Assembly: GCF_055900595.2 (NCBI RefSeq)
Contig: NZ_CM148325.1
Direction: 5' to 3' (one strand)
Length of the DNA: 64,000 bases
Shown here: one piece after another, positions 1 to 64,000 of the stretch
Numbering within the stretch: the first letter of the stretch is position 1
How the letters are laid out: each line of letters opens with the position of its first letter
The notes under the pieces: generated by a model
Seen by the model: the letters and a program-made list of their open reading frames with translations, nothing else
Told to the model about the DNA's origin: nothing
Database searches by the model: none
Position numbers and translations under genes: made by a program

Positions 1-1
1 G

Positions 2-3000
2 GTTTACGTCAGTTGCCTGACGACGGCGAACAAACCTGCCAGCAGCATTACGCTGGATGTGGTTGATAACGCACAGTGGGCTGCCGGAAATAACGCGGCG
101 AAGCTGAAAAAAGGCGAAACGCTACAGGTTAAGGTAACGGTAAAAGATGCGCAGGGTAATCCGCTCACGGATATGCCATTTAAACTGAGTCGCGGAGACG
201 GTTATACCCGCACGGGCGAAAAACATATTGCCGGTAGTGGCGATGCGCTGGTGGCACCGGTGGTGATTAACAGTGGGCTGGCGGATGAAACGACGTTGAA
301 CGACACCGCGGGATTTTATACTGCCATGACCGGCAGCGACGGCAGCAAAATCCTCAATATTACCCGCCCGGATACTCACGGTACCAAAACGGCGCTGACG
401 GCGACGTTGTATTCCGATCCAACAAAAAAAGACAGCCTGGATACAATCTTTACTGTGGTCACCAGCCCGGATAGTAGCAAAGCGAAAATGTGGGGCCATA
501 TGCCGGAAACCTTAACGGCGGCAGATGGTACCGTTTTTAAACGCCCATTGCTGATAAAGGAACTGTCGAGTCAGACCGGGCGAACAGCAATATTCGAAGA
601 CAATGAAAACTGGGCGCTGTTTACTCAAACCCAGGCGAACTCAACCAGTAACGGCTGCGGCACTAGCTATGTTCCCACTCAGGCAGGGTTGTTGTCGTTG
701 TTTGATAATCACGCTGGCAATACCATCAAAACCGTCCAGGGCTGGCCGGTAGTAACGCGTTATTTATCCAGCACGCCCGACAACACTGGCATGGAACAGC
801 GTAACTACAAAGCGGTGGATCTCGGCAATGGCACCAGTGCCATGGTGTCAACGTCGACACTGGATCTACTGACCTGCCAAACCACGCCAGTCACCACGGT
901 GAGCCAGATTCTGCTGGAAGCGGCAGATCCTGCGGCTCTGATTTATGTTGACGATACACTGAGTGTGGTTAAAGCCAAAAAAGGCGAAGAGTCGGTAGTG
1001 CGCGTCACCACGAAAGATGCGCAAGGTAACCCGGTTGGCAATGCGGCGTTTATTCTGAAACGTGCCACCAGCATAAACCGGAGGTATACATCAGCGACAG
1101 CGAGTGTAGGTGCGCTGACTGTAACCGATGCCTGGGGAAATACGCGGAGTAATTTTCAGGCAACAACTGAAATGATCTATGGCGTGACGGGGGCTGACGG
1201 GTCGACAACCTTTACGCTGAAACAGGATAACAGTACCGGGTTAAGAACCGATCTCACGGCATCACTGGATGGCGTCAGCAGCGTTCAGGCGACCCTCCCG
1301 ATGGTCTTTACCGTGGTAACCAGTCCAGATTCTCCTAAAGCGAATTTTTGGGGACACATGCCTGAAACGGTAACGGCCGCTGATGGCATGACGTATAAGC
1401 GACCATTACTGTTTAAAGAACTTACCAATAACTATGCACGCTATAGCACTTTTGAGAATGGTGAAGATTGGGCAAGATTCAGTGTGGTTCAGTCAAATAA
1501 CACCGATATGGATGGATGCGGTGCAGAGTATATGCCGACACTGGATGGCCTGCAGTCCTTGTACAGTGCCAATAGTGGTAATGCGATGAGTACAGTGCAG
1601 GGATGGCCGGTAGCTAATAGTTATCTCACCAATACACCGAGTGATACGCAACCCAGTAACCGTTATTACAATGTGGTGCAACTGAATTCCGGCGCGGTTT
1701 CTCAAATCGTGACCACCGTGCTGGCATTACAAACTTGTCGCACAACGCCTGCGGTTATTGCCAGCCAGGTGTCTCTGGAGCCTGCGGACGCCACGCAATT
1801 CGTTAAGGTTGACGATACTCTGAGCGCCATTAAGGTGAAAAAAGGCGATGAGGTTGTTATTCGCGTCACGACCAAAGATGCGCAAGGAAACCCGGTGGGT
1901 AATACGCCGTTTACACTGAAGCGTAGCAGTTCTTTCAATCGCCAGAATGCATTAGTGACGATGCAGACGGTTTCGGTGACACCCGCAGCGGCCAGTACAG
2001 TTGATACCAATGCATCGGCCACCGTGTATGGCGTGACCGGGCCAGACGGAACCACCACGATGACACTCCGACAGGATGCGTCTACTGGACTCAAAACCGA
2101 CTTTTATGCTCTGTTGAACGATACCGGCGTGTCGTCGAACACCTTGCCAGTGATCTTCACCGTCGTCACCAGCCCGGATACACCGCTGGCGGCCAACTGG
2201 GGGCATATGGCGGAAACCTTTACCAGCAGCAAGGGCGTCACCTTCAAACGGCCTTTCCTCAAAGCTGAACTTTCTGGTGGTACGGCGGTAACGACCAATA
2301 ATGAAGTCTGGTCGCGCCTGACAGCAACGGAGAAAACGGATGCCAGCAAGGCGGGTTGTGATGAGAGTTATCAACCGCTGATGACTGACATGCAGGGGTT
2401 GTATGCGGATTACCCTAACAACCAGTTGGGCACGGTGCTCGGCTTGCCGACTTCCGCCGGGTATATGTGGGCCTACGACATGATGACGGTTTCTGGCAGC
2501 AGCTGGAGCAACCAGGCATATTCGCTCGTTAATGGTCAGACAGTTCAGGCATCGTCCAGTTATACGGCGGTAGTGATGTGCCTGGTGGAACCGCATACCG
2601 TTCCGGCGATGATAGAGATCACTTCAACAGCACAGGATGCGGCAAAAACGGTCAGCAATGGTGGTCGACCGAGCGCCGTAGCGAAGAAAGGTGAGACGAT
2701 TCCGCTGACGGTGACCGTACGTGATAGCACCGGGAATCCGGTACCCTACGCCGACTTTACCCTCACGCGTGGAACGACGCTGGATCGCTCGAAAGCAACC
2801 GTTAACTCGAGTGCGGACGATCTTACCGTGAAGTCATTGATACCCGCGAACAGCGACGCTGGGCTGACGGCAAATGGGGCAAAAGTGCTCAGAACAACGG
2901 GCAGTGATGGCACTGCCACCTTTGAAGTGAGCCAGAATGCCACGACAGGTCTGGCGACACCGATAACCGTCACGCTGGCGCGCGATACAACCAAAACCGC

Positions 3001-5131
3001 CACGCTGGATGTTATCTACACGGTGATAACCAGCCCGGACTCACCGAGCGCGAAATTCTGGGGACACATGCCGGACACCTTTACCAGTTCGGCAGGCGTC
3101 ACCTTCAGACGACCGCTCCTGAAAGCCGAAGCGACTTCAGGGTCATCGATTAGCACTAACGGTAATGGTGAAGTGTGGTCGTATATGAGCAACGTTCAAA
3201 ATTTAACATCGACAGATTGTCCGCTGGAGAATCAACCGCGCAGTAATGAATTGTTGGATTTGTATAATGATCATCCCAACGGCGCGATAATGACTGACCT
3301 GGGGCTGCCGATATATGCAGGCAAGTGGTGGGCTTATGATATGGTCATGCCGGATTTATATACGTGGCAGTATCAGACTGTCAGCCTGAGCGCAGGAGAT
3401 ATCGCGAAGAGCTCGGCAAACAACGCGCTGATGCTTTGCCTGGCGAAGCCGCATCCGGCAGGCGTCAGCGTAATGTTGACGTCATCCGCAATGGATAACG
3501 CCAGAACCCTCAGTAATGGCGGGCGACCCAGCGCGTCAGTGAAAAAAGGTAACCCACTGCCAATTGTGGTGACGGTCAAAGATCGTGATGGCAACCCGCT
3601 GGCGGGAGAGGCCGTGACGCTCAGGCGTGGTTCAGCGATGAGTCGTTCAGGAGCAGGAGTGGGCACGCCGGCAAATGCAATGACGTTGACAGAATTGACA
3701 CCTGTGTCGGCGGAGTTTTCTCTGGCCGCACACGATACGCAATGGCAAGGTTTCACCGGTAGTGATGGTACGGCCACTTTCAATGTTGAACAGCCTGAGA
3801 CCATCGGCCTGGCTATCTCGTTCACCGCTATACTGGCGCGAGATGTCGCAACTACCAGCGTCATTGATGCGATCTTTACCGTCGTCACCAGCCCGGATTC
3901 CGCAATGGCGACCTACTGGGGCCATATGCCGGATACGGTAACGGCGGAAAACGGCGTGGTCTTTGAACGGCCTAAATTGTTGAAAGAGCTGCCGTCGAGC
4001 GCCGGAGTCAGTCAGGTGACGGATAACAATGAAGTGTGGCCGTTGTTTAAGGCAACGCAAAGGGAAGATAGCAGCCTCAGTCCTTGTGAAGCGGCACGTC
4101 GGCCATTGAGCGATGATTTATTATCGCTCTACGCGCGCTATCCGGGGAACACGCTGACGACTCAAATCGGCTGGTCTACGAAGTATGCATGGTGGGCACT
4201 GGATAACAAGCAGGGGAATGCCCTGGTTGTCAGTCTGAATAATGGTTTTGAGTCGTCGACGGCGAGTACGGGGTATCAGGGATGTCTGGTCAATCCCCGC
4301 GCGACCGTCTCCAGCGTCACGCTGACATCGACGGCGATAGATGCCACTACGCAGGCGGCGAAGGTAAAAAAAGGTGAAGCCGCGCCCGTCGTTGTTACCG
4401 TAAAAGACAGCGCCGGGAAGCCGGTACCTAATGTCGCTTTCACCTTAAAACGTGGTGATGCCGTGCCGCGTAACAGCGGGGCGACGTTGTATGGTGATGT
4501 TGCGGCGATGGATGATATGACGGTACAACCTGCCAGCGGGACGGTGGTAACGCTGGCTGACAGTGGGAATACGATCGACGGTGTGACAGGGGCGGACGGT
4601 ACGGCAAGTTTTGCCGTTCGTCAGGATAATACGCCAGGATATAAAACGCCGTTGACGGTGACGCTGACGGATAACGCCACAATAACGGCGACGCTGGATA
4701 CGATTTTCACCGTGCCGACCAGCCCGAATGTCGCCACGGCGTATTTCTGGGGGCATATGGCGGATACCGCCACCGTAAGTGGCAAGACGTTACATCGCCC
4801 GCTATTGAAATCAGAGTTGCCGTCAGGGGCTACAGCGGCAGTAGCGCCAACGGTGAATAATGAAATCTGGGCGCTGGCACATGTGATCGATGCTCAAAAA
4901 TGGGATATTGCAAAGCAGTGCGGTGACTTTAGTAGAGCACCGAGCTATACCGATTTACAGTCATTGCATAGCGGTTTTAGCGCGCTGGGATGGCCATCAT
5001 CGATAAGCTTCCCCTATTTCTCTACCGATCGGGCCGGTTCGTTCTATTGTGGTATGGATGAAGGGGCGGGGACACAAAACTGCGGTATTCAGGCATCCAG
5101 TACCGCAGGGTTTGCGACTTGTTTCCAGTAG
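2..5131 (+). CDS. Giant repetitive Ig-like (BIG-domain) surface protein, RatA/RatB-like; 5' end lies outside the window
   Basis: Open frame continues to the window start (no in-frame stop upstream of the ORF-track Met at 59). Six tandem ~285-aa units each carry VKKGE..V.VT.KDAQGNP and FTVVTSPDSP..WGHMP.T motifs. Position beside xseA matches the rat/shd-type adhesin islet of enterobacteria (recalled). Confidence 0.6.
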   Translation, partial: VYVSCLTTANKPASSITLDVVDNAQWAAGNNAAKLKKGETLQVKVTVKDAQGNPLTDMPFKLSRGDGYTRTGEKHIAGSGDALVAPVVINSGLADETTLNDTAGFYTAMTGSDGSKILNITRPDTHGTKTALTATLYSDPTKKDSLDTIFTVVTSPDSSKAKMWGHMPETLTAADGTVFKRPLLIKELSSQTGRTAIFEDNENWALFTQTQANSTSNGCGTSYVPTQAGLLSLFDNHAGNTIKTVQGWPVVTRYLSSTPDNTGMEQRNYKAVDLGNGTSAMVSTSTLDLLTCQTTPVTTVSQILLEAADPAALIYVDDTLSVVKAKKGEESVVRVTTKDAQGNPVGNAAFILKRATSINRRYTSATASVGALTVTDAWGNTRSNFQATTEMIYGVTGADGSTTFTLKQDNSTGLRTDLTASLDGVSSVQATLPMVFTVVTSPDSPKANFWGHMPETVTAADGMTYKRPLLFKELTNNYARYSTFENGEDWARFSVVQSNNTDMDGCGAEYMPTLDGLQSLYSANSGNAMSTVQGWPVANSYLTNTPSDTQPSNRYYNVVQLNSGAVSQIVTTVLALQTCRTTPAVIASQVSLEPADATQFVKVDDTLSAIKVKKGDEVVIRVTTKDAQGNPVGNTPFTLKRSSSFNRQNALVTMQTVSVTPAAASTVDTNASATVYGVTGPDGTTTMTLRQDASTGLKTDFYALLNDTGVSSNTLPVIFTVVTSPDTPLAANWGHMAETFTSSKGVTFKRPFLKAELSGGTAVTTNNEVWSRLTATEKTDASKAGCDESYQPLMTDMQGLYADYPNNQLGTVLGLPTSAGYMWAYDMMTVSGSSWSNQAYSLVNGQTVQASSSYTAVVMCLVEPHTVPAMIEITSTAQDAAKTVSNGGRPSAVAKKGETIPLTVTVRDSTGNPVPYADFTLTRGTTLDRSKATVNSSADDLTVKSLIPANSDAGLTANGAKVLRTTGSDGTATFEVSQNATTGLATPITVTLARDTTKTATLDVIYTVITSPDSPSAKFWGHMPDTFTSSAGVTFRRPLLKAEATSGSSISTNGNGEVWSYMSNVQNLTSTDCPLENQPRSNELLDLYNDHPNGAIMTDLGLPIYAGKWWAYDMVMPDLYTWQYQTVSLSAGDIAKSSANNALMLCLAKPHPAGVSVMLTSSAMDNARTLSNGGRPSASVKKGNPLPIVVTVKDRDGNPLAGEAVTLRRGSAMSRSGAGVGTPANAMTLTELTPVSAEFSLAAHDTQWQGFTGSDGTATFNVEQPETIGLAISFTAILARDVATTSVIDAIFTVVTSPDSAMATYWGHMPDTVTAENGVVFERPKLLKELPSSAGVSQVTDNNEVWPLFKATQREDSSLSPCEAARRPLSDDLLSLYARYPGNTLTTQIGWSTKYAWWALDNKQGNALVVSLNNGFESSTASTGYQGCLVNPRATVSSVTLTSTAIDATTQAAKVKKGEAAPVVVTVKDSAGKPVPNVAFTLKRGDAVPRNSGATLYGDVAAMDDMTVQPASGTVVTLADSGNTIDGVTGADGTASFAVRQDNTPGYKTPLTVTLTDNATITATLDTIFTVPTSPNVATAYFWGHMADTATVSGKTLHRPLLKSELPSGATAAVAPTVNNEIWALAHVIDAQKWDIAKQCGDFSRAPSYTDLQSLHSGFSALGWPSSISFPYFSTDRAGSFYCGMDEGAGTQNCGIQASSTAGFATCFQ
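440..5000 (+). repeat. Six tandem ~855-bp coding repeats inside the RatA-like gene
   Basis: The accagcccgg / ccagtccagat core of the TSPDSP motif recurs at about 461, 1321, 2170, 3031, 3890 and 4721, giving a period of roughly 830-860 bp. Confidence 0.7.
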
Positions 5132-5178
5132 TCTTATCGGGTCTGTAAGCGGGGGAAAGTCTGGTACGCAATACGTCT

Positions 5179-6576
<1,398 letters not shown>

Positions 6577-6619
6577 TTATTCAGTCGATAGTAACCCGCC
6601 CTCCGGGGATAGCAAGCAT

Positions 6620-6670
6620 TTTTTGCAAAAAGGGGTAGATGCAATCGGTTACGCTCTGTATAATGCCGCG
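6620..6670 (+). promoter_or_regulatory. Putative guaBA promoter region (-10-like TATAAT at 6659-6664)
   Basis: TATAAT hexamer about 44 bp upstream of the conserved guaB start, within the xseA-guaB divergent intergenic region; -35 not confidently assigned. Confidence 0.35.
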
Positions 6671-6707
6671 GCAATATTTATTAACCACTCTGGTCGAGAT
6701 ATTGCCC

Positions 6708-8174
6708 ATGCTACGTATCGCTAAAGAAGCTCTGACGTTTGACGACGTTCTCCTCGTTCCTGCACATTCTACCGTTCTGCCGAATACCGCTGACCTCAGC
6801 ACCCAGCTGACAAAAACTATTCGTCTGAATATCCCTATGCTCTCCGCAGCAATGGATACCGTAACGGAAGCGCGCCTGGCTATCGCCCTGGCTCAGGAAG
6901 GCGGTATCGGCTTTATCCACAAAAACATGTCCATTGAACGCCAGGCTGAAGAAGTTCGCCGCGTGAAAAAACACGAATCTGGCGTGGTAACCGATCCGCA
7001 GACTGTTCTGCCAACCACGACGCTGCGCGAAGTGAAAGAGCTGACCGAGCGTAACGGTTTTGCAGGCTATCCGGTTGTGACCGAAGAAAACGAACTGGTC
7101 GGCATTATCACCGGTCGTGACGTGCGTTTTGTTACCGATCTGAACCAGCCGGTTAGCGTTTACATGACGCCGAAAGAGCGTCTGGTAACCGTGCGTGAAG
7201 GCGAAGCCCGTGAAGTGGTGCTGGCAAAAATGCACGAAAAACGCGTTGAAAAAGCGCTGGTGGTTGATGATGAATTCCACCTGATCGGCATGATCACTGT
7301 GAAGGACTTCCAGAAAGCGGAACGTAAACCGAACGCCTGTAAAGACGAACAAGGCCGTCTGCGTGTAGGTGCAGCGGTTGGCGCAGGTGCGGGTAACGAA
7401 GAGCGTGTTGATGCGCTGGTTGCCGCAGGCGTTGACGTTCTGCTGATCGACTCCTCTCACGGTCACTCTGAAGGCGTTCTGCAGCGTATCCGTGAAACTC
7501 GCGCTAAATATCCTGACCTGCAAATCATCGGCGGCAACGTGGCAACAGCTGCAGGTGCCCGCGCGCTGGCAGAAGCCGGTTGCAGTGCCGTTAAAGTGGG
7601 TATCGGCCCAGGTTCTATTTGTACTACCCGCATTGTTACTGGCGTCGGTGTACCGCAGATCACTGCCGTTGCTGACGCAGTAGAAGCCCTGGAAGGCACC
7701 GGGATTCCGGTTATCGCTGACGGTGGTATTCGTTTCTCTGGCGATATCGCGAAAGCTATCGCTGCTGGTGCAAGCGCGGTGATGGTAGGCTCCATGCTGG
7801 CAGGTACGGAAGAATCCCCGGGTGAAATCGAACTCTACCAGGGCCGTTCTTACAAGTCTTACCGTGGGATGGGCTCTCTGGGCGCGATGTCCAAAGGTTC
7901 TTCTGACCGTTACTTCCAGAGCGACAACGCTGCCGACAAACTGGTGCCGGAAGGTATCGAAGGTCGCGTAGCCTATAAAGGTCGCCTGAAAGAGATCATT
8001 CACCAGCAGATGGGCGGCCTGCGCTCCTGTATGGGCCTGACCGGCTGTGGTACTATCGACGAACTGCGTACTAAAGCGGAGTTTGTACGTATCAGCGGTG
8101 CGGGCATTCAGGAAAGCCACGTTCACGACGTGACCATTACTAAAGAGTCCCCGAACTACCGTCTGGGCTCCTGA
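6708..8174 (+). CDS. guaB: IMP dehydrogenase
   Basis: Conserved N-terminus [25 protein letters not shown] begins at the in-frame ATG at 6708 (ORF track extends to 6639); CBS and IMPDH catalytic regions present ([11 protein letters not shown]). Confidence 0.95.
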
Positions 8175-8181
8175 TTCTCTT

Positions 8182-8202
8182 CGCCCGACTTCATGTCGGG
8201 CG
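8182..8202 (+). other. Stem-loop in the guaB-guaA intergenic region
   Basis: Inverted repeat cgcccgac-ttcat-gtcgggcg followed by an AT-rich run; possible intra-operon attenuator or processing site. Confidence 0.3.
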
Positions 8203-8242
8203 ATTTATATTATCTGTTTCACTTGCCTCGGAATAAGCGTCA

Positions 8243-9820
8243 ATGACGGAAAACATTCATAAGCATCGCATCCTCATTCTGGACTTCGGTTCTCAGTACA
8301 CCCAACTGGTTGCGCGCCGCGTGCGTGAACTGGGTGTTTACTGCGAACTGTGGGCGTGGGATGTGACAGAAGCACAAATTCGTGACTTCAATCCAAGCGG
8401 CATTATTCTTTCCGGCGGCCCGGAAAGCACCACCGAAGAAAACAGCCCGCGTGCGCCGCAGTATGTCTTTGAAGCAGGCGTACCGGTATTCGGCGTTTGC
8501 TATGGTATGCAGACCATGGCAATGCAGTTGGGTGGTCATGTTGAAGCCTCTAACGAACGTGAATTTGGCTATGCGCAGGTTGAAGTCGTAAACGACAGCG
8601 CACTGGTTCGCGGTATCGAAGATGCGCTGACAGCAGACGGTAAACCTCTGCTCGATGTCTGGATGAGCCATGGCGATAAAGTTACCGCTATCCCGTCCGA
8701 CTTCATCACCGTAGCCAGCACCGAAAGCTGCCCGTTCGCCATCATGGCAAATGAAGAAAAACGCTTCTATGGCGTACAGTTCCACCCGGAAGTGACTCAT
8801 ACCCGCCAGGGGATGCGCATGCTGGAGCGTTTTGTGCGTGATATCTGCCAGTGTGAAGCCCTGTGGACGCCAGCGAAAATTATCGACGATGCAGTAGCCC
8901 GTATCCGCGAGCAGGTAGGCGACGATAAAGTGATCCTCGGCCTCTCTGGTGGCGTGGATTCCTCCGTGACTGCAATGCTGCTGCACCGCGCAATCGGCAA
9001 AAACCTGACTTGCGTATTCGTTGACAACGGCCTGCTGCGTCTCAACGAAGCAGAGCAGGTTCTGGATATGTTTGGCGATCACTTTGGTCTGAACATTGTT
9101 CACGTTCCGGCAGAAGATCGCTTCTTGTCAGCGCTGGCTGGTGAAAACGATCCGGAAGCAAAACGTAAAATCATCGGTCGCGTTTTCGTTGAAGTATTCG
9201 ATGAAGAAGCGCTGAAACTGGAAGATGTGAAGTGGCTGGCGCAGGGTACTATCTACCCTGATGTTATCGAATCTGCCGCGTCTGCAACCGGTAAAGCTCA
9301 CGTCATCAAATCTCACCATAACGTGGGCGGCCTGCCGAAAGAGATGAAGATGGGCCTGGTTGAACCGCTGAAAGAGCTGTTCAAAGACGAAGTGCGTAAA
9401 ATTGGTCTGGAGCTGGGCCTGCCGTACGACATGCTGTACCGTCACCCGTTCCCGGGACCAGGCCTTGGCGTTCGTGTGCTGGGCGAAGTGAAGAAAGAGT
9501 ACTGCGACCTGCTGCGCCGTGCTGATGCCATCTTCATTGAAGAACTGCGTAAAGCGGACCTGTACGACAAAGTTAGCCAGGCGTTTACCGTGTTCCTGCC
9601 GGTACGTTCTGTTGGCGTAATGGGCGATGGTCGTAAATACGACTGGGTTGTGTCTCTGCGTGCCGTCGAAACCATCGACTTTATGACCGCACACTGGGCG
9701 CATCTGCCGTACGATTTCCTTGGTCGCGTTTCCAACCGCATTATCAATGAAGTGAACGGTATTTCCCGCGTGGTGTATGACATCAGCGGCAAGCCACCGG
9801 CGACTATTGAGTGGGAATGA
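8243..9820 (+). CDS. guaA: GMP synthase (glutamine-hydrolysing)
   Basis: 525-aa [43 protein letters not shown] ... PPATIEWE; class I glutamine amidotransferase plus ATP-pyrophosphatase regions. Confidence 0.95.
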
Positions 9821-9822
9821 TT
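9809..9822. repeat. attL core (direct repeat GAGTGGGAATGATT overlapping the guaA stop codon)
   Basis: Exact 14-bp copy also at 44813-44826; the left copy supplies the last guaA codons and TGA stop. Confidence 0.55.
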
Positions 9823-9866
9823 CGTTAACGCTTTTCTGCGATTAACACCCATCGAAAATAATACTA

Positions 9867-9895
9867 ACCGCCTTGATTTACAGGCGGTTTTTTTA
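9867..9895 (+). terminator. Rho-independent terminator downstream of guaA (prophage-supplied)
   Basis: Hairpin accgcc-ttgatttac-aggcggt followed by a run of Ts. Confidence 0.6.
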
Positions 9896-9938
9896 TTTTC
9901 AGTCATTAATAACCATCAGTTACTATCTGTTGTTTTTA

Positions 9939-10026
9939 GCGGTAAATTTGACGGTATAAGAAATTTTTAGTCAGTGTTACACTCCATTTTACCGTCAGGT
10001 TTTAGCCAGCGGTGACGGTAAAATTT
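9939..10026. promoter_or_regulatory. Cluster of GACGGTA(A/T)A motifs: putative integrase arm-type binding sites
   Basis: gcggtaaa 9939-9946, gacggtata 9950-9958, inverted tttaccgtc 9988-9996, gacggtaaa 10014-10022, immediately upstream of int; the same motif occurs twice in the right arm (44730-44750). Confidence 0.4.
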
Positions 10027-10030
10027 CACA

Positions 10031-11245
10031 ATGGAGAGTGACCCGATGCTGACCGATACCAAACTGAAAAACCTCAAAGCGCGGGAAAAACTTTATAAAG
10101 TTGCAGACCGTGATGGGCTGTATGTAACCGTATCTCCCAAGGGATTGGTGACGTTTCGCTATGACTATCGAATCAATGGTCGTCGTGAAACGTTAACTAT
10201 TGGTCGCTATGGTGACGGTATTTCTCTGGCGCAGGCGCGCGAAAAATTAGTGGAAGCCAAAAAACGCGTAAATGCAGGAATATCGCCCGCTGGAGAGAAG
10301 CGTGACGGTAAAACAAAGCGAAAAGAAGAAAAGACACTCCACGATTTTACCGTCAGCTACATGAAACACACCCGGCTGGCGGACAGCACAAGGGCGATGA
10401 AGCAAAGCATTATCGACAGAGACATCACGCCAGTATGGGGGCGCAAGCTGCTGTCAGAGATAACCCCCTCTCTCCTACGTGAGTATTGCGACAAGATAAA
10501 AGCGCGTGGTGCGCCAGCGACGGCGATTCAGGTTCGCAATATCGTTAGTGCGGTATTTAAGTTCGCCGCGCTTCACGGCGACTATTACCCCAATCCTGCC
10601 GAAGAGGTTTTACCGGCTTCAATTGCGACATTCGAAGCGCGCGACAGGGCGCTCAAGCCAGAGGAGATAGGCTGGTTTTTCAATCAGCTTGAACAAACGG
10701 GTACATTACCCACCATCAAGCTGGCCATTAAATTGGTTTTATTAACGATGGTACGTAAAAGTGAACTGCTGAACGCTCCGTGGGGTGAGGTTAATTTTAA
10801 TGCCTGCCTTTGGACGATTGACGCCAGCCGGATGAAGGGATCACGGGATCATAATGTTTATCTGTCCCGGCAGGCACAGGACATTCTGATTGCCCTGAAA
10901 ATGTGCGCAGGAAGCAGTGATTGGGTTTTGCCTTCATGCAATCAGTCGTCGCATAAGACCATGTCGGCGGCGACCTTAAACCGGGTCATTAATCTTACGG
11001 TTAAGCAGGCGCAGGAACGGGGGATCAGGCTGGCGTCGTTTTCCGTTCACGATATGCGCCGAACGGCATCGACGTTATTGCATGAGGCGGGGTTTAATTC
11101 CGACTGGATAGAAAAATGCCTCGCGCACGAGGAAAGAAGCGTCAGAGCCGTTTATAACAAAGCGGAATACGCAGAGCAGCGCCGTGATATGTTGCAGCAG
11201 TGGGCGGATATGGTTGATGGGTGGATCAAGCAATACCGCCCGTAA
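10031..11245 (+). CDS. int: Tyrosine recombinase, P4-type phage integrase
   Basis: N-terminal arm-binding region DGLYVTVSPKGLVTFRYDYRINGRRETLTIGRYG and C-terminal catalytic HDMRRT ... AVYNKAEY (HxxR ... Y) typical of P4/CP4-57 integrases; true start may be the Met at about 10046. Confidence 0.9.
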   Translation: MESDPMLTDTKLKNLKAREKLYKVADRDGLYVTVSPKGLVTFRYDYRINGRRETLTIGRYGDGISLAQAREKLVEAKKRVNAGISPAGEKRDGKTKRKEEKTLHDFTVSYMKHTRLADSTRAMKQSIIDRDITPVWGRKLLSEITPSLLREYCDKIKARGAPATAIQVRNIVSAVFKFAALHGDYYPNPAEEVLPASIATFEARDRALKPEEIGWFFNQLEQTGTLPTIKLAIKLVLLTMVRKSELLNAPWGEVNFNACLWTIDASRMKGSRDHNVYLSRQAQDILIALKMCAGSSDWVLPSCNQSSHKTMSAATLNRVINLTVKQAQERGIRLASFSVHDMRRTASTLLHEAGFNSDWIEKCLAHEERSVRAVYNKAEYAEQRRDMLQQWADMVDGWIKQYRP

Positions 11246-11248
11246 GTA

Positions 11249-11503
11249 CTATGCGGGGATCTTGGTACCAGAGCGCTTTGGGACTTTGGCCAGATTTTTC
11301 TGTACCGCGTTATCAATATGGTGATGGTTATTTTCCTGCCGTGCTTTGAGCCAGCGTTCCACTTCCTCTTTGTCCCACGCGACGGCGCGCTTCGTTAGCG
11401 CAAAACGTTTGGGAAACAGGCCTTTTTGCTCCAACGCATAAATCGTACTTTCAGAGAGTGGCACCATCTGTAAAAGCACGTTTTTTCTAATGGCAATTTT
11501 CAT
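11249..11503 (-). CDS. alpA: AlpA/Vis-family excisionase-type transcriptional regulator
   Basis: Motif LSESTIYALEQKGLFPKRFALTKRAVAWDKEEVERWL matches the AlpA family; adjacent to int. Confidence 0.7.
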   Translation of the reverse strand: MKIAIRKNVLLQMVPLSESTIYALEQKGLFPKRFALTKRAVAWDKEEVERWLKARQENNHHHIDNAVQKNLAKVPKRSGTKIPA

Positions 11504-12314
11504 TGTTTATTCCTTTAATCCAAAGGCACTCAGTTCTGATAACAGATCCTTTTTTACCAGCAGCGGCAGATTGCTTTGTCTCTTTACGCCAGCCGGTTAG
11601 CAAATCGTTATACATTTCGGTGTCGTAGCCGCTGATAACCACGCTTCCTTGTAACCGGGTGACGGTCTCCAGTAAGCGCAGGTGGGCACCATCGTCCATT
11701 TCGTGGCGATAATATTTGTTAGTCAGATTACGGGTGCTATGAACATACGGCGGATCGACAAAATGCAGCGTGTCGGCGGCGTCATGATCCAGAATACACT
11801 GGATGGCATCGCGGTTTTCCACCAGAACCCCTTCAAAACGCTGACCAACGGCGGCCAGATTATCGGGCATACGGCTCCAGATGTGTTGGGCCGTTCCACT
11901 GGCGCGTTTAGTGTCCAGCCGAAAGCCGGTAGTGCCTTTAGTTGCCCCGGCAGAACCGAAGCCCATCGTGGCGCGAATCACTAAACGCCTTGCCTGTTCA
12001 ACAGAATTTTTCCCATAGCGATAGGCCGAAATAAACTCGGTGCGGGAATAGGGTGTCAGGCTGCAGGCTTCAACCAGTCTTTCGCGCAGTTGTGGGGTAC
12101 GAAGAACGGCGAACAGGTTAACGACGTCGCCATCCAGATCGTTGTAAACCTCGGCGTAGCTACGTGGTTTTCTGAGCAGTACGCTGGCTGCACCGCCGAA
12201 GGGTTCCACATAGCATCTGTGGGCCGGAAAGTGGCTAATGATCCACGGAGCTAGTCGCCACTTGCCGCCGTGGTAGCGGATTGCAGGGTGCTTAATCATC
12301 CAGTTTTTCTCCAC
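11487..12314 (-). CDS. DNA adenine (N6) methyltransferase, Dam family (copy 1)
   Basis: SAM-binding motif YVEPFGGAASVLL and catalytic DPPY (FVDPPYVHSTRN). Confidence 0.8.
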   Translation of the reverse strand: MEKNWMIKHPAIRYHGGKWRLAPWIISHFPAHRCYVEPFGGAASVLLRKPRSYAEVYNDLDGDVVNLFAVLRTPQLRERLVEACSLTPYSRTEFISAYRYGKNSVEQARRLVIRATMGFGSAGATKGTTGFRLDTKRASGTAQHIWSRMPDNLAAVGQRFEGVLVENRDAIQCILDHDAADTLHFVDPPYVHSTRNLTNKYYRHEMDDGAHLRLLETVTRLQGSVVISGYDTEMYNDLLTGWRKETKQSAAAGKKGSVIRTECLWIKGINNENCH

Positions 12315-12891
12315 GCCGTTCTACGTTCAGGTGTCGCCACTGCACCGCAATCCGTTTCATCACCGCATTCCCCTCTGGGATCACCTCCTGCGGCTCCTTC
12401 ATCAACATGACCCGCCCCCGAATAACGATCAGCGCTTGTTCCAGCAGGCCATAGTCCAGATAACAGAGATCGGGAATATCCAGTTGCCACACATAGCCAT
12501 TCCATGCTGAAAGTAGCACTTGCGCGGCGGCGCGTCCGCCGCTGGTTTCTGTGAGCGCGATTTTGGCAAGTGTATTGACGGCTGCGCCATATTCCTCTGG
12601 CGTGACGCGGAGTTTCTGCTGGCTGTTATCTTCTTTTGCCAGCGTTAATAATCCAATCGGGTGTAATACGCCCAGCTCTTCCATCTTTTCTTTCAATGTT
12701 GCAGCTGTATTCCATCCAATTCTGAATTTGCGCTGCAGGCGGCTGATACTGATAATGCCTTCCGCCTCGGCCAGTTCGACCGCTTTGGGATAGAGTTCAT
12801 TGAGCCGATATTCGTAATCAGCGAAGGGCGCACCGCTATTCTCTGGCAGGCCAGAGAGTGTTTGTGAATTATTTCCAGAGGATTTCATCAT
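12292..12891 (-). CDS. Hypothetical protein with FtsK-gamma-like winged helix
   Basis: Segment IISISRLQRKFRIGWNTAATLKEKMEELGVL resembles the FtsK gamma-domain consensus (S.S.lQR..rIGynRAarl.e.mE..G); remainder unrecognised. Confidence 0.45.
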   Translation of the reverse strand: MMKSSGNNSQTLSGLPENSGAPFADYEYRLNELYPKAVELAEAEGIISISRLQRKFRIGWNTAATLKEKMEELGVLHPIGLLTLAKEDNSQQKLRVTPEEYGAAVNTLAKIALTETSGGRAAAQVLLSAWNGYVWQLDIPDLCYLDYGLLEQALIVIRGRVMLMKEPQEVIPEGNAVMKRIAVQWRHLNVERRGEKLDD

Positions 12892-12901
12892 AATTTCCTT
12901 T

Positions 12902-15559
12902 TTAACGTTGAAAAACCCAACACTTCACCGTCGCCGGGCGGCGCGGTGCGGCTGGGTAACGGCGGTTAAATTCAGCGTTGATGCCGCTGTTAACCGTTCT
13001 GACTTCAATAAACTTGTGGGTACGGCTGGTTTTTAGCACTCGCTTCAAATCGCTGATCGGCGGGATCTGCTGGCGGCGCTCGGTAGCCAGTTGAATAAAG
13101 TGGTTAAGGTTAACGGCGATAAGCTGTTCATCGCGCGAGTGGTTGAGCTGTGGTTCGTCGTCGCCATCGAGGAAGTCGAAAATATCCCAGAACTCCTGCA
13201 CCAGAGGATGGTCGGCGCTGATGGCCTGTTGGCGCTCCAGACTGAGGCGGATAAACATTTCTCTGGTCGCCTGTAGCTGCTCTTCCGTGACCGGAATAAC
13301 CAGCGCCAGCGCGTCGAGCAGCGCCATAAGCTGGGCGTGGTTTTTAATGATGCGGATATGGCGAATATCTGGGTGGGAGTGAAGTTGCTGCTCGTATAGC
13401 GGGATCTGACGGTTAACGCACTCCAGCACGGCCTGTTCCGCCAGCGCTGCCTTCAGCATAAAGCCGGAAAGCTGTTCTACCGGCAGGCGTTCGAGCTGCT
13501 CGGCAGCGACCTTGGTCTGAGTATTCTGGCCGCTGCGGTCGGTGTACAGGTGAATAATACGTTCCAGCACCGGGTTAGAGGCGCTAACATCGGCGTTTTG
13601 CGCAATCACAATCGCGCCCCGGAACGGCGGTTCATAGGTCTCGTTGCCGCTGTTACGCAGACCGCGAGAACGCACCGACCGCCCGTTATAGGCGGTTTTC
13701 AGCTCTTCCCAATCAAAGCCACGCTGCTTTGCCCCCTCCTGATTACGGTCACCCTCGATCAGCACCACCGGCATATTTGCTACCTGCGCAAAGTTGCGCG
13801 CGCGGGCGGCCAGCGTTGATTTAGACGGATCGAAACCTTCATAGTCGCGTCGGCCCAACAGTTTCCAGAGGAACTCTATCAGCGTGGTTTTACCGCTGCC
13901 GGGTTCGCCAACGATTTCCAGAAATGGAAAGCTCTTGTGCTTGTCGCGGATCTGTTCGGCAAACATCGTCCCAAACCAGTACGCCAGCGCCACAAACCCC
14001 TTTGCGCCAAACGCCTGCCAGAGTAGCTGGGGCCACTGGCTGTCCATCTGTTTTAAATTGTCGTTCAGCGTCAGGCTGACCGACTGGTTCAGGCTTTTAA
14101 GGCTAAGTTTGCCCATGTCGAAGAAGTCTTCTTCGTTGAGTGTGTACAGCCGACCATCGCGAACGGCCAGATCGTTGAACACGTAAGCGCGGTATTCTTT
14201 GCTGTAGCCGATAAAATCAGTGGTCTGGACAGTTTTGATTTTGGGAAGCTGCTTGAGCAGCAACTTATCTAACTGCTGACTGGTGCCGGTGAAGATGCCG
14301 CCCTGCGCGATATGCAGCAGGCGCTTTTTGAATTCTGAGCCGCTGGAAAGTTGGGAGCCGGTGAAGGTGTTTTTTATCGGTGGAGTGTCGTCGGGGAAGT
14401 TAATGCGAAAGTAATACCAGCTTTCGTCGGTAATGGTGTTGGCCTGATAGTAGAGGGCGGTCGGGTAGCAGTTGGCTATCTCAACAACGGCGGCTGACTC
14501 CTGTAGCGCTTTATGTTTGGCTTCTTCTTCGTCCAGCTCCTCTTTGCCGTTATACATCACGTTATCAAAGGCACGCATATAACGGTCAATATCCAGCTTG
14601 AACCAGTACAGGCGGCTGTCGAACTCGAAGTGAAACTCTTTGCGTTCGGTACGCTCATGCATCAGTAATGCTTTGGCATTCGGATTGGGAGCGATCAACA
14701 GTGAACCGTAGTAACGATATTTTTTAATCAGATCCGGGTTTAGCCGATCGCGCTGGTGCAAATCGTTCCAGTCCAGCTTGGTGCGGGAATAGGGCGTTTG
14801 TGCGGCGGTGGAAAGCCAGCCGTCGTCGCGGCTGCGTTTTACCCAGCGGCGGGTGTAATTCATGCCCGCTTTGTCGTTATCCAGCGCCCAGACCAGTAAA
14901 GGACGCTTTTTATCCACGAACAGCGCGGCCAGTTGGCTTAACGCCTGCGCCGGATAGTTGTTACAGGTCATCAGGGAAACGGCGGCAATGCCGTGGTGGT
15001 GCAGGGCGATAGCGTCAAAAATGCCCTCAACCAGCCAGATCTCCTGCTGTTCTTCCAGCTTAAGCGTTGGCAATTGCCACCATAGCCCGCTGTAAGCGCC
15101 GTGAAAATTGGCTTTGCGATCGCCGAAACGCTGTGGGCGGTCAACGATCCGCTCCCACCACACGCCGTCAGCCAGCGGGAAACGCACAGTGGCCGAGCCG
15201 AGATCGCGCCGTGCGTCATAGTAGTTCTCTTGAGCGTAACAGTTACGGAGCAGCGAAAGGTCAAAGCCGCGCATCTCGCGCAGGTAGGCATCGGCGGCGG
15301 CCTGTGGGTTTTCCGGGGTTGGGGGATATCTGTCTGACCAGCTTTCAAATAGATCCGGGTACACCTCTTTGATATGGATTTCGGCATTGCATTTATTCAG
15401 GCGACCGCAGCGCAGTACCCACGGGCTGATGGCGTAGGTGTACAGCTCTTTTTTCTGGCAGTCCGGGCAGACGCCCTGCCGCAGCCAGTCGCCCTGTTCT
15501 TTAAAGGAAAAATCGGCTAGCAGTCGCCGCGTAATTTCCTGATGAAGTTGTGGTTGCAT
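12902..15559 (-). CDS. Replicative primase-helicase (P4 alpha / HP1 Rep-like)
   Basis: N-terminal zinc-binding motif CPDCQKK ... CGRLNKC, TOPRIM-like EGIFDAIALHHHG and LDNDKAG (DxD), and Walker A GEPGSGKTTL. Confidence 0.75.
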   Translation of the reverse strand: MQPQLHQEITRRLLADFSFKEQGDWLRQGVCPDCQKKELYTYAISPWVLRCGRLNKCNAEIHIKEVYPDLFESWSDRYPPTPENPQAAADAYLREMRGFDLSLLRNCYAQENYYDARRDLGSATVRFPLADGVWWERIVDRPQRFGDRKANFHGAYSGLWWQLPTLKLEEQQEIWLVEGIFDAIALHHHGIAAVSLMTCNNYPAQALSQLAALFVDKKRPLLVWALDNDKAGMNYTRRWVKRSRDDGWLSTAAQTPYSRTKLDWNDLHQRDRLNPDLIKKYRYYGSLLIAPNPNAKALLMHERTERKEFHFEFDSRLYWFKLDIDRYMRAFDNVMYNGKEELDEEEAKHKALQESAAVVEIANCYPTALYYQANTITDESWYYFRINFPDDTPPIKNTFTGSQLSSGSEFKKRLLHIAQGGIFTGTSQQLDKLLLKQLPKIKTVQTTDFIGYSKEYRAYVFNDLAVRDGRLYTLNEEDFFDMGKLSLKSLNQSVSLTLNDNLKQMDSQWPQLLWQAFGAKGFVALAYWFGTMFAEQIRDKHKSFPFLEIVGEPGSGKTTLIEFLWKLLGRRDYEGFDPSKSTLAARARNFAQVANMPVVLIEGDRNQEGAKQRGFDWEELKTAYNGRSVRSRGLRNSGNETYEPPFRGAIVIAQNADVSASNPVLERIIHLYTDRSGQNTQTKVAAEQLERLPVEQLSGFMLKAALAEQAVLECVNRQIPLYEQQLHSHPDIRHIRIIKNHAQLMALLDALALVIPVTEEQLQATREMFIRLSLERQQAISADHPLVQEFWDIFDFLDGDDEPQLNHSRDEQLIAVNLNHFIQLATERRQQIPPISDLKRVLKTSRTHKFIEVRTVNSGINAEFNRRYPAAPRRPATVKCWVFQR

Positions 15560-15647
15560 TGCCAGTACCTTTATTCAGGTAATACTTACCCGTCGCATAG
15601 ACACGTTGTTTATGCGTTGTGGTTGTGAGTCTTTTATTTACTGAGCG

Positions 15648-15896
15648 TTACGCGATTTTCTGCTTTTGCAGAAATTGCCCGCGTGTGGATAGCGGTATGT
15701 GTATCTTAGGATTCGGGCAACCGCTGGGTACTACCGTTCCCATCACGGTCTCCATCGCGATAAATGAAAACGAACAGTTAACGTTCTTGCACTGGTAATA
15801 GAGCTTACGTACCAGCGGTGACATATATTCGCTGCTGCGAATTATCGCCTTACCGTCGCAGTGTGGGCATTTCATCATGTCCGATCTCCTTACCAC
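15648..15896 (-). CDS. ogr: Ogr/Delta-family zinc-finger late transcription activator
   Basis: CPHCDGKA ... YYQCKNVNCSFSF matches the Ogr/Delta C-x2-C ... C-x4-C zinc finger. Confidence 0.8.
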   Translation of the reverse strand: MVRRSDMMKCPHCDGKAIIRSSEYMSPLVRKLYYQCKNVNCSFSFIAMETVMGTVVPSGCPNPKIHIPLSTRGQFLQKQKIA

Positions 15897-16201
15897 TTTT
15901 AACTAACTGAAACACTAACGCTTTTCGTTAACGGACTGACGAAATAGTGTGATGCCGTTCAAAAAAATGATTCTTGCCATGCTGGACATCGAACGGTTCT
16001 GCTCCAGCGCTAATGCTTACAGTTCCGCGATTTCAGCGGGGAGCAGACGCATTGCCACCGGTTTGTTCGACATCACCCCGCGGGGTGCTCGTGAGCGTAA
16101 GACGTTCTCATTTGTTTTCATGGTGGTATATTGTGGTTATTAACATTACACAATCTATAATTCCCTCAATTGAGTGAATTGTCAATGGTAATTATATCCA
16201 A
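15897..16201. promoter_or_regulatory. Divergent switch region between ogr and the HTH repressor-like gene
   Basis: 305-bp non-coding region with AT-rich tract acaatctataattccctcaattgagtgaattgt (inverted ACAAT ... ATTGT ends) just upstream of the HTH gene. Confidence 0.4.
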
Positions 16202-16540
16202 ATGAAAGAATTTGGCATCCGTTTGAAGGAAGAACGTATCCGACTTGGCCTTGATCAAGACGGCTTTGGACAACTTGGGGGCGTGAAGAAAAACGCACAA
16301 AGTAACTATGAGAATGGACTGCGCAAGCCGGACAGTGACTATCTTGCTGGCATAGCGGCAGCGGGAGTTGATGTTCTGTATGTTCTAACAGGCAACCGCA
16401 CGCCTGTGGCTACGTTGTCCAGTAAAGAGAGTGTGTTGGTGGAGAACTATCGTTCTGCTACGCCAGAACACCAGTCCACCCTTGACACGGTTAGCGCTGC
16501 GCTTGCGCAACCGGGAGTAGGGAAAGCAGCTAAGGGATAA
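16202..16540 (+). CDS. HTH XRE/Cro-C1-type regulator, probable prophage immunity repressor
   Basis: N-terminal HTH FGIRLKEERIRLGLDQDGFGQLGGVKKNAQSNYENGLRKP; divergent from the early/late regulators; GC content like the phage backbone. Confidence 0.65.
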   Translation: MKEFGIRLKEERIRLGLDQDGFGQLGGVKKNAQSNYENGLRKPDSDYLAGIAAAGVDVLYVLTGNRTPVATLSSKESVLVENYRSATPEHQSTLDTVSAALAQPGVGKAAKG

Positions 16541-16580
16541 CGAGTAGAATGAATTTGGTTATTGTCTGTATGGAGGCAAA

Positions 16581-17153
16581 ATGAAGTTGAATAATCTGGT
16601 TGCTCTTTACAGGAACATGACAGAGCAAAAATTGGATAGGGTTAAATTCCCATACAGACACAATAATTTACATTTTGATGTATTTTTCTTTATTGATGGA
16701 AAACCGTTTGAGCTTCTTTTCGGAGCATTAGGCGCTAATCTTTGCTTTCGTCTAAAAGTCGAGAAGGGATTCGTCATAAATCCTAATCTGGGAAGTGAGA
16801 CTTATAAAGAATTATGCAAGGCGCTAGGTTTGAAATATGACCCTGCCAATCCATTTAGAACAAGTAAGTTTTTTGAAGATTTTGATGGGAAAATCCCTAC
16901 ATCGGTTACTGTTAAGAATAAGGCAAAATATACTGATATTGCTGTGCATGTCAGGGATGTTGAAGAAGCAGACAGAATATATTTCTGTGGATGGAAAAAC
17001 AACAATGAAGAAAAGAGTCATGTTACTGAAGATAATTTAAAGAAAACGAAAGAGTTTTTAGGGTATCAGGCTTTTCTTGTTTGTAAGGAAAAGAATATTA
17101 GCAGTAGATGGACTGATTTAGAAAATAAAGCAAAAGATTTTTATTTACCATAG
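16581..17153 (+). CDS. Hypothetical protein (cassette gene 1), no recognisable motif
   Basis: 190-aa ORF with RBS ggagg upstream, AT-rich codon usage, 40 bp downstream of the HTH gene. Confidence 0.5.
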   Translation: MKLNNLVALYRNMTEQKLDRVKFPYRHNNLHFDVFFFIDGKPFELLFGALGANLCFRLKVEKGFVINPNLGSETYKELCKALGLKYDPANPFRTSKFFEDFDGKIPTSVTVKNKAKYTDIAVHVRDVEEADRIYFCGWKNNNEEKSHVTEDNLKKTKEFLGYQAFLVCKEKNISSRWTDLENKAKDFYLP

Positions 17154-17167
17154 GATTGTGAGGTTAT

Positions 17168-18316
17168 ATGTCTGATATTTCATTAGGGTGCGTGGTTGTT
17201 CATAGGTTGATAAAAGAGCAACATAAAGATTTCGATCACTCAAAACCATATAGTCGCCGTGATACGGTTCTTGACCGAAATAATGAAATCGTAATTAAAC
17301 TAGTGTCCAGTATAGCCGCATTGTATGGTAAAAAATCTAATAGCTCGCATTATGGTATATTTAATTTAGATGAAACACGCAGGGGGCCTTTTCCAGCGGA
17401 ATTTGATAAATATCGGAATGATACATCCAAGAAGTTAGACGATGAATTGTTTATAGGATTATCAAAAAATGTTATGCATCAGTTATATATTGAGGCAAAG
17501 GATCGACCTGCTGCATCAGGAGGATTACTTCTTTTTGCTGATTATATCAGTAAATCCGTGCGTTACTTTCTTATTGCAATGATTAAGCAAAAGGAAGGTA
17601 TAGTTATTAGTGATAAATTAGAGCCAAAGGAGTTAGAGCATCTTGATCTGGCAAAACTAAACCAGGCGGCACGAATAAACTATGATTTGTATGATAAATA
17701 TATTTCCGCTGATGAGAATGAAAGACAGGATGTTAATTATTTAAGTTTTGTTAGTCCCAGTTCTAACCAGACAACTTCAGGGTATTTCATTACTGCCTTA
17801 GGTTGTGATAAAGGTAATACATCAACTAAAGCTACGAGTAATTTAATTAATGAATCTTTTAACTTCTTCAGAAATCATCAAGAATTAAAGGATAATGCCC
17901 GTAAATTTAAAAATGAAATTATTGAGTATTTATTCGATTGTTCTGAAAATAACATTTCAGCTAAGCTCTCTGTTGTTAGTGAGATGGCGGCGAAGCATAT
18001 GGTTAATTTAGAAGATGACATTAAAGATAAATTGTCAGAAGAATTATATGCTCATTTGAATAGTGAAAGTATTCGTGTGCCTGTGGAATTTAGGGTAAGC
18101 AAATCAGTAGTTAAGAAAAACAGAAATATTAAATATACAAGTGATAATGTTAATTTTGAGTTTAAATCTAGTTTACTAGGCAATACTCTTGATAATGAGA
18201 TATGCTATAATAAGAAAACTGGACATTTAACTTTTACTCGGATTACTCCTGAGAAAAAAAGTGAAATAGCTCAATTGCTTGATGAGTTAATAAAAGAAAG
18301 AAATAGCGAAAAATAA
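17168..18316 (+). CDS. NdpA/YejK-like nucleoid-associated-protein family member (cassette gene 2)
   Basis: N-terminal VVVHRLIKEQH and SGGLLLFADYISKSVRYFLIAMIK align by eye with YejK IALHQLIKRDE and [24 protein letters not shown] (sequence recalled from memory); further colinear similarity towards the C-terminus. Confidence 0.5.
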   Translation: MSDISLGCVVVHRLIKEQHKDFDHSKPYSRRDTVLDRNNEIVIKLVSSIAALYGKKSNSSHYGIFNLDETRRGPFPAEFDKYRNDTSKKLDDELFIGLSKNVMHQLYIEAKDRPAASGGLLLFADYISKSVRYFLIAMIKQKEGIVISDKLEPKELEHLDLAKLNQAARINYDLYDKYISADENERQDVNYLSFVSPSSNQTTSGYFITALGCDKGNTSTKATSNLINESFNFFRNHQELKDNARKFKNEIIEYLFDCSENNISAKLSVVSEMAAKHMVNLEDDIKDKLSEELYAHLNSESIRVPVEFRVSKSVVKKNRNIKYTSDNVNFEFKSSLLGNTLDNEICYNKKTGHLTFTRITPEKKSEIAQLLDELIKERNSEK

Positions 18317-18318
18317 GG

Positions 18319-18957
18319 TTGCTTAATATGTCATGTTTTGAAACGGTTGTTGAGCTTTTCAGATATGTAGGGCGTCCTAAATTTGATGCTATTAATAATC
18401 GTTTTTCAGCAACTATTTCTTATGATGCTCATATATATGAACTCTTAGTTTCTTTGCAACCTCATACAGCGTGGGGAGAAATTGAAGAGATTGTCATTGA
18501 TGATGTGGATATAGATGTTGATGATAGCCTTCCCGCTAAAGGAACATCAATAACACTGACAATCTCTATATCAACTGGAGCTAGTGAGTCATTTTTTATC
18601 GATATTAAAGATCTAATTCAAAAGTCTCCGATGTTAAATAGAGGTATTTTAAGAAAGTCTTTTTACTTGGTTGAGGAAGATTTTTATTTTAATGAAGGAA
18701 TGGTTGAGGGATTAGCAAAAATACCAGAACTATCTGTTTTAAAGAATCTTTGTGATTTTATTTTATGTCTATCAAAAGTTGCACACTACAGCAATAGTAA
18801 AAGTGATGATGTATGCCATAAGTTAGTTTTCTTGAAAAATACTAATGCTAAGTCATTACCTTTAATTATTGAAACTAATGTTGATTATTCACTTCTTTTA
18901 ACAGGTATTAAGGATTTAAAAATCATCGAATCTTTTTCTGATGAAAAAAAGCTATAA
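18319..18957 (+). CDS. Hypothetical protein (cassette gene 3)
   Basis: 212-aa ORF starting 2 bp after gene 2; acidic stretch IDDVDIDVDD; no recognisable motif. Confidence 0.5.
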   Translation: MLNMSCFETVVELFRYVGRPKFDAINNRFSATISYDAHIYELLVSLQPHTAWGEIEEIVIDDVDIDVDDSLPAKGTSITLTISISTGASESFFIDIKDLIQKSPMLNRGILRKSFYLVEEDFYFNEGMVEGLAKIPELSVLKNLCDFILCLSKVAHYSNSKSDDVCHKLVFLKNTNAKSLPLIIETNVDYSLLLTGIKDLKIIESFSDEKKL

Positions 18958-19001
18958 CGGATGATAATTATTTTGAGCGAAAAGGGATTTTCATTAATAC
19001 G

Positions 19002-19583
19002 GTGGTCGATTTTCTTGAATCAATCGATGTAAAGAAACAGTTTCATTTTTTATTCTGTGAGTGGGATGAATTTCTAAAACTATACCATAATAACCTCGGT
19101 GTATATCTTAGTGGTTTTTCATTTCATAAAGTAAGAAAGGAAGTGGCAGAGGCAGAAGCTAATTTAGCTGAGCGTTTTTCAAAAATAATGTCAGACATGA
19201 TAGCTAAGCTTTTAGGTATTCCTGTTTCTTTGGTTGCTACTTTTGGCATGATAAAATTAAATACCCTGCCGGAAATGTTAGTGGTTTTTTTAGGTGTATT
19301 GCTCACGTCGATAATTATGTTTTTTATTGTAAGAAGTCAATACACACAGTTTAGGATGATTTGTGATGCTAAAGATATTATATTTTCCCCATTAGTGAAA
19401 AAATCTGTAGGTTATACAGAAGATTTGAAAAAATTAGTATGCAATGCAAAGGATAATTTAGACAAAAATCAGGTCATGTTAAATCGTTACCTTCTTTTCT
19501 TTCAATGCTTATGCTGGATTCCGACAGCCTTAGGTGGTGGAATGATCTTAATGGCTATTATGGTTCATTTAGGATTACTATAA
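19002..19583 (+). CDS. Predicted membrane protein with two hydrophobic helices (cassette gene 4), putative effector
   Basis: Hydrophobic segments LLGIPVSLVATFGMI ... LVVFLGVLLTSIIMFFIV and LLFFQCLCWIPTALGGGMILMAIMVHLGL; 3' end overlaps the convergent gpD stop by 6 nt. Confidence 0.5.
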   Translation: MVDFLESIDVKKQFHFLFCEWDEFLKLYHNNLGVYLSGFSFHKVRKEVAEAEANLAERFSKIMSDMIAKLLGIPVSLVATFGMIKLNTLPEMLVVFLGVLLTSIIMFFIVRSQYTQFRMICDAKDIIFSPLVKKSVGYTEDLKKLVCNAKDNLDKNQVMLNRYLLFFQCLCWIPTALGGGMILMAIMVHLGLL

Positions 19584-20678
19584 ACTTAATTCCATTTCTA
19601 ATGCGGTGACATAACCAGTACCGCCATCCAACGTATGCACGCACCGCGTAATCACCCACGCGGTGCCATCAATTTCCGCCTTAAACCCCTTCACCTGCAG
19701 CGGTAATTCCGGGAACAAATCGGGCCGTCCACGCGCAAGATTCAGGCTGAACGTTGCCGCGCCGCGCTGTAGCTGCTCCCACGCGCTTTTTGCCGCTCTG
19801 TAGGCGTTATTTTTGTTGGCATAGGTGTGGCGCAGCACCTTGATATTTCCCTCTTCGCCAACCATCACGTTATCAGCATTGAATGAGGCGTCTGACGGCG
19901 GAGATTCTGTTGGTTGCGTTTGTGGACGGTTTTTCCGTGTCTTGCGCTTCATGTCAGTGGACTGCTTTTTTGCCTGCCGTGTATCCAGCCAGTAGGCCGT
20001 CACACCGGTATACGCCTCCCTGTCCGCGATGCTGAACCGGTGGCTGTCGCCGTCCTCGCGGGTAATGGTTGCGACCGGCAGCGGTTTGCCGCTGGCACTT
20101 TTACCGGAACCTGTCGGCATTAGCAGCAGAGCATCATTTTTCACGCAGGCGATAGCGCCGTGCAGTTGCGCCAGCCGGGTCAGGAAGGAGGCATCGGATT
20201 CGTTAGTCTGGTCAACGTGCTCAATGGCGATCCCAGCCAGCTCGCCGCTGACGGTTGATTCCAGCTTATGACGCGCCGCCACGGTTTGCACAATCGCGCC
20301 CAGCGTCGCATCATGGTAGCTCTGTTCCCGTTTAACGTTCAGCGAATCGCGGAAATCGGCGCTGCGGGCGCGGAGGCTGAGTACGTCCGGTGCGCCGCTG
20401 TGCTCCAGTTCGTCCACTGTGAAGACATTCTGGTGCATCACGCCGTCACCCTTCCAGCCTAGAGAAACCGTTAGCTTTTCGCCCTTTGCCGGAAACGCCA
20501 GCAGGCCGTCGCTGTCGTCCAGTTCGAGCTGCAGTTCGTCGGCCTCAAAGCCCCGGTTGTCGGTGATACGCAGGCTGATTAAGCGGTTGTCCAGATTCCG
20601 CGTAATGTCCTTACCGTTCAGCACCACGCTGTACTCCGGCTGCGGCTGGGCGTTTAAGAGTGCGTTTAACATCGTCAT
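19578..20678 (-). CDS. D: Tail protein D (P2 gpD-like)
   Basis: 366-aa ORF at the end of the tail operon, upstream neighbours U and T in P2 order; N-terminus MTMLNALLNAQPQPEYSVVLNGKDITRNLDNRLISLRITDNRG. Confidence 0.8.
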   Translation of the reverse strand: MTMLNALLNAQPQPEYSVVLNGKDITRNLDNRLISLRITDNRGFEADELQLELDDSDGLLAFPAKGEKLTVSLGWKGDGVMHQNVFTVDELEHSGAPDVLSLRARSADFRDSLNVKREQSYHDATLGAIVQTVAARHKLESTVSGELAGIAIEHVDQTNESDASFLTRLAQLHGAIACVKNDALLLMPTGSGKSASGKPLPVATITREDGDSHRFSIADREAYTGVTAYWLDTRQAKKQSTDMKRKTRKNRPQTQPTESPPSDASFNADNVMVGEEGNIKVLRHTYANKNNAYRAAKSAWEQLQRGAATFSLNLARGRPDLFPELPLQVKGFKAEIDGTAWVITRCVHTLDGGTGYVTALEMELSL

Positions 20679-21103
20679 AGTCCGTCTACCATCGTGATGA
20701 TGTCGCCCAGCAAGCCACCCAGCTTCGGCGGATCGACACGTTTTAACGCCAGCGTAAACTCAATGCGCCGGGCCGCACCGTCGCGAAAAAAGACGCTCCG
20801 GGTGACGTTCAGACTCTCAATCACAAACCAGCCATGCAGCGATCCGGTGCCTTCAATCAGCGGCCAAGCCATCCCCTGATCGGCCATCTTTCGCAGGAAA
20901 AACAGGGTAAATCGCCCGCCGGTCAGTTCCGGCAACAGCACGCCGTTTAGCGTAATGGTTTCGTCACCCACGCCGATAAACTGGCTGGCCGGACGTAGCC
21001 CCACGCGGGAACTGGCAGGATGCCGCCACGCTACGGCGTGCTGCATATCCTGATAGGGCAGGGTTTTCAGGCTGAAGACGAACAGCCCCAGTACCATCAT
21101 CAT
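20675..21103 (-). CDS. U: Tail protein U (P2 gpU-like)
   Basis: Probable start MMMVLGLFVF at 21103, just after the T stop (ORF track extends to 21211); P2 gene order. Confidence 0.75.
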   Translation of the reverse strand: MMMVLGLFVFSLKTLPYQDMQHAVAWRHPASSRVGLRPASQFIGVGDETITLNGVLLPELTGGRFTLFFLRKMADQGMAWPLIEGTGSLHGWFVIESLNVTRSVFFRDGAARRIEFTLALKRVDPPKLGGLLGDIITMVDGL

Positions 21104-21113
21104 AAGAGCCTCC

Positions 21114-23963
21114 TTAATCAATATCGCGCAGGCTGCTGCGGGTTCTGGCGGCATTCTGCCTTTCGCGCTTGTCCAGTTCCTGCGCCACCAGTTTCGCCAG
21201 TTGTTGTTCATTCATGCCGGGAGCAGCGTGGATGTGAATAGTGACAGGCCCGCCGCTGGCTGCCGGTACAGAAAGGGATGCTGGCGCGAGCGGGGCGCGA
21301 TTATCCGGCAGGGCGGCGATAGGGGGCATGGCGACAGCGGCGGCGCTGAGCGTCAGCCCGGCACCGGCGGCGATTAACTGCTTCGAGAGTTGCCCTACGC
21401 TGGCCAGCGCCGTTTGCGTGTTGCCCTCAATCCCGACCGCCAGCCCGTCCACGGTATAGCGGCCCATTTCGGCGAACACCCGCGACGGTGAATGAATACC
21501 GAGCTTGTCCTTAAACCAGTTGGAAATATTGCTGCCCAGATCCAGCACGCCCTGTTTAATCGCTTCCCATTTGGCAAAGATCCCCTGTTTCAGCCCTTCC
21601 ATGATATTGCCGCCGATCTCGGTAAAGCGGGTGGACAGGTTACTGAAACTGTTCAGAACGTTATCCCAGACTGTGGTAAACACCGTGGACAGGTTCCAGT
21701 TGGTGAAAAAAGCATTGATGGCATTCAGGGCAGTGCTGACGGTGGTTTTAATTCCCTCCCAGATACCGGTGGCGGTAGTGGTAATGCCCGTCCAGATTTG
21801 CCCCAGAAATGCCACCACGCTGTTCCACGCCTCAGCGGTACTGGCTTTGATAGTATCCCAGTGCTGGTAAATCAGGCCGGGAAGCGTCCAGTTCAGCAGG
21901 ATATTCACCAGCCCGTTCCAGCAGCCGGAGAGAAACGTTTTAATCCCTTCCCAGACGGCGCTGGTTGTGGCTTTTACACTGTTCCACGCATCGCTGCATA
22001 CCTGCTTAAAACTATTCCAGAGCGCGGCGAACTTCGGCCCCAGCCAGTCCCAGTTACTCCAGATCCAGATGGCGGCACCGGCGATCAGCGCAATCACCGC
22101 CAGAATCGGGTTAGCCATCATTGCGCGGCCCAGCCAAATTACCGCTTTTCCCGCGCCTTTAAAGGCATTCGCCAGCAGCCCCAGCGCGCTGCCGCCCTTA
22201 ATACCGAGCACCGACAGGCTGAGTTTTAGCGCCGCCATCGGGCCGAGGATACCGGCCAGCGTCAGGGATATGCCTCCGAGCGCCACGGCGAACGCGCCGA
22301 TCGCCATGCCGATTTTCACCAGCGTGGCGGTTAATTGTGGGTTGGCCTTCATCCATGCGCCGATGGACTGTAAAACGCCGGTTATGCGTTGGGTAATACT
22401 GCGCAACGGGCTGTCAACTGATTCGAACATCTCAATACCGAGATCTTCCCACGCCGAGTCAAGATTCTGGAGATCACCCTTCATATTATCGGCCATCGTT
22501 TTGGCAACTTTGCCAGCGGTACCGAGGGAGGCTTTCACCTGTTCGGCATAGGCTTCAATACGCTGCGACGGATCGAGTGACGCCTGTTTGTCGAGCAGTT
22601 CCATCATCGCGGAAGAGGCTTCCACACCGAAAATATCCTTGATGTAGGACATTTTCTTCACGTTGCCGACGCCGCCGATCCCTTGCTTCTCAAACGCGGC
22701 GGAGATTTCTGCCAGTAGCTGCGGCATCTCTTTCATTTTTCCGGTGCTGTCCGCCACCGAGACTTTCAGGTCTTCCAGCGCGGCGGCGGCTTTTTTCGGC
22801 TGTGATGCCAGCCGCAACAGCGCCATACGTAAGGATGTACCTGCCTGCGCTCCCTGAATCCCCACGTTACCCAGCATCCCGACCATCGCTGACATGGTTT
22901 CAAAGTCCTGCCCCGCAGCCTGTGCAGCCGGGCCGACGTATTTCATGGTTTCACCCAGCATCTGCAGGTCGGTATTAGACGTAGTGAACGTGAAGGTGAG
23001 CGCGTCAGCCATGCGTTGCATCTGGTCTGCCGGGATTTTATAGGCGCTCTGAATATTGGAGGCGATATCGGAAACCTGAGCAAGCTGCGTGTCCATCCCC
23101 GCCGCTTTCGCCAGATCCAACATGTGCGGCATCGCCTTTTCGATTTTATCTGGCGTGTAGCCCGCCATTGCCAGAAAACCCTGCCCCTGCGCCACATCGT
23201 TGGCGGTAAAGCTGGTTGATGCGCCTAAATCTCGCGATTGCGTTCGCAGCCGTTTCAGTTCATCAGAGTTTTTATCGGTGCGTGTTAACGCCTGTACGCG
23301 CGACATGCCCACGTCGAAATCGTAGCCGGGCATCATTACCCGCGCGCTGCCGTAAAGCATACCCACGCCGGTGGCCGTCGTGGTTGCGCCGAATCCGGCC
23401 AGTTTGTTGCGGGCGTCCATTGCTCCTGCGTAGCTATTTTTTGCTGCGTTCATCCGCTGCTGCTGCCGGTTTAGCCGTTCCAGTCGCCTGCGCTGTTCCT
23501 CCATGCTACGGTTAGCACTCTCCAGTCGTTGCCGTAGTTCACTCTGGCGCTGGCTGAGATTACGGGTATCGATACCAGCGTTGCGCAGTACGGTGCGGCT
23601 ATGCTGCTGGGCCTGAGTAAGCTGACCATGCCGTTCTTTAAGTCGCCGCGCCTCCTGCTGAGCACGTTCAAACTCCCGACGCATCGCAGCCGTGGGCGCA
23701 GTGCTGCTTTGCATTGCCGTGGCCAGCGCCCGGACGCGATCCTGCGCGCTTTTAAGCTGATTGCCGGTGACGGCGACATCGCGCGCCAGCTTGCGGTAGC
23801 CATCGATTTGTCCGGCCTGTTTGTTCAGGTCTTTGACCTGCTGCTGCGCCGCTTTCAGTGCTCTGGCGGTGTCGCTGCTGCTTTGCGTGACGGCTTTTAG
23901 CGGACGGGTGATTTTATCTACGGCGCTGAGTAGTACCTGTAAACGAAGGTTTTGTGTGCTCAT
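21114..23963 (-). CDS. T: Tail tape measure protein (P2 gpT-like)
   Basis: 949-aa ORF, coiled-coil-rich N-terminal half and Gly/Ala-rich hydrophobic middle; start overlaps the E' stop. Confidence 0.85.
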   Translation of the reverse strand: MSTQNLRLQVLLSAVDKITRPLKAVTQSSSDTARALKAAQQQVKDLNKQAGQIDGYRKLARDVAVTGNQLKSAQDRVRALATAMQSSTAPTAAMRREFERAQQEARRLKERHGQLTQAQQHSRTVLRNAGIDTRNLSQRQSELRQRLESANRSMEEQRRRLERLNRQQQRMNAAKNSYAGAMDARNKLAGFGATTTATGVGMLYGSARVMMPGYDFDVGMSRVQALTRTDKNSDELKRLRTQSRDLGASTSFTANDVAQGQGFLAMAGYTPDKIEKAMPHMLDLAKAAGMDTQLAQVSDIASNIQSAYKIPADQMQRMADALTFTFTTSNTDLQMLGETMKYVGPAAQAAGQDFETMSAMVGMLGNVGIQGAQAGTSLRMALLRLASQPKKAAAALEDLKVSVADSTGKMKEMPQLLAEISAAFEKQGIGGVGNVKKMSYIKDIFGVEASSAMMELLDKQASLDPSQRIEAYAEQVKASLGTAGKVAKTMADNMKGDLQNLDSAWEDLGIEMFESVDSPLRSITQRITGVLQSIGAWMKANPQLTATLVKIGMAIGAFAVALGGISLTLAGILGPMAALKLSLSVLGIKGGSALGLLANAFKGAGKAVIWLGRAMMANPILAVIALIAGAAIWIWSNWDWLGPKFAALWNSFKQVCSDAWNSVKATTSAVWEGIKTFLSGCWNGLVNILLNWTLPGLIYQHWDTIKASTAEAWNSVVAFLGQIWTGITTTATGIWEGIKTTVSTALNAINAFFTNWNLSTVFTTVWDNVLNSFSNLSTRFTEIGGNIMEGLKQGIFAKWEAIKQGVLDLGSNISNWFKDKLGIHSPSRVFAEMGRYTVDGLAVGIEGNTQTALASVGQLSKQLIAAGAGLTLSAAAVAMPPIAALPDNRAPLAPASLSVPAASGGPVTIHIHAAPGMNEQQLAKLVAQELDKRERQNAARTRSSLRDID

Positions 23964-24381
23964 GATTCAACACCGCTGCGCTGGCGGGCCTGCTCCCGCC
24001 AGTAAAGGGTTTCGCCAAGGGTTAATGCGTCCATCGCGGATAGTGGCCAATGGAAGATGACGGCTATGTCGCCTTGAGCCTCCTCTATGCGTCCGGGGTA
24101 TCCGTTGCTTCCGGCGAGGTCTGCGGCAAAAAACCGACAAGCGCCGTACCGAAAGCCGTCAGGTCGATAAAATCCAGTTGCGCCACCTCATGCTTATTCA
24201 GCGGCGGTGCGGTGATGCGCGGTAGAACGCTGGTGAGTGCATCTACGTTAAGGCTTAACAGCTCCACCAGACTGACACCGCGCAGGTCGCCGCCCAGTGG
24301 TTTACGGATCTGGAACTCGACAAATTCGGTTTCGCCGCGTTTCAGGGGAGTATTCAGGGTAACGGTTTTACGTTCGCTCAT
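23960..24381 (-). CDS. E': E+E' tail chaperone produced by programmed -1 frameshift
   Basis: Hand translation of the -1 frame after the heptamer (minus strand, plus coordinates 24127-24133) gives an open extension of about 55 codons ending at a TGA overlapping the T start ATG. Confidence 0.55.
24085..24381 (-). CDS. E: Tail assembly chaperone E (P2 gpE-like)
   Basis: 98-aa ORF immediately upstream of T; ends ...LVGFLPQTSPEATDTPDA with a T TTT TTG slippery heptamer near its 3' end. Confidence 0.8.
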   Translation of the reverse strand: MSERKTVTLNTPLKRGETEFVEFQIRKPLGGDLRGVSLVELLSLNVDALTSVLPRITAPPLNKHEVAQLDFIDLTAFGTALVGFLPQTSPEATDTPDA

Positions 24382-24390
24382 GGTTCATCC

Positions 24391-24906
24391 TTACAGGCCA
24401 ATGGCGCGACGTGCGCCAGCCAGACGGTCTTTGCCGTCGATATTTTCAATAAAGTTCACGGTGTCGATTTCGACGATGGTTTCACCGTTGACGCTCTCTT
24501 TGTAATAGGTACAAAGGGTGCTGATTTTGGTCGCGGAGTTCTCGCCCTGCTTGTATTCGCCGCGATCCAGCTCTTTGTGGCGACCACGCACCACGATTTC
24601 CACCGCGTCGTACTCTTCGCTGTCTTCACGCTGGATAGCGCCGGAGAATCGCAGCATCACGCCGCTGATCTTCGTCCAGCCGATCTGCCGCAGCGCCAGC
24701 AGCTCATAGCCGCCGATTGACCATTCCACGCTGAGCGCCTCGTCATCCAGTCCCAGATCGACATGCGCCGCGCCGTTCATGCCGCCGCCGCGATAGGCTT
24801 CCAGCTTGCGCGTCAGCTTTGCCGGGGTGAAGGACTCCACCTGTGCCAGATAGATATCGCCCTCGTTAAACAGGTTGAGGTATTTCAGTTTGCTGGGTAG
24901 TGCCAT
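24391..24906 (-). CDS. FII: Major tail tube protein (P2 gpFII-like)
   Basis: 171-aa ORF between the sheath gene and E, P2 order. Confidence 0.8.
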   Translation of the reverse strand: MALPSKLKYLNLFNEGDIYLAQVESFTPAKLTRKLEAYRGGGMNGAAHVDLGLDDEALSVEWSIGGYELLALRQIGWTKISGVMLRFSGAIQREDSEEYDAVEIVVRGRHKELDRGEYKQGENSATKISTLCTYYKESVNGETIVEIDTVNFIENIDGKDRLAGARRAIGL

Positions 24907-24920
24907 GGTGCGTTCTCCTG

Positions 24921-26096
24921 TTACACAGTGGTGGCGATGGATTCAGCCAGATTGACCAGATAGCGGTCAGTGATGCGCTGGCGGAACATCAGGTTTTCCA
25001 GCGGCGGCACCGGGGTGTAGTCGTAGTCGATATACGCTTTACCCGCTTTCAGGATGTCCGGCGTGTTGGCGGCGGGATCGAACCATGCGGAGCCGTCGAC
25101 GATGTAGCCGTTGCCTTTCAGTTCGCGGAATTTGGCGTTCACGCCTTCGATAATGTCGCGGAACAGAGAAGCGTGTTGCGGTTTATCTATCGCCCAGAAG
25201 TGGGCGTCGGCGATGGTATCCGCCAGCACCTGCGCGGTGCGGGTGTAGTTCTCAAAGGCAAACAGCGGATCGGTGCTGCAGGTGCGCGATCCCCAGAAGC
25301 GATAGCCGGCGTTGCAAATCAGCGTGGTGACGTCGTGGCTGTTGAGGTAATCCGAATCGGTGGCGGTGGACTGCAGATCCCAGAATACGCTGCGGGAAAT
25401 GCCGGTCACGCCGTTGACGTCAACGTTGGACAGCGTTTTATGCCAGCCGGTTTCTTCATCAATTTTTGCACGCAGGCCCACGGCGCGGGCGGTGGCGTAT
25501 AGGGTACGTTCGGCGGCAGCCTGTGTATCAAAGCCGACAAAATCCGGCCAGATAATCATCGCCTCTCGCGCACCTAGCTGATCGCGATACAGCACCGCCT
25601 CTTCTTTGGTCTGCGCGCCGAACGCCGACAGATAGCTGAAGGCGCGAAGCTGTTGTGAAATGCTGACCAGTTCGGTGGCGATGGGCAGAGAATCCAGCCC
25701 TGGTACCGCCAGAATGCGCGGTTTTATTTTCAGTTTGGTTTGCGAGTCCAGTAGCGCCTTCATGCCGGTGTATTTCCCGGCTGGCGTGCTGCCGCCGATG
25801 ATATTGGCGGTGGTTTCGGCGGCGGAGTCACCTTCGGCTACGCGCACGGCGACCACCACCGGCTGCGTCTGGTCGGCGATGGCATCCAGAGAGTGTGCCA
25901 GCGTACCGCTATCACCGGCTTTACCCAGCGCAGATCGCACGTCGGTTAACAGTACTGGGGTATCAAGGGGAAAGGTTTTTTCATCGGCATCTGAACCGGT
26001 ACAGACAATGCCGATCACGGCAGTGGAAATGGTACGGATCGGGCGCACGCCTTCATTGATTTCAATAACGCGCGCGCCGTGGTGGTAGTCGGTTGC
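24921..26096 (-). CDS. FI: Tail sheath protein (P2 gpFI-like)
   Basis: Strong similarity to P2 FI as recalled (MATDYHHGARVIEINEG ... YIDYDYTPVPPLENL); start chosen at MATDYHH (ORF track extends to 26186). Confidence 0.85.
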   Translation of the reverse strand, partial: ATDYHHGARVIEINEGVRPIRTISTAVIGIVCTGSDADEKTFPLDTPVLLTDVRSALGKAGDSGTLAHSLDAIADQTQPVVVAVRVAEGDSAAETTANIIGGSTPAGKYTGMKALLDSQTKLKIKPRILAVPGLDSLPIATELVSISQQLRAFSYLSAFGAQTKEEAVLYRDQLGAREAMIIWPDFVGFDTQAAAERTLYATARAVGLRAKIDEETGWHKTLSNVDVNGVTGISRSVFWDLQSTATDSDYLNSHDVTTLICNAGYRFWGSRTCSTDPLFAFENYTRTAQVLADTIADAHFWAIDKPQHASLFRDIIEGVNAKFRELKGNGYIVDGSAWFDPAANTPDILKAGKAYIDYDYTPVPPLENLMFRQRITDRYLVNLAESIATTV

Positions 26097-26204
26097 CATG
26101 AGGCGAGCCTCCATCAGGTCAATAAATGACGATGGTGGCACAGAGCGAAAAGGGCGGTGACGGCTTCCACTTGTAACCACTGGCACTACAAGCAGAAGCG
26201 GTTT

Positions 26205-26963
26205 TTAATTCAGGATAATCAGTTCTGATGTGGTGCTGGCTGGCTTTCCACCTACGGTATAGCGAATCCCTACCGTTGAGAATGTCAGGCCGTGGAAGAT
26301 ATCGCGCATTTCCGGGATGTCGTTAACCGAGATAATCATCCGGCCCTGCATGGTGCGCGCCAGCTCTGCCATACGCTGGTACTGCTCAAGGCCAAATGGT
26401 ACGCCGTAGCCTTCGGTTTTCCAGTATGGTGGGTCGCAGTAGAACAGGGTATGCGGGCGGTCATAGCGGCGAATACAGTCGGCCCAGTCCAGATTTTCAA
26501 TGCAGACGCGCGCCAGCCGCAGATGGGCGGCGGATAAATCCTCTTCCATACGCAGCAGGTTCAGGCGCGGCGGTGAGGTGGTGGCGGTACCGAACGTGCG
26601 ACTTTCCACTTTGCCGCCGAATGCCAGCTTTTGCAGATAGTAGAAGCGCGCCGCGCGCTGGATATCGGTCAGCGTTTCTTCCGGGGTGATCTGGAGCCAG
26701 CGGTACATTTCGCGGCTGACCAGCGACCATTTAAACTGGCGGACAAACTCTTCTAAATGGTGCTGAAGTACGCGGTAGAGGTTGGTAACGTCACCGTTGA
26801 TATCGTTCAGCACCTCGGCCTGTGCGGGCTGTTTCATAAAGAACAACGCTGCCGCCCCGCAGAACGGTTCAACGTAGCAGCGGTGTTTGGGAAACAGTGG
26901 CAGAATGTGTTTTGCCAGCCTGCGCTTACCGCCGATCCACGGAATAACGGGTAACGTATTCAA
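26205..26963 (-). CDS. DNA adenine (N6) methyltransferase, Dam family (copy 2)
   Basis: YVEPFCGAAALFF and FYCDPPYW motifs; sits at the position of the P2 Z/fun accessory locus between tfa/G and FI. Confidence 0.8.
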   Translation of the reverse strand: MNTLPVIPWIGGKRRLAKHILPLFPKHRCYVEPFCGAAALFFMKQPAQAEVLNDINGDVTNLYRVLQHHLEEFVRQFKWSLVSREMYRWLQITPEETLTDIQRAARFYYLQKLAFGGKVESRTFGTATTSPPRLNLLRMEEDLSAAHLRLARVCIENLDWADCIRRYDRPHTLFYCDPPYWKTEGYGVPFGLEQYQRMAELARTMQGRMIISVNDIPEMRDIFHGLTFSTVGIRYTVGGKPASTTSELIILN

Positions 26964-27427
26964 ATTGTCAATTTTCCAGACCGACTGCTGACCAACGCAT
27001 ACAGCAGATTAGGAGACCAGCGCCAACTATCGCGCAGGTGCAGAAATTCGGCGCAGAACTCGCTGCAAAACAGGCGTTCCTGTTTACCCTGACTGAGTAA
27101 CACAAAACCCATGGCGCCCAGCCAGTCGTAACCTTTATCGTCGTGCTGACGAAAAAAGGTTTCCAGTGCCAGCGGATCGGCGTTGATCGGGAGTAAATCC
27201 CATTTCTCAATCGGCAGCGGCATTCGTTTGCTGCGCACGCCTTTATCCCGTACCGATGATGAGTAACAGATAAACAGGCCATCCGGCAGGCGTTCGACCA
27301 GTTCGCAGTGAGAGTAAGGGCCGCGCGTGACCTGTCGCGTCAACCAGTCGGAGAGCCGGGCAAGGCTGAAAAAGCGTTCAGCCCGGCCACGGTAGAACGC
27401 CATGTAAACCTGACTCATGGTTGCCAT
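26960..27427 (-). CDS. Hypothetical protein, possibly permuted-papain/NlpC-P60-like (His-Cys pairs); function unknown
   Basis: 155-aa ORF overlapping the Dam start by 4 nt; motifs SHCELVE and FCSEFCAEFLH; family assignment is only a guess. Confidence 0.35.
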   Translation of the reverse strand: MATMSQVYMAFYRGRAERFFSLARLSDWLTRQVTRGPYSHCELVERLPDGLFICYSSSVRDKGVRSKRMPLPIEKWDLLPINADPLALETFFRQHDDKGYDWLGAMGFVLLSQGKQERLFCSEFCAEFLHLRDSWRWSPNLLYALVSSRSGKLTI

Positions 27428-28122
27428 CCTGATGAGTAGTCGTAACCCATAACCGCCTGCACCTCCGTCAACGCTTCAACGGCGGCAATATGCTGCTGGG
27501 CAGCGGCGAACAGGCGCATATCGTGCGCCATTGTTTCGGTTTCAAACCGGGCGGCGATCTCGTTGGTTAGTTCAATCAGGTTGTGATTTTTGGTCTGCCA
27601 CATTAAGCCTGCCGGTATTTGTTTAGCCACGCCCATTTTGGTGAGCGAGAGCTGCTGGATGCGGCTGTTAGCGTCGCTGTGGAAATGGTGATTATCGATG
27701 ATGATGTAGTCAGCGGTGATTCGATCGCGATACTGCTTTATTTCTGCCACCTTTGCCTGTCGGGCTTTTTCGATATCGGGCTGCCAGCGTTTGCCGTCCC
27801 AACGGACAAAGGCGTTATCGGGCTTCAGCAGAGTGACGTTATCCGGCAATGGCCCCAGATGATGAAGCTGTACCTCACTGCCCGCATCGGTATCAAACGC
27901 GGTTTTACCGCGATGATCTTCTACCGCAAGCCATGTTTCTCCGTTGAATGTCAGGGCAAAGCCGCTCTGGCATTCGGGCGGTTCGATAGTGGTACAGCAT
28001 TCCGGTAAGCCGGTGTTGGGGGCGATATAGGCGTCGCTGACGCCGATAAATTCCTGAGTATCTGCCGCGTAGTTAAAGATGCGCAGGGTTTGCGGTTCGT
28101 CGGAAAATGCGAATGTGCTCAT
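27415..28122 (-). CDS. G: Tail fibre assembly protein (P2 gpG/Tfa-like)
   Basis: 235-aa ORF directly downstream of the tail fibre gene; composition typical of Tfa chaperones. Confidence 0.7.
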
Positions 28123-29780
28123 GCCAGCCTCACGATATAGTTGAAAGCGATATTTTTAACGGTGTTTTCGGTGTTCCCGGCGGCATTCACCGTAATAGTG
28201 TGGCTGTGGGAACCCAAGGCGATAGCGTGGTTATGCGCGCCGATAGTCAGCGAATGGGTATGAGCGCCGATGGCTACTGTGTGAGTATGGACACCGTCTG
28301 TACTGGTTCTGAATTTGTAGTTATCCCAGTCTGTGTCTGCAGACCCCTGATTATTACGGGTACTGTCGAAGTAACCGTGACGTCCACCGCTGGCTTCACC
28401 CCATCCGCTGTCGTGGTTGTGAGCACCGGCTGACGCTGTTGATTTTGTCCCGTAGTCAAACGCGCTGGTATTTTTAGTACCCAAATCGGTGGAACTGGCA
28501 GTTTTAGTGCCTAAATCTGTGTTAGTGGCGCTGGCTGTGTGACTATGAGATTTAACGCCATCCTGTTCCTGAGACAGTATCGAGCGTCCGCTGGCGGGTT
28601 TCCCCTTGATTGTCCAGCCGCGCATATCCGGGATTACCCCAGAGGGGTAAGCGATTGCCAGTTTAGGGTAGGCGGTTTTATTGAAGGACTGACCGACCAT
28701 CAGGGCGTAGCCGCTGGGGATTGCATCGGATGACCACGGTATCGGCGTGCCGACCGGACAGGTTTCCGCCGCCAGCGCTTTGTCTACTGCCGCTTTCACC
28801 GCCTTGGGCGTGGCGGCCAGTGTTTCGCTGGTGCTGTCGATGGCGCTACTAAGCTGGACAATCCCTTTACGCGCCGTGGTGGCATCCTGCGCGGTATATT
28901 TGCCATTAGCCATATCGTAGGCCGCTTTCACCGCCTTGGGCGTGGCGGCCAGTGTTTCGCTGGTGCTGTCGATGGCGCTACTAAGCTGGACAATCCCTTT
29001 ACGCGCCGTGGTGGCATCCTGAGCGGTATATTTGCCATTAGCCATATCGTAGGCCGCTTTCACCGCCTTGGGCGTGGCGGCCAGCGTTTCGCTGATACTG
29101 TCGATGGAGCTACTAAGCTGGACAATCCCTTTACGTGAGGTGGTGGCATCCAGTGCGGTATATTTTCCATTAGCCAGATCGTAGGCTGCTTTCACTGCTT
29201 TGGGCGTGGCGGCCAGTGTTTCGCTGATGCTGTTGGTCGCACTGCTTAATTGAGTAAAACCTTTGGCAGTTAACGTGGCGTCAGGATGGTTACGGGACTG
29301 CACGTGGCACGTCAGGCTTTCATCCACATACTGTCTTGTTGCCAGCACCACGGCAGGGTCGATTTTCAGCTCCACGTTTTCCGTATGGGAGACAATCAGC
29401 ACCATGCGGATAATCTGCGTGCGGCCCGAACCTTCGATTAACTGCGGCTTGTAGGTTGGCGGGCAGTTGCCGACGGCAATCAGCCGGTCGTGCTCGTCGT
29501 ACAGGCCAATTTCTCTGATCCACCATCCGCCTACATCCTCCGGTAGTACCTGTTCGGCAATAATCTGGTTGGGGTTGTTAGGGTCAATACTGAGCGTATT
29601 CAGCGGCGCACGTCGGCGTTCGTTGATTAACCGGGTTTGGCCAGTCTCCGGTGTTGGCAGGTTACCGTTTCCGTCGCCCACGGCCATTTGCGTCAGATGA
29701 AGAGGTGAACCCTGTGCGGTGGCGGTCGCCAGCGCGGATTCGCCGGTAGTGGTTAATAGCGTGAAATAGGTAGCGCTCAT
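28119..29780 (-). CDS. H: Tail fibre protein (P2 gpH-like)
   Basis: Conserved N-terminus [51 protein letters not shown]; variable C-terminal half with 44-aa tandem repeats and His-rich tip. Confidence 0.8.
28780..29290. repeat. About 3.8 tandem copies of a 132-bp (44-aa) repeat within tail fibre gene H
   Basis: atccctttac recurs at 28861, 28993 and 29125; protein repeat [44 protein letters not shown]. Confidence 0.8.
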
Positions 29781-30391
29781 GGGGCGATCCTTAGCGTATC
29801 AATCAGATGCAGCGCAGCCCCGCGGTAGTTACGGCCCACGCTGTATACATGTTCGGGAATAAAGGGATAAACGGTGAGCGTATCGCCGGTATAGTTCGTC
29901 GCGCTGAACCAGACGTATCCGTTGCTCTGCAGGCTGATCGCCAGTCCGATTAAGTGGCGTGAACAGGGTTTGGCATCATCGATCAGGCGCTCCAGCTCCA
30001 CATACATCTGCTCGGTGATGCCCTGTTCGCGCACGCCGACCTCCAGTGCGAAGGTGCCGGGAATACCTTCCGGGCGCAGTTGCCACCATTCGGTTACCCG
30101 GATAAGGAAACCGAGCGGTTCCACCGCACGTTGCAGTGCGCCGATGGTGCCTTTGTGCTGATGGATGTAGAAAGAGGCGGCAATCACCTGCCGCTTGGTA
30201 TCGACTGGCCAGTTTTCATCCCAGCGGTCAACGGAAAACGCCCATGCCAGATAAGGCAACAGCGCGGCGGGGCAGCTACCCGGTTGCCACAAGCTACGCA
30301 GCGGGACTGGCACTTGTTCAGTCAGGCTGCCGGTTTGTGCCAGATTCTGCTCCAGCGGGCTGGCATTGTTGGGGAGCAGGGAGCTATTCAT
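29777..30391 (-). CDS. I: Baseplate assembly protein I (P2 gpI-like)
   Basis: Start chosen at [15 protein letters not shown] immediately after the J stop (ORF track extends to 30460). Confidence 0.75.
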
Positions 30392-31295
30392 CGCTTCCCC
30401 CGATGGCAATTTTCCATCCGGTGCAGTAGCTGGCCTGCGTTTTGTTGATAATGACATCAACGGCAGGGGAGAGCAGTTCTACGCGCTGAACACCGGTGAC
30501 ATGCAGTGCGGCGTAAATCGCGCTGCGGCGAATATCACGCCCGATCCGATGCTGGTCATTAACGTAGCTTTTTAGCCGCTGCTCGGCGGCCTGCCGAATG
30601 GGTTCCTGCTCCGGGCCAGGATAGCAATAAAGTACGGCATCAATCTGATATGGGATCACTTCGGCGGACTGAATGGTTGGGCGATCACCTACCGGACGAA
30701 TATCAATATCGTTCAGGGCGGAATCGACTATCGCCAGCAGTTCTGCGCTGGCCAGCCCGTTGCCTTCGCGGGAGAGTACCGACACGGTGACGTAACAAGG
30801 ATAGGGGCTGATAGCGGAGACGTCTGCGATACGCCCGTCTGCGCTGCGGGCGTGATATTCGTAGGCGGCGGTCGGGCCTGCGACGGACAGACCTTCAAAC
30901 GCCTGCTGTGCGCGCATTCGTAAATCGCTGTCGGATTCATAAACCGGATCAACGGGCGGTATCGCCGTACTGTCTCCGGGCGAAATTTGCAGGCGAAAAA
31001 CCTTAAAGTTAGCGACCAGATTATCCAGATCGCGCCCGGCGGCATGGGCCAGCATATTAGCAACGGCGGCTTCATTGATGCGTACCCGCAGCGCCATCTC
31101 TAAGTAAGTATTTTCCTGCAACAGCTTGACGAAGGGTTCTGATTCATAGCCCAGTGTGCGGGTAACTTCTGCTTGCTGTTCGGCAGGATACAGGCTGATA
31201 AAGCGCTGCTTGCGGGCGGTTAGCAGGGTTTCAAAATCGACTGTTTCCACCACATCGGGGATCGGTAATTGGCTTAAATCGGTCAGTGCGCTCAT
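30384..31295 (-). CDS. J: Baseplate assembly protein J (P2 gpJ-like)
   Basis: DLSQLPIPDVVETVDFETLL resembles the P2 J N-terminus; ORF track start at 31331 probably too far upstream. Confidence 0.8.
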   Translation of the reverse strand: MSALTDLSQLPIPDVVETVDFETLLTARKQRFISLYPAEQQAEVTRTLGYESEPFVKLLQENTYLEMALRVRINEAAVANMLAHAAGRDLDNLVANFKVFRLQISPGDSTAIPPVDPVYESDSDLRMRAQQAFEGLSVAGPTAAYEYHARSADGRIADVSAISPYPCYVTVSVLSREGNGLASAELLAIVDSALNDIDIRPVGDRPTIQSAEVIPYQIDAVLYCYPGPEQEPIRQAAEQRLKSYVNDQHRIGRDIRRSAIYAALHVTGVQRVELLSPAVDVIINKTQASYCTGWKIAIGGSDE

Positions 31296-31642
31296 GGACG
31301 TCTCCTGTCGATTGGAATGGAGAATGTCCACGGCTGGCCGGGGATATCGGTACGTTCGGCTTCAATAGTGACGCTAAGATCGGCATTATCCGCAGCAAAG
31401 TCCACACCGATAATCTCGATGCGGGGTTCCCAGCGCGTCAGCGCCATGACCACTGCCGACATCACCCGTAGCCGGGTAGCGCCATCGTTGGGCTGGTCGA
31501 TCAGGTTGCCGATCAGTGAGCCATAATCGCGACGCATCACGCGCGTACCTACCGGCGTGGTCAAAATATCTTTTACGGATTGCTTAATGTGCAACTCGTC
31601 GCTTAACACTCTGCCGGTTTCAGCGTTCATACCGAGGTACAT
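31292..31642 (-). CDS. W: Baseplate protein W (gp25-like)
   Basis: 116-aa ORF in the P2 V-W-J-I order. Confidence 0.75.
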   Translation of the reverse strand: MYLGMNAETGRVLSDELHIKQSVKDILTTPVGTRVMRRDYGSLIGNLIDQPNDGATRLRVMSAVVMALTRWEPRIEIIGVDFAADNADLSVTIEAERTDIPGQPWTFSIPIDRRRP

Positions 31643-32241
31643 TACTGCGGCCCTCCGGTATTGCTACCCCCGCGCTCTACGCCTGTGTGCGTGTGGGTAT
31701 GAACGGTGACGCCGTTGGAGGTAAAACTGCCGCCGCTGTGGGTGTAAGCACCTTTAAGCGTGCCGCCTTTTTTAACCGACAGCGTGGCGGTTTCCAGATG
31801 CTGGGTGCAGACGACGAGCGGTGTATCCAGCGTGACGCGGGTGCTGGCTTCGACCAGTGCGGTCTTGATGCCGGTAGCTTTTAACGTGCTGGAGCGCGGA
31901 TCATATTCAATCACCGCACCATCGGGGTAAACGCTATGGTGAACCTGTTCATCCAGCAGCGGGGCGGGGTTGGCGTCAGAGTAAATGGCCGGAAGTGCCA
32001 CGGCGGTGGTTAACTCACCGCTTAAACAGAGCAGTAACACCTGTTCGCCTGTTGATGGCCGCCACCACGTCCGGGCATCACCGGCGCGTAGCGTCAGCCA
32101 CGGTATCCAGTTGGTGGTCAGTTCACCAGTGTGAATGCGTACTCGATCGCCCTTCACCTCTTCAACGGTGCCGGTACGGATCAGGTTTTCAATGCGCCGG
32201 TGCAGCTCGGCGAGGTTGGCTGGGTGGTTTGCGTCGCTCAT
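31642..32241 (-). CDS. V: Baseplate spike/assembly protein V
   Basis: 199-aa ORF preceding W in P2 order. Confidence 0.75.
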   Translation of the reverse strand: MSDANHPANLAELHRRIENLIRTGTVEEVKGDRVRIHTGELTTNWIPWLTLRAGDARTWWRPSTGEQVLLLCLSGELTTAVALPAIYSDANPAPLLDEQVHHSVYPDGAVIEYDPRSSTLKATGIKTALVEASTRVTLDTPLVVCTQHLETATLSVKKGGTLKGAYTHSGGSFTSNGVTVHTHTHTGVERGGSNTGGPQ

Positions 32242-32312
32242 GCCGGAATCATTGGGATTCGCGGGCGAAGAGGGAAGGGCTAAGGCTTGTAGGATAATGG
32301 GCTACAAGTAAA

Positions 32313-32332
32313 ACGCCCCTGAGTAGGGGCGT
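32313..32332 (-). terminator. Weak hairpin downstream of hicB
   Basis: acgcccct-gagt-aggggcgt stem-loop 16 bp after the hicB stop; poor U-run. Confidence 0.3.
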
Positions 32333-32347
32333 TGAACGAAAAAGAGC

Positions 32348-32683
32348 TTAACCGTGCGCAGCCTTCATCAGTGTATCGTTAATCCACTGGTTAACGCTTT
32401 TACCGGAGACTTCTGCCGCAACGTTAATGGCAGAGTGAATTTCAGGTGGAATACGCAGGCTGATTTTTCCGCTGGCCGGACGCAACGGCTCCCGGCCCCG
32501 TTCCTCGCAGTAAGCCAGATAGTCGTCTACCGCCTCTTCAAACGCTTTACGCAGATCGGCAACATTATCGGCATGAAAGCCAATGACATCCCGAATGCCT
32601 GCAACGTGACCAACAATGCATTGATCTTCATCGCTGTATTCAATTTTTGCGGCATAGCCTCTATATGTCATGGTATTCATCAT
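32348..32683 (-). CDS. hicB: HicB-family antitoxin
   Basis: N-terminal HicB-like region YRGYAAKIEYSDEDQCIVGHVAGIRDVIGFHADNVADLRKAFEEAVDDYL plus C-terminal ribbon-helix-helix ISLRIPPEIHSAINVAAEVSGKSVNQWI; overlaps hicA by 4 nt. Confidence 0.7.
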   Translation of the reverse strand: MMNTMTYRGYAAKIEYSDEDQCIVGHVAGIRDVIGFHADNVADLRKAFEEAVDDYLAYCEERGREPLRPASGKISLRIPPEIHSAINVAAEVSGKSVNQWINDTLMKAAHG

Positions 32684-32943
32684 GGTGTTACCCCTACAGC
32701 TTCAAGGAATGTTCTGGCATCGCGAACCTGATAGGCTTTCGCTTCTTTTTCCGGGTGTGGACGATGAAATGAAGCCACAACCTGATTAATTTCAAACCTG
32801 ACGCGGGAACCGTTTCCTTCCGTAGCAATAGCCCCCAAAGCAATAAATAAGGCTTCTATTTTTCGCCATTCCAGCGTGACAGGTGTTGGCGTAGAAAAAA
32901 CAGCTTGTAAGGTTTTTTTATGTTTGGCGCTTAACGTATTCAT
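32680..32943 (-). CDS. hicA: HicA-family mRNA interferase toxin
   Basis: GNGSRVRF ... HRPHPEKE pattern resembling the HicA G.H / RHP core; paired with HicB. Confidence 0.6.
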   Translation of the reverse strand: MNTLSAKHKKTLQAVFSTPTPVTLEWRKIEALFIALGAIATEGNGSRVRFEINQVVASFHRPHPEKEAKAYQVRDARTFLEAVGVTP

Positions 32944-32993
32944 ACAGGGTATTTTCCATAAGTTATTTTATTCTTCCGCCAAGATATAATGAT

Positions 32994-33017
32994 GATATCA
33001 TTTTTTGATATCATTTC
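32994..33017. promoter_or_regulatory. Direct repeat GATATCATTTT x2, putative hicAB operator
   Basis: gatatcatttt at 32994-33004 and gatatcatttc at 33007-33017 in the AT-rich region upstream of hicA, alongside a TATAAT-like element. Confidence 0.35.
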
Positions 33018-33462
33018 AAGTCAGGAAGTGAACGATTAGCGCCTCTATCTTTCGCACATCCTCCGCCGAAACCCCCAGCAACTGCCTTTGTGCGTAATCC
33101 ACCTCCAACCCGTAGCGATTTACCCGATCGCGCAGGCCATACTGATGAACGGCGGCCATATGTCGAACGCTGCTGAGAAACGAAATGGTTACACCCTGCC
33201 CATCGCCTTTTCCTTTCATATAGCGTGCGGTACGCAGCTTACGGAACATCTGGCGGCGGATCTTTCCTTTTTTACTGCGTAGCTGGGGCTTACGGGGGGC
33301 GAACGATGAGCCGTCCGGGTTTTTCTGCGCGGCTATCCGCTGGCTTTGTGACTGGCGCAGGCTGCGGGCGATTTCCCGCGCCAGTTGGGTTCGGCTTGCC
33401 GGGGAGAGCTTTACGAGCAGGCCATCGGCCCAGCGGTGGAGTTGTTGCAGGTCTTCGCTCAT
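33016..33462 (-). CDS. S: Tail completion protein S
   Basis: 148-aa ORF in P2 R-S order. Confidence 0.75.
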   Translation of the reverse strand: MSEDLQQLHRWADGLLVKLSPASRTQLAREIARSLRQSQSQRIAAQKNPDGSSFAPRKPQLRSKKGKIRRQMFRKLRTARYMKGKGDGQGVTISFLSSVRHMAAVHQYGLRDRVNRYGLEVDYAQRQLLGVSAEDVRKIEALIVHFLT

Positions 33463-33920
33463 CAGGTGCTCACAATCGTTTCACCGCGACAGGCGATTTC
33501 CCAGCCGTTGTAACCGCTTTCTGGCTGCTGGTCGTTACAGTGCTTTGCTTCCAGACCACCGTCGCGCTGGCGAACAATGACGCGCTCGGTCAGCGCCAGT
33601 TTGATGCTGATATCGTAGCTTTGATGGTCGATGGCTTCGGCCTCAAACTGAAACGCCTGCTCGCGCAGGTCGCTATTGGCGAAGGCTTCCTGCTGGTGAA
33701 GCGACATCCAGCCGACCAGTAGCACCATCAGCGTATCGGGATCGGCGGCGTAGTCGGTGATCAACAGTTCCAGCGTGTACTGGTATTCAAAACTGGTGCT
33801 GCGCCCTGCGGTGGCGACGATCCGGCCCTTATTGATAAAGATCCGCAGCGCGTCCGGGTTCTGCTGTAGATGCGGGACGCTGGCGGCCAGCAGTTCACGG
33901 ATGAGCTGCGCTTTGTGCAT
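33462..33920 (-). CDS. R: Tail completion protein R
   Basis: 152-aa ORF following the lysis cassette, P2 order. Confidence 0.75.
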   Translation of the reverse strand: MHKAQLIRELLAASVPHLQQNPDALRIFINKGRIVATAGRSTSFEYQYTLELLITDYAADPDTLMVLLVGWMSLHQQEAFANSDLREQAFQFEAEAIDHQSYDISIKLALTERVIVRQRDGGLEAKHCNDQQPESGYNGWEIACRGETIVST

Positions 33921-34170
33921 CGATACGCTCCTGACAGCTAATCGTCATATCCACCTGCGCAGCGCACTGGTGCCACGCGTTTTCAGTGTCCAGCAGTGCG
34001 CGGCTTAAATCTTCATTACTCTGCGGTTGCAGCGCCGGAAGCTGGCAGGGCCTCAGTTTCGGGCAATTGACGGTAAGCCGCACTGCCGGTAATGGTGGTG
34101 TGCTGGTGCAGGCGGATAATATCAGCGGGCAAAGCAGTATCAGCCCATTCACGAAGCTGTTGATTTTCAC
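33895..34170 (-). CDS. lysC: LysC/Rz1-like outer-membrane lipoprotein spanin, partly embedded in lysB
   Basis: Signal peptide plus lipobox LILSAC and a Pro-rich mature region; alternate frame overlapping the 3' part of lysB. Confidence 0.55.
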   Translation of the reverse strand: MKINSFVNGLILLCPLILSACTSTPPLPAVRLTVNCPKLRPCQLPALQPQSNEDLSRALLDTENAWHQCAAQVDMTISCQERIDAQSAAHP

Positions 34171-34465
34171 GTTTCAGTTTCTCCAGTTGCTGATTGCGCT
34201 GCCGTAGCTGGTCATGGGCGGCGGCGGTTTGCTGTTGCAGCGTCAGGTATGCCTGCTGGTCGGCGTCGGCCTGTTGCTGGAGTTCGTCCAGTTCCCGCAC
34301 TTTTGTCATCAGGGATTCGGTCAGGCTGGCAATCTGAGTGTCGGCCAGCCTGATGTGCTGCTGCTGTTCAATAAGCTGTTCCTGCTGCGTCATACGCTGC
34401 CAGTTAGTCCAGAGCAGCATCACACCGAGCAACAGCAGCGGCGCGGCTTTCATCCAGCCCATCAT
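34016..34465 (-). CDS. lysB: LysB/Rz-like inner-membrane spanin
   Basis: N-terminal TM segment AAPLLLLGVMLLW followed by a Gln-rich coiled coil. Confidence 0.6.
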   Translation of the reverse strand: MMGWMKAAPLLLLGVMLLWTNWQRMTQQEQLIEQQQHIRLADTQIASLTESLMTKVRELDELQQQADADQQAYLTLQQQTAAAHDQLRQRNQQLEKLKRENQQLREWADTALPADIIRLHQHTTITGSAAYRQLPETEALPASGAATAE

Positions 34466-35052
34466 GCTGCCGCCTTACTGAATTTTTCGAAGGCGACCGC
34501 CAGCTTAGTATCGTACTGGTTGCGTTTGTACTGTGGCCCGTTGTAGCGGCGGGCGAACTCTGGCCAGTTCTGTACCTTCATCGCGTCGTGGATCTTCGAA
34601 TTGGCCTCAACAAAGCGCACGAAGGTATCAAGCTGCATCTGCTCGCTGTCGTTCATCTGTTTTTCAAAGTCGGCAGCAGAGGTGTAGCCCAGCGTTTTCC
34701 AGTGAAAGCCCATAATCTGGAACAGTCCCCAGCTTGCGCTCTCAATGGCGGCGGCGCTGTGGATCTGTTTCGCCAGATTCAGACGGTAGTGCTCACGGCT
34801 TCCGCCCTGATAGCCGCCTGCGCTCTTGTTCACCAGATCCGGGTAATTCTGCGCCAGCCGGTCGGCGTCCAGTCCGTGGCTTTTTAACTGGCGGTACATG
34901 ACGTGGCGTTCAAACAGAATAGCTGGGCGGCCATCGGGCAAGAAGCCGTGAGATCGGGCTTCAACCTCCTGCACTGCCTGTAATGTCGCCAGCGGGATGC
35001 CCAGATACAGCGCGGCGGCCTGCTGCTGATCATGAGTGAGTGTACGAGTCAT
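34462..35052 (-). CDS. Endolysin (probable N-acetylmuramidase, DUF3380-like)
   Basis: 196-aa ORF in the lysis cassette with ESASWGLFQIMGFHW motif; family assignment from memory. Confidence 0.6.
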   Translation of the reverse strand: MTRTLTHDQQQAAALYLGIPLATLQAVQEVEARSHGFLPDGRPAILFERHVMYRQLKSHGLDADRLAQNYPDLVNKSAGGYQGGSREHYRLNLAKQIHSAAAIESASWGLFQIMGFHWKTLGYTSAADFEKQMNDSEQMQLDTFVRFVEANSKIHDAMKVQNWPEFARRYNGPQYKRNQYDTKLAVAFEKFSKAAA

Positions 35053-35344
35053 GGCGTGGCTCCTTCGGGTGGTGACGTAAGGGTTTAATCAGGCTGGCGA
35101 CGTTGCCGCGTGCGGCAGTCAGGCAAATCAGCAGCACGATGTTGATGGCGGTTTCGGCGATAAACACGTAGCGGTACAGGCTGAAACAAATCAGTACCGC
35201 CACTGATGCGGTGCAGCACATCAGCAGCCACGCCAGCCAGCTATACAGCGGGCGATAGGTAGTACCGTGAACGCGGCGATAGAGGAACAGACGGATGGTA
35301 ATCAGCAGGCAAATAATGGCGTTAAGGCTCAGGATTAGTTTCAT
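35030..35344 (-). CDS. Small membrane protein, holin/antiholin-like
   Basis: 104 aa with three hydrophobic segments; sits between holin and endolysin. Confidence 0.45.
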   Translation of the reverse strand: MKLILSLNAIICLLITIRLFLYRRVHGTTYRPLYSWLAWLLMCCTASVAVLICFSLYRYVFIAETAINIVLLICLTAARGNVASLIKPLRHHPKEPRHDSYTHS

Positions 35345-35730
35345 TTGCGTCCCCTTAAAAAGTCGAGCAGTTGACCGGGGTTATCCAGTTGTCGGATGGC
35401 CCATAGCAGCGCCTTGACGGTAAGCGCCGATGAGAGCAGCGCCCCGATACCGGGGGAGACTTTTTCCGTCAGATGTTGCGGCAGATATCCGGCGACCAGT
35501 GCAGTGAACAGGTCGGCGGTCAGCAGGCCGATCACAAACGCCACGCAGAAGAAAATGATGCGCAGGAACAGGCCGATCTCTTTTTGCGAAATCACCAGCA
35601 GCAGCGCGCCACACAATGCGCCGAGCACCACCGGAGCCTGTAGCGTCGGGAACAGCGTGGCAATGGAGAATGCGCTTACGGAAGCGGCGACGACGGTGCC
35701 GGTTACGGGTTCGTTCATAGTCAGTCCCAC
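35341..35730 (-). CDS. Holin (P2 gpY-like)
   Basis: 129-aa protein with multiple hydrophobic helices and a charged C-terminus, located after X. Confidence 0.55.
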   Translation of the reverse strand: MGLTMNEPVTGTVVAASVSAFSIATLFPTLQAPVVLGALCGALLLVISQKEIGLFLRIIFFCVAFVIGLLTADLFTALVAGYLPQHLTEKVSPGIGALLSSALTVKALLWAIRQLDNPGQLLDFLRGRK

Positions 35731-35924
35731 AGGTTGATTCGTTGACGTTCGGCGGCGGGAGCCTGTTCAGGTACGTTCACCGCCGTACCGTGCGGCAGGC
35801 GCAGCGGCAGTTCGCATAGGCGCGGGTTGTCGCGGTAAAGCCGTTCGACAATCCCGGCAGTGCGCCCGAAGGTGCGCCAGCAGAGCTGGTCGAGCGTTTC
35901 GTTTTGCAGGCTATAGACAATCAT
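35721..35924 (-). CDS. X: Tail protein X (LysM-like)
   Basis: 67-aa ORF, same size and position as P2 gpX (MIVYSLQNETLDQLCWRTFGRTAG). Confidence 0.7.
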   Translation of the reverse strand: MIVYSLQNETLDQLCWRTFGRTAGIVERLYRDNPRLCELPLRLPHGTAVNVPEQAPAAERQRINLWD

Positions 35925-36038
35925 GGTGTTTCCCGCGCGGCGTCAGGTGATGCGGGGATGGTGGCACAGGGGCGGGAAGTGAAGGGAAGGCTTCCGCTTG
36001 TAACTGAGGACAGTACAAGCGGAAGCGATTGGCGAGGG

Positions 36039-36359
36039 CTATGCCTCGTCGCTGTCGGTATTGATGATTTTCAGTTCAGCGGACTTCTGGAGCTGGATCA
36101 GCGCCGGGATCAGAAGCGCGGTAGCCGACAGGCCGTGCCCTAACTGGCACAGGCTTTCAGCGGAGAATTCCAGCACGTTGCTGTCGGCAAAGGAGACGAA
36201 GGTTTTACCCAGAAAATGCAGGCCGTGACATAGCCCGGCATAGCACTCTTCGCTGCTGTTGGCCAGTTGCAGAGTATCGTCGGCGTTCAGGTGTGAAATA
36301 TCCAGCTTGCGGATCGCGTCCGCCAGTTCAGAGGACAGAATATTGGTTTCAGGCACCAT
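36039..36359 (-). CDS. Hypothetical acidic protein (accessory)
   Basis: 106-aa ORF between L and X, where P2 has no gene. Confidence 0.4.
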   Translation of the reverse strand: MVPETNILSSELADAIRKLDISHLNADDTLQLANSSEECYAGLCHGLHFLGKTFVSFADSNVLEFSAESLCQLGHGLSATALLIPALIQLQKSAELKIINTDSDEA

Positions 36360-36520
36360 GGCGCACCTCCAGCGGTTTGCAGGAGACGAACACCAGCGGG
36401 AAACCCGCCAGCAGGCCGCGAGCCTCTGTCTCTGTTGTCGCCAGTACGGATACCAGACGCAGTGGCTGGATCTCGCGCAGCAGGCGGTTGGAACGGGCGT
36501 TCAGGAAGGTGTAGAGCTTA
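36353..36520 (-). CDS. Small hypothetical protein (about 55 aa), not in ORF track
   Basis: Hand translation of the minus strand gives MPKLYTFLNARSNRLLREIQPLRLVSVLATTETEARGLLAGFPLVFVSCKPLEVRHGA between two flanking small genes. Confidence 0.3.
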
Positions 36521-36757
36521 GGCATGGTTCACCTCCTCTACCGGGGTGCTACGTGGGGGATTGAACGACTGAGCGATAACGCTCAGTGCCTGCTTACCTT
36601 CGGGATGCGCAAGACGGTAGTAAGTTAACAGGACTTGCTCCTGTGGGCTGAGATCGTCCCACGTGAGAGTTGTGTTACTATTAGCGGTAGCCATAGCATT
36701 ACCTCGATTAATGTTGTGGTTAGATGCCTTGGCAGTGTTCGCGCACTGTCGGGGCAT
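36518..36757 (-). CDS. Small hypothetical protein (accessory)
   Basis: 79-aa ORF; likely start at MATANSNTTLTWDDLSPQEQ. Confidence 0.35.
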   Translation of the reverse strand: MPRQCANTAKASNHNINRGNAMATANSNTTLTWDDLSPQEQVLLTYYRLAHPEGKQALSVIAQSFNPPRSTPVEEVNHA

Positions 36758-36836
36758 TGTTATTTATGTCATGTGATAGTAATGTGTCATCACACAGTAC
36801 TACATTAACCTGAGTGTGATTTAGGTGTCAATACAC

Positions 36837-37004
36837 ATGAATGAAAGAAGAGGAAATCCTCCGTTTCAGTTTCGACTCGATCCTGAACTGAGAAACGCGA
36901 TGGAAGAAGCTAAAAAGCAAGATGGTGATGAATCACTGGCTGCGTGGATTAAGCGAATTATCAGAAAAGAGCTTCAGTCACGGGGTATAGAACCAAAAGA
37001 TTAG
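36837..37004 (+). CDS. Ribbon-helix-helix (CopG/Arc-like) small DNA-binding protein, not in ORF track
   Basis: Hand translation MNERRGNPPFQFRLDPELRNAMEEAKKQDGDESLAAWIKRIIRKELQSRGIEPKD; beta-strand FRLDPEL followed by two helices is typical of RHH. Confidence 0.4.
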   Translation: MNERRGNPPFQFRLDPELRNAMEEAKKQDGDESLAAWIKRIIRKELQSRGIEPKD

Positions 37005-37050
37005 CAGATAGGTATATACTTTGAATAAAGAGTATTAGAGGTAAAAAATA

Positions 37051-37239
37051 ATGGCGAAGAATAGCAGTCCTGCCAGCCGATACGGTATCAAGGTCGTAAA
37101 AAGAGACAGTATGAGCGGGCAGTTTGTACCCGTCGAAATGAAGCTGGACGGCCCGGAAGGTGAGCGTGTGATTAAAAAGTCGGCAGAGCGTATTTATGCC
37201 AGACACAACAAAGTCATTAAGGCGCTGGCTAACCGATGA
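37051..37239 (+). CDS. Putative antitoxin partner of the Doc-family toxin
   Basis: 62-aa ORF whose stop overlaps the Doc start by 4 nt. Confidence 0.4.
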   Translation: MAKNSSPASRYGIKVVKRDSMSGQFVPVEMKLDGPEGERVIKKSAERIYARHNKVIKALANR

Positions 37240-37613
37240 TTGATGCACATTTGGTGATTGGAATTCACGACTTTATTCTTGCTCATGAGCCGGGATTGGT
37301 TGGTTATCAGGATGCTGGCCGGGTCGAGGCAACACTGGCACGGGTGGATAACCGTATTCTGTATGAGCAGATGAATGATATTTTCCAGATCGCCGCATCT
37401 TATGCGGTTGCCATCGCCAGAGGGCACGTTTTTGCTGATGCCAACAAGCGAACGGCACTGGTGACGGCGTTGACATACCTTGATATGCAGGGTGTGAACC
37501 TCAAGCGAACACAAAAGCTGGAAGATATTATGGTGGATGTGGCTGAGGGAACGCTAAATCTGGATGATTTAGCCGATATTTTCTATACCCTTAGTGATGT
37601 AAATGCTTCCTGA
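37236..37613 (+). CDS. doc: Doc/Fic-family toxin
   Basis: Contains the Fic/Doc signature HVFADANKRTALV (HxFx(D/N)(A/G)NKR). Confidence 0.75.
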   Translation: MIDAHLVIGIHDFILAHEPGLVGYQDAGRVEATLARVDNRILYEQMNDIFQIAASYAVAIARGHVFADANKRTALVTALTYLDMQGVNLKRTQKLEDIMVDVAEGTLNLDDLADIFYTLSDVNAS

Positions 37614-37645
37614 CGTTACAGCCCGACAGATCGGGCTGTTTTTAA

Positions 37646-37882
37646 TTATGCCGCCTCAATACCCGCGTTGGTTAACATATAGTGGCCCCAGTGGTTTTTT
37701 TTCAGGTAACCGGCCAGTTCCATCTGCGTCACAATAAATTCAGCGTTAACCATTTCTATACCTGCGTAGTCGGCCAGATCGCGCAGCGGCCATGTGCTGC
37801 GAACGCCGACGCTAACTATGGTGTCTCTGATGCGGCGAGCGGTATCGGTCATTGGGCGGGTTCTGGCTGCCTGAATAGTCAT
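37646..37882 (-). CDS. Small putative winged-helix DNA-binding protein (PapI/FaeA-like?)
   Basis: 78 aa; C-terminal DLADYAGIEMVNAEFIVTQMELAGYLKK...GHYMLT loosely resembles PapI/FaeA-type winged-helix regulators; weak call. Confidence 0.3.
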   Translation of the reverse strand: MTIQAARTRPMTDTARRIRDTIVSVGVRSTWPLRDLADYAGIEMVNAEFIVTQMELAGYLKKNHWGHYMLTNAGIEAA

Positions 37883-37998
37883 GGTATTTTCCCCTGTAGA
37901 TTCTTTCTGTTAGGTCAGACACTAACTCTGGTGGGGAAGGGGCATCCAGCGTTCAGATGAGGCGATACGGTGATGCGCATCGCATATCCGTACTCTTT

Positions 37999-38598
37999 TT
38001 ATACCAGAACAAACGTACTGCGCGGCTTGCCCAGAATATCCCGCACGGCGAAGCGGGCATCGCGCGCCAGATCGTCGGCGGTGCTTTCCTTCTGTTCCGC
38101 CAGTTTGCTGCCGTGGGCGGTGGCATCAAAGTTACGGTAGCGTTCCAGCAGGTTTGCGTGCGTCAGGCTGTACACCGCGTAGCGGTAGCGGTGCAGGTTA
38201 ACGCTTTCGCCGTCCAGCCGTTCGGTAGTAGTTTCCACAATGCCGGTTGTGCCACGGCTTTCCTGCTCCAGCCGCCATTCCCGCAGGTCGTCGTTCACGC
38301 TGGCCAGCGCAATCAGCAGCGCCTCGCGCAGCCGTTCGTTGGTGATGGTGCTGTCCAGCCGTTGGGTTGCACGCAGATGTTGCGTATCGATATTGGGAAA
38401 GAAAGGGTGGTTGCTGATAACCAGCCCCGGCAGACTGGCGGCGGGGGCAACCTGAATAAAGCTCATTATATTCTCCCTGTTCGGCGGTGGACGGCGGGCG
38501 TTGCAGTGGTAAAACCACGCGCGGCCAGCCGTGCCGCCGGTCGTGAGGGTCTCACTCGGTAGGCTGACTGTTGCGAATTTGTCGCTCCAGTTGCTCAA
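37999..38598 (-). CDS. L: Capsid completion protein L
   Basis: P2 order after M; true start may be the internal Met at about 38466 (MSFIQVAPAASLPG). Confidence 0.7.
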   Translation of the reverse strand: MSNWSDKFATVSLPSETLTTGGTAGRAWFYHCNARRPPPNRENIMSFIQVAPAASLPGLVISNHPFFPNIDTQHLRATQRLDSTITNERLREALLIALASVNDDLREWRLEQESRGTTGIVETTTERLDGESVNLHRYRYAVYSLTHANLLERYRNFDATAHGSKLAEQKESTADDLARDARFAVRDILGKPRSTFVLV

Positions 38599-39205
38599 TC
38601 AGCTTTTTCACGCCGACGTTCTCATCCAGTTGTAGCGCGCGCTGGAACTGCGCCAGCGCCTCCTGCGGCTGGCTTTCGCTGTGTGCCAGCCCCAATGCCT
38701 TGTGCAGGCGAGCGCGAACCTGATCCGGCATGTCCTGATCGGCTAACAGCCCGGCAAAGGCCAGCAGGCTGTCCAGCGCCGCAAAGGTACCGGCGGTAAG
38801 CTGTTTCAGGGTGGTGTCGGCGACCTCTTCAGCCACCATGCAGGCGGTCTGCCGCTGGTACTGATCCGGCGTTACCCAGCCGTGTTTCAGGGCGTGTTCC
38901 GCCATGGGGTAGGCAGCGGGAAAGTCGCCGGTATCCAGCGTCCAGAGCAGCACCGTCATAAACACATCGTCCTGCTGTTGGCTGTCGGCAGCCAGAACGC
39001 CGCTTACCCATGGCTGGTAATCGGGCAGCAGTTCACCCTTAACCTCGATTTTGCGTTCAATGGACTGGATCGCTTTCAGGCGGCGTTTATCGGTTGCCAG
39101 CTTTGCCAGCATCAGTTCATAGCCGCTGGCGTAGGTCTGATTTTCCTGTTGATTTGCGGCCTGCGCCTGATAGCGCAGCAGGTGGCGGCGGGCAGGCGTC
39201 ATCAT
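38552..39205 (-). CDS. M: Terminase small (endonuclease) subunit M
   Basis: 217-aa ORF between N and L in P2 order. Confidence 0.75.
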   Translation of the reverse strand: MMTPARRHLLRYQAQAANQQENQTYASGYELMLAKLATDKRRLKAIQSIERKIEVKGELLPDYQPWVSGVLAADSQQQDDVFMTVLLWTLDTGDFPAAYPMAEHALKHGWVTPDQYQRQTACMVAEEVADTTLKQLTAGTFAALDSLLAFAGLLADQDMPDQVRARLHKALGLAHSESQPQEALAQFQRALQLDENVGVKKLIEQLERQIRNSQPTE

Positions 39206-40221
39206 GCGTCTTTATCCTCAAACTTGATGTTTTCAAACAGGCAACCGCAGCCGAAGTCTTCCACCACAAAGGCATCGTTGGAAGACTCGAAGTTCTCTAC
39301 CCGGTCACGTTTGGGGTTATCAATAATGGCGCGGCGGCGGGTGCCTTTCTGGACATAGATAGACAGGTTACTGAAGGCGGTGACCAGAATGGTGTTGTGC
39401 GGGAAACCCGGCACGCGCACGGCAGGGCGACTGCCGATGGTTTTCTGGCTGACCAGAATCTGCCCCGCCAGTTTTTCGCTGTTCTCATTGTGCTGGTTGA
39501 GGATCGGGAAGTATTTGTCGTGCAGGACGCCACGGCCACAAATGGCGACCAGATCTGCGCCGTCGACATGCCATTCGTCAATCAGGTTTTCTTCGCCGTC
39601 ATTGACCATGGCGTCCAGATTCTCATAGTCGCCGCCTTTGCCAATGATGATTTTGCCGGAACCTTCCACACCTTCGTTCATGACGCGTTCCGGGGCGTGA
39701 TCGCGATACTGCTGCAGCCAGCCTTTGTTAACGTCCTGCAGAAGGGGGTAACGCTGGAAGTCGGTCTGGGCTGCAACGAGGATACCGTTGAAGCCAATCA
39801 GGATGCGGTCTAATCCCTGTCGCCGGGTGATGCTGTCGCGCACGCGGATCTGAAAATCTGGGTGGGCGGCCCATGCGTCCAGTTTGGCGTATTTCAGCGC
39901 GGTATCGTAGTTGGTTTTTTCGCAGCGGTAGCGGTTAGTCGTCATTGACGTGGGGTCGACGGGTTCACGTTCACGCTGACTGGTATCGGTACGACTGGCC
40001 GTGGGGCGATCAATGCCGATACCGACTTTTTCACCTTCCTGATCCACCACTTCATGGACGTTGATTTCGGTCAGGAATTCTACGGACGCCTGAATTTTGG
40101 TTTCCAGCGTCTGCTGTACGGAAGGTTCTACCGTGAATTCGACGGCGGCGCTCTGGACACCGGACAGCCCGGCGACGGTTTCAACGTAAGCGTTGTATTT
40201 TAAGCGGGTTTCGTTACGCAT
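39202..40221 (-). CDS. N: Major capsid protein N
   Basis: Extensive similarity to P2 gpN as recalled (MRNETRLKYNAY ... PAVRVPGFP ... NLSIY ... DRVENFES). Confidence 0.9.
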   Translation of the reverse strand: MRNETRLKYNAYVETVAGLSGVQSAAVEFTVEPSVQQTLETKIQASVEFLTEINVHEVVDQEGEKVGIGIDRPTASRTDTSQREREPVDPTSMTTNRYRCEKTNYDTALKYAKLDAWAAHPDFQIRVRDSITRRQGLDRILIGFNGILVAAQTDFQRYPLLQDVNKGWLQQYRDHAPERVMNEGVEGSGKIIIGKGGDYENLDAMVNDGEENLIDEWHVDGADLVAICGRGVLHDKYFPILNQHNENSEKLAGQILVSQKTIGSRPAVRVPGFPHNTILVTAFSNLSIYVQKGTRRRAIIDNPKRDRVENFESSNDAFVVEDFGCGCLFENIKFEDKDA

Positions 40222-40231
40222 CGGGGGTTCC

Positions 40232-41059
40232 TTAACAGTCGGTTTTCAGGTCGGTGTTGCCACCGGTGGCAGGCTGGCGCGGCGGTGTGGCCGGTTGTTT
40301 TGCAAGCTGAGTTTTCAGCGTGGAATAATCGGTCTGTAGCTGCTGATGCTGCGTTTGCAGCTCAGACAGCTCAGCGCGAATTTGGTCGACCTGTTCGCTA
40401 CAGAACGTCGCTACTTCCTCCACCGCCAGATGCACGTCGTCCCGTTGCTGGTCGTCGTGGTTCTGCTTTTTACTTAACAGCGCCTTGATGCGGGTAAACA
40501 GAGATTCGCCGCTGCTTTCCTCCACTTCTTCAAACTCCAGTTCAATCTCTTCTGCCACGCTGAAAATGTTCTCCGGCGAGCGTTTACGCGCCGCCAGCGG
40601 GTTGCTTTGCGCGCTGGCGCAGAAGGAGAGCATTTCGGTGCCGAGGCTGGCCGGATCGTCGGTGACCGCCAGCCCGACCAGATAGGCTTTGCCCGTGTCG
40701 GCAAATTTCGGATTGACTTCCACCGAGGTATAAACCTTCTGCCCTTTGCGGTTCATTTCGACCAGCGAATCCGTTGGGGCCAGACGCGCCAGCAGCGCCA
40801 GTTTGCCTTTCAGGGGACCGTCTTCGGCGATCTCTTCTTTCTTCACCATCGCCACGTCGCCGTAGCGCTGGAACGGGCCGTCCGGCAGGATGCCTTTCAG
40901 GTGCTCCAGATTAATGCGCGCGCCGTACACTTTTGGGCTGTATGTATCGGCCATTTGCTCGATCCACTGGCGTTCAATCGTGCGCTTGTCGCAGGTTGCG
41001 CCTTCTACGGCGATACGCACCCATTTAGAGAGCAGTTTTTTCTTTGGCTTTTTGTCCAT
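40232..41059 (-). CDS. O: Capsid scaffolding protein O
   Basis: 275-aa ORF divergent from the terminase gene, acidic C-terminal region; P2 order. Confidence 0.8.
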   Translation of the reverse strand: MDKKPKKKLLSKWVRIAVEGATCDKRTIERQWIEQMADTYSPKVYGARINLEHLKGILPDGPFQRYGDVAMVKKEEIAEDGPLKGKLALLARLAPTDSLVEMNRKGQKVYTSVEVNPKFADTGKAYLVGLAVTDDPASLGTEMLSFCASAQSNPLAARKRSPENIFSVAEEIELEFEEVEESSGESLFTRIKALLSKKQNHDDQQRDDVHLAVEEVATFCSEQVDQIRAELSELQTQHQQLQTDYSTLKTQLAKQPATPPRQPATGGNTDLKTDC

Positions 41060-41214
41060 AACGTTCAGTCCCGGCGTTGGCTAAATAAGCGAATGGTCGG
41101 GTAGTCCTCCGCTATCAGGCAACGGGCTTCGCTTGTAATCATCCGGGTTACAAGCGGCATTGCTACGCGCAGACAGCGGCTTGTTTACGCTGACGGCAGA
41201 AACGAGAGGACGTT

Positions 41215-42999
41215 ATGCCGCCAGACATCGAAAAACATCTGCTTGCCCTTCAGGACGAAGATCCACGCCGTAAAGCCCGCTATCTGTACTGGCAGGGTTT
41301 TCGCATTGCGCGGATCGCTGAACTATTGGGGGTGAAAGTTACCACGCTGCATAGCTGGAAGCGGCGCGATGGCTGGGACGAATCCGCCCCGCTGGAGCGG
41401 GTGACGGCGGTGACCGAAGCGCGGCTGATCCAGCTCACGGTGAAGGAAAATAAGGAGGGAAAGGATTTTAAGGAGATCGACCTGCTCTGGCGGCAGATGG
41501 AGCGCGGGGCAAGGGTTGAACGCTATCAGCAGGGGGGCAATGAGGTCGACCTGAACCCTGCTCTTGCGAAGCGTAACGCCGGGCCGCGCAGACAGCCGGA
41601 AACCAACCATATCAGCGAGGAGCAGGCGGAGAAGCTGAAACAGTTATTTCTGGACGGACTGTATCCGCACCAGAAACACTGGTACCGCGCCGGGCTGGAA
41701 CACCGTATCCGCGATATCAACAAGTCGCGCCAGATTGGGGCGACGATGTTCTTCGGGCGGGAAGGATTTATGGATGCGGTGGAGAGCGGGCGCAACCAGA
41801 TCTTTCTCTCGGCCTCCAAAGCGCAGGCGCACCAGTTCCGCCAGTACATTGTCGATTTTGCTCGTGAGGCGGATGTTGAGCTGAAGGGCGAAGTCATTCA
41901 CTTGCCGCATAATGATAGCCGGATGTATTTTCTCGGCACCAATGCCCGCACCGCCCAGACCTATCATGGCAACCTGTATCTGGATGAATACTTCTGGATA
42001 CACCGCTTTTTGGAACTGCGCCGTAACGCGGCGGGGATGGCCAGCCAGAAACGCTGGCGGCAGACCTACTTTTCCACACCGTCCAGCATTACCCACGAAG
42101 CCTATAAGTTCTGGACAGGGCAACTGTTCAACAAGGGCAGGCCGAAGAGCGAACAGATTCGACTGGATATCAGCCATCGGGCGCTGGCGGCGGGGCGTCT
42201 GTGTGAAGACGGCCAGTGGCGGCAAATCGTCACCGTTGAGGATGCCATCAATCAGGGTTATGACCTGTTCGACCTTGAGCAACTCAGGCTGGAGAACTCG
42301 CCGGAAGAGTTCGCCAACCTGTTTATGTGCCAGTTTATCGACGATACCGCATCGGTATTCCCACTAAGCATGTTGCAGGGTTGCATGGTCGATAGCTGGG
42401 AAGTCTGGGACGACTACAAGCCGTTTGCCCTGCGTCCGCTCGGCGAACGCTCGGTGTGGGTGGGGTACGATCCCGCATTAAGCGGTGACAGCGCCGGGTG
42501 CGTGATGGTCGCGCCGCCGGTCATTGAGGGCGGCAAGTTTCGGGTAATTGAAAAGCACCAGTGGCACGGGATGGACTTCGCGGCGCAGGCGGAAAATATC
42601 CGCAAAATTACCGAGCGCTATAACGTGACTTACATCGGTATTGACGTGACCGGCATCGGCCACGGCGTGCATCAACTGGTGAAACAGTTCTTCCCGGCAG
42701 TGCAGGCATTCTCTTATTCCCCAGAAGTGAAACAGCGTCTGGTGCTGAAAACGCTGGACGTTGTCCGTAAACGCCGACTGGAGTTTGACGCCGGATGGAC
42801 GGATCTGGCGCAGGCGTTTATGGCAATTCGCAAAACCCTGACTCCGTCCGGGCGTCAGGTGACCTTCGAGGCCAGCCGTTCGGAAGAAGTCTCCCACGCG
42901 GATCTGGCATGGGCGTGTATGCACGCCATTATCAATGAACCACTGGAAAGCTCCGGCGGCGCGAACAGCGGGCGGGGCTTAATTAAGGTGTACGGATGA
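41215..42999 (+). CDS. P: Terminase large (ATPase) subunit P
   Basis: 594-aa ORF with the terminase ATPase region (RQIGATMFFGREGF ... FLSASKAQA); divergent from O as in P2. Confidence 0.9.
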   Translation: MPPDIEKHLLALQDEDPRRKARYLYWQGFRIARIAELLGVKVTTLHSWKRRDGWDESAPLERVTAVTEARLIQLTVKENKEGKDFKEIDLLWRQMERGARVERYQQGGNEVDLNPALAKRNAGPRRQPETNHISEEQAEKLKQLFLDGLYPHQKHWYRAGLEHRIRDINKSRQIGATMFFGREGFMDAVESGRNQIFLSASKAQAHQFRQYIVDFAREADVELKGEVIHLPHNDSRMYFLGTNARTAQTYHGNLYLDEYFWIHRFLELRRNAAGMASQKRWRQTYFSTPSSITHEAYKFWTGQLFNKGRPKSEQIRLDISHRALAAGRLCEDGQWRQIVTVEDAINQGYDLFDLEQLRLENSPEEFANLFMCQFIDDTASVFPLSMLQGCMVDSWEVWDDYKPFALRPLGERSVWVGYDPALSGDSAGCVMVAPPVIEGGKFRVIEKHQWHGMDFAAQAENIRKITERYNVTYIGIDVTGIGHGVHQLVKQFFPAVQAFSYSPEVKQRLVLKTLDVVRKRRLEFDAGWTDLAQAFMAIRKTLTPSGRQVTFEASRSEEVSHADLAWACMHAIINEPLESSGGANSGRGLIKVYG

Positions 43000-43976
43000 A
43001 TAACTCAATGGCTTTCACCTTCGGTGAACCTGAAGCCCTGCTGGACAGGCGGGAAATACTGAACTATCTGGAGTGCGTGGACTTTGGCAAATGGTATGCG
43101 CCGCCGGTGGATTTTAATTCGCTGGCGCTGTCGTTCCGCGCTTCGGCGCATCATACCAGCCCGATCTGCGTGAAGCGCAACGTGCTGGTTGGTACCTTCA
43201 TACCTCATCCGTTGTTGACCCGGCAGGCGTTCAGCCGCCTTGCGCTGGACTATCTGGTATTCGGCAATGCCTATCTGGAGCGGCAGGATAACCGGCTGGG
43301 CCAGCCGTTAACGCTGGTGCCTGCGCTGGCGAAGTATGTCCGGCGCGGCAAGGCGCTGGACAGCTATTTCTTTGTTCAGCCCGGTAAAGTGGATCATGAG
43401 TTTGCGTCGGGCAGTATCGGCCACCTGCTGGAGCCGGATATCAATCAGGAAATCTACGGCCTGTCGGAATACCTCTCTGCGCTGAACGCGGCATGGCTGG
43501 ATAACTCCGCCACGCTGTTTCGCCGTCGTTACTACAAGAACGGCAGTCATGCCGGTTTCATCCTCTACCTGAGCGACCCGGCCCACAACGAGGCGGATAT
43601 TGGGGCGTTACAGGAAGCGCTAGCGAACAGCCGTGGCCCCGGCAACTTCCGCAATCTGCTGATGTATCTGCCGAACGGCAAGCCAGACAGCGTAAAGGTT
43701 ATCCCGATTGGCGAGGTGGCGGCGAAAGATAACTTCTCCGATATCAAGAGTGTCAGCCGTGACGACCAGTTAGCTGCGCACCGGGTACCACCTGCGCTCA
43801 TGGGCGTGGTACCGAGTAACGCCGGTGGCTTTGGTGATGCCATCAAAGCGGCGAAGGTATTCAACTGCAATGAGATCGAGCCGCTACAGGAACGGTTCAA
43901 GGAGCTGAACGACTGGCTGGGGCTGGAGGTTATTCGCTTCAAAAAGTACCGCCTTGCCGACGACGATTCAGAGTAA
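42996..43976 (+). CDS. Q: Portal protein Q
   Basis: 326-aa ORF overlapping the P stop by 4 nt; P2 P-Q operon arrangement. Confidence 0.85.
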   Translation: MNNSMAFTFGEPEALLDRREILNYLECVDFGKWYAPPVDFNSLALSFRASAHHTSPICVKRNVLVGTFIPHPLLTRQAFSRLALDYLVFGNAYLERQDNRLGQPLTLVPALAKYVRRGKALDSYFFVQPGKVDHEFASGSIGHLLEPDINQEIYGLSEYLSALNAAWLDNSATLFRRRYYKNGSHAGFILYLSDPAHNEADIGALQEALANSRGPGNFRNLLMYLPNGKPDSVKVIPIGEVAAKDNFSDIKSVSRDDQLAAHRVPPALMGVVPSNAGGFGDAIKAAKVFNCNEIEPLQERFKELNDWLGLEVIRFKKYRLADDDSE

Positions 43977-44011
43977 CCCCACCAACGACCAGCTCACTAT
44001 CAGAGCCACCA

Positions 44012-44035
44012 TGCGCCATTCAGCCCGCTTCCTGC
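44012..44035 (+). terminator. Rho-independent terminator after Q
   Basis: agcccgc-ttcct-gcgggct hairpin followed by TTTTT. Confidence 0.5.
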
Positions 44036-44295
44036 GGGCTTTTTTACGCCTTCTCACCGCCAGAATCCCCGGTCAGCACCGCCAGCGCGCGGTTGTGACC
44101 CCGCCACGCCTGCGCAGTAAATAGATCGCTTTTTTTGCACTGGTGCGTAAGCGTCGGAGCGGGCCATAACGGGAGGGCGTGGTCGGGTTGCAGTTGCAGC
44201 AGAATCATGCGGATTTATACGCCCTGTGTATGCGCCAGAGACGATCGGGAGGGCAATGCCACGATCCTTTCGGTATTTTTGGATCGCCTGTCGGG

Positions 44296-44580
44296 AAAAG
44301 GTAACCTCAGTAATTAGCAGTAAAAATAATGCTTATTCTATTGTTTATAAAAGAGAAATTTGGTTACCCCTAAAAGGTAATCTGAGGTAACCCAAAAGGT
44401 AACCTGTTTTATATTTTCATATAAATCATGATGTTACAAATTAGAAGACATCACTATTATAAAAGGTAACCTGATTACGCTTTGGTTACCAAAAGATTAC
44501 CTTTCTCTGTTTTTGAAAAATCCTTTTTATTCATTAAGTTATTTTGATTTTTCGTTGCAGGTTACTAAGGTTACCTTTTT
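44296..44580. repeat. Iteron-like array of about 9 copies of AAAAGGTAACC (both orientations)
   Basis: Copies at about 44296, 44362, 44373, 44385, 44395, 44461, 44484, 44491 and 44569, in an AT-rich non-coding region between the cos-proximal end and attR. Confidence 0.5.
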
Positions 44581-44728
44581 CCGAAGTCCCCACGGACTTT
44601 GGTATATATAGATAGGTTAAAAAGTAGCCGTTATGTTTGCCAGCTATTTACTTCCCATTCTTCCACTGGCCAGCATGTTAATATGCCCGGTAATGATAAC
44701 TAGTTGCCATTGGGTTACTTTCTTCTGT

Positions 44729-44755
44729 GGACGGTAAAACTGACGGTAAATTGGG
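44729..44755. promoter_or_regulatory. Tandem GACGGTAAA motifs: putative integrase arm-type sites (right arm)
   Basis: gacggtaaa at 44730-44738 and 44742-44750, the same motif as beside int at the left end. Confidence 0.4.
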
Positions 44756-44812
44756 TTGTGGGTCTCGATTTAGATTAGTAAAATCAAGTGATTAAGTCGA
44801 CTGTAGATAATC

Positions 44813-44826
44813 GAGTGGGAATGATT
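44813..44826. repeat. attR core (direct repeat GAGTGGGAATGATT)
   Basis: Exact copy of 9809-9822; followed by what looks like the displaced native guaA terminator. Confidence 0.55.
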
Positions 44827-44852
44827 TGATCCCTGCACTATGAATTAGCAAA

Positions 44853-44879
44853 ACCCTCTGTTACTACAGAGGGTTTTTT
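44853..44879. terminator. Bidirectional rho-independent terminator (displaced native guaA terminator, also serving yfgI)
   Basis: accctctg-ttactac-agagggt hairpin with flanking T/A runs, between attR and the 3' end of yfgI. Confidence 0.5.
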
Positions 44880-44917
44880 ATACTCACGAATCATAGGATT
44901 GAAGTTACTGACATCGC

Positions 44918-45457
44918 TTAGTTAAACCAGCTGTCCGATTTGTTTTCTTCTGCTTTGCCCACGCTTTTCATCAGATCGCGACCGCCTTCAGTCATATTCC
45001 TGTTTGCGTCAGCTTCAGATTGCACCACATCGGTTTGCGCAGCTTTGTGCTTCAGTTCCTGATCGATAAATTCGTTTTCTCGCTTAACGCGGGCTTCTTC
45101 TTTCGCCAGCGCCAGTTTTTGTTTCTGAATCTCTAAGCTGCGTAGCTCATCTTCATAACTTTGATCGCGTTTCTTGTCCGCAGTGGCTTCGGCGTCCAGT
45201 TTATCCTGACGAGCTTTCTTATTCGCCGCTGCCGTTGCCGCTCTTTTATTAGCCGCGGCCTGGGCGTTTGCGCGACGTTGCTTCTCTTGCTGGATTTCCC
45301 TGTTGCGCTCCGCGACCCATTCGTCATGCTGCCTTTGCTCTTCGTTTTTACCTTGCTGTTCCGCTTCTGCGACAGCAGAGAGTTGATCCTGCAATGATGA
45401 GGCGATAGCCGGATAGCTTAAGGAGGCTAAGATGGCGCAAAGAAAAACTTTCTTCAT
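44918..45457 (-). CDS. yfgI: YfgI-like secreted coiled-coil protein
   Basis: 179-aa ORF with signal peptide MKKVFLCAILASLSYPAIA and a Lys/Ala/Glu/Gln-rich body; position matches K-12 yfgI (recalled). Confidence 0.75.
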   Translation of the reverse strand: MKKVFLCAILASLSYPAIASSLQDQLSAVAEAEQQGKNEEQRQHDEWVAERNREIQQEKQRRANAQAAANKRAATAAANKKARQDKLDAEATADKKRDQSYEDELRSLEIQKQKLALAKEEARVKRENEFIDQELKHKAAQTDVVQSEADANRNMTEGGRDLMKSVGKAEENKSDSWFN

Positions 45458-45472
45458 GACTCCTCCTGATTA

Positions 45473-45991
45473 TTAGCTCTTTTCAGGACATTTGGTATTT
45501 GGCTGAATACGCGTTTCGTTATACGTCGTGGTAATAACAACGGCTAAACCTGTCGTAAACTGGCACTCTTTACCCACCTGGGTGGAGGTATACACTTTGG
45601 TGCCTTCCTTATACGTTAGAGAAACACCTTCCACTAAGGTTTTATCATTCACCATAGAACCTGCTGCCGCGCCAACAGCTCCGCCGCCAACTGCACCTGC
45701 CGTCGTTCCGGAATTGCTGCCAGACCCCACGTTGTGGCCGATAACACCGCCAGCGACTGCACCAATAAGCGCGCCGAAGGCTTGTGCGTTTCGTTTATTT
45801 TGGGAGTTGTCTACGGCAACTTTTGCGGGAAGAATGGAAATAATATTAACGGTTTTAGTTTCTTGTTTGGTATTCAGTTGATCGGTTTGATAAACATCGG
45901 CGGCATGATCATCAGCATTTGACTGGCATCCTGCCAGAGTGAATGACGCTAACATTGCCACAGGCAGAAGACATTTTTTAAATTTCATCAC
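45473..45991 (-). CDS. yfgH: Glycine-zipper outer-membrane lipoprotein YfgH-like
   Basis: Lipobox LAGC and glycine-zipper region GALIGAVAGGVIGHNVGSG ... GAVGGGAVGAAAG. Confidence 0.75.
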   Translation of the reverse strand: MMKFKKCLLPVAMLASFTLAGCQSNADDHAADVYQTDQLNTKQETKTVNIISILPAKVAVDNSQNKRNAQAFGALIGAVAGGVIGHNVGSGSNSGTTAGAVGGGAVGAAAGSMVNDKTLVEGVSLTYKEGTKVYTSTQVGKECQFTTGLAVVITTTYNETRIQPNTKCPEKS

Positions 45992-46301
45992 TATTCCTTG
46001 TTATACACATTACGAAAAATAAGACATTTAAGATCATCAAAAGAGGAAAGTAAATGTATTGCGTATAAAGGAATAGATTAAATTTATTAAAATTCATGTG
46101 GAAAATAATTTATAAAAATACATCATTAAAACATATGTATTAATTTTATATTTATTTCGCAGCCAAACAGGATAAACATCAGTCAGGACAAAGACGTAAA
46201 ATTTAAGATGAAAGAATATCTGCCGCTTTGATAATCTCAAAGAGCAACTGCATCCGACAGCGAGGTGCCGTTATGTTCAGTGAAGGTGGAGAAGGTAACC
46301 G

Positions 46302-46493
46302 CTAACGTTGTACCGGTGATTCGACGGAGAGTGTGGATTGTTGAGCTTCTTTTTTGCTCTGATGGTGCTGCCAGGCACCGACGGACGAGTAGATAAAGCG
46401 GCCAAAGAAGAAGATAAAGCTGATGAGCAGTACGATACGGGTCATGCGACTGTTAAATCGGTGTCGTTTTCGCATACTGGTTGCCTGACTCAC
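46302..46493 (-). CDS. yfgG: Small membrane protein YfgG-like
   Basis: 63-aa ORF with one TM helix (IVLLISFIFFFGRFIY), at the K-12 yfgG position. Confidence 0.55.
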   Translation of the reverse strand: MSQATSMRKRHRFNSRMTRIVLLISFIFFFGRFIYSSVGAWQHHQSKKEAQQSTLSVESPVQR

Positions 46494-46844
46494 AAAAGGT
46501 TCCTTGAAGTATGTCCCACATCGTGGACGGTACTTACATTAAGGCACACCAGGACAAAATGGTCAATTCTTCATTATGTAAAAAAGCGTCAGTGGATACA
46601 TATTTTAATGTTATGGAAGTTAATTTAATTATTTACAGTGATGATGTAATAATGATGAATTAACATGATAAACGTAATAATTCATTAATCAGGGTTATTT
46701 TGTTTGATATATATCAATTGGAACTTTCATATGACACTTAGAATCAATGCTCTCTATAGTGATGAATAATCATCATTCGAAGTCAGGTGGGATGCCTGTC
46801 TGAATACACCTCCTTCAGGATGTGGGGGATTCTGCTGAGCATCT

Positions 46845-49088
46845 ATGAAACTGAATGCAACTTATATAAAAATACGTGATAAATGGTGGGGGCTTCCGCT
46901 GTTCCTGCCTTCTTTCATCTTGCCCGTTTTCGCCCATATTAATACTTTCGCGCATATTTCTTCCGGTGAGGTTTTTCTCTTTTACCTGCCTTTGGCACTG
47001 ATGATCAGCATGATGATGTTTTTCAGCTGGGCGGCATTGCCAGGTATCGCTTTAGGGATTTTTGTTCGCAAATATGCAGAGCTGGGTATTTACGAAACGC
47101 TCTCATTAACAGCTAATTTTATTATCATTATCATTCTCTGTTGGGGCGGTTACAGGGTCTTTACTCCCCGGCGTAACAACGTTTCACATGGTGATACCCG
47201 TTTAATTGCCCAGCGTATATTCTGGCAGATTGTATTTCCTGCAACGCTGTTTCTAATACTTTTCCAATTTGCTGCGTTTGTTGGATTACTGGCGAGCAGA
47301 GAAAATCTGGTCGGCGTCATGCCCTTTAACCTCGGGACCTTAATCAATTATCAGGCCTTGCTGGTAGGTAATCTGATTGGTGTCCCGCTGTGCTATTTCA
47401 TCATTCGGGTGGTGCGAAATCCGTTTTATTTACGTAGCTATTATTCGCAATTAAAACAGCAGGTTGATGCCAAAGTTACCAAAAAAGAGTTCGCGCTCTG
47501 GCTACTGGCATTAGGTGCGTTGTTGCTGCTGTTGTGCATGCCGTTAAATGAAAAAAGCACAATTTTTAGCACCAATTATACCTTGTCATTATTGCTGCCC
47601 CTGATGATGTGGGGAGCGATGCGCTATGGTTATAAGCTGATTTCGCTGCTCTGGGCGGTCGTGCTGATGATCAGCATCCACAGCTATCAAAATTACATTC
47701 CCATTTATCCTGGCTATACCACGCAGCTGACCATAACCTCCTCCAGTTATCTGGTATTCTCTTTTATTGTCAATTATATGGCTGTACTGGCAACCCGTCA
47801 GCGAGCGGTAGTCAGACGCATTCAGCGGCTTGCGTATGTGGACCCGGTGGTTCATTTGCCAAATGTTCGCGCCCTGAATCGCGCGTTGCGTGATGCCCCC
47901 TGGTCTGCGCTTTGTTATTTACGCATCCCCGGCATGGAAATGCTGGTTAAGAACTATGGCATCATGCTACGGATTCAATACAAGCAAAAACTTTCTCACT
48001 GGCTGTCACCATTGCTGGAACCGGGTGAAGATGTTTATCAGCTTTCGGGTAACGATCTCGCGCTGCGACTGAATACAGAAGCGCACCAGGAGCGCATTAC
48101 CGCACTGGATAGCCATCTCAAGCAATTTCGTTTCTTTTGGGATGGAATGCCGATGCAACCGCAGATTGGCGTCAGTTACTGCTATGTGCGCTCGCCAGTG
48201 AATCATATCTACTTACTGCTGGGAGAGCTAAATACGGTCGCCGAACTTTCCATCGTGACCAACGCCCCGGAAAATATGCAGCGTCGCGGGGCAATGTATT
48301 TGCAACGCGAATTGAAAGATAAAGTCGCGATGATGAATCGGCTACAGCAGGCGCTGGAACACAACCATTTTTTCCTGATGGCCCAGCCGATTAACGGTAT
48401 GCGTGGTGATGTCTACCATGAGATCCTTCTGCGCATGAAAGGTGATAATGATGAACTGATCAGCCCCGACAGCTTCTTGCCGGTCGCGCACGAATTTGGT
48501 TTATCGTCGAGTATCGACATGTGGGTCATTGAGCATACGCTGCAATTTATGGCTGAAAACAGAGCGAAGATGCCCGCTCACCGTTTTGCGATTAATCTGT
48601 CGCCAACCTCGGTATGTCAGGCTCGTTTTCCCGTTGAAGTCAGTCAACTGCTGGCTAAATATCAAATTGAAGCGTGGCAACTTATTTTTGAAGTCACCGA
48701 AAGTAATGCTCTGACCAATGTTAAGCAGGCGCAAATCACCTTGCAGCATCTTCAGGAATTAGGCTGCCAGATTGCGATTGATGATTTCGGCACCGGCTAC
48801 GCCAGCTATGCGCGGCTTAAAAATGTGAATGCCGATCTCCTTAAAATTGACGGCAGTTTTATCCGCAATATTGTGTCAAATAGTCTGGATTACCAGATAG
48901 TGGCGTCGATTTGTCACCTGGCGCGAATGAAGAAAATGCTGGTAGTGGCAGAGTACGTTCAAAACGAAGAGATCCGCGAGGCGGTGCTTTCTTTAGGGAT
49001 AGATTATATGCAGGGTTATCTTATTGGTAAGCCGCAACCGTTAATTGATACGCTGAATGAAATCGAACCCATTCGCGAAAGTGCCTGA
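46845..49088 (+). CDS. pdeF: Cyclic-di-GMP phosphodiesterase PdeF (YfgF): membrane MASE1 domain, degenerate GGDEF, EAL
   Basis: 747 aa; N-terminal multi-TM region and C-terminal EAL domain (... QIAIDDFGTGYASYARLK ...). Confidence 0.9.
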   Translation: MKLNATYIKIRDKWWGLPLFLPSFILPVFAHINTFAHISSGEVFLFYLPLALMISMMMFFSWAALPGIALGIFVRKYAELGIYETLSLTANFIIIIILCWGGYRVFTPRRNNVSHGDTRLIAQRIFWQIVFPATLFLILFQFAAFVGLLASRENLVGVMPFNLGTLINYQALLVGNLIGVPLCYFIIRVVRNPFYLRSYYSQLKQQVDAKVTKKEFALWLLALGALLLLLCMPLNEKSTIFSTNYTLSLLLPLMMWGAMRYGYKLISLLWAVVLMISIHSYQNYIPIYPGYTTQLTITSSSYLVFSFIVNYMAVLATRQRAVVRRIQRLAYVDPVVHLPNVRALNRALRDAPWSALCYLRIPGMEMLVKNYGIMLRIQYKQKLSHWLSPLLEPGEDVYQLSGNDLALRLNTEAHQERITALDSHLKQFRFFWDGMPMQPQIGVSYCYVRSPVNHIYLLLGELNTVAELSIVTNAPENMQRRGAMYLQRELKDKVAMMNRLQQALEHNHFFLMAQPINGMRGDVYHEILLRMKGDNDELISPDSFLPVAHEFGLSSSIDMWVIEHTLQFMAENRAKMPAHRFAINLSPTSVCQARFPVEVSQLLAKYQIEAWQLIFEVTESNALTNVKQAQITLQHLQELGCQIAIDDFGTGYASYARLKNVNADLLKIDGSFIRNIVSNSLDYQIVASICHLARMKKMLVVAEYVQNEEIREAVLSLGIDYMQGYLIGKPQPLIDTLNEIEPIRESA

Positions 49089-49095
49089 ACAGCGA

Positions 49096-49118
49096 GGGCC
49101 GACATTTCTTGTCGGCCC
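49096..49118. terminator. Bidirectional terminator between convergent pdeF and ppx
   Basis: gggccgaca-tttct-tgtcggccc hairpin. Confidence 0.5.
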
Positions 49119-49126
49119 GCAAAGCA

Positions 49127-52739
<3,613 letters not shown>

Positions 52740-52910
52740 TACCACTTTTACTCCGTTTTATTCACGGGACACTGCCTGGATATTATGGCGAGCAATATTG
52801 GCAGATGTCCAACTATGCCAGAAAAGGGGGAAAAAAACTGCTGGAGCTTGCGATTTACAGGTGAATTGAAAAACGCCAGCGGCAGAGCTGGCGCTTTAAC
52901 TACGGGGGCA

Positions 52911-53548
52911 TTACTCGTCGGCAGCGTAGCCCTGCGGCGGCAGACGTTGACCATCCAGCCACGCGGCGTTTTCGTGCATTTTCAGACGACCATCGGCAAA
53001 CCAGCTAATCACCAGTGGATAAATAGCGTGTTCCTGGGTTTGCACGCGGGCGGTGATGTCATCCTCCGTATCACCAGCAAATACCGGGACTTTCGCCTGT
53101 AAAATAACCGGGCCACCGTCCAGTTCATCGGTGACGAAATGCACCGATGTACCGTGCTCTTCATCGCCATTTTCCAGCGCCTGACGATGGGTGTGTAATC
53201 CGGGATATTTCGGCAGCAGAGAAGGGTGAATGTTCAGCAAACGCCCGGCATAGTGGGAGACAAACGCCGGGCTGAGAATGCGCATAAAACCAGCCAGCAC
53301 GACCACATCGGGTGCGTACATGTCGATTTCATGAATCAACTCCCGGTCATAGGCTTCACGACTGTCAAACGCGCCGGCGATGAGCGTATGCGTTGCAATA
53401 CCCGCCTGGCGGGCGCGTTCAAGGCCGAACGCGTCGGCCTTATTGCTGAAAACTGCCCGTACGGTGCCTTTAATTTTATTGGTTTTGCAGGCGTCAATAA
53501 TTGCCTGCAAATTACTTCCGTTGCCGGAAATAAGCACCACAATATTCA

Positions 53549-53549
<1 letters not shown>
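52911..53549 (-). CDS. purN: Phosphoribosylglycinamide formyltransferase 1
   Basis: 212 aa, MNIVVLISGNGSNLQAIIDAC; overlaps the purM stop. Confidence 0.95.
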
Positions 53550-54604
<1,055 letters not shown>

Positions 54605-54650
54605 TTACTTGCGGTAGAAAAATAAAATTCGGCGCAATTCTAACAGGGAA

Positions 54651-54666
54651 AGCAAACGTTTGCGAG
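54651..54666. promoter_or_regulatory. PurR operator (PUR box) upstream of purMN
   Basis: Near-palindrome aagcaaacgtttgcga matches the PurR box consensus ACGCAAACGTTTTCNT. Confidence 0.6.
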
Positions 54667-54910
54667 ACTGCTTTACACAACCTTTTTGCACTTCATTTTC
54701 CCAAGCGCGCGGCGAAAGAATAGCTGCACTGTGGCAAAGAAGAGTTTTTGGATGGAATAATATTCTTTCATAACCACATGAATATAAAGTAACTTTATCT
54801 AAAACCGTTATCATTTTGACTCAAATCAACGAAAATAATATTGCCGCCTTGAAGAAAGGAGGTATAATCCGTCGATTTTTTTTGTGGCTGCCCCTCAAAG
54901 GAGAAAGAGT

Positions 54911-55537
54911 ATGAAGATCGTGGAAGTCAAACACCCACTCGTCAAACACAAGCTGGGACTGATGCGTGAGCAAGATATCAGCACCAAGCGCTTTCGCGAA
55001 CTCGCTTCCGAAGTGGGTAGCCTGCTGACTTACGAAGCGACCGCCGACCTCGAAACGGAAAAAGTAACTATCGAAGGCTGGAACGGCCCGGTAGAAATCG
55101 ACCAGATCAAAGGTAAGAAAATTACCGTTGTGCCAATTCTGCGTGCGGGTCTGGGGATGATGGACGGTGTGCTGGAAAACGTTCCGAGCGCGCGCATTAG
55201 CGTCGTCGGTATGTACCGTAATGAAGAAACGCTGGAGCCGGTACCGTACTTCCAGAAACTGGTTTCTAACATCGATGAGCGTATGGCGCTGATCGTTGAC
55301 CCAATGCTGGCAACCGGTGGTTCCGTTATCGCGACCATCGACCTGCTGAAAAAAGCGGGCTGCAGCAGCATCAAAGTTCTGGTGCTGGTAGCTGCGCCAG
55401 AAGGTATCGCAGCGCTGGAAAAAGCGCACCCGGACGTCGAACTGTATACTGCATCGATTGACCAGGGACTGAACGAGCACGGATACATTATTCCGGGCCT
55501 CGGCGATGCCGGTGACAAAATCTTTGGTACGAAATAA
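54911..55537 (+). CDS. upp: Uracil phosphoribosyltransferase
   Basis: [25 protein letters not shown] ...; 208 aa from the ATG at 54911. Confidence 0.95.
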
Positions 55538-55552
55538 AGAATAAAAATAATT

Positions 55553-55582
55553 AAAGCCGACTTTAAGAGTCGGCTTTTTTTT
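55553..55582 (+). terminator. Stem-loop/terminator between upp and uraA
   Basis: aaagccgac-tttaaga-gtcggcttt followed by TTTTT. Confidence 0.5.
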
Positions 55583-55622
55583 GAGTAAAGCGCCTATAAC
55601 ACATAATACAGAGGATAATACT

Positions 55623-56912
55623 ATGACGCGCCGTGCTATCGGGGTGAGTGAAAGACCGCCACTTTTACAGACAATCCCGCTTAGTTTGCAACATTTGTTC
55701 GCCATGTTTGGTGCAACCGTCTTGGTGCCCGTCTTATTTCATATTAACCCGGCGACTGTACTGTTATTTAACGGTATAGGAACGCTGCTGTATCTCTTCA
55801 TCTGTAAAGGGAAAATCCCGGCTTATCTTGGTTCCAGCTTTGCCTTTATTTCACCGGTATTGTTACTGTTGCCGTTAGGGTATGAAGTCGCGCTGGGCGG
55901 CTTTATTATGTGCGGCGTGCTGTTCTGCCTGGTTTCTTTTATCGTGAAGAAAGCGGGGACCGGCTGGCTGGACGTGCTGTTTCCACCTGCGGCAATGGGC
56001 GCAATCGTTGCCGTCATCGGTCTGGAGTTGGCGGGCGTAGCTGCCGGTATGGCAGGTTTACTCCCGGCTGAAGGGCAAACGCCAGACTCCAAAACCATCA
56101 TCATCTCCATTACCACGCTGGCAGTCACGGTTTTAGGTTCCGTGCTGTTTCGTGGTTTCCTGGCAATTATCCCGATTTTAATTGGCGTGCTGGTGGGCTA
56201 CGCGCTCTCTTTCGCAATGGGAATTGTCGATACCACGCCGATTATTAATGCTCACTGGTTTGCGCTGCCAACTCTCTATACGCCGCGCTTCGAGTGGTTT
56301 GCCATTCTGACTATTCTGCCAGCGGCGTTAGTGGTTATTGCCGAACACGTAGGGCACCTGGTAGTAACGGCTAATATCGTCAAAAAAGATCTGCTGCGCG
56401 ATCCAGGTCTGCACCGTTCGATGTTTGCTAACGGCTTGTCGACCGTGATCTCCGGCTTCTTTGGCTCCACGCCAAACACCACCTACGGGGAAAACATTGG
56501 CGTGATGGCGATCACCCGTGTTTACAGTACCTGGGTTATCGGCGGGGCGGCGATTTTCGCTATCCTGCTTTCCTGCGTCGGTAAACTGGCTGCTGCTATC
56601 CAGATGATCCCATTGCCGGTGATGGGCGGCGTTTCGCTGCTGCTTTATGGTGTTATCGGTGCTTCCGGTATTCGTGTTTTGATCGAATCGAAAGTGGATT
56701 ACAACAAAGCACAGAACCTGATCCTGACTTCCGTGATTTTGATCATCGGTGTCAGTGGCGCGAAGGTAAACATCGGCGCGGCGGAGCTGAAAGGTATGGC
56801 GCTGGCGACCATCGTCGGTATCGGCTTAAGTTTGATCTTCAAACTGATTAGTGTGCTGCGACCTGAAGAAGTGGTGCTGGACGCAGAAGACGCGGATATA
56901 ACAGACAAATAA
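55623..56912 (+). CDS. uraA: Uracil:H+ symporter
   Basis: [36 protein letters not shown]; NCS2-family multi-TM permease; start chosen at the conserved Met. Confidence 0.95.
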
Positions 56913-56918
56913 TGTACC

Positions 56919-56941
56919 GACCGGGCAGTGTTGCTGCCCGG
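56919..56941 (+). terminator. Terminator after uraA
   Basis: accgggcag-tgttg-ctgcccggt hairpin. Confidence 0.45.
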
Positions 56942-57006
56942 TTCAAACATCATGGGATTCTGTGGTAAACTTCTCGCGATTTTGTGAAATCCTGGTTGAG
57001 GTATCT

Positions 57007-57708
57007 CTGAACACACCGGCACAGCTCTCTTTGCCACTTTATCTTCCTGACGACGAAACCTTTGCAAGTTTCTGGCCGGGGGATAACTCCTCTTTACTGG
57101 CCGCGCTGCAAAACGTGCTGCGTCAGGAACATAGCGGTTACATCTATCTCTGGGCACGCGAAGGCGCGGGGCGCAGCCATCTGCTGCACGCGGCTTGCGC
57201 GGAATTGTCGCAGCGTGGCGATGCGGTGGGCTATGTCCCGCTGGATAAACGCACCTGGTTTGTTCCGGAAGTGCTCGACGGTATGGAGCATTTGTCGCTG
57301 GTCTGTATCGACAACATTGAGTGTATTGCAGGCGATGAGTTGTGGGAGATGGCGATTTTCGATCTCTACAATCGAATTCTGGAATCGGGTAAAACACGGT
57401 TGTTAATCACCGGCGATCGTCCACCGCGGCAGTTGAATCTGGGATTACCGGATCTCGCGTCGCGACTCGACTGGGGGCAGATCTACAAATTGCAGCCTCT
57501 TTCTGATGAAGATAAGTTGCAGGCGCTACAGTTACGCGCGCGTTTGCGTGGTTTTGAACTGCCGGAAGATGTGGGGCGTTTCTTGCTGAAGCGGCTCGAC
57601 AGAGAGATGCGCACGTTATTTATGACGTTGGATCAGTTGGATCGTGCGTCGATTACCGCGCAACGTAAGCTGACCATTCCGTTTGTGAAAGAAATTCTGA
57701 AACTGTAG
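57007..57708 (+). CDS. hda: DnaA-inactivating (RIDA) protein Hda
   Basis: [27 protein letters not shown] ... with AAA+ region [15 protein letters not shown]; start assigned to the CTG at 57007 per the reported E. coli non-canonical start (recalled); ORF track begins at GTG 56962. Confidence 0.8.
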
Positions 57709-57740
57709 ACAAGACGTTTATTGTCGGATATGCACCCATA

Positions 57741-57773
57741 GTATTCGTCGGCCGGATAAGACGCGGCAAGCGT
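57741..57773. repeat. REP (repetitive extragenic palindromic) element
   Basis: gccggataagacgcggcaagcgtcgcatccggc matches the E. coli REP consensus GCCGGATAAG ... GCATCCGGC. Confidence 0.6.
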
Positions 57774-57813
57774 CGCATCCGGCAATGTGCTTCAACTAGC
57801 GATGGAGCACTTA

Positions 57814-58173
57814 TTAACCCACGATTTCCAGCACCTGCTCCGGTGGACGACCAATTCGCGCTTTGCCATTCGCGACCACAATCGGGCGCTCCATTAGCTT
57901 CGGATTATCCACCATTGCCTGAATCAGCGCCTCTTCGCTAAGCGAACTGTCAGCCAGGTTCAGTTCTTTATAAAGATCCTCTTTCTGGCGCATCAATTCA
58001 CGAGCGCTATTCATTCCCAGCATTTTCAGCAAATCGCGCAGCGTTGCCGCATCGGCGGGTGTCTCAAGGTAGAGCACCACTTCTGGCTCCACGCCGTTTT
58101 CTTTCAGCAGGTTCAGCGTTTCCCGGCTCTTTGAACAGCGTGGGTTATGGTAGATTTTTACCTGTTTGGTCAT
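57814..58173 (-). CDS. yfgD: ArsC/Spx-family thiol oxidoreductase (YfgD)
   Basis: 119 aa, MTKQVKIYHNPRCSKSRETLNLLKENGVEPEVV (ArsC-family CxxS motif). Confidence 0.85.
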   Translation of the reverse strand: MTKQVKIYHNPRCSKSRETLNLLKENGVEPEVVLYLETPADAATLRDLLKMLGMNSARELMRQKEDLYKELNLADSSLSEEALIQAMVDNPKLMERPIVVANGKARIGRPPEQVLEIVG

Positions 58174-58193
58174 TGTTCTTCCTTTAATGCGAA

Positions 58194-59657
58194 TTACATC
58201 TTGGTATAAGGCTTAAAGCGTTCTTGCAGCTGGCGCAACTGGTCGATGCGCGCATCGTAACGCGCTTGTTGCAGGCTGCCTAATTTCACCTGAGAACTGG
58301 CGCTACTCAACAAGGAAATGGCCTGATCGAGTCGCCCGGCGAGCGCATAACCTTCTGCTCGCGCAGCCAGTTCCTGATCGCGGTTATTTAGTGCGGCTTC
58401 CGCCTGTGCCAGTAAATCCCAGCCGTTGCTGTCATCTTTATTGTTAAAAGTGTAGCGATTCAGAATATTGGCCGCTTCCTGTGGTTGCCCCCCTTGCAGA
58501 TAAGCGTTCGCCAGGTTGAGCTGCAACACCGGATTGGTGCGCAAATCGCGGGCATTTTTCAGGCGATTGATAGCGTCATTGGCTTTGTTTTGCCCAAGAT
58601 CGATATCGGTAGCCAGATCGAGATACCATGCGTTGCCAGGTTCTGCCGCCAGTAACGGTTGCAGCGTTTTACGCGCTTCGTCGTATTTATTGGCTTCCAT
58701 CGCCTGTAAAGCACGACCATATTGCGCCGCTCGTTGCTGACGAACGTTTCCTTTCGCCCATTCATCCAGCAAATCACTGGTGAGCTGATTACGTCCGGAA
58801 TTATACATCCCCAGTGTGCGCGCTTTCGCCAGATAGAAATCCTCCGACGACTGCACCACCATCGGGCGCATCTGATTAGCACGGTTGCGGGCATCTGCCA
58901 GACGACTTTCCGGCAACGGGTGAGTCAATAAAATTTCCGGCGGACGCGAGGAGTAACGCGCCTGATCGAGCAATTTTTCGAGGAAGGTTGGCATCGCCTG
59001 CGGATCGAATCCTGAGCGTTGCAGCACCTGAATACCAATGCGGTCCGCTTCCTGTTCATTTTGCTGGGTGAAACTGATCATACCCTGGCGCGTTCCCGCC
59101 AGCGTACCGGTTAGCGCCGCCATCCCTGCTTGTGGACTGGCCATCGCCAGTAAAATAGAACCTAACGCCCCGACCCAGGTCAGTGGTGCGCTGCGCTGCT
59201 GATCTTCCATCGCTCGCGCCAGGTGACGTTGGGTGACGTGGGAGATTTCGTGCGCCATAACTGAAGCCAGTTGACTTTCGTTATCGGAATAACGGAACAG
59301 GGCAGAGTGCAGCACCACGTTGCCGCCAAAGAAAGCAAAGGCGTTAATTTCGTCGTTGTTGATCAGAAAGAAATGAAACGGTGTCTTAACCGAATTGGCA
59401 TGCGAAACCAGACGCATCCCCAGCGAATTAATATATTGCGTTAACAGCGGGTCATTAATTAACGGCGCGCTGCCGCGTAGCTGGCGGACATAATAGTCGC
59501 CCATCTGCATTTCCTGGCCAATGGAAAGCGTGCTTCCTGCGGAGGTTCCCATATCCGGCAAGGTGTCTGCGCTGTCGGCAAACGCCGGGGCTACCTGACC
59601 AATGGTCATAGCAGCAATGAGGGTTGCAACCAGGTTTTTTTTCAACTGCCTGAACAT
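58194..59657 (-). CDS. bepA: Beta-barrel assembly-enhancing protease (M48 peptidase with TPR repeats)
   Basis: Signal peptide, zinc-metalloprotease [10 protein letters not shown] motif, C-terminal TPR-like repeats. Confidence 0.9.
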
Positions 59658-59869
59658 AACCTCTATCCTGTATTTCTGAAGATAGTCATTTGACCGATAC
59701 TGTGAAATATCGTTCCCACCGCGCCGCCTTTGAGTGTAACGGCGAAGATTAGCCCACTCAAATGACTTTTCAGTTTCCTGAATCCGTCATAAAAAGCGAA
59801 GTCTTTTTTGTGACATTTCGATACAATCGCGGATCGCAATCCCGCTCTTGAGGTTCAGGGAAGGTCTTT

Positions 59870-60931
59870 ATGCTCGAAATGTTGATGCAATGGTATCGCC
59901 GCCGTTTTAGCGACCCGGAAGCGATTGCCTTGCTGGTTATTTTAGTTGCCGGATTTGGCATTATTTTTTTCTTTAGTGGCCTGCTTGCTCCGCTGTTGGT
60001 GGCTATTGTGCTGGCCTATTTGCTGGAATGGCCAACCGTGCGCCTGCAATCTATTGGCTGCTCCCGCCGCTGGGCGACGTCGATTGTATTGGTGGTTTTC
60101 GTCGGTATATTGCTATTGATGGCGTTCGTGGTACTGCCTATCGCCTGGCAGCAGGGCATCTACTTAATTCGCGATATGCCGGGGATGCTCAATAAGCTTT
60201 CTGACTTTGCCGCCACGTTGCCGCGCCGCTATCCGGCGTTAATGGATGCGGGCATTATTGATGCAATGGCCGAAAATATGCGCAGTCGGATGCTGACCAT
60301 GGGCGATTCGGTGGTGAAAATTTCCCTCGCCTCGCTGGTCGGTTTGCTGACCATTGCCGTCTATCTGGTGCTGGTACCATTGATGGTCTTCTTCCTGCTG
60401 AAAGACAAAGAGCAGATGCTGAACGCCGTTCGTCGGGTGCTGCCACGTAACCGTGGACTGGCAGGACAGGTATGGAAGGAGATGAATCAACAAATCACCA
60501 ACTATATCCGCGGCAAAGTGCTGGAGATGATCGTGGTGGGGATCGCCACCTGGCTGGGATTCTTACTCTTCGGGCTGAACTATTCGCTGCTGCTGGCGGT
60601 GCTGGTCGGCTTCTCGGTACTTATTCCGTACATTGGTGCATTTGTGGTGACCATTCCGGTGGTTGGCGTGGCGCTATTCCAGTTTGGTGCTGGCACGGAA
60701 TTCTGGAGCTGCTTCGCGGTGTATCTGATCATTCAGGCGCTGGACGGCAACCTGTTAGTACCTGTGTTGTTCTCCGAAGCGGTTAACCTGCATCCGCTGG
60801 TCATTATTTTATCAGTAGTGATCTTCGGTGGTTTGTGGGGATTCTGGGGCGTATTCTTCGCCATTCCATTGGCGACGCTGATCAAAGCCGTGATTCACGC
60901 CTGGCCCGATGGTCAAATCGCGCAAGACTAA
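59870..60931 (+). CDS. perM: AI-2E-family membrane transporter PerM (YfgO)
   Basis: 353-aa polytopic membrane protein; K-12 neighbourhood bepA/focB (recalled). Confidence 0.85.
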   Translation: MLEMLMQWYRRRFSDPEAIALLVILVAGFGIIFFFSGLLAPLLVAIVLAYLLEWPTVRLQSIGCSRRWATSIVLVVFVGILLLMAFVVLPIAWQQGIYLIRDMPGMLNKLSDFAATLPRRYPALMDAGIIDAMAENMRSRMLTMGDSVVKISLASLVGLLTIAVYLVLVPLMVFFLLKDKEQMLNAVRRVLPRNRGLAGQVWKEMNQQITNYIRGKVLEMIVVGIATWLGFLLFGLNYSLLLAVLVGFSVLIPYIGAFVVTIPVVGVALFQFGAGTEFWSCFAVYLIIQALDGNLLVPVLFSEAVNLHPLVIILSVVIFGGLWGFWGVFFAIPLATLIKAVIHAWPDGQIAQD

Positions 60932-60967
60932 TCTTCAGCCCGACGAACTGTTTCGCCGGGCTGATTT

Positions 60968-61816
60968 TTAGGGTTCCTGACGTAAATAAATAGCCCGATA
61001 ACAAATACTCACCAGCACTGCACCGCCGATAATATTACCCAGCATCACCGGGAGCAGATTGGCGGTAATAAAATGGCTGACCGTCAGTGCCTGAAAATTG
61101 TCTGCGCTACTGTGCGCCAGTTGCCAGAAGGAGGTAGGGGCGAAATGGCGAATGGCAATGGCGAACGGAATCACAAACAAATTGGCGATACAGTGCTCAA
61201 AGCCACTGGCGACAAACAGGGTGATGGGCAAAATCATGGCGACGATTTTGTCGCATAATGAACGTCCGCAATAACTCATCCACAGCGCCAGACAAACCAT
61301 CAGATTGCACATAATGCCGAGGCTGACAGATTCAGTAAATGTATGATGCATTTTGCCCTCGGCGCAGTGTAAAACCGCGACTCCCCACATCGCGTTTTCA
61401 CTCATCACCAGCCCGGAAAACCAGATTAACAAACTGAAACAGGCAATACCTGCCAGATTACCGCAGGCCACCAGAAGTGCATTAATCAGCCATGTTCGCA
61501 AGCTAATAACGCCCCGACTTTTTGCCATCACCGTCATTACCGACGAGGTGAACAGGCTGGTGCCGCAAACCGCCAGCAAAATAAAGCCGAGTGTAAAGCA
61601 AAGGCCACCCACCAGATGGGTTAATGCCTGTGAAGACGGGGCATCGGCGATAACGGTAAGGTAAAAAGTAAATCCGATCGCCATAAACACGCCTGCGGAC
61701 ATCGCCATTAAAAAGACCGACACTTTGCTGCGGACAATTTTATGGGCGGCAATCCGTTCAGCGATTGCCGCTTTTCTGGCGCTCAACTGCAAGTCGAAAG
61801 AGAGTTTGTTTCTCAT
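60968..61816 (-). CDS. focB: Formate channel FocB (FNT family)
   Basis: 282-aa polytopic membrane protein, immediately downstream of hyfR as in the hyf operon. Confidence 0.85.
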   Translation of the reverse strand: MRNKLSFDLQLSARKAAIAERIAAHKIVRSKVSVFLMAMSAGVFMAIGFTFYLTVIADAPSSQALTHLVGGLCFTLGFILLAVCGTSLFTSSVMTVMAKSRGVISLRTWLINALLVACGNLAGIACFSLLIWFSGLVMSENAMWGVAVLHCAEGKMHHTFTESVSLGIMCNLMVCLALWMSYCGRSLCDKIVAMILPITLFVASGFEHCIANLFVIPFAIAIRHFAPTSFWQLAHSSADNFQALTVSHFITANLLPVMLGNIIGGAVLVSICYRAIYLRQEP

Positions 61817-61837
61817 GCATACTCCTGCAAAAACAGA

Positions 61838-63853
61838 TTACAACACCTCGCGAACCGAGATCCCCAGCCGCTGCATTCGTGATAGCAGCGTGGTGCGCTT
61901 CATCCCTAATCGCGTCGCCGCGCCACGGGGCCCGGCAACAATGCCATTGGTTTCTCGCAATACCTGAACAATGCGCTGACGTTCTTCTTCGTCATTCTCT
62001 GGCGTCGTCGGGTGCAGTAACTGCGCCATTGAACTGCGAAGCGCCGAATTTTCATTTAACGTCGGCAGTAAACGGCTTTGGCGGACATTAAGATGTAAAT
62101 TCAGACTGTTACCGCGAGTCAGTAATACCGCTCGCTCAATCACGTTTTCCAGCTCGCGCACGTTGCCCGGCCAGTCCCACGACATCAACTGGCGTAGCGC
62201 TTCTGTTGGAATGGCATCAATTGTGCGATTCATATGGCGCGCCATTTTTTGTGTAAAATGTTTTGCTAAAAGAGGGATATCTTCCGGACGGTCGCGTAGC
62301 GGCGGCAATTCCAGTGGAAAGACGTTAAGTCGATAAAAGAGATCGCTGCGAAACTGGCGATCTTCTACCATTTGCCACAAATCACGGTTGGTGGCGGCAA
62401 TGACTCTGACATTCACCGGGATCGTTCTACTCCCACCGAGACGCTCAATTTCCCGCTCCTGTAATACGCGTAGCAGTTTGGGCTGAAGTTCTAACGGCAG
62501 ATCGCCAATTTCATCGAGAAATAACGTGCCGCCATCGGCAATTTCAAAACGACCACGATGAGTGTTAATCGCGCCAGTAAATGCCCCTTTGTCGTGACCG
62601 AATAACTCACTTTCCAGAAGACTGGCGGGGATAGCGGCGCAGTTGATTTTGACCAGCGGCTTGTCGCGTCGCGGGCTCAGTTGATGGATCGCCCTGGCGA
62701 TCACCTCTTTGCCGGTTCCGGTTTCACCACAAATCAACACCGTACTGTCGCTCTTCGCCACAATATCTACCTGCTGGAGTAAATCTTCCATTGCCTGGCT
62801 TTGGTAGATAATGTCACCGACGCCCAGATTCGAAAGGAGCTGCTCGCTAAGCTGGTGATTTTCTTGCTGTAAGCTTTCCTGCAAATCGGTCATGCTACGC
62901 CAGGCATCGGCATTGCCAACGGCAATAGCGATGCGATCGGCAATATGTTGTAGTAGCTGGCAGTTTTCCTCACTAAAGAGAGTGGGAGAGGTATGCGCCA
63001 GCAACAATGCACCCGGTGTATGGTTGCCAAAGGTGAGCGGTATAAGGAGCGCAGATTCGCAGCCGTTAGATGCAAGTAAGTGTAATAACGGGTCGCGTTG
63101 CCAGAGAAACAGATCGTCTGCACGGTGCGTCAAGGTCGGTTGTCGGGTTTGTAGCGTTTGTGTCAGCAATACACTTTCGCCAGGCATACAGCGTGGCAGA
63201 CACGCACAATGTGAGGCAGAAAGATCGCTGCACCACAGGCTGAACTTCTCGTTCTTTCGATGATCGCCCAGTACCATACTGACTGAAGCCAGACCGAAAA
63301 AATGATGGATCTCACGAGCGACGTCAGCGATCAGATCGTCGAGATCAAGATGTGACAACACTGCATTAGTGATATCCACCAGTACCCGATGATGATCGCG
63401 ATCTTTCTCCAGCAAACGCAGCGCCACCTGCTGTTCTTCATCATTGAGCCATGATTGCAGAACCGGAGTGATTATGTGTGCCAGCCAGTTAAACAGTGTG
63501 CAATCCAGGGGAGTAAAACGACTGCCGTGGGTGCGAATAAAGCGTAGCTCCGCCATTCCACTACTGCCGAGAAGGACGGCGTGGCGCGAATAATCGACCA
63601 TCTCGCCCTGATACTCTGTTGTTGCCGTCACATCGCTGCCATCATCATGGTAGCGGTAATAGAAGTTGCTTTTGAGAACATGCAGTTCAATAAGTTGTAC
63701 CGGGCTGAACGGCGGCGGCAGCGGGATGAAGGCGCGTAATAAAGACGCCTTGCCGTGTTTCTGCGCTAACCGCTCCGCGAGCATTCCGTTTACCGCTTCA
63801 ATTGTTATTCCTTGTGGCGGGGCAAACATCGCCTCGTCTGACATAGCCATCAA
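61838..63853 (-). CDS. hyfR: Sigma-54-dependent transcriptional activator HyfR
   Basis: 671 aa; AAA+ sigma-54 interaction domain (VLICGETGTGKEV, ESELFGH), GAF-like N-terminus, C-terminal HTH. Confidence 0.9.
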   Translation of the reverse strand: MMAMSDEAMFAPPQGITIEAVNGMLAERLAQKHGKASLLRAFIPLPPPFSPVQLIELHVLKSNFYYRYHDDGSDVTATTEYQGEMVDYSRHAVLLGSSGMAELRFIRTHGSRFTPLDCTLFNWLAHIITPVLQSWLNDEEQQVALRLLEKDRDHHRVLVDITNAVLSHLDLDDLIADVAREIHHFFGLASVSMVLGDHRKNEKFSLWCSDLSASHCACLPRCMPGESVLLTQTLQTRQPTLTHRADDLFLWQRDPLLHLLASNGCESALLIPLTFGNHTPGALLLAHTSPTLFSEENCQLLQHIADRIAIAVGNADAWRSMTDLQESLQQENHQLSEQLLSNLGVGDIIYQSQAMEDLLQQVDIVAKSDSTVLICGETGTGKEVIARAIHQLSPRRDKPLVKINCAAIPASLLESELFGHDKGAFTGAINTHRGRFEIADGGTLFLDEIGDLPLELQPKLLRVLQEREIERLGGSRTIPVNVRVIAATNRDLWQMVEDRQFRSDLFYRLNVFPLELPPLRDRPEDIPLLAKHFTQKMARHMNRTIDAIPTEALRQLMSWDWPGNVRELENVIERAVLLTRGNSLNLHLNVRQSRLLPTLNENSALRSSMAQLLHPTTPENDEEERQRIVQVLRETNGIVAGPRGAATRLGMKRTTLLSRMQRLGISVREVL

Positions 63854-63879
63854 CAGTCCTTATTAATGAGAAATCCTTC

Positions 63880-64000
63880 TCACGCAATTTTTCTGGCCAT
63901 CAGATAGATGGCCGGTTCCTGCACAATTTCATCCAACAGATGAATGAATTGAATGCTACGCGCCTGCCACACAGACGTCGCGTCATCTGCCAGTGGCGCG
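63880..64000 (-). CDS. hyfJ: 3' end of an upstream hyf-operon gene (probably hyfJ), truncated by the window
   Basis: Minus-strand open frame from the window edge ending at the stop at 63880-63882 (... QEPAIYLMARKIA); assignment by position only. Confidence 0.35.
   Translation of the reverse strand, partial: APLADDATSVWQARSIQFIHLLDEIVQEPAIYLMARKIA

What the first reader, a model, noticed from the sequence alone, without database searches (positions are those of the whole stretch)
28780..29290. Tandem 132-bp repeats in tail fibre gene H
Nearly four copies of an in-frame 132-bp unit (44 aa) form the shaft region of the fibre. Such repeats allow length variation by slipped-strand or recombination events and may tune receptor reach or host range.
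Basis: seen in the sequence. Interest (0 to 1): 0.3.

Follow-up and report, generated by a model that had tools for sequence, protein, structure and literature searches.

The report
Tail-fibre shaft repeats, variable copy number
The repeats are real: four 44-amino-acid "phage tail fibre repeat" modules in the shaft of a P2-type prophage tail fibre of E. coli, a well-known feature, and nearly identical prophages in other strains carry one to four modules, so fibre length does vary.

Summary
Observation confirmed. A 132-bp in-frame tandem array (about 3.7 units, window 28789-29282, minus strand) lies in a 553-aa gene at 28119-29780. The protein is a mosaic P2 gpH-type tail fibre: a PF12571 N-domain, four PF03406 units, a collar domain and a T4 gp37-like HxH needle tip. 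It sits in J-I-H-tfa order in an apparently complete P2-like E. coli prophage.

Units 2-4 are near-identical in DNA, with exact runs of 62 and 101 nt. Unit 1 is about 75% identical to them. In prophages with 0-3 SNPs over 12 kb of flanks, alleles with 1, 2, 3 and 4 units exist. All differ by exact multiples of 132 bp, and their hybrid junctions lie in shared exact stretches.

The 1-unit allele and two 2-unit alleles have junction k-mers absent from a 4-unit template, so they are real. The 3-unit alleles and one 2-unit allele cannot be told from short-read assembly collapse. A sister lineage in finished genomes shows independent duplication.

Four units dominate, and none with more than four was found. 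No effect on reach or host range has been shown; the lineages differ in specificity-type sequence only at a tip cassette (28244-28436). This is a known kind of feature and of modest interest.

The parts
28119..29780 (-). Tail fibre gene (P2 gpH type), 553 aa
   Evidence: ORF. Pfam PF12571, 4x PF03406 and PF07484. P2 gpH is 72% identical over aa 24-319. The exact protein is on 186 contigs and named 'tail fiber protein'.
29331..29780 (-). N-terminal baseplate-attachment domain (aa 1-150, PF12571)
   Evidence: Pfam E 3.6e-62, profile positions 1-150 of 150. This is the only part modelled with confidence by AlphaFold2.
29151..29282 (-). Repeat unit 1 (aa 167-210), the old diverged copy
   Evidence: 75-77% nt identity to units 2 and 3, with 13-14 synonymous and 10 non-synonymous codon differences.
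29019..29150 (-). Repeat unit 2 (aa 211-254)
   Evidence: 8 of 132 nt differ from unit 3.
28887..29018 (-). Repeat unit 3 (aa 255-298), a chimera of the front of unit 4 and the back of unit 2
   Evidence: Identical to unit 4 over nt 1-98 and to unit 2 over nt 67-128. This is the product expected from an unequal exchange in a 3-unit array.
28755..28886 (-). Repeat unit 4 (aa 299-342); only 28789-28886 is repeat and the tail [11 protein letters not shown] is unique
28608..28751 (-). Collar domain (aa 344-391, PF07484)
   Evidence: Pfam E 2.7e-09. Aligned to the T4 gp37 collar in 2XGF.
28122..28766 (-). T4 gp37-like collar, needle and tip (aa 339-553) with six HxH motifs
   Evidence: phmmer against PDB entry 2XGF_A, E 3.2e-67, chain residues 27-242.
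28244..28436 (-). Hypervariable tip cassette, the presumed receptor-binding tip
   Evidence: 42-62% nt identity to the sister prophage of strain L725, against 93-98% everywhere else in J-I-H-tfa.
27415..28122 (-). Tail fibre assembly protein (Tfa/gpG-like), 235 aa
   Evidence: Pfam DUF4376 E 9e-13 and Caudo_TAP E 1.2e-4. Caudo_TAP_N appears in the precomputed hits.
29777..30391 (-). Baseplate protein gpI (204 aa as called in related loci)
   Evidence: Pfam Tail_P2_I E 4e-51. Gene calls in L003 and L014.

Best explanation
The array is four tandem copies of the 44-aa 'phage tail fibre repeat' (Pfam PF03406). They form the shaft segment of a P2 gpH-type trimeric tail fibre in a P2-like E. coli prophage. 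The array lies between the baseplate-binding N-domain and a collar plus T4 gp37-like needle tip, and the tip carries receptor specificity.

Units 2-4 are near-identical in DNA. Misaligned homologous exchange or replication slippage between units therefore adds or removes exactly 132 bp (44 codons). Each event keeps the reading frame and the module register, and leaves hybrid units whose junctions lie in shared exact stretches. Natural alleles with 1-4 units result.

Shown here: the identity of the gene and modules, the DNA anatomy, and the allelic series with its junctions. Inferred: that each unit is a self-contained trimeric shaft module, so that unit number sets shaft length, and which recombination pathway acts. 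Not shown: any effect on adsorption or host range.
For: Identity:
- PF03406 gives 4 stretches, 246.8 bits against a cut-off of 22; PF12571, Collar, Tail_P2_I, Baseplate_J and Tfa are also found.
- 2XGF gp37 tip matches at E 3e-67.
- P2 gpH is 72% identical over aa 24-319.
- The prophage is complete-looking, with integrase, primase, tail, lysis, capsid, terminase and portal genes.

Anatomy:
- Exact runs are 62 and 101 nt at lag 132, 27/27/32 nt at lag 264, and 27 nt at lag 396.

Allelic series:
- Proteins of 421, 465, 509 and 553 aa differ only in unit number.
- Gene flanks differ by 0-1 nt, and 12 kb of flanks by 0-3 SNPs.
- Deletions of 396, 264 and 132 bp have junctions of 27, 27, 10, 32, and 62 or 101 nt that coincide with those exact runs.
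- The 1-unit allele (13 contigs, from NCBI and Logan) and two 2-unit alleles contain junction k-mers absent from a 4-unit template at k = 31, or k = 21 for L009. They cannot be assembly collapse.
- The 1-unit carriers share private SNPs with one 4-unit haplotype (L010). The 2-3-unit carriers share the other (L011). This indicates independent events.
- In the sister lineage in finished genomes, L725 has U2 = U3 identical over 132 nt with a 257-nt exact run, while GMF054 has three diverged units.
- Other family members also have runs of identical units.
- 44-aa spacing is conserved family-wide.
Against: - The 3-unit alleles (31 contigs) and the P0007 2-unit allele (6 Logan contigs) can be spelled entirely from k-mers of a 4-unit genome. 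The junctions become novel only between k = 63 and 77 (L006), between k = 99 and 127 (L014), and between k = 33 and 55 (P0007/L007), so those alleles may be collapse artefacts.
- Twelve of 13 'partial' proteins break inside units 2-4, showing that assemblers struggle at this array.
- No allele with more than 4 units was found in this lineage.
- No reads were available, so within-culture heterogeneity and rates are unknown.
- The fold and the length increment of a unit could not be obtained. Both AlphaFold2 attempts gave pLDDT 32-41. No paper I could read describes the fold of that segment, and I did not inspect the coordinates of 5YVQ, 8JU3 or 9KI1.
- My choice of loci was by allele, so event counts are ascertainment-biased.
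Confidence: 0.85

Rival explanations
1. The variation is real but functionally unimportant. Contractions are neutral or mildly harmful accidents that accumulate in a dormant prophage, not a means of tuning reach or host range.
For: - The 4-unit allele dominates, with 186 contigs against 13 (1 unit), about 10 (2 units) and 31 (3 units).
- The shorter alleles sit on haplotypes 0-3 SNPs from 4-unit ones, so they are recent tip-of-tree variants.
- Relatives hold 4-5 units, suggesting selection for a set length.
- The only strongly divergent segment between the sister lineages is the tip cassette, not the array.
Against: - Independent expansion or homogenisation in two lineages and in other family members shows that arrays are rebuilt as well as eroded.
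- The 1-unit allele persists in 13 assemblies from different samples.
- No functional data exist either way.
Confidence: 0.45
2. The apparent copy-number differences are short-read assembly artefacts, and every genome really has four units.
For: - The 3-unit and P0007 2-unit alleles contain no junction k-mer absent from a 4-unit template at the lower k values tested: L006 through k = 63, L014 through k = 99, P0007/L007 through k = 33.
- The 2-unit alleles are found only in Logan assemblies.
- Contigs of the same size and context carry different alleles.
- Twelve of 13 partial proteins break within the array.
Against: - The 1-unit (L003-5), L008 and L009 alleles contain junction k-mers that a 4-unit genome cannot supply at k >= 31, or k >= 21 for L009.
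- The 1-unit allele was recovered by different assemblers and sources in 13 contigs.
- Finished genomes of the sister lineage differ: 4 homogenised units against 3 diverged units.
Confidence: 0.08
3. The main role of the conserved repeat DNA is to act as a homologous linker where different phages exchange distal fibre modules, with length change a by-product.
For: - PF03406 units are shared by the lambda Stf, Mu S and P2 H classes; tblastn with the whole fibre protein matched 1280 phage records, though those matches are not all to the repeat.
- P0005 keeps units 1-2 and then switches inside a third, divergent unit to an inserted ~170-aa domain before the same tip.
- Homology to 710- and 652-aa fibres is interrupted right after the array.
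- Another E. coli fibre gene shares the array DNA at 78% identity (H4).
Against: - The tip swap between the window and L725 lies more than 300 bp downstream of the array, bounded by needle sequence rather than by the repeats.
- 78% identity is poor substrate for RecA.
- This does not explain the within-lineage 1-4 series.
Confidence: 0.2
4. The array is a contingency-like locus. Frequent, reversible gain and loss of units creates heritable fibre-length heterogeneity in each lysate as bet-hedging against variable surface layers.
For: - There are several independent contraction junctions in a near-clonal prophage.
- The 3-unit allele exists in two junction versions.
- Units are homogenised in two lineages.
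Against: - No rate data and no read-level heterogeneity are available.
- Four units predominate strongly.
- No allele above 4 units was found.
- The unit is 132 bp, not a simple-sequence tract, and all states are in frame, so there is no on/off switch.
Confidence: 0.1

Closest known systems
Pfam PF03406 (Phage_fiber_2, 'phage tail fibre repeat'; InterPro IPR005068), as found in lambda Stf, Mu gpS and P2 gpH
   Same: All four units match the family far above threshold. The period is 44 aa, and the protein is a tail fibre with a downstream Tfa chaperone.
   Different: Units 2-4 here are almost identical at the DNA level, reflecting recent duplication or homogenisation. Typical arrays are conserved in protein but diverged in DNA, as seen for unit 1 and for GMF054.
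Bacteriophage P2 tail fibre gpH with assembly protein gpG
   Same: It shares the N-domain and repeats (72% identity over aa 24-319), the V-W-J-I-H-G gene order and a P2-family capsid and tail.
   Different: The distal half is not P2-like; it is a collar plus T4 gp37-type needle. The Tfa carries a DUF4376 domain. Extra genes (a 155-aa ORF and a Dam methylase) lie between tfa and the sheath gene.
T4 long tail fibre tip gp37 (PDB 2XGF)
   Same: aa 339-553 align to chain residues 27-242 at E 3e-67, with a collar domain and six HxH motifs.
   Different: The tip segment (about aa 449-512) is unrelated and differs even from the sister prophage. The adjacent chaperone is Tfa-type, not gp38. The T4 gp38/gp57A requirement is from my own knowledge.
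Length-variable Col and PCoil domains of E. coli O157 prophage fibre proteins (EPclA-D; PMC3368898)
   Same: In prophage tail-fibre stalks, paralogues differ in length by whole repeat units, in multiples of 3 or 7 residues. Some of those proteins also contain a PF03406 unit.
   Different: The units there are collagen triplets and coiled-coil heptads. Here the unit is a 44-aa module, and the variation is seen among alleles of a single locus.

Membership tests
PF03406 Phage_fiber_2 repeat | Match to the family HMM above the gathering score | tested here: met
   246.8 bits against a cut-off of 22, E 6.9e-75, 4 stretches.
PF03406 Phage_fiber_2 repeat | Serial units of about 40-44 aa in a phage tail fibre protein | tested here: met
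   Units lie at aa 167, 211, 255 and 299. The spacing is exactly 44 aa here and in relatives.
PF03406 Phage_fiber_2 repeat | Defined 3-D fold of the unit in a trimer | tested here: inconclusive
   AlphaFold2 gave pLDDT 41.5 for the monomer and 32.3 for the pseudo-trimer. Mu gpS is the only PDB sequence with the unit, and the papers read do not describe that segment.
P2 gpH-type tail fibre | PF12571 N-terminal domain and homology to P2 gpH | tested here: met
   PF12571 E 3.6e-62. P2 matches at 71.6% identity over aa 24-319.
P2 gpH-type tail fibre | Synteny: baseplate V-W-J-I upstream and Tfa (gpG) downstream | tested here: met
P2 gpH-type tail fibre | Homotrimeric fibre assembled on the baseplate with the help of Tfa | not testable with these tools
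   This needs biochemistry or electron microscopy.
T4 gp37-type needle tip | Sequence homology to the collar, needle and tip of 2XGF, with HxH motifs | tested here: met
   E 3.2e-67 over aa 339-553. Six HxH motifs can be read directly in the sequence.
T4 gp37-type needle tip | Metal (iron) coordination by the HxH motifs | not testable with these tools
   Inferred only from the conserved motifs.
Bacterial/phage contingency (simple-sequence phase-variable) loci | Short (1-10 bp) hypermutable tract whose length change switches the frame or a promoter on and off | tested here: not met
   The unit is 132 bp, and all alleles (1-4 units) remain in frame.
Invertible-segment host-range switches (Mu G, P1 C) | Alternative fibre C-termini flanked by inverted repeats with an adjacent invertase | tested here: not met
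   The genes next to H are tfa, a 155-aa ORF and a Dam methylase. No invertase or second fibre/tfa set was seen. Inverted repeats were not searched for specifically.

The most novel reading that the evidence does not exclude
The array behaves as a fast, reversible length switch. Within a single lysogen population or lysate, units are gained and lost often enough that virions with different shaft lengths coexist. This would give a P2-like phage a bet-hedging way to reach outer-membrane receptors through O-antigen or capsule layers of different thickness, independent of the tip sequence.
Probability: 0.1. Interest if true: 0.55.

Novelty: already known. Interest (0 to 1): 0.25.

Why it matters
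The biological gain is small. The result gives a clean natural allelic series of 1-4 shaft modules on an otherwise identical fibre and prophage. That is ready-made material for testing whether fibre length affects adsorption or host range.

The practical point is that this array breaks or may collapse short-read assemblies. Fibre lengths and 'partial' fibre proteins in draft E. coli genomes should therefore not be taken at face value. The same caution applies to fibre-based host-range prediction and to engineering of P2/R-pyocin-type fibres.

Tried and rejected
(1) An AlphaFold2 monomer model of the whole fibre with a 26-sequence alignment gave pLDDT 41.5, and only the N-domain was confident. 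It was not used for fold search.

(2) A pseudo-trimer (3 copies of aa 145-352 joined by Gly/Ser linkers, 9-row alignment) gave pLDDT 32.3. I rejected it. The only weak hint was short strands followed by a ~12-residue helix in every unit.

(3) I looked for an experimental structure of the unit. A profile search of the PDB finds only Mu gpS residues 111-153. The Mu, phiTE, Sf14 and Pam3 papers do not describe that segment.

(4) An exact look-up of ten constructed alleles covered three expansion designs with 5-7 units and other 2-3-unit recombinants. Only the 1-2-4 three-unit allele exists in the collection.

(5) Literature searches for copy-number polymorphism of this repeat found nothing specific.

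(6) There is no Chi site between 20 and 36 kb of the window, only 7/8 matches inside the array. I rejected Chi as an explanation.

(7) No alternative coding on other frames or strands is possible across the array.

(8) A PADLOC scan of neighbouring cargo genes gave no defence-system hits apart from the methylase.

Full report
OBSERVATION

Tandem Repeats Finder reports one strong array at window 28789..29233: period 132, 3.4 copies, 94% matches, no indels, score 778. The repeat finder gives three 212-nt copies spaced exactly 132 nt apart at 100/98/87% identity. The array lies on the minus strand inside a 553-aa ORF at 28119..29780. Only that reading frame is free of stops across it.

Phasing by the protein gives four units:
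- U1: aa 167-210, window 29151-29282
- U2: aa 211-254, window 29019-29150
- U3: aa 255-298, window 28887-29018
- U4: aa 299-342, window 28755-28886

Only the first 98 nt of U4 belong to the repeat. The tract is therefore 28789-29282, or 3.74 units.

WHAT IT IS

Pfam finds PF12571 (phage tail-collar fibre N-terminal domain, aa 1-150). It also finds four stretches of PF03406 (Phage_fiber_2, 'phage tail fibre repeat'; 246.8 bits against a cut-off of 22) and a Collar domain at aa 344-391. Against solved structures, aa 339-553 match the T4 gp37 fibre tip (2XGF) at E 3e-67, including the HxH needle motifs. The repeat matches Mu gpS. P2 gpH itself is 72% identical over aa 24-319.

The neighbours are gpI (Tail_P2_I), gpJ, gpW and gpV upstream, and a Tfa-type assembly protein (DUF4376 plus Caudo_TAP) downstream. 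The element also carries an integrase, a Toprim primase, sheath, tube, tape measure and gpD genes, lysis genes, a P2-family capsid, terminase and portal. It spans roughly 10-44 kb of the window.

So this is gene H of an apparently complete P2-like E. coli prophage. It encodes a mosaic fibre: a P2-type proximal part with a PF03406 shaft array, and a T4 gp37-type distal needle. The exact protein is on record on 186 contigs, including finished chromosomes, and is named 'tail fiber protein'.

ANATOMY OF THE REPEAT DNA

U3 and U4 are identical over 98 nt, and U2 and U3 differ at 8 of 132 nt. U1 is only 75-77% identical to U2 and U3, with 13-14 synonymous and 10 non-synonymous codon differences. U1 is therefore an old copy kept by selection on the protein, and U2-U4 are recent.

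U3 is a chimera: the front of U4 (nt 1-98) joined to the back of U2 (nt 67-128). That is the product expected from an unequal exchange in a three-unit array. The exact-match runs between registers are as follows:

| Lag | Exact runs |
|---|---|
| 132 nt | 62 and 101 nt, separated by one mismatch |
| 264 nt | 27, 27 and 32 nt |
| 396 nt | 27 nt |

TEST OF COPY-NUMBER VARIATION

The closest database proteins are 421, 465, 509 and 553 aa. A second series with another tip runs 459, 503 and 547 aa. Both series step by 44 aa. The sequences show 1, 2, 3 or 4 units on an otherwise identical protein.

I fetched the DNA for each allele. The gene flanks differ from the window by 0-1 nt in 1,134 nt. Twelve kb of surrounding prophage differs by 0-3 SNPs. 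The deletions are exactly 396, 264 or 132 bp, and their junctions coincide with the exact runs listed above:

| Allele | Junction (exact match) |
|---|---|
| 1 unit (L003) | 27 nt |
| 2 units (L008) | 27 nt |
| 2 units (L009) | 10 nt |
| 2 units (L007) | 32 nt |
| 3 units (L006) | 62 nt |
| 3 units (L014) | 101 nt |

The 1-unit carriers share private SNPs with one 4-unit haplotype (L010, a finished chromosome). The 2- and 3-unit carriers share the other 4-unit haplotype (L011). The contractions therefore arose independently from a 4-unit ancestor.

ARTEFACT CONTROL

The window protein's 90% cluster contains many 'partial' proteins, and 12 of 13 break inside U2-U4. Short-read assemblers clearly fail at this array. 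I therefore asked whether each shorter allele can be spelled entirely from k-mers of a 4-unit template.

- The 1-unit allele (13 contigs from NCBI and Logan) and the L008 2-unit allele have novel junction k-mers at k = 31. L009 has them already at k = 21. A de Bruijn contig can only contain k-mers present in the reads, so these junctions are real. That Logan uses k = 31 is from my own knowledge.
- The L007/P0007 2-unit allele has no novel k-mers through k = 33 and has them at k = 55.
- The 3-unit allele L006 has a junction that becomes novel only between k = 63 and k = 77. L014 has none through k = 99 and has them at k = 127.
- These last three cannot be distinguished from assembly collapse. 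The 3-unit allele occurs in two junction versions (T or G at gene nt 759).

Independent support comes from finished genomes of the sister lineage. Strain L725 has four units, with U2 = U3 identical over all 132 nt and a 257-nt exact run. Strain GMF054 has three clearly diverged units, with a longest exact run of 32 nt. Several other H-family fibres also carry runs of identical units.

No allele with 5, 6 or 7 units of this lineage exists in the collection. Short-read assemblies would probably hide such alleles, so this absence is weak evidence.

HOW IT MOST LIKELY WORKS

The following are shown. The array is the PF03406 shaft segment of a gpH-type fibre. Its near-identical units undergo exchange in register, which changes the gene by whole 44-codon modules and leaves hybrid units.

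The following are inferred. The events are RecA-type unequal exchange or RecA-independent replication slippage between sister copies; both are established mechanisms for tandem repeats of this size (own knowledge), and they were not discriminated here. Each unit is inferred to be an autonomous trimeric module, so that unit number sets shaft length.

Any consequence for receptor reach or host range is not shown. Three observations argue against a large adaptive role:
- Four units dominate: 186 contigs against 13 with 1 unit, about 10 with 2 units and 31 with 3 units.
- Relatives keep 4-5 units with strictly conserved 44-aa spacing.
- The window and the L725 prophage are 93-98% identical across J-I-H-tfa, including the array. 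The exception is a ~190-bp cassette at 28244-28436 (42-62% identity), which is the needle tip. Specificity-type divergence maps there.

STRUCTURE

Both AlphaFold2 attempts failed for the shaft, with pLDDT 41.5 for the monomer and 32.3 for the linker-joined pseudo-trimer. A profile of the unit finds only Mu gpS residues 111-153 among PDB sequences. The papers I could read do not describe that segment. A 2012 paper states that little is known about the Pf2 domain. The fold and the rise per unit remain open.

COMPARISON AND NOVELTY

The feature is a member of PF03406 within a P2 gpH-type fibre, and every testable defining feature was met. It is not a simple-sequence contingency locus, because the unit is 132 bp and all alleles stay in frame. 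It is not an invertible-segment switch, because no invertase or second fibre set is adjacent.

Length variation of prophage fibre stalks by whole repeat units is documented for the collagen and coiled-coil domains of E. coli O157 fibre proteins (PMC3368898). I found no paper on copy-number polymorphism of PF03406 arrays. The 1-4-unit series is therefore a small new observation within a known kind of feature.

VERDICT

The novelty rating is 'already known' and the interest is about 0.25.

Noticed in passing
window 28244-28436 (minus strand, about aa 449-512 of the fibre): A hypervariable tip cassette. It is the only segment of J-I-H-tfa that differs strongly (42-62% against 93-98% nt identity) from the sister prophage of E. 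coli L725. It lies within the gp37-like needle, flanked by conserved HxH repeats, and is probably the receptor-binding tip.
   Followed up: partly
window 32348-32943 (minus strand): A HicB/HicA toxin-antitoxin pair is inserted between tail genes S and V. The same slot holds an 'abortive phage resistance protein' in L725 and a hypothetical gene in GMF054. This looks like a moron or defence hotspot inside the tail operon.
   Followed up: partly
window 26205-27427 (minus strand): A D12-class Dam methylase (PADLOC MTase_II, E 1.6e-114) and an unknown 155-aa ORF with no Pfam or PADLOC hit sit between tfa and the sheath gene. They are conserved in all related prophages fetched.
   Followed up: partly
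window 16581-19583 (plus strand): A cargo block lies between gpD and the primase: DUF6037, an NA37-like nucleoid-associated protein (382 aa) and two ORFs with no family hit. None matches PADLOC. It may be an uncharacterised accessory or defence island of the P2-like element.
   Followed up: partly
window 11487-12314 (minus strand): A second D12-class adenine methylase lies next to the integrase (10031-11245), so the prophage carries two Dam-like methylases.
   Followed up: no
window 28465-28521: A short 30-bp-period repeat (1.9 copies, 81% matches) encodes [20 protein letters not shown] in the needle region of the fibre.
   Followed up: no
proteins P0122-P0135 (cluster of the window protein): Dozens of draft E. 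coli assemblies end contigs inside units 2-4 of this array. Twelve of 13 'partial' fibre proteins break there, so copy number is unknown for many genomes.
   Followed up: yes
protein P0123 (226 aa; 39 contigs, longest 5.76 Mb): A C-terminal piece of the fibre starting inside unit 4 is annotated as a complete protein on many contigs, including a chromosome-sized one. This may reflect a frameshifted or truncated H gene in some finished genomes.
   Followed up: no
L012:1-1380 (GCA_964257775.1): In one genome the same prophage carries an IS605-type insertion (TnpB-like plus Y1 transposase) in its lysis region, while the 4-unit fibre gene is intact.
   Followed up: no
proteins P0018, P0102, P0020, P0022, P0025: Other H-type fibres of E. 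coli contain runs of three or four identical 44-aa units. Unit duplication or homogenisation therefore recurs across the family.
   Followed up: partly

Follow-up and report, generated by a model that had tools for sequence, protein, structure and literature searches.

Two of the described RHH-type HicAB systems (Gerdes class 4), HicA3-HicB3 of Y. pestis and HicAB of B. pseudomallei (4P78, 6G26), have much in common with the locus reported here. In both, hicA precedes hicB, the HicA protein has a dsRBD-like fold, and HicB joins an N-terminal partial RNase-H-like domain to a C-terminal RHH domain. RHH HicBs bind palindromic operators within their own promoters (PMC10865869, PMC11594946). In Y. 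pestis two such palindromic sites, BS1 and BS2, lie upstream of hicA, and one of them covers the −10 element (PMC11594946). A histidine in the turn between strands beta1 and beta2 (G-S-H) is required for toxicity in all characterised HicAs, namely Bps H24, Yp H28, Ec H23 and Stp H36 (PMC3969222, PMC11594946), and the mechanistically studied HicAs all rely on this residue (PMC3969222, PMC11594946, PMC4848639). A second histidine at the equivalent of position 40, which is found in many HicAs and is spatially close to His24, has been remarked for B. pseudomallei (PMC3969222). A review has stressed that a role of HicAB in defence is unproven (PMC11594946).

The phage side of the comparison is given by P2. 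In the P2 record, S is followed by a putative O-operon terminator, then by orf30, a non-essential frame of 261 aa on the opposite strand, and then by the pV activator site and the start of V. Transcription of V in P2 starts at the first base of the V coding sequence, with the P2 dyad 57 nt further upstream. P2-like phages have further cargo hotspots at old/tin, at Z/fun and downstream of gpL. The orf30 locus is one of three regions in which P2-like phages commonly carry non-P2 genes (PMC3091744). Accessory and defence hotspots within the P2 late genes have also been noted (bioRxiv 10.64898/2026.02.27.708500; 10.1101/2024.10.15.618418). The slot between S and V is not among the hotspots detailed in the accessible parts of PMC9122126 or bioRxiv 2024.10.15.618418.

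Here, we explored this slot in a window of 64,000 nucleotides, which is the whole stretch of DNA analysed. The host chromosome is that of E. coli; ppx, ppk, purM, uraA and bepA lie on the right side of the prophage, and the flanks are ordinary. The genes gpR, gpS, hicA, hicB, gpV and gpW follow each other on the minus strand (Table 1), and R, S, V and W were unambiguous by Pfam and NCBIfam profiles. A first-pass annotation had proposed a HicAB module at 32313–33017, between S and V and with an AT-rich upstream region. This span fits the unit well, both neighbours were confirmed by their profiles, and the GC content was 0.39–0.47 over 32500–33100 versus 0.57–0.62 in the flanks. The low GC content of the insert, which compares with about 0.58–0.60 outside it, is typical of acquired DNA. 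Our analysis indicated, with good confidence, that the cassette is an autonomous HicA/HicB unit with its own promoter, candidate operator and hairpin, and that it is accessory cargo (a 'moron') which a P2-like prophage has in its orf30 slot, between the S stop codon and the Ogr-type P_V activator site.

Table 1. Features of the S-V region, further activator dyads of the window, and homologous cassettes in other genomes.
Feature	Position	Strand	Description
gpR	33462–33920	−	
gpS	33016–33462	−	Tail-completion gene, ends the upstream late unit; Pfam Phage_tail_S 124.9 bits, TIGR01635 124 bits
hicAB promoter-like site	32992–33019	−	−35 TTGAAA 33019–33014, 16-nt spacer, extended −10 TG 33000–32999, TATCAT 32997–32992
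Putative HicB operator	32993–33013	−	Two 8-bp palindromes TGATATCA, 33013–33006 and 33000–32993
hicA	32680–32943	−	87 aa; extra N-terminal helix and dsRBD-like core; GSR (R47), FHRPHP (H60, H63); by Pfam, PHROG, AF2, Foldseek and conservation
hicB	32348–32683	−	111 aa, or 110 aa from the second ATG (32680); by Pfam, PHROG, AF2 and Foldseek
Terminator-like hairpin	32308–32333	−	Stem 32333–32325 / 32320–32312, loop ACUC, then UUUUAC; terminator scan
P_V activator dyad (Ogr-type)	32286–32308	−	CTTGTA-N11-TACAAG, between the hicB hairpin and V; centre 56 nt upstream of the V ATG; right boundary of the cargo slot
gpV	31642–32241	−	Baseplate spike gene, starts the downstream late unit; TIGR01644 185.9 bits; Pfam Phage_base_V, Phage_spike, Apex
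gpW	31292–31642	−	
Dyad	26170		Upstream of the sheath gene block
Dyad	35997		Upstream of gene X and the lysis genes
Dyad	41132		In the divergent capsid/terminase gap
Atlantibacter cassette			Flanked by the hyc operon and by a gene for a sigma-54 activator (presumably fhlA)
Yersinia cassette			ssrA-integrase island
Citrobacter cassette			Adjoins a Dus-family gene
Rahnella cassette			Among housekeeping genes

The first-pass annotation had also described the two genes as overlapping and as hicA-like and hicB-like, and our profile search bore this out. The 87-aa protein matched Pfam HicA_toxin (PF07927) over residues 26–75 with 33.5 bits (cut-off 27 bits), and the 111-aa protein matched Pfam HicB (PF05534) over residues 55–105 with 66 bits (cut-off 21 bits) and a TacA1-like RHH profile with 24.1 bits. 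In the PHROGs collection the first protein fell into PHROG 8887, 'toxin' (E = 1.7e-32), and the second into PHROG 9151, 'HicB-like antitoxin'; both are in the moron category. The stop codon of hicA and the start codon of hicB share the sequence ATGA, a 4-nt overlap on the same strand, and both reading frames are intact. AGGGG, which is Shine-Dalgarno-like, lies upstream of the hicB start. The order hicA then hicB with close linkage was also present in all homologous loci.

The predicted structures point to the same families. The AlphaFold2 model of HicA, built with 20 homologues, had a pLDDT of 91.4 and showed the elements H26–35, E39–42, E47–52, E55–60 and H70–82, that is, an alpha1-beta1-beta2-beta3-alpha2 core of the dsRBD-like type, with the extra helix at 6–16. 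Foldseek placed this model nearest to HicA toxins of the PDB; a lack of similarity to the HicA fold had been named in the first-pass annotation as a finding that would refute the module. The top match was B. pseudomallei HicA (6g26_E, prob 0.99); E. coli HicA (6hpb_A, TM 0.74 on the target, rmsd 2.2 A) and TTHA1913 (1whz) were also found. The HicB model was weaker, with a pLDDT of 73. Its strands 4–7, 10–17, 22–27 and 36–38 and helix 41–61 (pLDDT about 70–85) form a HicB-type beta-beta-beta-alpha domain (partial RNase H) of the toxin-binding type, and an extended segment then leads to helices 80–92 and 97–110, which correspond to an RHH DNA-binding domain. The best Foldseek match of HicB was TTHA0281 (2dsy_D, prob 0.99), together with B. 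pseudomallei HicB (6g26_A/B) and E. coli HicB3 (6u0i_B, prob 0.98). The E-values were weak (≥ 0.016 for HicA and 0.25–0.44 for HicB) because both domains are small; nonetheless, the rankings were specific. Thus, the profiles and the modelled folds together show that both proteins belong to the HicA and HicB families, and the module fits Gerdes class 4 (PMC10865869).

The differences from the solved RHH-type systems are also clear. Their proteins have no detectable sequence similarity to the pair of the window, and searches of the PDB by sequence, with single proteins and with profiles, gave only chance matches for HicA and HicB, such as CBP KIX and Arc. The window HicA has 87 aa with an extra N-terminal helix, whereas the solved HicAs have about 60 aa. 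The two genes overlap, whereas 174 bp separate them in Y. pestis. An NCBIfam search with the 87-aa HicA gave no match, and neither protein matched the PADLOC-DB v2 models at E ≤ 0.01.

The region upstream of hicA was examined for control signals. A consensus scan detected a sigma-70-like promoter with 10 of 12 consensus matches plus the TG of an extended −10. Two promoter-like sites were found in the window versus 1.4 expected, so such a site is not above chance on its own. The S stop codon TGA (33016–33018) sits within the −35 hexamer of this promoter. Another promoter-like site, at 32671–32643, was considered as a promoter for hicB only and was rejected because it lies downstream of the hicB start codon. 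The two TGATATCA palindromes are 13 bp apart, centre to centre, and overlap the −35/−10 spacer and the −10 element. The sequence TGATATCATTT occurs twice and exactly, at 32993–33003 and 33006–33016. The tandem repeat unit that had been reported earlier, GATATCATTTT, was thus essentially right, except that its second copy ends in C.

The arrangement TGATATCA-N5-TGATATCA was found once in the window versus 0.03 expected (with up to 2 mismatches). We compared six contexts, namely the window, a second P2-like prophage (L007) and four unrelated chromosomal settings. In the block TGATATCA-N5-TGATATCAT, 17 of 17 palindrome positions were invariant over all six, and the 5-nt spacer varied. The promoter elements TTGA and TGnTATCAT were kept upstream of the homologous cassettes in five contexts. 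The combined string TTGA-nn-TGATATCA-N5-TGATATCAT precedes cassettes that are 75–87% identical, and upstream of the −35 element the likeness is lost. Its invariance in four chromosomal settings that are unrelated to each other marks the motif as a genuine operator-type element of the cassette. A TGATATCA pair placed over the promoter core is the expected footprint of autorepression, and we regard the pair as a putative operator of HicB, as in Y. pestis, where the two sites are similarly placed. For this clade of HicB proteins a sharply defined candidate operator, TGATATCA-N5-TGATATCA, is now available. The spacing of 13 bp differs from the approximately 10–11 bp that same-face binding would call for, which counts against the operator reading.

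The boundaries of the slot are set by the late promoters of the phage. CTTGTA-N11-TACAAG dyads, the late-promoter activator sites of the phage, were found four times in the window versus 0.11 expected, and a block of late genes follows each of them. The position of the P_V dyad and the annotation of P2 together place the cassette in the orf30 slot, between two late transcription units. Accordingly, the earlier statement that the module is inserted in the tail operon has to be corrected, as the cassette lies upstream of the P_V activator site and between two units. The statement that P2 has only a small orf here was also inexact, since orf30 encodes 261 aa on the opposite strand and is not especially small. 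The orf30 locus of P2 and the cargo of the window share the same physical slot, which follows S and precedes both the pV activator site and the start of V transcription, and in both the cargo is of low GC content, non-essential and variable among relatives. However, P2 has a single 261-aa frame of unknown function on the opposite strand and a separate O-operon terminator, whereas the cargo of the window reads in the direction of the late genes, with no terminator ahead of it.

A hairpin downstream of hicB had been noted before, and it was recovered here at 32312–32333 with a 9-bp stem, 6 G-C pairs, −17.3 kcal/mol and z = −3.4 against shuffled sequences. The hairpin is retained in L007 with a compensatory change from T-A to G-C at the loop-closing pair, and cassettes in other settings have unrelated hairpins 3' of hicB. 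It likely ends the hicAB transcript as well as read-through from R-S, just ahead of the P_V activator site. Only four U residues follow it, so termination may be partial. An Rfam scan of 32100–33200 matched no family.

We then surveyed the slot in relatives found through gpS. HicAB occupies it in four of them (L001, L002, L005 and L007), with HicA 87%–100% identical to that of the window. The alternative or absent cargo was tallied over 35 related loci. Three close relatives carry a Gp49/HI1420-type toxin-antitoxin pair, an AbiTii protein and a RelE/HTH toxin-antitoxin pair, respectively. More distant ones carry an NYN-LOTUS protein with an unknown protein, a Dam methyltransferase, an aerolysin beside an IS-like frame, or other unknowns, and in most of the distant relatives the slot is empty, with S followed by the dyad within a few bases. 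The P_V dyad is kept in relatives with different cargo, and their homology resumes exactly at CTTGT. The insert therefore shows what is expected of slot cargo: the R-S late unit ends on one side of it and the P_V activator site follows on the other, it varies among relatives, and its GC content is atypical. The resulting map, from the S stop codon through the cargo and the activator dyad to a leaderless-type V start, is precise and shows why the slot tolerates cargo. In this lineage the slot cycles through several toxin-antitoxin types, AbiTii and other accessory genes, and it would lend itself to mining, as do the better-known hotspots of P2.

A megablast search with the S-hicAB-V region gave no match in the phage collection, and in a sensitive nucleotide search against phages gpV alone matched, with about 70% identity. 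The insert was absent from 5,426 complete E. coli genomes. The prophage is evidently rare, because these genomes gave merely two 50-nt matches, both at the P_V end.

By analogy with Y. pestis HicB3 and B. pseudomallei HicB, the cassette would work as follows. In the lysogen, a sigma-70 promoter belonging to the cassette would drive hicAB. This promoter would be repressed when HicB, alone or in complex with HicA, binds the two TGATATCA palindromes through the RHH domain. The overlap of stop and start codons would couple translation of hicB to that of hicA, so that antitoxin is made together with toxin. The N-terminal domain of HicB would mask the active face of HicA, and free HicA would cause growth arrest, most likely by cutting RNA. 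As there is no terminator between S and hicA, late R-S transcripts should read into hicAB, cross the whole cassette and end only at the hairpin ahead of P_V.

The likely benefit of the cassette is that the prophage is retained (addiction), that the lysogen is defended in the manner of abortive infection, or both. AbiTii and the other toxin-antitoxin pairs that fill the slot in relatives lean towards conflict functions. Without a PADLOC match, however, a defence role is only contextual.

It could be argued instead that the cassette is purely selfish, serves neither phage nor lysogen, and persists only because the gap between the S and V operons tolerates insertions. Two-gene cassettes with HicA 75–87% identical were found in four unrelated chromosomal settings without phage genes (Table 1). 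A perfect direct repeat of 33 nt brackets one Rahnella copy and suggests that the cassette went in as a single unit; in the 64-kb window no flanking direct repeats marking insertion of the cassette were found. These near-identical cassettes at unrelated sites, together with the lack of a PADLOC match and the finding that an IncX4 relative gave its plasmid almost no advantage (PMC11878559), would suit a selfish element. The cassettes at unrelated sites also show that the promoter/palindrome block moves with the hicAB genes between genomes, which agrees with the earlier proposal of an autonomous unit with its own operator-like repeat. However, the same slot in relatives holds AbiTii, two other toxin-antitoxin types, an NYN nuclease-domain protein and a methyltransferase. 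Such cargo resembles the defence cargo reported at other P2 hotspots (PMC9122126; bioRxiv 10.64898/2026.02.27.708500). Moreover, HicAB has been kept at the slot in at least four related prophages. We consider a purely selfish cassette rather unlikely, and prefer the reading of the cassette as accessory cargo of the prophage.

The most unusual feature of this module is its HicA. The canonical catalytic histidine is missing, and the beta1-beta2 turn reads G45-S46-R47, where Y. pestis and B. pseudomallei HicA have GSH; histidines are found in FHRPHP instead. R47 was invariant in 20 of 20 homologues. Among 150 representatives of 50%-identity clusters of the subfamily, position 47 was R in 122, A in 11, S in 6, K in 2 and G in 2, and never His (0/150). 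G45 (146/150), S46 (144/150), H60 (144/150) and H63 (140/150) were near-invariant. Because R47 replaces the histidine, the protein is of the HicA family by profile and fold but is not of the canonical GSH type. An hhalign comparison of 142 subfamily representatives with the E. coli HicA family alignment paired R47 with H23 and H63 with H38; this alignment was full-length yet weak (prob 28%). An earlier comparison of the 20-sequence alignment with the E. coli HicA profile was misaligned (prob 1.8%) and was discarded.

The clade is large and widespread. It counts 1,927 cluster representatives at E ≤ 0.001, and members with the GSR and FHRPHP motifs occur in chromosomes, in phages and in IncX4/IncI2 plasmids, including mcr-1 plasmids. 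One relative is the IncX4/IncI2 hicAB pair (WP_000520549/WP_000681613). It has the same 4-nt overlap of stop and start, an RHH-type HicB and the motifs GSRVRF and HRPHP, and in a joint alignment G45, S46, R47, H60, R61, P62, H63 and P64 are invariant. It differs in its identity to the window (35–37% for HicA and 33–34% for HicB), in the length of HicA (82 aa), in its plasmid rather than prophage carrier, and in its promoter region, which has an AACTA-N4-TAGTT dyad without TGATATCA. This IncX4 pair (L048) is apparently of the 'HicA-O-B' pJIE143 (JN194214)/p14EC007a type of PMC11878559, as linked by replicon type and ORF overlap. For IncX4 hicAB with overlapping frames, HicA was reported to be toxic in E. 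coli K-12 and to be neutralised by its HicB (PMC11878559). No RNase activity of GSR-type members is described in the HicA literature cited here. By analogy with the plasmid pair, the arginine variant is probably an active toxin with a different catalytic arrangement.

A more far-reaching proposal is that the GSR/FHRPHP clade has moved or rebuilt its active site. Toxicity, either by catalysis or by non-catalytic binding of RNA or ribosomes, would then depend on His60 and His63 in the beta3-alpha2 loop together with Arg47 and Arg49, and not on a histidine of the beta1-beta2 turn. The cassette may also be wired to the lytic programme, because late R-S transcription would read straight into hicAB. 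We hold this proposal as possible but tentative, with the odds somewhat against it. If it were true, the relocated active site would define a mechanistically distinct branch of HicA without a solved structure.

The missing histidine may also be taken as a sign of decay. In such a toxin-dead module HicA would no longer be a nuclease, and HicB would survive only to regulate as a small DNA-binding protein, or to shield the phage, as a decoy antitoxin, from HicA-type defences of the host. The replacement of an essential histidine by R47, the modest Pfam score of 33.5 bits and the lack of any solved HicA homologue by sequence search would agree with this, and phages are known to acquire antitoxins or antitoxin mimics (PMC11594946). 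However, GSR and FHRPHP are near-invariant over the 150 representatives, which indicates a constrained active surface and not decay. Both frames are intact with a coupled overlap, and the IncX4 homologue with the same motifs matches the subfamily that was reported as toxic and neutralised by HicB. We thus regard a toxin-dead module as improbable, and a functional HicA/HicB unit remains our preferred reading.

It is very improbable that the repeats and the hairpin belong to late-gene control of the phage (an Ogr, Cox or C site, or the O-operon terminator) and not to hicAB: the hairpin does lie where P2 annotates its O-operon terminator region relative to P_V, and the −35 hexamer does overlap the S stop codon, but in four contexts outside phages the palindromes precede hicA without any change, relatives whose slot is empty or holds other cargo lack them, and they differ from the phage activator motif CTTGTA-N11-TACAAG. 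The hairpin may well serve both hicAB and the phage unit, which is compatible with the reading of the cassette as autonomous cargo.

It is already on record that toxin-antitoxin pairs occur as prophage morons and that the S-V (orf30) slot is a site of acquired genes, and the HicAB finding adds little to the understanding of P2-like phages. Two leads are worth keeping: the S-V slot as a hotspot for cargo, and the HicA clade without the histidine. The latter is of note in that a large and widespread clade, including the pair of mcr-1 IncX4 plasmids, lacks the residue on which all mechanistic work on HicA has been based.

HicAB pairs of the same kind occur in other phages. The prophage HicAB of P. 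aeruginosa PA1 was considered as a precedent and was set aside, because it is of the canonical His24/HTH type and sits in a different phage setting. Closer likeness was found in Burkholderia phage ST79 (Peduoviridae) and Ralstonia phage Dina, whose HicA proteins belong to the same subfamily, with 40–45% identity, GSR and HRPHP motifs and an RHH HicB. Both pairs fall into PHROGs 8887 'toxin' and 9151 'HicB-like antitoxin'. The hicAB genes of ST79 adjoin the portal gene in an old/tin-type hotspot, and those of Dina lie between tail genes on the opposite strand. TGATA-type dyads upstream of both pairs are related to those of the window.

The gap between S and V, which corresponds to the orf30 locus of P2 and runs from the S stop codon to the activator dyad of the V-operon late promoter (pV), holds cargo other than hicAB in the related prophages L006, L008, L009, L014, L028 and L033. 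Two kinds of toxin-antitoxin (TA) pair were found in this set, one of the Gp49/HI1420 type and one RelE/HTH pair. The slot also carries AbiTii, an NYN-LOTUS protein together with an unknown 308-aa protein, a Dam methyltransferase, and an aerolysin-family toxin adjoining an IS-like ORF. A hairpin lies immediately before the dyad in L008, where the cargo is co-oriented, and after S in L006 and L009, where it is oppositely oriented.

A homologous hicAB cassette on a Rahnella metagenome contig (L046) is flanked on both sides by a perfect 33-nt direct repeat, which is itself a terminator hairpin (TGAGGGCAGCCAGAGGGCTGCCTTTTTTGTTTA). This repeat hints at the mode of insertion of the cassette. We searched the window for a similar flanking repeat and found none.

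The plasmid-borne hicAB of L048 and L049 (IncX4 and IncI2 mcr-1-type plasmids) encodes a HicA that falls, like that of the window, in the histidine-less GSR/HRPHP group. The plasmid version is widespread: it occurs in 799 plasmid records, and in 392 of these the identity is at least 99%. Its promoter region differs from that of the window cassette, with a dyad AACTA-N4-TAGTT lying over the -10 element.

The prophage seems to carry a second TA pair, which looks Phd/Doc-like. The pair sits within the variable gpL-gpX region and is encoded on the other strand from the late genes. Its Fic/DOC-family member was recognized by Pfam, and the small ORF that it overlaps had no match in the Pfam search. 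The genes near gpD and those adjoining the portal gene are probably further cargo; the latter occupy the classical old/tin hotspot position.

Features of the prophage and of the Rahnella contig (window coordinates unless stated)
Feature	Position	Strand	Remark
33-nt repeat copies (L046 coordinates)	2892-2924, 3610-3642		718 nt between copies
Integrase	10031-11245		
DUF6037 protein and 37-kDa nucleoid-associated-family protein	16581-18316	+	near gpD
CTTGTA-N11-TACAAG dyads	26170-26192, 32286-32308, 35997-36019, 41132-41154		each precedes a late gene block
Small ORF, 62 aa	37051-37239	+	4-nt overlap with Fic/DOC-family ORF
Fic/DOC-family ORF, 125 aa	37236-37613	+	Pfam Fic, 41.5 bits
DUF5384 protein and glycine-zipper/TraT-like protein	44918-45991	-	adjoin portal gene

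The late genes of this P2-like prophage have a GC content of about 57-60%. No near match to 31642-33920 was detected among 50,697 phage records and 5,426 complete E. coli genomes, and near-identical copies are confined to a single TPA E. coli assembly, a single sequencing run and a single IMG/VR contig. Despite this, the chromosome around the prophage is typical of E. coli.

The dyad CTTGTA-N11-TACAAG occurs four times in the window, whereas 0.11 copies would be expected by chance. These dyads are presumably Ogr-type activator sites for the late promoters of the phage. Their TTGT-to-ACAA spacing is 13 nt, in contrast to 11 nt in the pV site of P2.

Follow-up and report, generated by a model that had tools for sequence, protein, structure and literature searches.

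Two conserved palindromes as predicted operators of an Arc-like RHH protein in a P2-like prophage hotspot and related satellite loci

In a 64,000-nt stretch of DNA (contig NZ_CM148325.1 of assembly GCF_055900595.2; hereafter the window), we identified two short palindromes, O1 and O2, that are probably the operators of the adjacent 59-aa Arc-like RHH protein, which from them would block two opposed predicted promoters, P_R and P_L. The assignment was drawn from the comparison of related loci. A preliminary description had already proposed an RHH operator here, on the basis of an inverted TGTGAT/ATCACA repeat. The comparative evidence strongly supported the operator idea and displaced the arms chosen for it, since the left arm was unconserved and an inner palindrome was conserved instead.

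Genetic setting

The window carries a P2-like prophage, with gpO, gpN, gpM and gpL on its rightward side (minus strand) and gpX, holins, endolysin and spanins to the left of the region studied. The gpL-gpX interval contained orf78 (minus strand), an RHH-antitoxin-Doc unit (plus strand) and three small minus-strand genes. According to a 2026 preprint, the position 'downstream of GpL' is a defence hotspot in P2-like phages. The genes of the two opposed units are as follows.

36039-36359, minus strand: orf106, in the leftward unit
36349-36525, minus strand: Icd-like gene, second in the leftward unit (NF033153, 24.8 bits against a cut-off of 25)
36518..36694, minus strand: first gene of the leftward unit, 58 aa (MATANSN...), ATG at 36694
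36825..37004, plus strand: RHH gene, 59-aa Arc-like protein, class A, RRGNPPFQFRLDPEL
37051..37239, plus strand: putative antitoxin, 62 aa, whose stop codon overlaps the Doc start (ATGA)
37236..37613, plus strand: Doc toxin, Fic/Doc family (Pfam PF02661, 2.6e-10; TIGR01550 DOC_P1, 3.7e-25; PHROG 577, 1.6e-35)
37618..37639, plus strand: intrinsic terminator closing the RHH-antitoxin-Doc unit, a 9-bp stem that includes 6 GC pairs, then a T run

A Pfam search of seven neighbouring proteins recognised Doc alone, and blastn of 36500-37700 against the phage collection returned no match. The start of the leftward gene at ATG 36694 agreed with the PGAP annotation in two E. coli relatives (L001 and L002). 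The RHH start was placed at GTG 36825 and not at ATG 36837: the homologues begin MST or MSI, and a Shine-Dalgarno-like sequence lies at a conserved position. With these two starts, the intergenic region is 36695-36824 (130 bp), and the earlier figure of 80 bp (36757-36837) was corrected.

Predicted promoters and the conserved operators

We detected 147 homologues of the RHH protein, fetched 80 of their genomic loci and compared 84 related loci; every locus was scanned from -150 to +30 with our own PWM. The promoters and palindromes obtained for the window are listed below.

36757-62 and 36780-85, plus strand: P_R, predicted RHH promoter, -35 TTGTTA, 17-nt spacer, -10 TAATGT, start at about 36792
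complement of 36826-31 and 36802-07, minus strand: P_L, predicted promoter, -35 TTGACA, 18-nt spacer, -10 TAATGT, start at about 36795
36782..36797, no strand: O1, ATGTGT-CATC-ACACAG, with the strict core GTGT-N4-ACAC at 36784-36795; class A consensus ATGTGT-N4-ACACAT
36825..36836, no strand: O2, GTGTCAATACAC, covering RHH codons 1-4 and the P_L -35

P_R was the best plus-strand PWM site, with TTGnnn at -68 and TAnnnT at -45, in most loci of all the N-terminal classes described below, and positions T1, A2 and T6 of its -10 were invariant. Its PWM score of 9.1 was modest, placing it no higher than the top 17% of window segments; the case for P_R rests on positional conservation. P_L scored 12.0 (top 2.3% of window segments) and consisted of a perfect TTGACA opposite codons 1-3 and, after 16-18 nt, TAnnnT, in about 75/84 loci of all classes. 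The hexamers of both promoters held their position in about 75/84 loci. A stricter built-in scan of 36300-37900 and 35300-36800 gave no promoter, its threshold being at least 4/6 matches per hexamer. The two predicted starts lie about 3 bp apart, so the promoters face each other head-on. The simple divergent region of the preliminary description thus gave way to two predicted head-on promoters, together with the 3' part of a predicted antisense RNA gene.

O1 occupies the stretch between the two -10 hexamers, overlapping the -10/+1 of P_R and the +1 of P_L, and O2 lies on the P_L -35 in class A or on the adjacent spacer in the C classes. The centres of O1 and O2 were 41 bp apart in class A and 31 bp apart in classes C1 and C2, both being integral helical turns. 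Conservation was measured on 23 non-redundant class A sequences, which come from several orders (Enterobacterales, Orbales and Pasteurellales among them). The O1 arms ATGTGT (36782-87) and ACACAK (36792-97) showed identities of 0.95-0.96, and O2 reached 0.96, compared with 0.68-0.71 for the neighbouring and promoter spacers. From these values, the conserved operator is ATGTGT-N4-ACACAK at O1 together with GTGTCAAYACAC at O2. The O1 of the window is imperfect, its last base being G instead of T and its centre CATC being non-palindromic; a perfect 16-mer, ATGTGTAATTACACAT, occupied the O1 position in four class A loci (L004, L013, L023 and L026). The core GTGT-N4-ACAC was present at -41/-40 in 19/25 class A regions and at position 0 (O2) in 24/25, and the looser RTGT-N4-ACAY at -41/-40 in 23/25 class A regions and 0/48 of other classes.

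O2 also covers coding sequence. Class A codons 1-4 showed zero synonymous variation, compared with 1-2.4 bits at later conserved codons (Arg, Leu, Pro, Gly), and codon 2 was TCA in 79/79 non-redundant RHH genes. The conservation of O2 could therefore come partly from translation-initiation or coding constraint.

In the proposed mechanism, P_R would transcribe rightward through the RHH gene and, in the window, the co-transcribed antitoxin-Doc pair, and P_L would transcribe leftward through the Icd-like small-gene unit. O1 and O2 would each bind RHH dimers, probably assembled as a dimer of dimers, with possible cooperation between the two sites, which are in phase; in the simplest mechanism, the resulting oligomers would occlude both promoters, so that the protein would repress P_L and negatively autoregulate P_R. 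The comparison itself shows that the sequences are conserved, that the palindrome covaries with the protein class and that the promoter-like hexamers keep their positions; the binding, the sign of regulation, the transcription starts and the stoichiometry are what we infer in this scheme. P_R probably also drives antitoxin-Doc, because in the window the RHH gene is followed by no terminator and the antitoxin is preceded by no usable promoter of its own; one internal candidate, TTGAAT-17-AAAAAT (37021-49), was rejected since its -10 abuts the start codon.

Fold of the 59-aa protein

RHH proteins (Arc/MetJ/CopG) have a beta-alpha-alpha fold of about 45 residues and act as dimers that insert an antiparallel beta-ribbon into the major groove. 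The 59-aa protein matched PHROG 228 'Arc-like repressor' (E = 3e-6). Its AF2 monomer model showed an extended N-terminus followed by helices at 20-33 and 38-52, with pLDDT >90 over the helices. Nearly all of the 50 PDB matches listed by Foldseek, including the whole top of the list, were RHH proteins (Arc, NikR, CopG, AmrZ, PutA, ParD and AtaR; TM 0.5-0.6, rmsd 0.7-1.0 Å), each match being insignificant when taken individually (E about 1). An hhalign comparison aligned NPPFQFRLDPEL with MPQFNLRWPREV of Arc, the beta-strand being in register, at a probability of 26%. The NCBIfam family YlcI/YnfO scored 22 bits, below its cut-off of 30; a Pfam search of the protein gave no match, and a sequence-profile search of the PDB with its alignment gave nothing meaningful. 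On this evidence an RHH fold is likely, weak though the individual statistics are.

Covariation of the palindromes with the RHH N-terminus

Operators of RHH proteins are short inverted or direct repeats that overlap the regulated promoter, and the residues of the beta-strand set specificity. The palindromes found here have this hallmark, being class-specific, placed at -41 and at 0/-10, and overlapping the predicted -10/+1 and -35. In the compared proteins, the C-terminal helix AAWIKRIIRKELQSRG was common to the family, and the N-terminal strand region split into six classes.

Class A: N-terminal motif RRGNPPFQFRL (example: the window); palindrome GTGT-N4-ACAC in 24/25 regions and 0/48 others, at -41/-40 and 0 from the RHH start
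Class B: N-terminal motif KGNKQIA[LF]RV (example: L001)
Class C1: N-terminal motif KRSPQYQMRL; TGGT-N4-ACCA upstream and GGTAATTACC near the start in 15/17, at -42/-41 and -10
Class C2: N-terminal motif KTDQYQ[IL]RL (example: L003); palindrome TGTAATTACA in 10/10, at -41 and -10
Class C3: N-terminal motif KRSPQFPMRL; palindrome GTATATAC in 3/3
Class D: N-terminal motif ER[YL]VVQLRL (example: L002)

TGGT-N4-ACCA was confined to C1, and the non-A classes had their own second palindrome at -10..-1. The operators of classes B and D were less clear-cut in this single-palindrome search, which did not define them cleanly because the site is shifted or composite. The pairing of class and palindrome could come partly from shared descent, though the flanks vary.

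The window was also compared with E. coli GMF054 (L001). From mid-RHH through the antitoxin, Doc and the terminator, the identity was about 99%; it fell to about 45% between about 36760 and about 36925, the part that comprises the operators and codes for the N-terminal half of the RHH protein. There, L001 carries a perfect palindrome of its own, TGTATGAC-TGTT-GTCATACA, instead of the one in the window. As read from this alignment, the operator and the RHH N-terminal half are exchanged as one block between the window and L001.

A different class-specific factor, such as a helper-phage, satellite or neighbour product, might bind the palindromes and leave the RHH protein another role. Binding by the RHH protein is itself deduced, and helper proteins commonly act on the regulatory region of satellites (SaPI Stl, AlpA; PMC6092414), both of which give this explanation some room. 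However, the RHH N-terminal half was the sole coding sequence that changed with the palindromes, and the left and right neighbours varied independently of class. We thus consider another factor unlikely, and the RHH protein the better candidate.

Adjacent antisense RNA and possible action at the RNA level

Upstream of P_R, a small RNA is predicted on the plus strand; it is complementary to the first leftward gene (36518..36694) over its Shine-Dalgarno sequence and start codon.

36676-81, plus strand: -10 of the sRNA, TACTAT
36689..36768, plus strand: predicted cis-antisense sRNA, SymR-like, two stem-loops and then a U tract
36689-36721, plus strand: SL1, with an anti-Shine-Dalgarno CCUC in the loop
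36723-36758, plus strand: SL2, terminator hairpin, followed by a U tract that merges into the P_R -35

Rfam SymR (RF01809) gave a weak match in the window (29.1 bits, E = 0.008) and another at the same place in L004 (27.1 bits); the gathering score is 61, and both matches fall short of it. Compensatory changes were found in 15/19 pairs across 70 loci, and pairing was kept in 95.4% of cells, compared with 84% in shuffled alignments (0/500) and about 42% in slid ones. The strong SL2 hairpin folded more stably as plus-strand RNA in 65/71 loci, and many G.U pairs of the RNA would be A.C mismatches on the minus strand. The 82-nt fold had a dG of -38.5 kcal/mol (z -6.5), and TAnnnT stood 8 nt before a GCCAT anchor in 64/70 loci.

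The palindromes could likewise act as RNA, through leader hairpins or pairing between the O1 and O2 segments that control RHH translation. Palindromes can form hairpins, O2 spans the start codon, and ATCACAC (36789-95) is perfectly complementary to GTGTGAT (36814-20), a pairing termed I7. However, with a predicted start at about 36792 the left arm of O1 would be untranscribed, the predicted leader (36792-36850) folded no better than shuffles (z = 0.43), and I7 was lost in L005 and L006. This explanation, which we regard as improbable, also leaves unaccounted for both the covariation with the beta-strand classes and the swap boundary inside the RHH gene.

The outer TGTGAT/ATCACA repeat

The string quoted in the preliminary description, tgtgatagtaatgtgtcatcacaca, is present at 36772-36796, and its arms TGTGAT (36772-77) and ATCACA (36789-94) are perfect over 6 nt with 11 nt between them. 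We compared it with dinucleotide shuffles, counting perfect inverted repeats with arms of at least 6 and a loop of at most 15. An equal or better repeat arose in 36% of the shuffles of the 130-nt intergenic region and in 47% of those of the 66-nt segment that follows the hairpin on its right, and 21 inverted pairs were listed in 351 nt. Because shuffles match it this often, the outer repeat alone is no evidence for an operator. In the 23 non-redundant class A sequences, the left arm had an identity of 0.69, equal to background; the right arm scored 0.91 solely because ATCACA overlaps the inner palindrome. Two related candidate half-sites precede the operators.

36772..36777, no strand: left arm TGTGAT, in the P_R spacer, 11 bp upstream of the O1 left arm, in a class A subgroup only
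36814..36820, no strand: GTGTGAT, overlapping the Shine-Dalgarno region, 11 bp upstream of O2, identity 0.88 in class A

TGTGAT at 36772-77 may at most be an auxiliary half-site for O1, and GTGTGAT at 36814-36820 is a possible auxiliary half-site for O2. A direct repeat, D1 (36773-96 and 36814-37, 71% identity), reproduces at O2 the layout of two TGTG elements 11 bp apart.

These figures bear on whether the site is a chance repeat, or one for a host factor of the CRP or LexA type, in a TG/CA-rich region. The shuffle frequencies favour chance, and TGTGA and TCACA are the half-sites of CRP. Here, TGTGA (36772-76) and TCACA (36790-94) are 13 nt apart and not 6 as in TGTGA-N6-TCACA, and the left half is unconserved, which led us to reject a CRP site. 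A LexA-type box was also rejected: the CAG end that mimics one is unique to the window, and spacing and conservation also speak against it. For the outer repeat we essentially accept chance. For the inner palindrome it is refuted, because this palindrome is conserved class-specifically and only the outer left arm is not. As an account of the whole site, a chance or host-factor origin is very improbable.

Relation to the antitoxin-Doc pair

An antitoxin and Doc were found in 3/84 loci, both together in all 3, and 81/84 loci were without them; among the 25 class A loci, only the window carried them. The antitoxin and Doc proteins were 100% identical between the window and L001, behind different palindromes. 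The antitoxin matched a single family, PHROG 11529, of unknown function, and no DNA-binding family was recognised for it in Pfam, NCBIfam or PHROG. The site thus belongs to the RHH protein and not to the toxin-antitoxin pair, because the palindrome tracks the RHH N-terminal half and Doc occurs in 3/84 loci only.

That the palindrome is a toxin-antitoxin operator bound by the 62-aa antitoxin with Doc as co-repressor, as Phd/Doc act on P1 phd-doc, is hardly credible: the site does lie upstream of an operon ending in antitoxin-Doc and type II antitoxins usually autoregulate, but the identical pair stands behind unlike palindromes in the window and L001, 24/25 class A regions have the palindrome and only the window's has the pair, and the antitoxin lacks a recognisable DNA-binding family. 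A Phd/Doc-type, antitoxin-autoregulated operon was accordingly rejected, as the operator neither co-occurs nor co-varies with the pair. The link to Doc made in the preliminary description proved incidental, given the 24 other class A loci without Doc or antitoxin and the same pair in L001 next to another RHH protein and palindrome. The comparison shows the Doc pair to be hotspot cargo under a borrowed, predicted promoter rather than part of a classical self-regulated toxin-antitoxin operon.

Distribution in phage satellites

The P2-like gpL-gpX slot was occupied in the window, L001-L003 and L078 only, and most loci were satellite-like (PICI/P4-like). In the satellite loci, a P4-alpha/D5-type primase always lay to the left on the minus strand (25/25), and AlpA (29/29) and integrase (18/18) always lay to the right on the minus strand, the RHH gene being the sole plus-strand gene. 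The cassette stood at the junction of int-alpA-cargo and the replication operon in satellites, and at the gpL-hotspot edge in P2-like prophages. In its full extent of 330 bp (antisense RNA, head-on promoters, two operators and RHH gene), it was kept across Enterobacterales, Orbales, Pasteurellales and others, and its exchangeable specificity modules number at least six. At least 182/5426 complete genomes contained the E. coli class A version, adjoining the PGAP Icd-like gene; the satellite homologues of that gene carry the PGAP name 'host cell division inhibitor Icd-like protein'. Among phages, tblastn of the RHH protein found Pasteurella phage Pmp8 only, and an exact 28-mer scan of viral contigs found a single locus, L003.

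Fillol-Salom et al. (2018) described Gram-negative PICIs as transcribed unidirectionally and called their global repressor 'unclear' (PMC6092414), and Mageeney et al. (2023) described zones and immunity RNAs and no RHH protein. Our literature search found no paper tying PICIs to RHH proteins, and nothing relevant on face-to-face promoters with RHH proteins or on YlcI/YnfO. An RHH operator upstream of its own gene is textbook knowledge, and the added value of the present case lies in its context; the arrangement of the regulatory cassette is unusual and apparently undescribed.

We tentatively suggest that the cassette might act as the central on/off switch in Gram-negative PICI/P4-like satellites, a large family of elements with int, alpA and primase, a proposal that we hold to be possible and somewhat doubtful. 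If it is true, the N-terminal classes would be immunity groups, and the hotspot copy would represent a helper phage bearing a satellite-type switch, which could govern cargo such as Doc or engage in cross-talk with same-class satellites. Should P_L be repressed by the RHH protein, this protein would become a candidate for the repressor still missing from Gram-negative PICI-like satellites, and the classes would supply natural orthogonal repressor-operator pairs.

Comparison with known systems

The satellite setting recalls Stl (Rpr) of SaPIs and PICIs, where the repressor gene also lies opposite the satellite replication operon, at the int/replication junction. Stl proteins differ in being larger, of the HTH type and from Gram-positive elements, and a role for an RHH protein as a PICI repressor is a candidate one.

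The predicted antisense RNA resembles SymR of the type I toxin-antitoxin pair SymR/SymE: each is some 80 nt long, forms two stem-loops, has its promoter inside the gene on the other strand and is complementary to the Shine-Dalgarno sequence and start codon of that gene. The target in the cassette is an Icd-like or other small protein and not SymE, and no LexA control is evident.

Three-component toxin-antitoxin systems (omega-epsilon-zeta; PaaR2-PaaA2-ParE2) share with the window the order of regulator, antitoxin and toxin, apparently co-transcribed. Another RHH protein is omega, whose heptad WATCACW is similar to the ATCACA arm. In contrast, the cassette RHH protein is not dedicated to a toxin-antitoxin pair (81/84 loci being without one), and its operators are spaced palindromes and not contiguous 7-bp heptads. 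The heptad resemblance was discarded because it falls in a non-conserved register.

With the immI region of P22 (the P22 side being general knowledge: Arc, Mnt, Pant/Pmnt, sar), the cassette shares a transcription unit that begins with the gene for the small RHH protein itself, an operator in the form of a short palindrome over the promoter core, affecting two opposed, overlapping promoters, and an antisense RNA within the control region. Unlike immI, the cassette has two operators, 31 or 41 bp apart, the second over the repressor's start codon; its promoters are head-on with starts about 3 bp apart; and its antisense RNA is directed against the gene that opens the opposite unit, with no Mnt-like second repressor. 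P22 Arc shows no significant sequence relationship to the cassette RHH protein.

The switches of P2 and 186 consist of face-to-face promoters, Pe/Pc with C and Cox in P2 and pR/pL with CI and Apl in 186. The cassette differs from them in that its repressor is an RHH protein and not of the C/CI type, its transcripts overlap by just a few nucleotides, and it lies in the late region or defence hotspot and not in the immunity region. As predicted, its geometry nevertheless resembles theirs, with convergent promoters, overlapping transcripts and repressor sites on top, in a P2-like context.

Predicted promoters and antisense RNA beside the probable RHH operators

The intergenic region upstream of the RHH gene, together with the adjoining ends of the two flanking genes, was predicted to carry, besides the RHH promoter, the following elements:
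36802-36831, minus strand: P_L, predicted strong leftward promoter
36689-36768, plus strand: SymR-like cis-antisense sRNA, conserved, two stem-loops plus a U tract
36676-81, plus strand: predicted -10 element of the sRNA promoter

P_L is predicted to lie head-on to the RHH promoter, and its perfect -35 element (TTGACA) is formed by RHH codons 1-3 read on the complementary strand. The Ser codon TCA was present without exception in the RHH gene of all classes (79/79 genes). The sRNA runs antisense across the start codon and Shine-Dalgarno sequence of the leftward gene that starts at 36694, and its structure showed strong covariation across 70 loci; its score against the Rfam SymR model was 29, under the threshold of 61.

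Compared with the Icd-like gene of the relatives in E. coli, which encodes 68 aa (L001:2816-3022 and L002:2316-2522), the window carries an insertion of ~170 bp after codon 7 (~36526-36672). The insertion gives rise to a distinct 58-aa ORF (MATANSNTTLTWDDLSPQEQ...), after which the Icd-like ORF restarts (MPKLYTFLNARSN...). Homologues of the 58-aa protein were found in none of the other 83 loci.

Probable exchange of specificity modules, and turnover of hotspot cargo

Comparison of the window with L001, an E. coli prophage of class B, revealed a sharp mosaic boundary inside the RHH gene: the operators and the N-terminal half of RHH (window ~36760 to ~36925) were ~45% identical, whereas identity was ~99% from the C-terminal half onward. 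Recombination within this conserved C-terminal half may allow specificity modules or hotspot cargo to be exchanged. Tandem RHH genes of differing specificity classes were detected at three loci (L014 2769-3174, L018 2760-3165 and L040 3001-3468); a class B gene comes first and a class A or class D gene second, and both genes have an upstream region of their own. In Xenorhabdus griffiniae (L034 ~2870-3000), a tandem array of (GACACA)n expands the operator region and takes the place of the usual distance that separates the terminator hairpin from the RHH start.

The gene following RHH in the window, upstream of Doc, is:
37051-37239: 62-aa putative Doc antitoxin

This protein had no Pfam or NCBIfam family match, its sole match being PHROG 11529 (function unknown), and it may represent an uncharacterised antitoxin family for Doc. 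In E. coli L725 (L002 2883-4173), the same gpL-gpX slot holds an RHH gene of class D; behind it, in place of Doc, lie genes for an unknown protein of 177 aa and for an HTH plus RelE/ParE pair. This replacement shows that the cargo of the gpL-gpX hotspot turns over.

The cassette in phage satellites

The RHH/antisense-RNA cassette came mostly from PICI/P4-like satellites (L084-L087 and most of L004-L083), where int-alpA-(cargo, for instance a TIR protein) flanks it on one side and icd-like-DUF4222-primase on the other, with the RHH gene alone on the opposite strand. The RHH product is a candidate for the Gram-negative PICI repressor, reported as unclear in the literature (PMC6092414). The int-alpA RNA (Rfam RF02996) was detected over threshold (63.6 bits) in the int-alpA region of one satellite (L007 5713-5780, minus strand).

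An E. coli satellite (L084 1-12180) has HDPD and Phage_cap_E copies on both sides, with portal and S49 protease genes past the integrase, and appears to have inserted into a lambdoid capsid-gene region. This location amid lambdoid capsid genes fits the 'helper-embedded PICI' type of Mageeney et al. 2023.

Follow-up and report, generated by a model that had tools for sequence, protein, structure and literature searches.

The window, by which we mean the whole 64,000-nucleotide stretch of DNA analysed here, contains a P2/phiCTX-like prophage of ∼35 kb integrated in the 3' end of guaA. The host DNA around it is E. coli chromosome, with a pdeF gene 99.9% identical to that of many strains and, to the right of attR, ordinary yfgI-side DNA that is present in 5368 of 5426 genomes. 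The prophage element itself occurs in only three of the 5426 complete E. coli genomes, at one place in each and with 96-98% identity. From left to right, attL is followed by the integrase gene int (10031-11245, + strand), genes for an AlpA-like excisionase and a Dam-like methylase, a 199-aa ORF, the gene for an 885-aa primase-helicase on the - strand, and ogr with cargo genes. These are followed by P2-type tail, lysis and head genes, the last of which encode gpM, N and O (- strand) and gpP and Q (+ strand, with the end of Q at 43976). The right end consists of a terminator, cos, a repeat array, two GACGGTAAA repeats and attR (Table 1).

Several features of the integrated element lie outside the array. 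On integration the last codons and terminator of guaA are replaced, and a near-identical 3' end is supplied by the phage (9806-9900 / 44784-44880). A phage-borne hairpin terminator is found at ∼9868-9895, while the original guaA terminator stays at 44855-44880 beside attR. Escherichia phage TL-2011b probably uses the same guaA site, since it has a match of ∼95 bp to the attR flank of the window. The methylase gene (11487-12314), which lies between the excisionase and primase genes, belongs to the Dam family of adenine methylases. The 199-aa ORF (12292-12891), downstream of the primase gene, encodes an FtsK-gamma-like winged-helix N-terminus fused to a DUF7673-type domain; its homolog in the related L725 prophage has 125 aa and no FtsK-gamma-like N-terminus, and the L725 methylase gene is located elsewhere. 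The cargo genes at 17168-19583 resemble the two-gene "DS1" anti-phage pair, in that one product matches NF053868, a YejK-like nucleoid-associated anti-phage protein, below cutoff and the other matches the partner NF053869 weakly, and L725 carries genes for a nucleoid-associated protein and a GTP pyrophosphokinase at the same spot. In the tail region, three overlapping 212-nt units with 132-nt spacing and 87-98% identity (28789-29264) presumably form a repetitive tail-fibre segment.

The array is a short block in which the motif GGTWACC is strongly concentrated, with seven exact copies in 296 bp (44290-44585) versus 10 in the other 63.7 kb of the window (Poisson P ∼1e-13). Exact copies of the longer motif AAAAGGTAACC occur four times, at 44296, 44394 and 44461 on the + strand and at 44569-44579 on the - strand, and a fifth copy at 44372 has one mismatch. 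Degenerate copies are GATTACC (44495), GGTAATC (44376), GGTTACT (44560), GTTAC (44433) and GTAAT (44311), and when these are counted the A-tract+GGTAAC copies number 10-12, in both orientations. The "about nine" repeats given for 44296-44580 in the preliminary description are thus a fair count, and far above chance. Its placing of the repeats in AT-rich, non-coding DNA between cos/Q and attR also agrees with the GC content (26-38%, versus 52-64% in the flanks), the cos-like end and the attR core, and no ORF is annotated in this region of a near-identical E. coli prophage. Two details of that description need correction: the motif, there called a GGTAACC palindrome, is not a true palindrome but GGTNACC with each copy oriented by its A-tract, and the spacing, there called irregular, is not random, since neighbouring copies follow one another at 9-14 bp and distant phages keep the overall layout. 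The distinction drawn there between the array motif and a core-proximal motif holds; the latter is GACGGTAAA, which is separate from the array and present on both att arms.

The limits of the array are better set at 44291-44584 than at 44296-44580, as the two halves of an inverted repeat, TCGGGAAAAGGTAACCT (44291-44307) and AGGTTACCTTTTTCCGA (44568-44584), form its ends. As ssDNA it folds far better than shuffled sequences (z = -6.2), and this strong fold stems largely from the inverted iterons themselves. The iterons flank AT-rich spacers of 26-30% GC, as expected of an iteron-type origin. The IHF-like site in the first long spacer has one mismatch to the IHF consensus, and relatives carry exact sites at the homologous position; the GTTAC that overlaps it (44433-44437) reads GTTACC in three related E. 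coli prophages. No second iteron-like cluster is found elsewhere in the prophage, and there is no DnaA box in or beside the array, the sole near-match lying at 44802, beside the att core. Rfam, promoter and terminator scans return nothing in the array, and neither an sRNA nor a strong promoter is indicated there.

Table 1. Features of the prophage discussed in the text (window coordinates)
Feature	Position	Strand	Description
attL core	9806-9822		ATTGAGTGGGAATGATT; 3' end of guaA, match to attR core
Primase-helicase, proposed initiator	12902-15559	-	885 aa; Zn ribbon, Toprim, P-loop helicase, C-terminal helical/winged domain
cos cohesive end	44093-44111	-	GGCGTGGCGGGGTCACAAC; assigned by analogy with phiCTX, Smp131 and P2 ends
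Whole iteron element, proposed ori	44291-44584	.	294 bp, 26-38% GC; top k-mer cluster of the prophage (de novo clustering); position-by-position alignment with 7 other phages
Left terminal inverted repeat	44291-44315	+	TCGGGAAAA cap, GGTAACC 44300-44306, degenerate GTAAT 44311-44315; pairs with 44560-44584 in ssDNA fold
Central-left iteron cluster	44362-44404	.	GGTTACC 44362 (-), AAAAGGTAATC 44372 (+), GGTAACC 44386 (+), AAAAGGTAACC 44394 (+); pitch 10-14 bp
AT-rich spacer, candidate unwinding region	44405-44460	.	IHF-like AATCATGATGTTA 44424-44436, overlapping GTTAC 44433-44437
Central-right iteron cluster	44461-44505	.	AAAAGGTAACC 44461 (+), GGTTACC 44484 (-), GATTACCTTT 44495 (-)
Second long AT-rich spacer	44506-44559	.	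Sequence composition
Right terminal inverted repeat	44560-44584	-	GGTTACT, GGTTACC, TTTTTCCGA cap
Two direct GACGGTAAA repeats	44730-44750	+	Starts 44730 and 44742; P arm
attR core	44810-44826	+	ATCGAGTGGGAATGATT; 17-bp core, matches attL

Apart from three near-identical prophages, DNA BLAST of the array region against phage and E. coli collections retrieves nothing more than a short match at cos, and DNA homology alone is therefore uninformative. The four E. coli copies of the array are 98% identical, with 10 substitutions in the array, and are too alike for selection on the iterons to be shown from them. Each phage genome was examined by an unbiased scan for locally clustered k-mers, which is validated by phage P4, where the annotated crr and ori iterons are the top clusters. 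An AGGTAA/GGTAAY array is the top cluster in the window prophage, phiCTX, Smp131, RSY1, the Halomonas phage 4908 and the IMG/VR contigs L013, L033 and L069. The motif search in related elements that had been proposed as a check thus yields arrays of the same layout in phiCTX, Smp131, RSY1, a Halomonas phage and many IMG/VR contigs, and an exact search for the two-terminus pattern adds 18 more viral contigs. Every examined phage that has the primase family of the window, and whose sequence reaches the array, carries one array of this kind, and the arrays are now known from phages of E. coli, Pseudomonas, Stenotrophomonas, Ralstonia and Halomonas, and from metagenomes.

The arrays share a common plan. 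The left end often begins with a G-run, followed by TCGGAAAA(A) and two tandem cores 9 bp apart (N3-4 between them), and this left terminus of TCGGAAAA(A), core, N3-4 and core is kept in all relatives. The middle consists of AT-rich spacers, central cores in mixed orientation, and further spacers and cores. The right end has two tandem inverted cores and a TTTTTCCGA / TTTTCCGA cap, often followed by a C-run. The caps (GGAAAA+core ... core+TTTTCC) and the copies in the window are positionally homologous with those of the phiCTX, RSY1 and Smp131 arrays, and in nine phages one terminal pair is separated from the other by a span of 261-277 bp (276 bp in the window). In an alignment of eight arrays, covering five bacterial genera and metagenomes, 13 consensus core positions line up; the cores are 85% conserved versus 55% for the rest, and invariant columns make up 28 of the 73 core columns versus 18 of 253 elsewhere (Fisher p = 8e-10). 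The spacers repeatedly carry matches to the IHF consensus at corresponding positions in the relatives, and many of these matches are exact.

The same frame also houses other cores. GGTTACA or GTTAC is found in the contigs L035, L036, L039, L041 and L052, and CGTCACA/CATCACA in Escherichia phage ESSI2_ev239 (ESSI2). In Pseudomonas phage phi3, 16-17 copies of CCGGAACA in both orientations (7402-7718) lie directly after the primase gene; this array has the terminal-pair layout of the others but a span of 315 bp, and is probably the origin of phi3.

The phiCTX counterpart of the window array was already annotated. The GenBank record NC_003278 marks a "region containing R3 repeats" with two IHF sites at 35100-35390, between attP and cosR. 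The array that aligns with that of the window occupies 35107-35385 and consists of AAGGTAAT/ATTACCTT copies in both orientations. The R3 annotation reportedly stems from an analysis of the attP-cos-ctx region in 1993. No function for the R3 repeats is given in the GenBank record, and none was found in the openly accessible literature that was searched; the functional assignment made below may be new, or may already have been suggested in the original phiCTX papers. The phiCTX copy is ∼274-290 bp long and lies ∼170 bp from cos. Both elements have AT-rich spacers with IHF or IHF-like sites, lie between attP and cos, and accompany primases that are 48% identical, but the core is GGTAAC(C) in the window and GGTAAT in phiCTX. 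The two phages also differ in integrase, att core (guaA for the window, tRNA-Ser for phiCTX), arm repeats and int orientation. If an R3-type element is defined as an AT-rich non-coding block of ∼270-290 bp with at least 10 (A)AGGTAAY copies in both orientations, the window array falls within the definition, and judged by sequence and layout it belongs to the phiCTX R3 element family.

The proposed initiator matches phrog_1139 over its full length, and Pfam identifies Toprim_2 and P-loop domains. Identities of 45-58% link it to the primases of phiCTX (orf37, 48% over the full length), RSY1, Smp131, the Halomonas phage and ESSI2 (53% overall), with 48-58% for phiCTX and RSY1, and four cysteines near the N-terminus are invariant. 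By hhalign, its Toprim region is homologous to the P4 alpha protein (95.6% probability), with no homology found beyond that region, and a profile search of the PDB gives matches only in the Toprim and P-loop regions. The C-terminal 225 residues were modelled with AF2 from a 49-sequence alignment (pLDDT 88.6). The model ends in a helix-strand-helix-helix-strand-helix-strand unit, and its longest structural matches, of modest similarity, are the SCCmec Cch helicase (5dgk) and the SaPI initiator-helicase Rep (8tch). This is suggestive, to a modest degree, of a self-loading, origin-recognising helicase. A search for the primase among plasmids returns circularised phiCTX-like genomes or prophages and no phage-free replicon. 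The FtsK-gamma-like domain of the neighbouring 199-aa ORF was considered as an iteron binder and rejected, as L725 has the same array and a homolog without the domain.

The type of array core is linked to the primase. Within the pairs L035/L039 and L041/L036 the primases are 89-92% identical and the cores are of the same GTTAC(A) type, while gpM is 40-43%, gpP 47-48% and gpQ 48-51% identical. In these comparisons of sequence, core type follows the primase lineage while terminase and portal proteins diverge. More distant primases are accompanied by other cores in the shared frame, namely CGTCACA in ESSI2 and CCGGAACA in phi3, whose primase is 34% identical. The array has no fixed neighbour: it lies beside attP and cos in the window and phiCTX, and beside the primase gene in contigs of the L035 type. 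In L035, L036 and L039 it starts ∼190-390 bp after the primase gene (∼75-390 bp after the stop codon when phi3 is included), in L041 it lies ∼1.1 kb after the gene, behind a 278-aa ORF, and in L052 ∼0.8 kb downstream. An array downstream of the primase gene would form a classic initiator-plus-origin module. The iteron sequence thus appears to covary with its cognate initiator and not with unrelated neighbouring functions.

We conclude that the array is probably the vegetative replication origin of the prophage, of the iteron type, and that it is used by the prophage's own primase-helicase. It is assigned to this protein because it follows the primase family and not att, cos or any fixed neighbour. 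The preliminary description had offered replication-origin iterons, small-terminase sites near cos and arm-type or accessory sites of attP as possible functions, and the comparisons argue for the first. IHF-like sites at conserved spacer positions, where IHF sites are annotated in phiCTX, speak in the same direction. Against this assignment, ESSI2 has a different core, yet its primase is as much as 53% identical to that of the window, and residues by which the core classes differ show no more than a weak enrichment toward the C-terminus (4 of 11 within residues 801-850). The main reservation is the nearly constant distance to cos in most relatives, discussed below.

In the mechanism that we infer, the prophage would first be excised and circularised, and the primase-helicase would then bind the ∼11 A-tract+GGTAAC iterons, of which the two tandem copies at each end point inward and the copies in the middle have mixed orientation. 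IHF would bend the AT-rich spacers, and the resulting nucleoprotein complex would melt spacers of 26-30% GC. The helicase domain may then load itself in both directions and the Toprim domain lay primers, with theta replication carried out by the host polymerase. In the integrated state, the proposed origin lies at the attR end, beside cos and host DNA, and the gene for the proposed initiator at the attL end.

Satellite phage P4 offers a parallel in layout. Its ori and crr contain short iterons of the 8-bp class in both orientations with a pitch of ∼9-11 bp over 250-300 bp, crr lies next to attP arm repeats, and the initiator, as in the window, is a fused Toprim primase and helicase. The P4 iterons (type I, TGTTCACC), which are bound by the alpha primase-helicase, are unrelated in sequence to those of the window. 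In addition, P4 needs two separate sites, ori and crr, whereas the window prophage has one array, and crr consists of two 120-bp direct repeats and is not a dyad-symmetric element. In SaPIs, iteron sets flank an AT-rich stretch just downstream of the initiator gene, which resembles the arrangement in L035 and phi3, and SaPI Rep and SCCmec Cch appear structurally closest to the modelled C-terminal domain of the window protein. SaPIs and SCCmec differ in being Gram-positive elements with separate primase and helicase genes and no sequence-level homology to the window protein.

The array could instead be a platform for another phage or host protein, serving as a centromere-like or plasmid-maintenance site, as a transcriptional silencer or insulator at the genome end, or as a replication enhancer like P4 crr and not as the start site itself. 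With repeats in both orientations around IHF sites, the array is reminiscent of P1 parS; crr also satisfies the terminal-pair signature used for the arrays, and phiCTX-like genomes occur as circular "plasmid" records. Such a role is nevertheless unlikely: no partition genes are conserved among the array-bearing phages, there is no second iteron cluster to serve as the true ori, and among conserved large DNA-handling proteins the primase-helicase alone has a lineage that agrees with the core type.

A role in packaging has to be weighed given the position of the array relative to cos. The cos sequences of Smp131 (PMC3931495) and AP3 (PMC5247547) have been published. The distance between array and cos is ∼170-220 bp in the window (∼185 bp), phiCTX (∼170 bp), Smp131, RSY1, Halomonas 4908, L013, L033, L069 and several of the pattern hits, and is nearly constant at 180-220 bp in most relatives (at least 12). 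ESSI2, phi3, Mae-JY29 and L083 are left out of these distances because cos could not be located in them. The constant distance could reflect a packaging-linked role rather than plain synteny, and the array might then be an accessory site like lambda cosB, at which gpM and IHF position the terminase at the nearby cos; the IHF-like sites would fit, as lambda cosB combines R sites with the IHF site I1. We consider this quite unlikely, and the small-terminase option of the preliminary description is disfavoured with it. In L035, L036, L039 and L041 the array and cos are separated by 2.4-3.2 kb, with cargo genes in between (a 916-aa ORF in L035), and in L105 the distance is 1.2 kb. No array is found in P2, 186 or AP3, which have homologous terminases and P2-type cos but other replication proteins; P2 and 186 replicate via an A-type nickase with an internal ori. 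Burkholderia phage AP3 combines a phiCTX-like int-attP-cos layout and a near-identical cos with an unrelated primase, and its gpM (44% identical to that of the window) is as close as the gpM of array-bearing phages. Conversely, the array type is unchanged where gpM is only 40% identical. The P2-family cos flank (TGCATAAA ... GTGCAnAAAAACCG ... GGCGnGGCGGGG) is a separate block that stays with cos and not with the array, and it is also found beside cos in P2 and AP3. The arrays thus show neither the obligatory adjacency to cos nor the presence alongside homologous terminase and cos that mark cosB-like sites.

An attP function is very unlikely. In this reading the repeats would be distal arm-type or accessory sites, occupied by Int, IHF or the AlpA-like excisionase so as to assemble the intasome or to regulate int, and it can draw on the distance of 225-520 bp to the attR core, on the IHF-like sites, and on the fact that the array adjoins attP in the window, phiCTX and RSY1. 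The array is, however, common to phages with unrelated integrases, att cores and arm repeats, the latter being GTTCCCA (R1) and AAGCCTGCCGTC (R2) in phiCTX and AATTTTACCGG in Smp131; int orientation also differs among the array-bearing phages. In the window, the probable arm-type Int sites are instead the GACGGTAAA repeats, which occur on the P arm and, near int, at 9950, 9988 (- strand) and 10014, and hence on both arms, whereas the array lies on one side of the core only. Cargo genes separate attP from the array in Smp131 (three genes) and ESSI2, the P2-type int-C-cox block of L035 is >5 kb from the array, and AP3 has the int-attP-cos layout without any array. Covariation with integrase or excisionase and an arm position near the core, as expected of attP arm sites, are not seen. 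Lambda cosB and lambda-type attP arms resemble the array in having repeated protein sites amid IHF sites near cos or att, but the adjacency and the covariation with terminase or integrase that define them were looked for in the arrays and not found.

That the array is a selfish palindromic MITE-like element inserted into phage genomes, as its terminal inverted repeats of 23-34 bp, ssDNA fold z-scores of -6.2 and -11.3 and variable position among genomes might suggest, is scarcely credible given exactly one copy per phage with none elsewhere in the window (and one place in each of the three of 5426 E. coli genomes), the homologous positions of the internal cores and the purifying selection on them in phages of distant hosts, and the match between cores and primase lineage.

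If the array is indeed the origin, it marks where replication starts in a branch of P2-like phages that is widespread but has received little study. To this branch belong the toxin-converting phiCTX, Ralstonia phages of the RSY1/RSA1 type, Stenotrophomonas phage Smp131 and rare E. coli prophages, in all of which a primase-helicase has taken the place of the A nickase of P2. The repeat block annotated since 1993 with no function given would then be accounted for, and a simple sequence signature would be available for annotating such origins. A broader proposal, which we regard as possible though short of probable, is that the arrays represent an uncharacterised modular class of origins for the self-loading Toprim primase-helicases of phiCTX-like Peduoviridae. 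These would be built on a fixed dyad-symmetric scaffold of ∼270 bp that is capped invariantly by TCGGAAAA/TTTTCCGA, is bent by IHF at two places and has 13 slots for iterons. Only the 5-7 bp core (GGTAAC, GGTAAT, GGTTACA or CGTCACA) would be swapped, giving mutually orthogonal replicons; the usual placement ∼185 bp from cos might also couple initiation to packaging. Naturally orthogonal initiator/iteron pairs of this kind would be candidate replicon parts.

Some minor observations concern the individual phage records. The ESSI2_ev239 record (L004, NC_049392.1) starts inside coding-like sequence and may be incomplete, and its end at ∼29150-29203 is sequencing-adapter contamination, consisting of a Nextera adapter (CTGTCTCTTATACACATCT...ATCTCGTATGCCGTCTTCTGCTTG) and then poly-A. 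In Smp131 (L005, 27700-28091), the similarity of the annotated primase ORF breaks off at the C-terminus, but tblastn follows it further in a second segment, which points to a frameshift or a sequencing error close to the 3' end of the gene. In AP3 (L095, 34419-34646), a small cluster of 4-5 GGGCAAA copies comes just after the gene for the unrelated CHC2/Toprim_3 primase and falls within an ORF labelled "baseplate J family"; it is a possible origin of the AP3 replication module.

Follow-up and report, generated by a model that had tools for sequence, protein, structure and literature searches.

CUG as the start codon of the DnaA inactivator gene hda in Escherichia coli, viewed against its promoter, leader, and annotation

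We conclude with considerable confidence that synthesis of the E. coli DnaA inactivator Hda begins at a CUG codon at position 57007, yielding a protein of 233 amino acids (Met1-Asn2-Thr3...), and that this start would be set by the promoter, leader, and Shine-Dalgarno (SD) sequence that precede it (Table 1). The window that we analyzed consists of 64,000 nucleotides of contig NZ_CM148325.1 (NCBI RefSeq assembly GCF_055900595.2). Within it, the mechanical hda ORF extends on the + strand from GTG 56962–56964 to TAG 57706–57708 (248 codons), and CTG 57007–57009, from which translation reads L-N-T-P-A-Q-L-S-L, is codon 16, 15 codons in from the GTG. The original prediction had placed the opening GTG and the conserved LNTPAQLSL N terminus at these positions, and direct reading and the ORF list agree with it exactly. 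What look like 15 further codons upstream are promoter and leader DNA that happens to be free of stops.

CUG initiation of E. coli hda is already documented and used in curated annotation, and to this extent the result is correct but ordinary. The modest addition made by the present analysis comprises transcript-level grounds against the GTG start, quantitative proof of the CTG by comparison of species, and a record of how inconsistent public annotation is.

Table 1. Features of the hda start region and coding sequence (positions in the window)
Feature	Position	Strand	Remarks
uraA (upp-uraA) terminator hairpin	56919..56943	+	Fold of -21 kcal/mol, z = -5.07
Weak -35, TTCAAA	56942..56947	+	18 bp from the -10 hexamer; 4/6 match to consensus
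Extended -10, TG-G-TAAACT	56963..56971	+	TG at 56963-64, hexamer at 56966-71
GTG opening the mechanical ORF	56962..56964	+	Nonfunctional as a start; contributes the TG of the extended -10; upstream of the TSS
15-codon ORF extension	56962..57006	+	Non-coding; holds promoter -10, TSS, leader, and SD
hda mRNA transcription start site (TSS), G	56978	+	7 nt after the -10 hexamer (T56971); monocistronic; two published datasets
hda mRNA 5' leader	56978..57006	+	29 nt
Putative Shine-Dalgarno sequence, GAGGT	56998..57002	+	GAGG core ends 5 nt before CTG
CTG (CUG) initiation codon, read as fMet	57007..57009	+	CDS start in RefSeq/MG1655; EcoGene 3.0; CTG invariance
hda CDS	57007..57708	+	233 codons plus TAG; encodes DnaA inactivator Hda
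QLSLPL beta-clamp-binding motif	57022..57039	+	Codons 6-11 from CTG; the true start must keep this motif
TTG, codon 9	57031..57033	+	Next canonical in-frame start; basis of a truncated 225-aa form; not the functional start

The statement in the original prediction that E. coli Hda initiates at CUG is borne out by EcoGene 3.0, curated annotation, TSS mapping, and comparative sequence. EcoGene 3.0 names the hda CTG start and credits the direct evidence to Su'etsugu et al. (2008, J Biol Chem 283:36118). In the RefSeq records that we sampled (the identical strain, K-12 MG1655, ST131 EC958, and O157:H7), hda is 702 nt long and maps to 57007..57708. When the window is compared with curated Hda entries, as had been proposed, both MG1655 b2496/NP_416991.2 and the PGAP protein WP_001307333.1 correspond to this 702-nt CDS with its CTG start, and MG1655 and the window have identical DNA throughout the hda start region. 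The start codon is unmentioned in "The DnaA Tale" and in the YfdR paper.

The accompanying expectation that automated annotation would over-extend the protein describes only part of the databases. It fails for the sampled RefSeq records and those of the homology-guided PGAP pipeline, which use the CTG, and it holds for NC_000913.2, which still carried a 747-nt hda with a GTG start in 2012, and for the exact 248-aa form, which is found on at least 1000 public contigs. At least 1000 public contigs likewise carry the exact 225-aa form, which begins at TTG 57031, hda of Klebsiella MGH78578 (KPN_02819) is given as 678 nt, and a 241-aa form is annotated in Salmonella. Mis-annotation of hda runs both ways, too long as well as too short.

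In profile searches with the 248-aa ORF, NCBIfam NF005982 scored 476.6 bits (cut-off 268) and TIGR03420 scored 281.4 (cut-off 194.8), with the AAA+ DnaA-type ATPase domain (PF00308) at residues 31–174 and the Hda lid domain (PF22688) at residues 182–246. Residues 1–13 of this ORF fall outside the family models, as NF005982 covers residues 14–248 and TIGR03420 covers 21–247. Counted from the CTG, the N-terminal clamp motif QL[SP]LPL is present as QLSLPL at codons 6–11, residue 153 of the 233-aa form is the arginine finger of Box VII, and W156, R177, and N103 agree with published numbering. The sequence is identical to that of the WP_001307333.1 loci and of PDB 5X06, and, from this identity to the characterized E. 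coli protein, RIDA activity (hydrolysis of DnaA-ATP with the loaded clamp) would be expected.

Published work on the protein speaks to its length. The Hda-clamp study numbers the clamp motif 6-QLSLPL-11, with Leu7, Leu9, Pro10, and Leu11 contacting the clamp, names Arg153 as the arginine finger, and gives a mass of 26.6 kDa (PMC5397184). Since the calculated masses are 26,632 Da for the 233-aa form and 28,369 Da for the 248-aa form, only the 233-aa form fits these residue numbers and this mass. The crystallized protein (PDB 5X06) was a recombinant construct with a 20-residue tag fused to MNTPAQ..., and the structure models residues from 4 onward.

The open frame upstream of the CTG carries no signal by itself. 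By chance, 15 codons are free of stops with a probability of 0.49 and include at least one ATG, GTG, or TTG with a probability of 0.53 (computed). Similar over-extension is seen in the two neighboring genes: the mechanical upp ORF (window 54884–55537) is 9 codons too long, with GTG 54884 in place of the RefSeq ATG 54911, and that of uraA (window 55581–56912) is 14 codons too long, with TTG 55581 in place of the RefSeq ATG 55623. Because the hda extension matches both the chance expectation and the behavior of upp and uraA, it is uninformative on its own; over-extension in the ORF track is the norm across this locus and no peculiarity of hda. The informative features are the conserved N terminus and the CTG.

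The start region is shared almost throughout the species. The interval 56850–57760 recurs with 100% identity in several complete E. coli chromosomes, and 5425 of 5426 complete E. coli genomes match it at 95% identity or more; one genome lacked a match for the hda region, and one of the matches lay on a plasmid record. The gene order in the window is upp-uraA-hda-arsC/yfgD-bepA, and K-12 hda (b2496, NP_416991.2, UniProt HDA_ECOLI; 233 aa, CTG) is the same gene, with identical promoter, leader, and start region and the neighborhood uraA-hda-arsC/yfgD-bepA in common. The gene 3' of hda (57814–58173, - strand) is called "yfgD, putative oxidoreductase" in MG1655 and "arsC, arsenate reductase (glutaredoxin)" by PGAP. 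A REP-like palindrome, GCCGGATAAGACGC/GCGTCGCATCCGGC, occupies 57751–57783 in the hda-arsC intergenic region (57731–57790). Downstream of hda, the window strain carries a single REP copy, whereas a 32-nt extra block gives MG1655, EC958, and O157 two copies, and this difference in copy number explains why most E. coli genomes match only to base 880 of the 911-base query.

Published transcript maps place the opening GTG outside both main transcripts. By SMRT-Cappable-seq, the upp-uraA transcript ends (TTS) at 2618838, which is window position 56945, with partial read-through, and a monocistronic operon "b2496" starts at 2618805 on the reverse strand of NC_000913.3, which is window position 56978. 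The upp-uraA end is 17 nt upstream of GTG 56962, and the hda TSS is 16 nt downstream of this GTG and 29 nt upstream of the CTG. Mendoza-Vargas (2009, Table S1) independently places an hda TSS at +17 relative to the GTG annotated at that time, with -35 CGGTTCAAA, -10 GGTAAACT, a spacing of 18, and an extended -10 TG marked as present; the class "downstream gene" assigned to this TSS follows from its position inside the old ORF. The GTG lies in the 33-nt gap between the two transcripts and is therefore transcribed solely on read-through upp-uraA-hda RNA. Read-through from uraA into hda made up 95 of 260 SMRT-Cappable-seq reads in one condition and 8 of 214 in the other, so hda is expressed also on a polycistronic upp-uraA-hda RNA to a degree that depends on conditions. 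Kim (2012) lists a single TSS, weak (2 reads), inside uraA and 620 nt upstream; the accessible part of that listing holds none for Klebsiella hda.

A consensus promoter/terminator scan of 56700–57200, requiring hexamer matches of at least 9/12 and a T-run after the stem, reported no promoter and no terminator in this interval. The blank result is accounted for by the hexamers of the extended -10 promoter, which total 8/12, and by the T-poor uraA terminator, a strong hairpin that lacks a U-run. The terminator's 3' arm, GCCCGGTTC (56936–56944), is conserved in 80 Enterobacteriaceae loci (the best 80 of 413 hits), and the extended -10 block reads TGnTAnACT in all 80 of them; TGnTAnAnT is present in nine loci from other families and in metagenome loci. 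Leader RNA structure was considered as a selector of the start and set aside, as the fold of 56978–57045 (-10 kcal/mol, z = +0.51) is no better than that of shuffled sequences.

To compare start regions, we used 80 species-representative Enterobacteriaceae loci, the best 80 of 413 hits, with CDS that are all distinct and proteins at 92–100% identity. Every one of these 80 species has CTG as codon 1. Among the 31 columns of invariant leucine in these best 80 of 413, codon 1 is the sole column with a single codon, the other 30 using three to six leucine codons each, and an invariant codon was found in just 2 of 162 other invariant degenerate columns. The hda start codon is thus constrained in this alignment at the nucleotide level beyond its amino-acid meaning. 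GAGGT occupies -9 to -5 in 79 of the best 80 of 413, the exception having a spacer longer by 1 nt, and the 4 nt between GAGGT and CTG vary freely. Pairing with the anti-SD is calculated at -7.0 kcal/mol for the CTG, a duplex within the top ~10% of local windows. In 46 of the 80 species, the frame upstream of the CTG reaches a stop before any ATG, GTG, or TTG is met, and the next canonical in-frame start downstream ranges from codon 9 (TTG, 42/80) to codon 38 (best 80 of 413). Starting at codon 9 or later would lose the clamp motif in part or in whole.

Upstream of the CTG, conservation has the form of discrete blocks with no codon pattern (alignment of the best 80 of 413): GCCCGGTTC at 56936–56944, TGnTAnACT at 56963–56971, a T-run near 56980, GAGGT at 56998–57002, and CTGAA at 57007–57011. 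The -10 block and the CTG are 42 to 48 nt apart, a spacing that is 0, 1, or 2 modulo 3 in 48, 21, and 11 of these 80 species; since it shifts by amounts other than multiples of three, the 45 nt before the CTG lack the behavior of coding sequence. In 60 of the best 80 of 413, the frame stays open for only 4–14 codons upstream, and in one lineage labeled E. coli (L006) a 1-nt insertion breaks the GTG frame. The residues "EV" upstream of the CTG were considered as a sign of coding and rejected: their conserved bases are the GAGGT of the SD, the third base of "V" varies, and the following codon varies freely, encoding S, P, H, F, R, I, T, A, C, or L.

Salmonella and many Citrobacter (ten loci) have an in-frame ATG 24 nt, or 8 codons, upstream of the CTG. 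This ATG is the basis of the 241-aa form and is without an SD. With a conserved TSS, its distance from the 5' end of the mRNA would be only ~6 nt.

How well could other codons in this region serve as the start? If GTG 56962 were the true or a significant second start, Hda would have 248 residues, 15 of them as an N-terminal extension, and we judge this to be very unlikely. Its canonical codon, its open frame, the 747-nt gene of NC_000913.2, and the 248-aa form on at least 1000 public contigs all speak for it, yet residues 1–13 of that form lie outside every family model, and the literature and curated annotation have rejected this start. RNA reading through from the upp promoter carries the GTG, so that transcript structure alone leaves room for a minor 248-aa isoform; both main transcripts, however, lack it, and its SD pairing is weak (-4.2 kcal/mol). 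Only 12 of the 80 species (best 80 of 413) have a GTG in frame at the corresponding -15/-16 position, and in others, L006 among them, the frame is broken by indels. What conservation it has, as "nTG", is accounted for by the extended -10, of whose motif it supplies the TG.

The downstream and leader codons fare worse. A start at TTG 57031 (codon 9), producing a 225-aa Hda as in some Klebsiella and E. coli records, is exceedingly improbable: such a protein would be without Q6, L7, and S8 of the clamp motif, of which Leu7 contacts the clamp (PMC5397184), and residues 2–8, which it would also lack, are conserved as protein across the order. The TTG is the first canonical in-frame start after the TSS, and it accounts for the 225-aa form on at least 1000 contigs and for the 678 nt of KPN_02819, but it has no SD (-1.7 kcal/mol), and codon 9 is TTG in 42, CTG in 37, and TTA in 1 of the best 80 of 413. 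We give equally little credence to another non-canonical codon of the leader, such as ATC 56989 or CTG 56992, 5–6 codons upstream of 57007. Both are in frame and on the hda mRNA in this strain, but they lack an SD, the leader begins just 11–14 nt upstream of them, and they are unconserved; in many species, in-frame stops separate these positions from the CTG, and the open stretch is at most 6 codons in 28 of the 80 (best 80 of 413).

The CUG at 57007 can also be followed beyond the Enterobacteriaceae. We examined nine genomes from five other families (Yersinia, Erwinia, Serratia, Proteus, Hafnia, Pectobacterium, Xenorhabdus, and two Pantoea) and 37 metagenome loci with 24 distinct upstream sequences; the search pattern for the latter began at codon 4 and therefore introduced no bias on codon 1. 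CTG is codon 1 in 9/9 genomes and 37/37 metagenome loci, and both sets share the architecture of TGnTAnAnT, GAGGT, a gap of 4–6 nt, and CTG-AAY. CTG and GAGGT are invariant in more than 110 distinct Enterobacterales sequences, and Hda residues 2–8 are conserved as protein across the order. Half of the distinct metagenome sequences (12/24) have no upstream in-frame ATG, GTG, or TTG before a stop.

In six of the nine genomes (start regions at about locus positions 330–410) and in 10 of the 24 distinct metagenome sequences, a G follows GAGGT, so that a GTG arises in frame two codons before the CTG. This GTG is the usual annotated start there, giving 235 aa, and NF005982 has 235 positions. The 235-aa orthologs resemble hda of the window in the arrangement of GAGGT, spacer, and CTG-AAY, in the extended -10 block, and in their N-terminal residues, and differ from it in the G after GAGGT and the resulting in-frame GTG that annotation uses. 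In relatives that retain the CTG, the -2 GTG is out of frame or missing. Serratia-like sequences have a spacer 2 nt longer, which puts the GTG out of frame, and an in-frame stop 4 codons upstream; with this layout, CTG is the sole possible start that keeps the clamp motif.

Because GAGGUG is a longer match to the 3' end of 16S rRNA, and because the CTG is invariant even alongside the GTG, CUG initiation of hda may be ancestral and order-wide in Enterobacterales, the annotated -2 GTG of Yersiniaceae, Erwiniaceae, Hafniaceae, Pectobacteriaceae, and Morganellaceae being the end of a GAGGUG SD. On the sequences at hand, we regard the chances for and against this reading as about evenly balanced. 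This reading, with 235-aa starts mis-set by two codons, may be a new point.

For E. coli, the proposed sequence of events is as follows. A sigma-70 extended -10 promoter (TG-n-TAAACT, with the weak -35 TTCAAA), directly after the uraA terminator, fires at G56978, as the two TSS datasets and conservation show. The resulting hda mRNA has an unstructured leader of 29 nt and does not include GTG 56962, which is kept as "nTG" only because its TG belongs to the extended -10 motif. GAGGU at 56998–57002 probably base-pairs with 16S rRNA at its 3' end, setting the CUG in the P site, as the invariance and spacing of GAGGU suggest. The initiator tRNA would then read CUG as fMet, use of this codon having been reported experimentally in the literature, and Hda would keep QLSLPL at residues 6–11, near its N terminus. 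That the GTG lies within the promoter, ahead of the TSS, gives a mechanistic reason for the curated start.

What might the use of CUG mean for expression? Published estimates put CUG initiation at ~1–2% of AUG, with a range of 0.02–3% across constructs, and from this efficiency we infer that Hda output is low and possibly IF3-sensitive. With such a codon, Hda would probably be scarce, and its synthesis may respond to proofreading by IF3, which has been described as a gatekeeper, with AUU and CUG in one efficiency class. The classic regulatory non-canonical start is the AUU of infC, the gene for IF3, where the codon creates a demonstrated autoregulatory loop. Like the hda CUG, the infC AUU is a weak near-cognate start, and its use is limited by IF3 discrimination. 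For the hda CUG, by contrast, low constitutive output is the simpler reading.

The second confirmed CTG start of E. coli K-12 in EcoGene 3.0 is that of yfjD, which was predicted from conservation and the ribosome binding site and confirmed by start-codon mutagenesis. Like hda, yfjD is chromosomal and has a nearby canonical codon that was mis-annotated as the start. The two proteins are unrelated, and the wrong yfjD start lies downstream (TTG, codon 9), whereas hda has been mis-annotated on both sides.

For E. coli itself, our analysis confirms a textbook-level fact of curation and changes nothing. Its practical side is that three Hda N termini (248, 233, and 225 aa) circulate widely in public databases, the 225-aa form without part of the clamp motif and the 248-aa form with 15 added residues from promoter and leader DNA, and that ab initio gene calls can hand the wrong form of Hda to constructs, models, and alignments. 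Finally, the invariance of CTG and GAGGT suggests that hda has long kept its weak start codon. If CUG initiation is order-wide, it would imply a systematic mis-annotation by two codons in the five families with 235-aa starts and, for Enterobacterales as a whole, long-term selection for a weak, IF3-sensitive start on a regulator of replication licensing.
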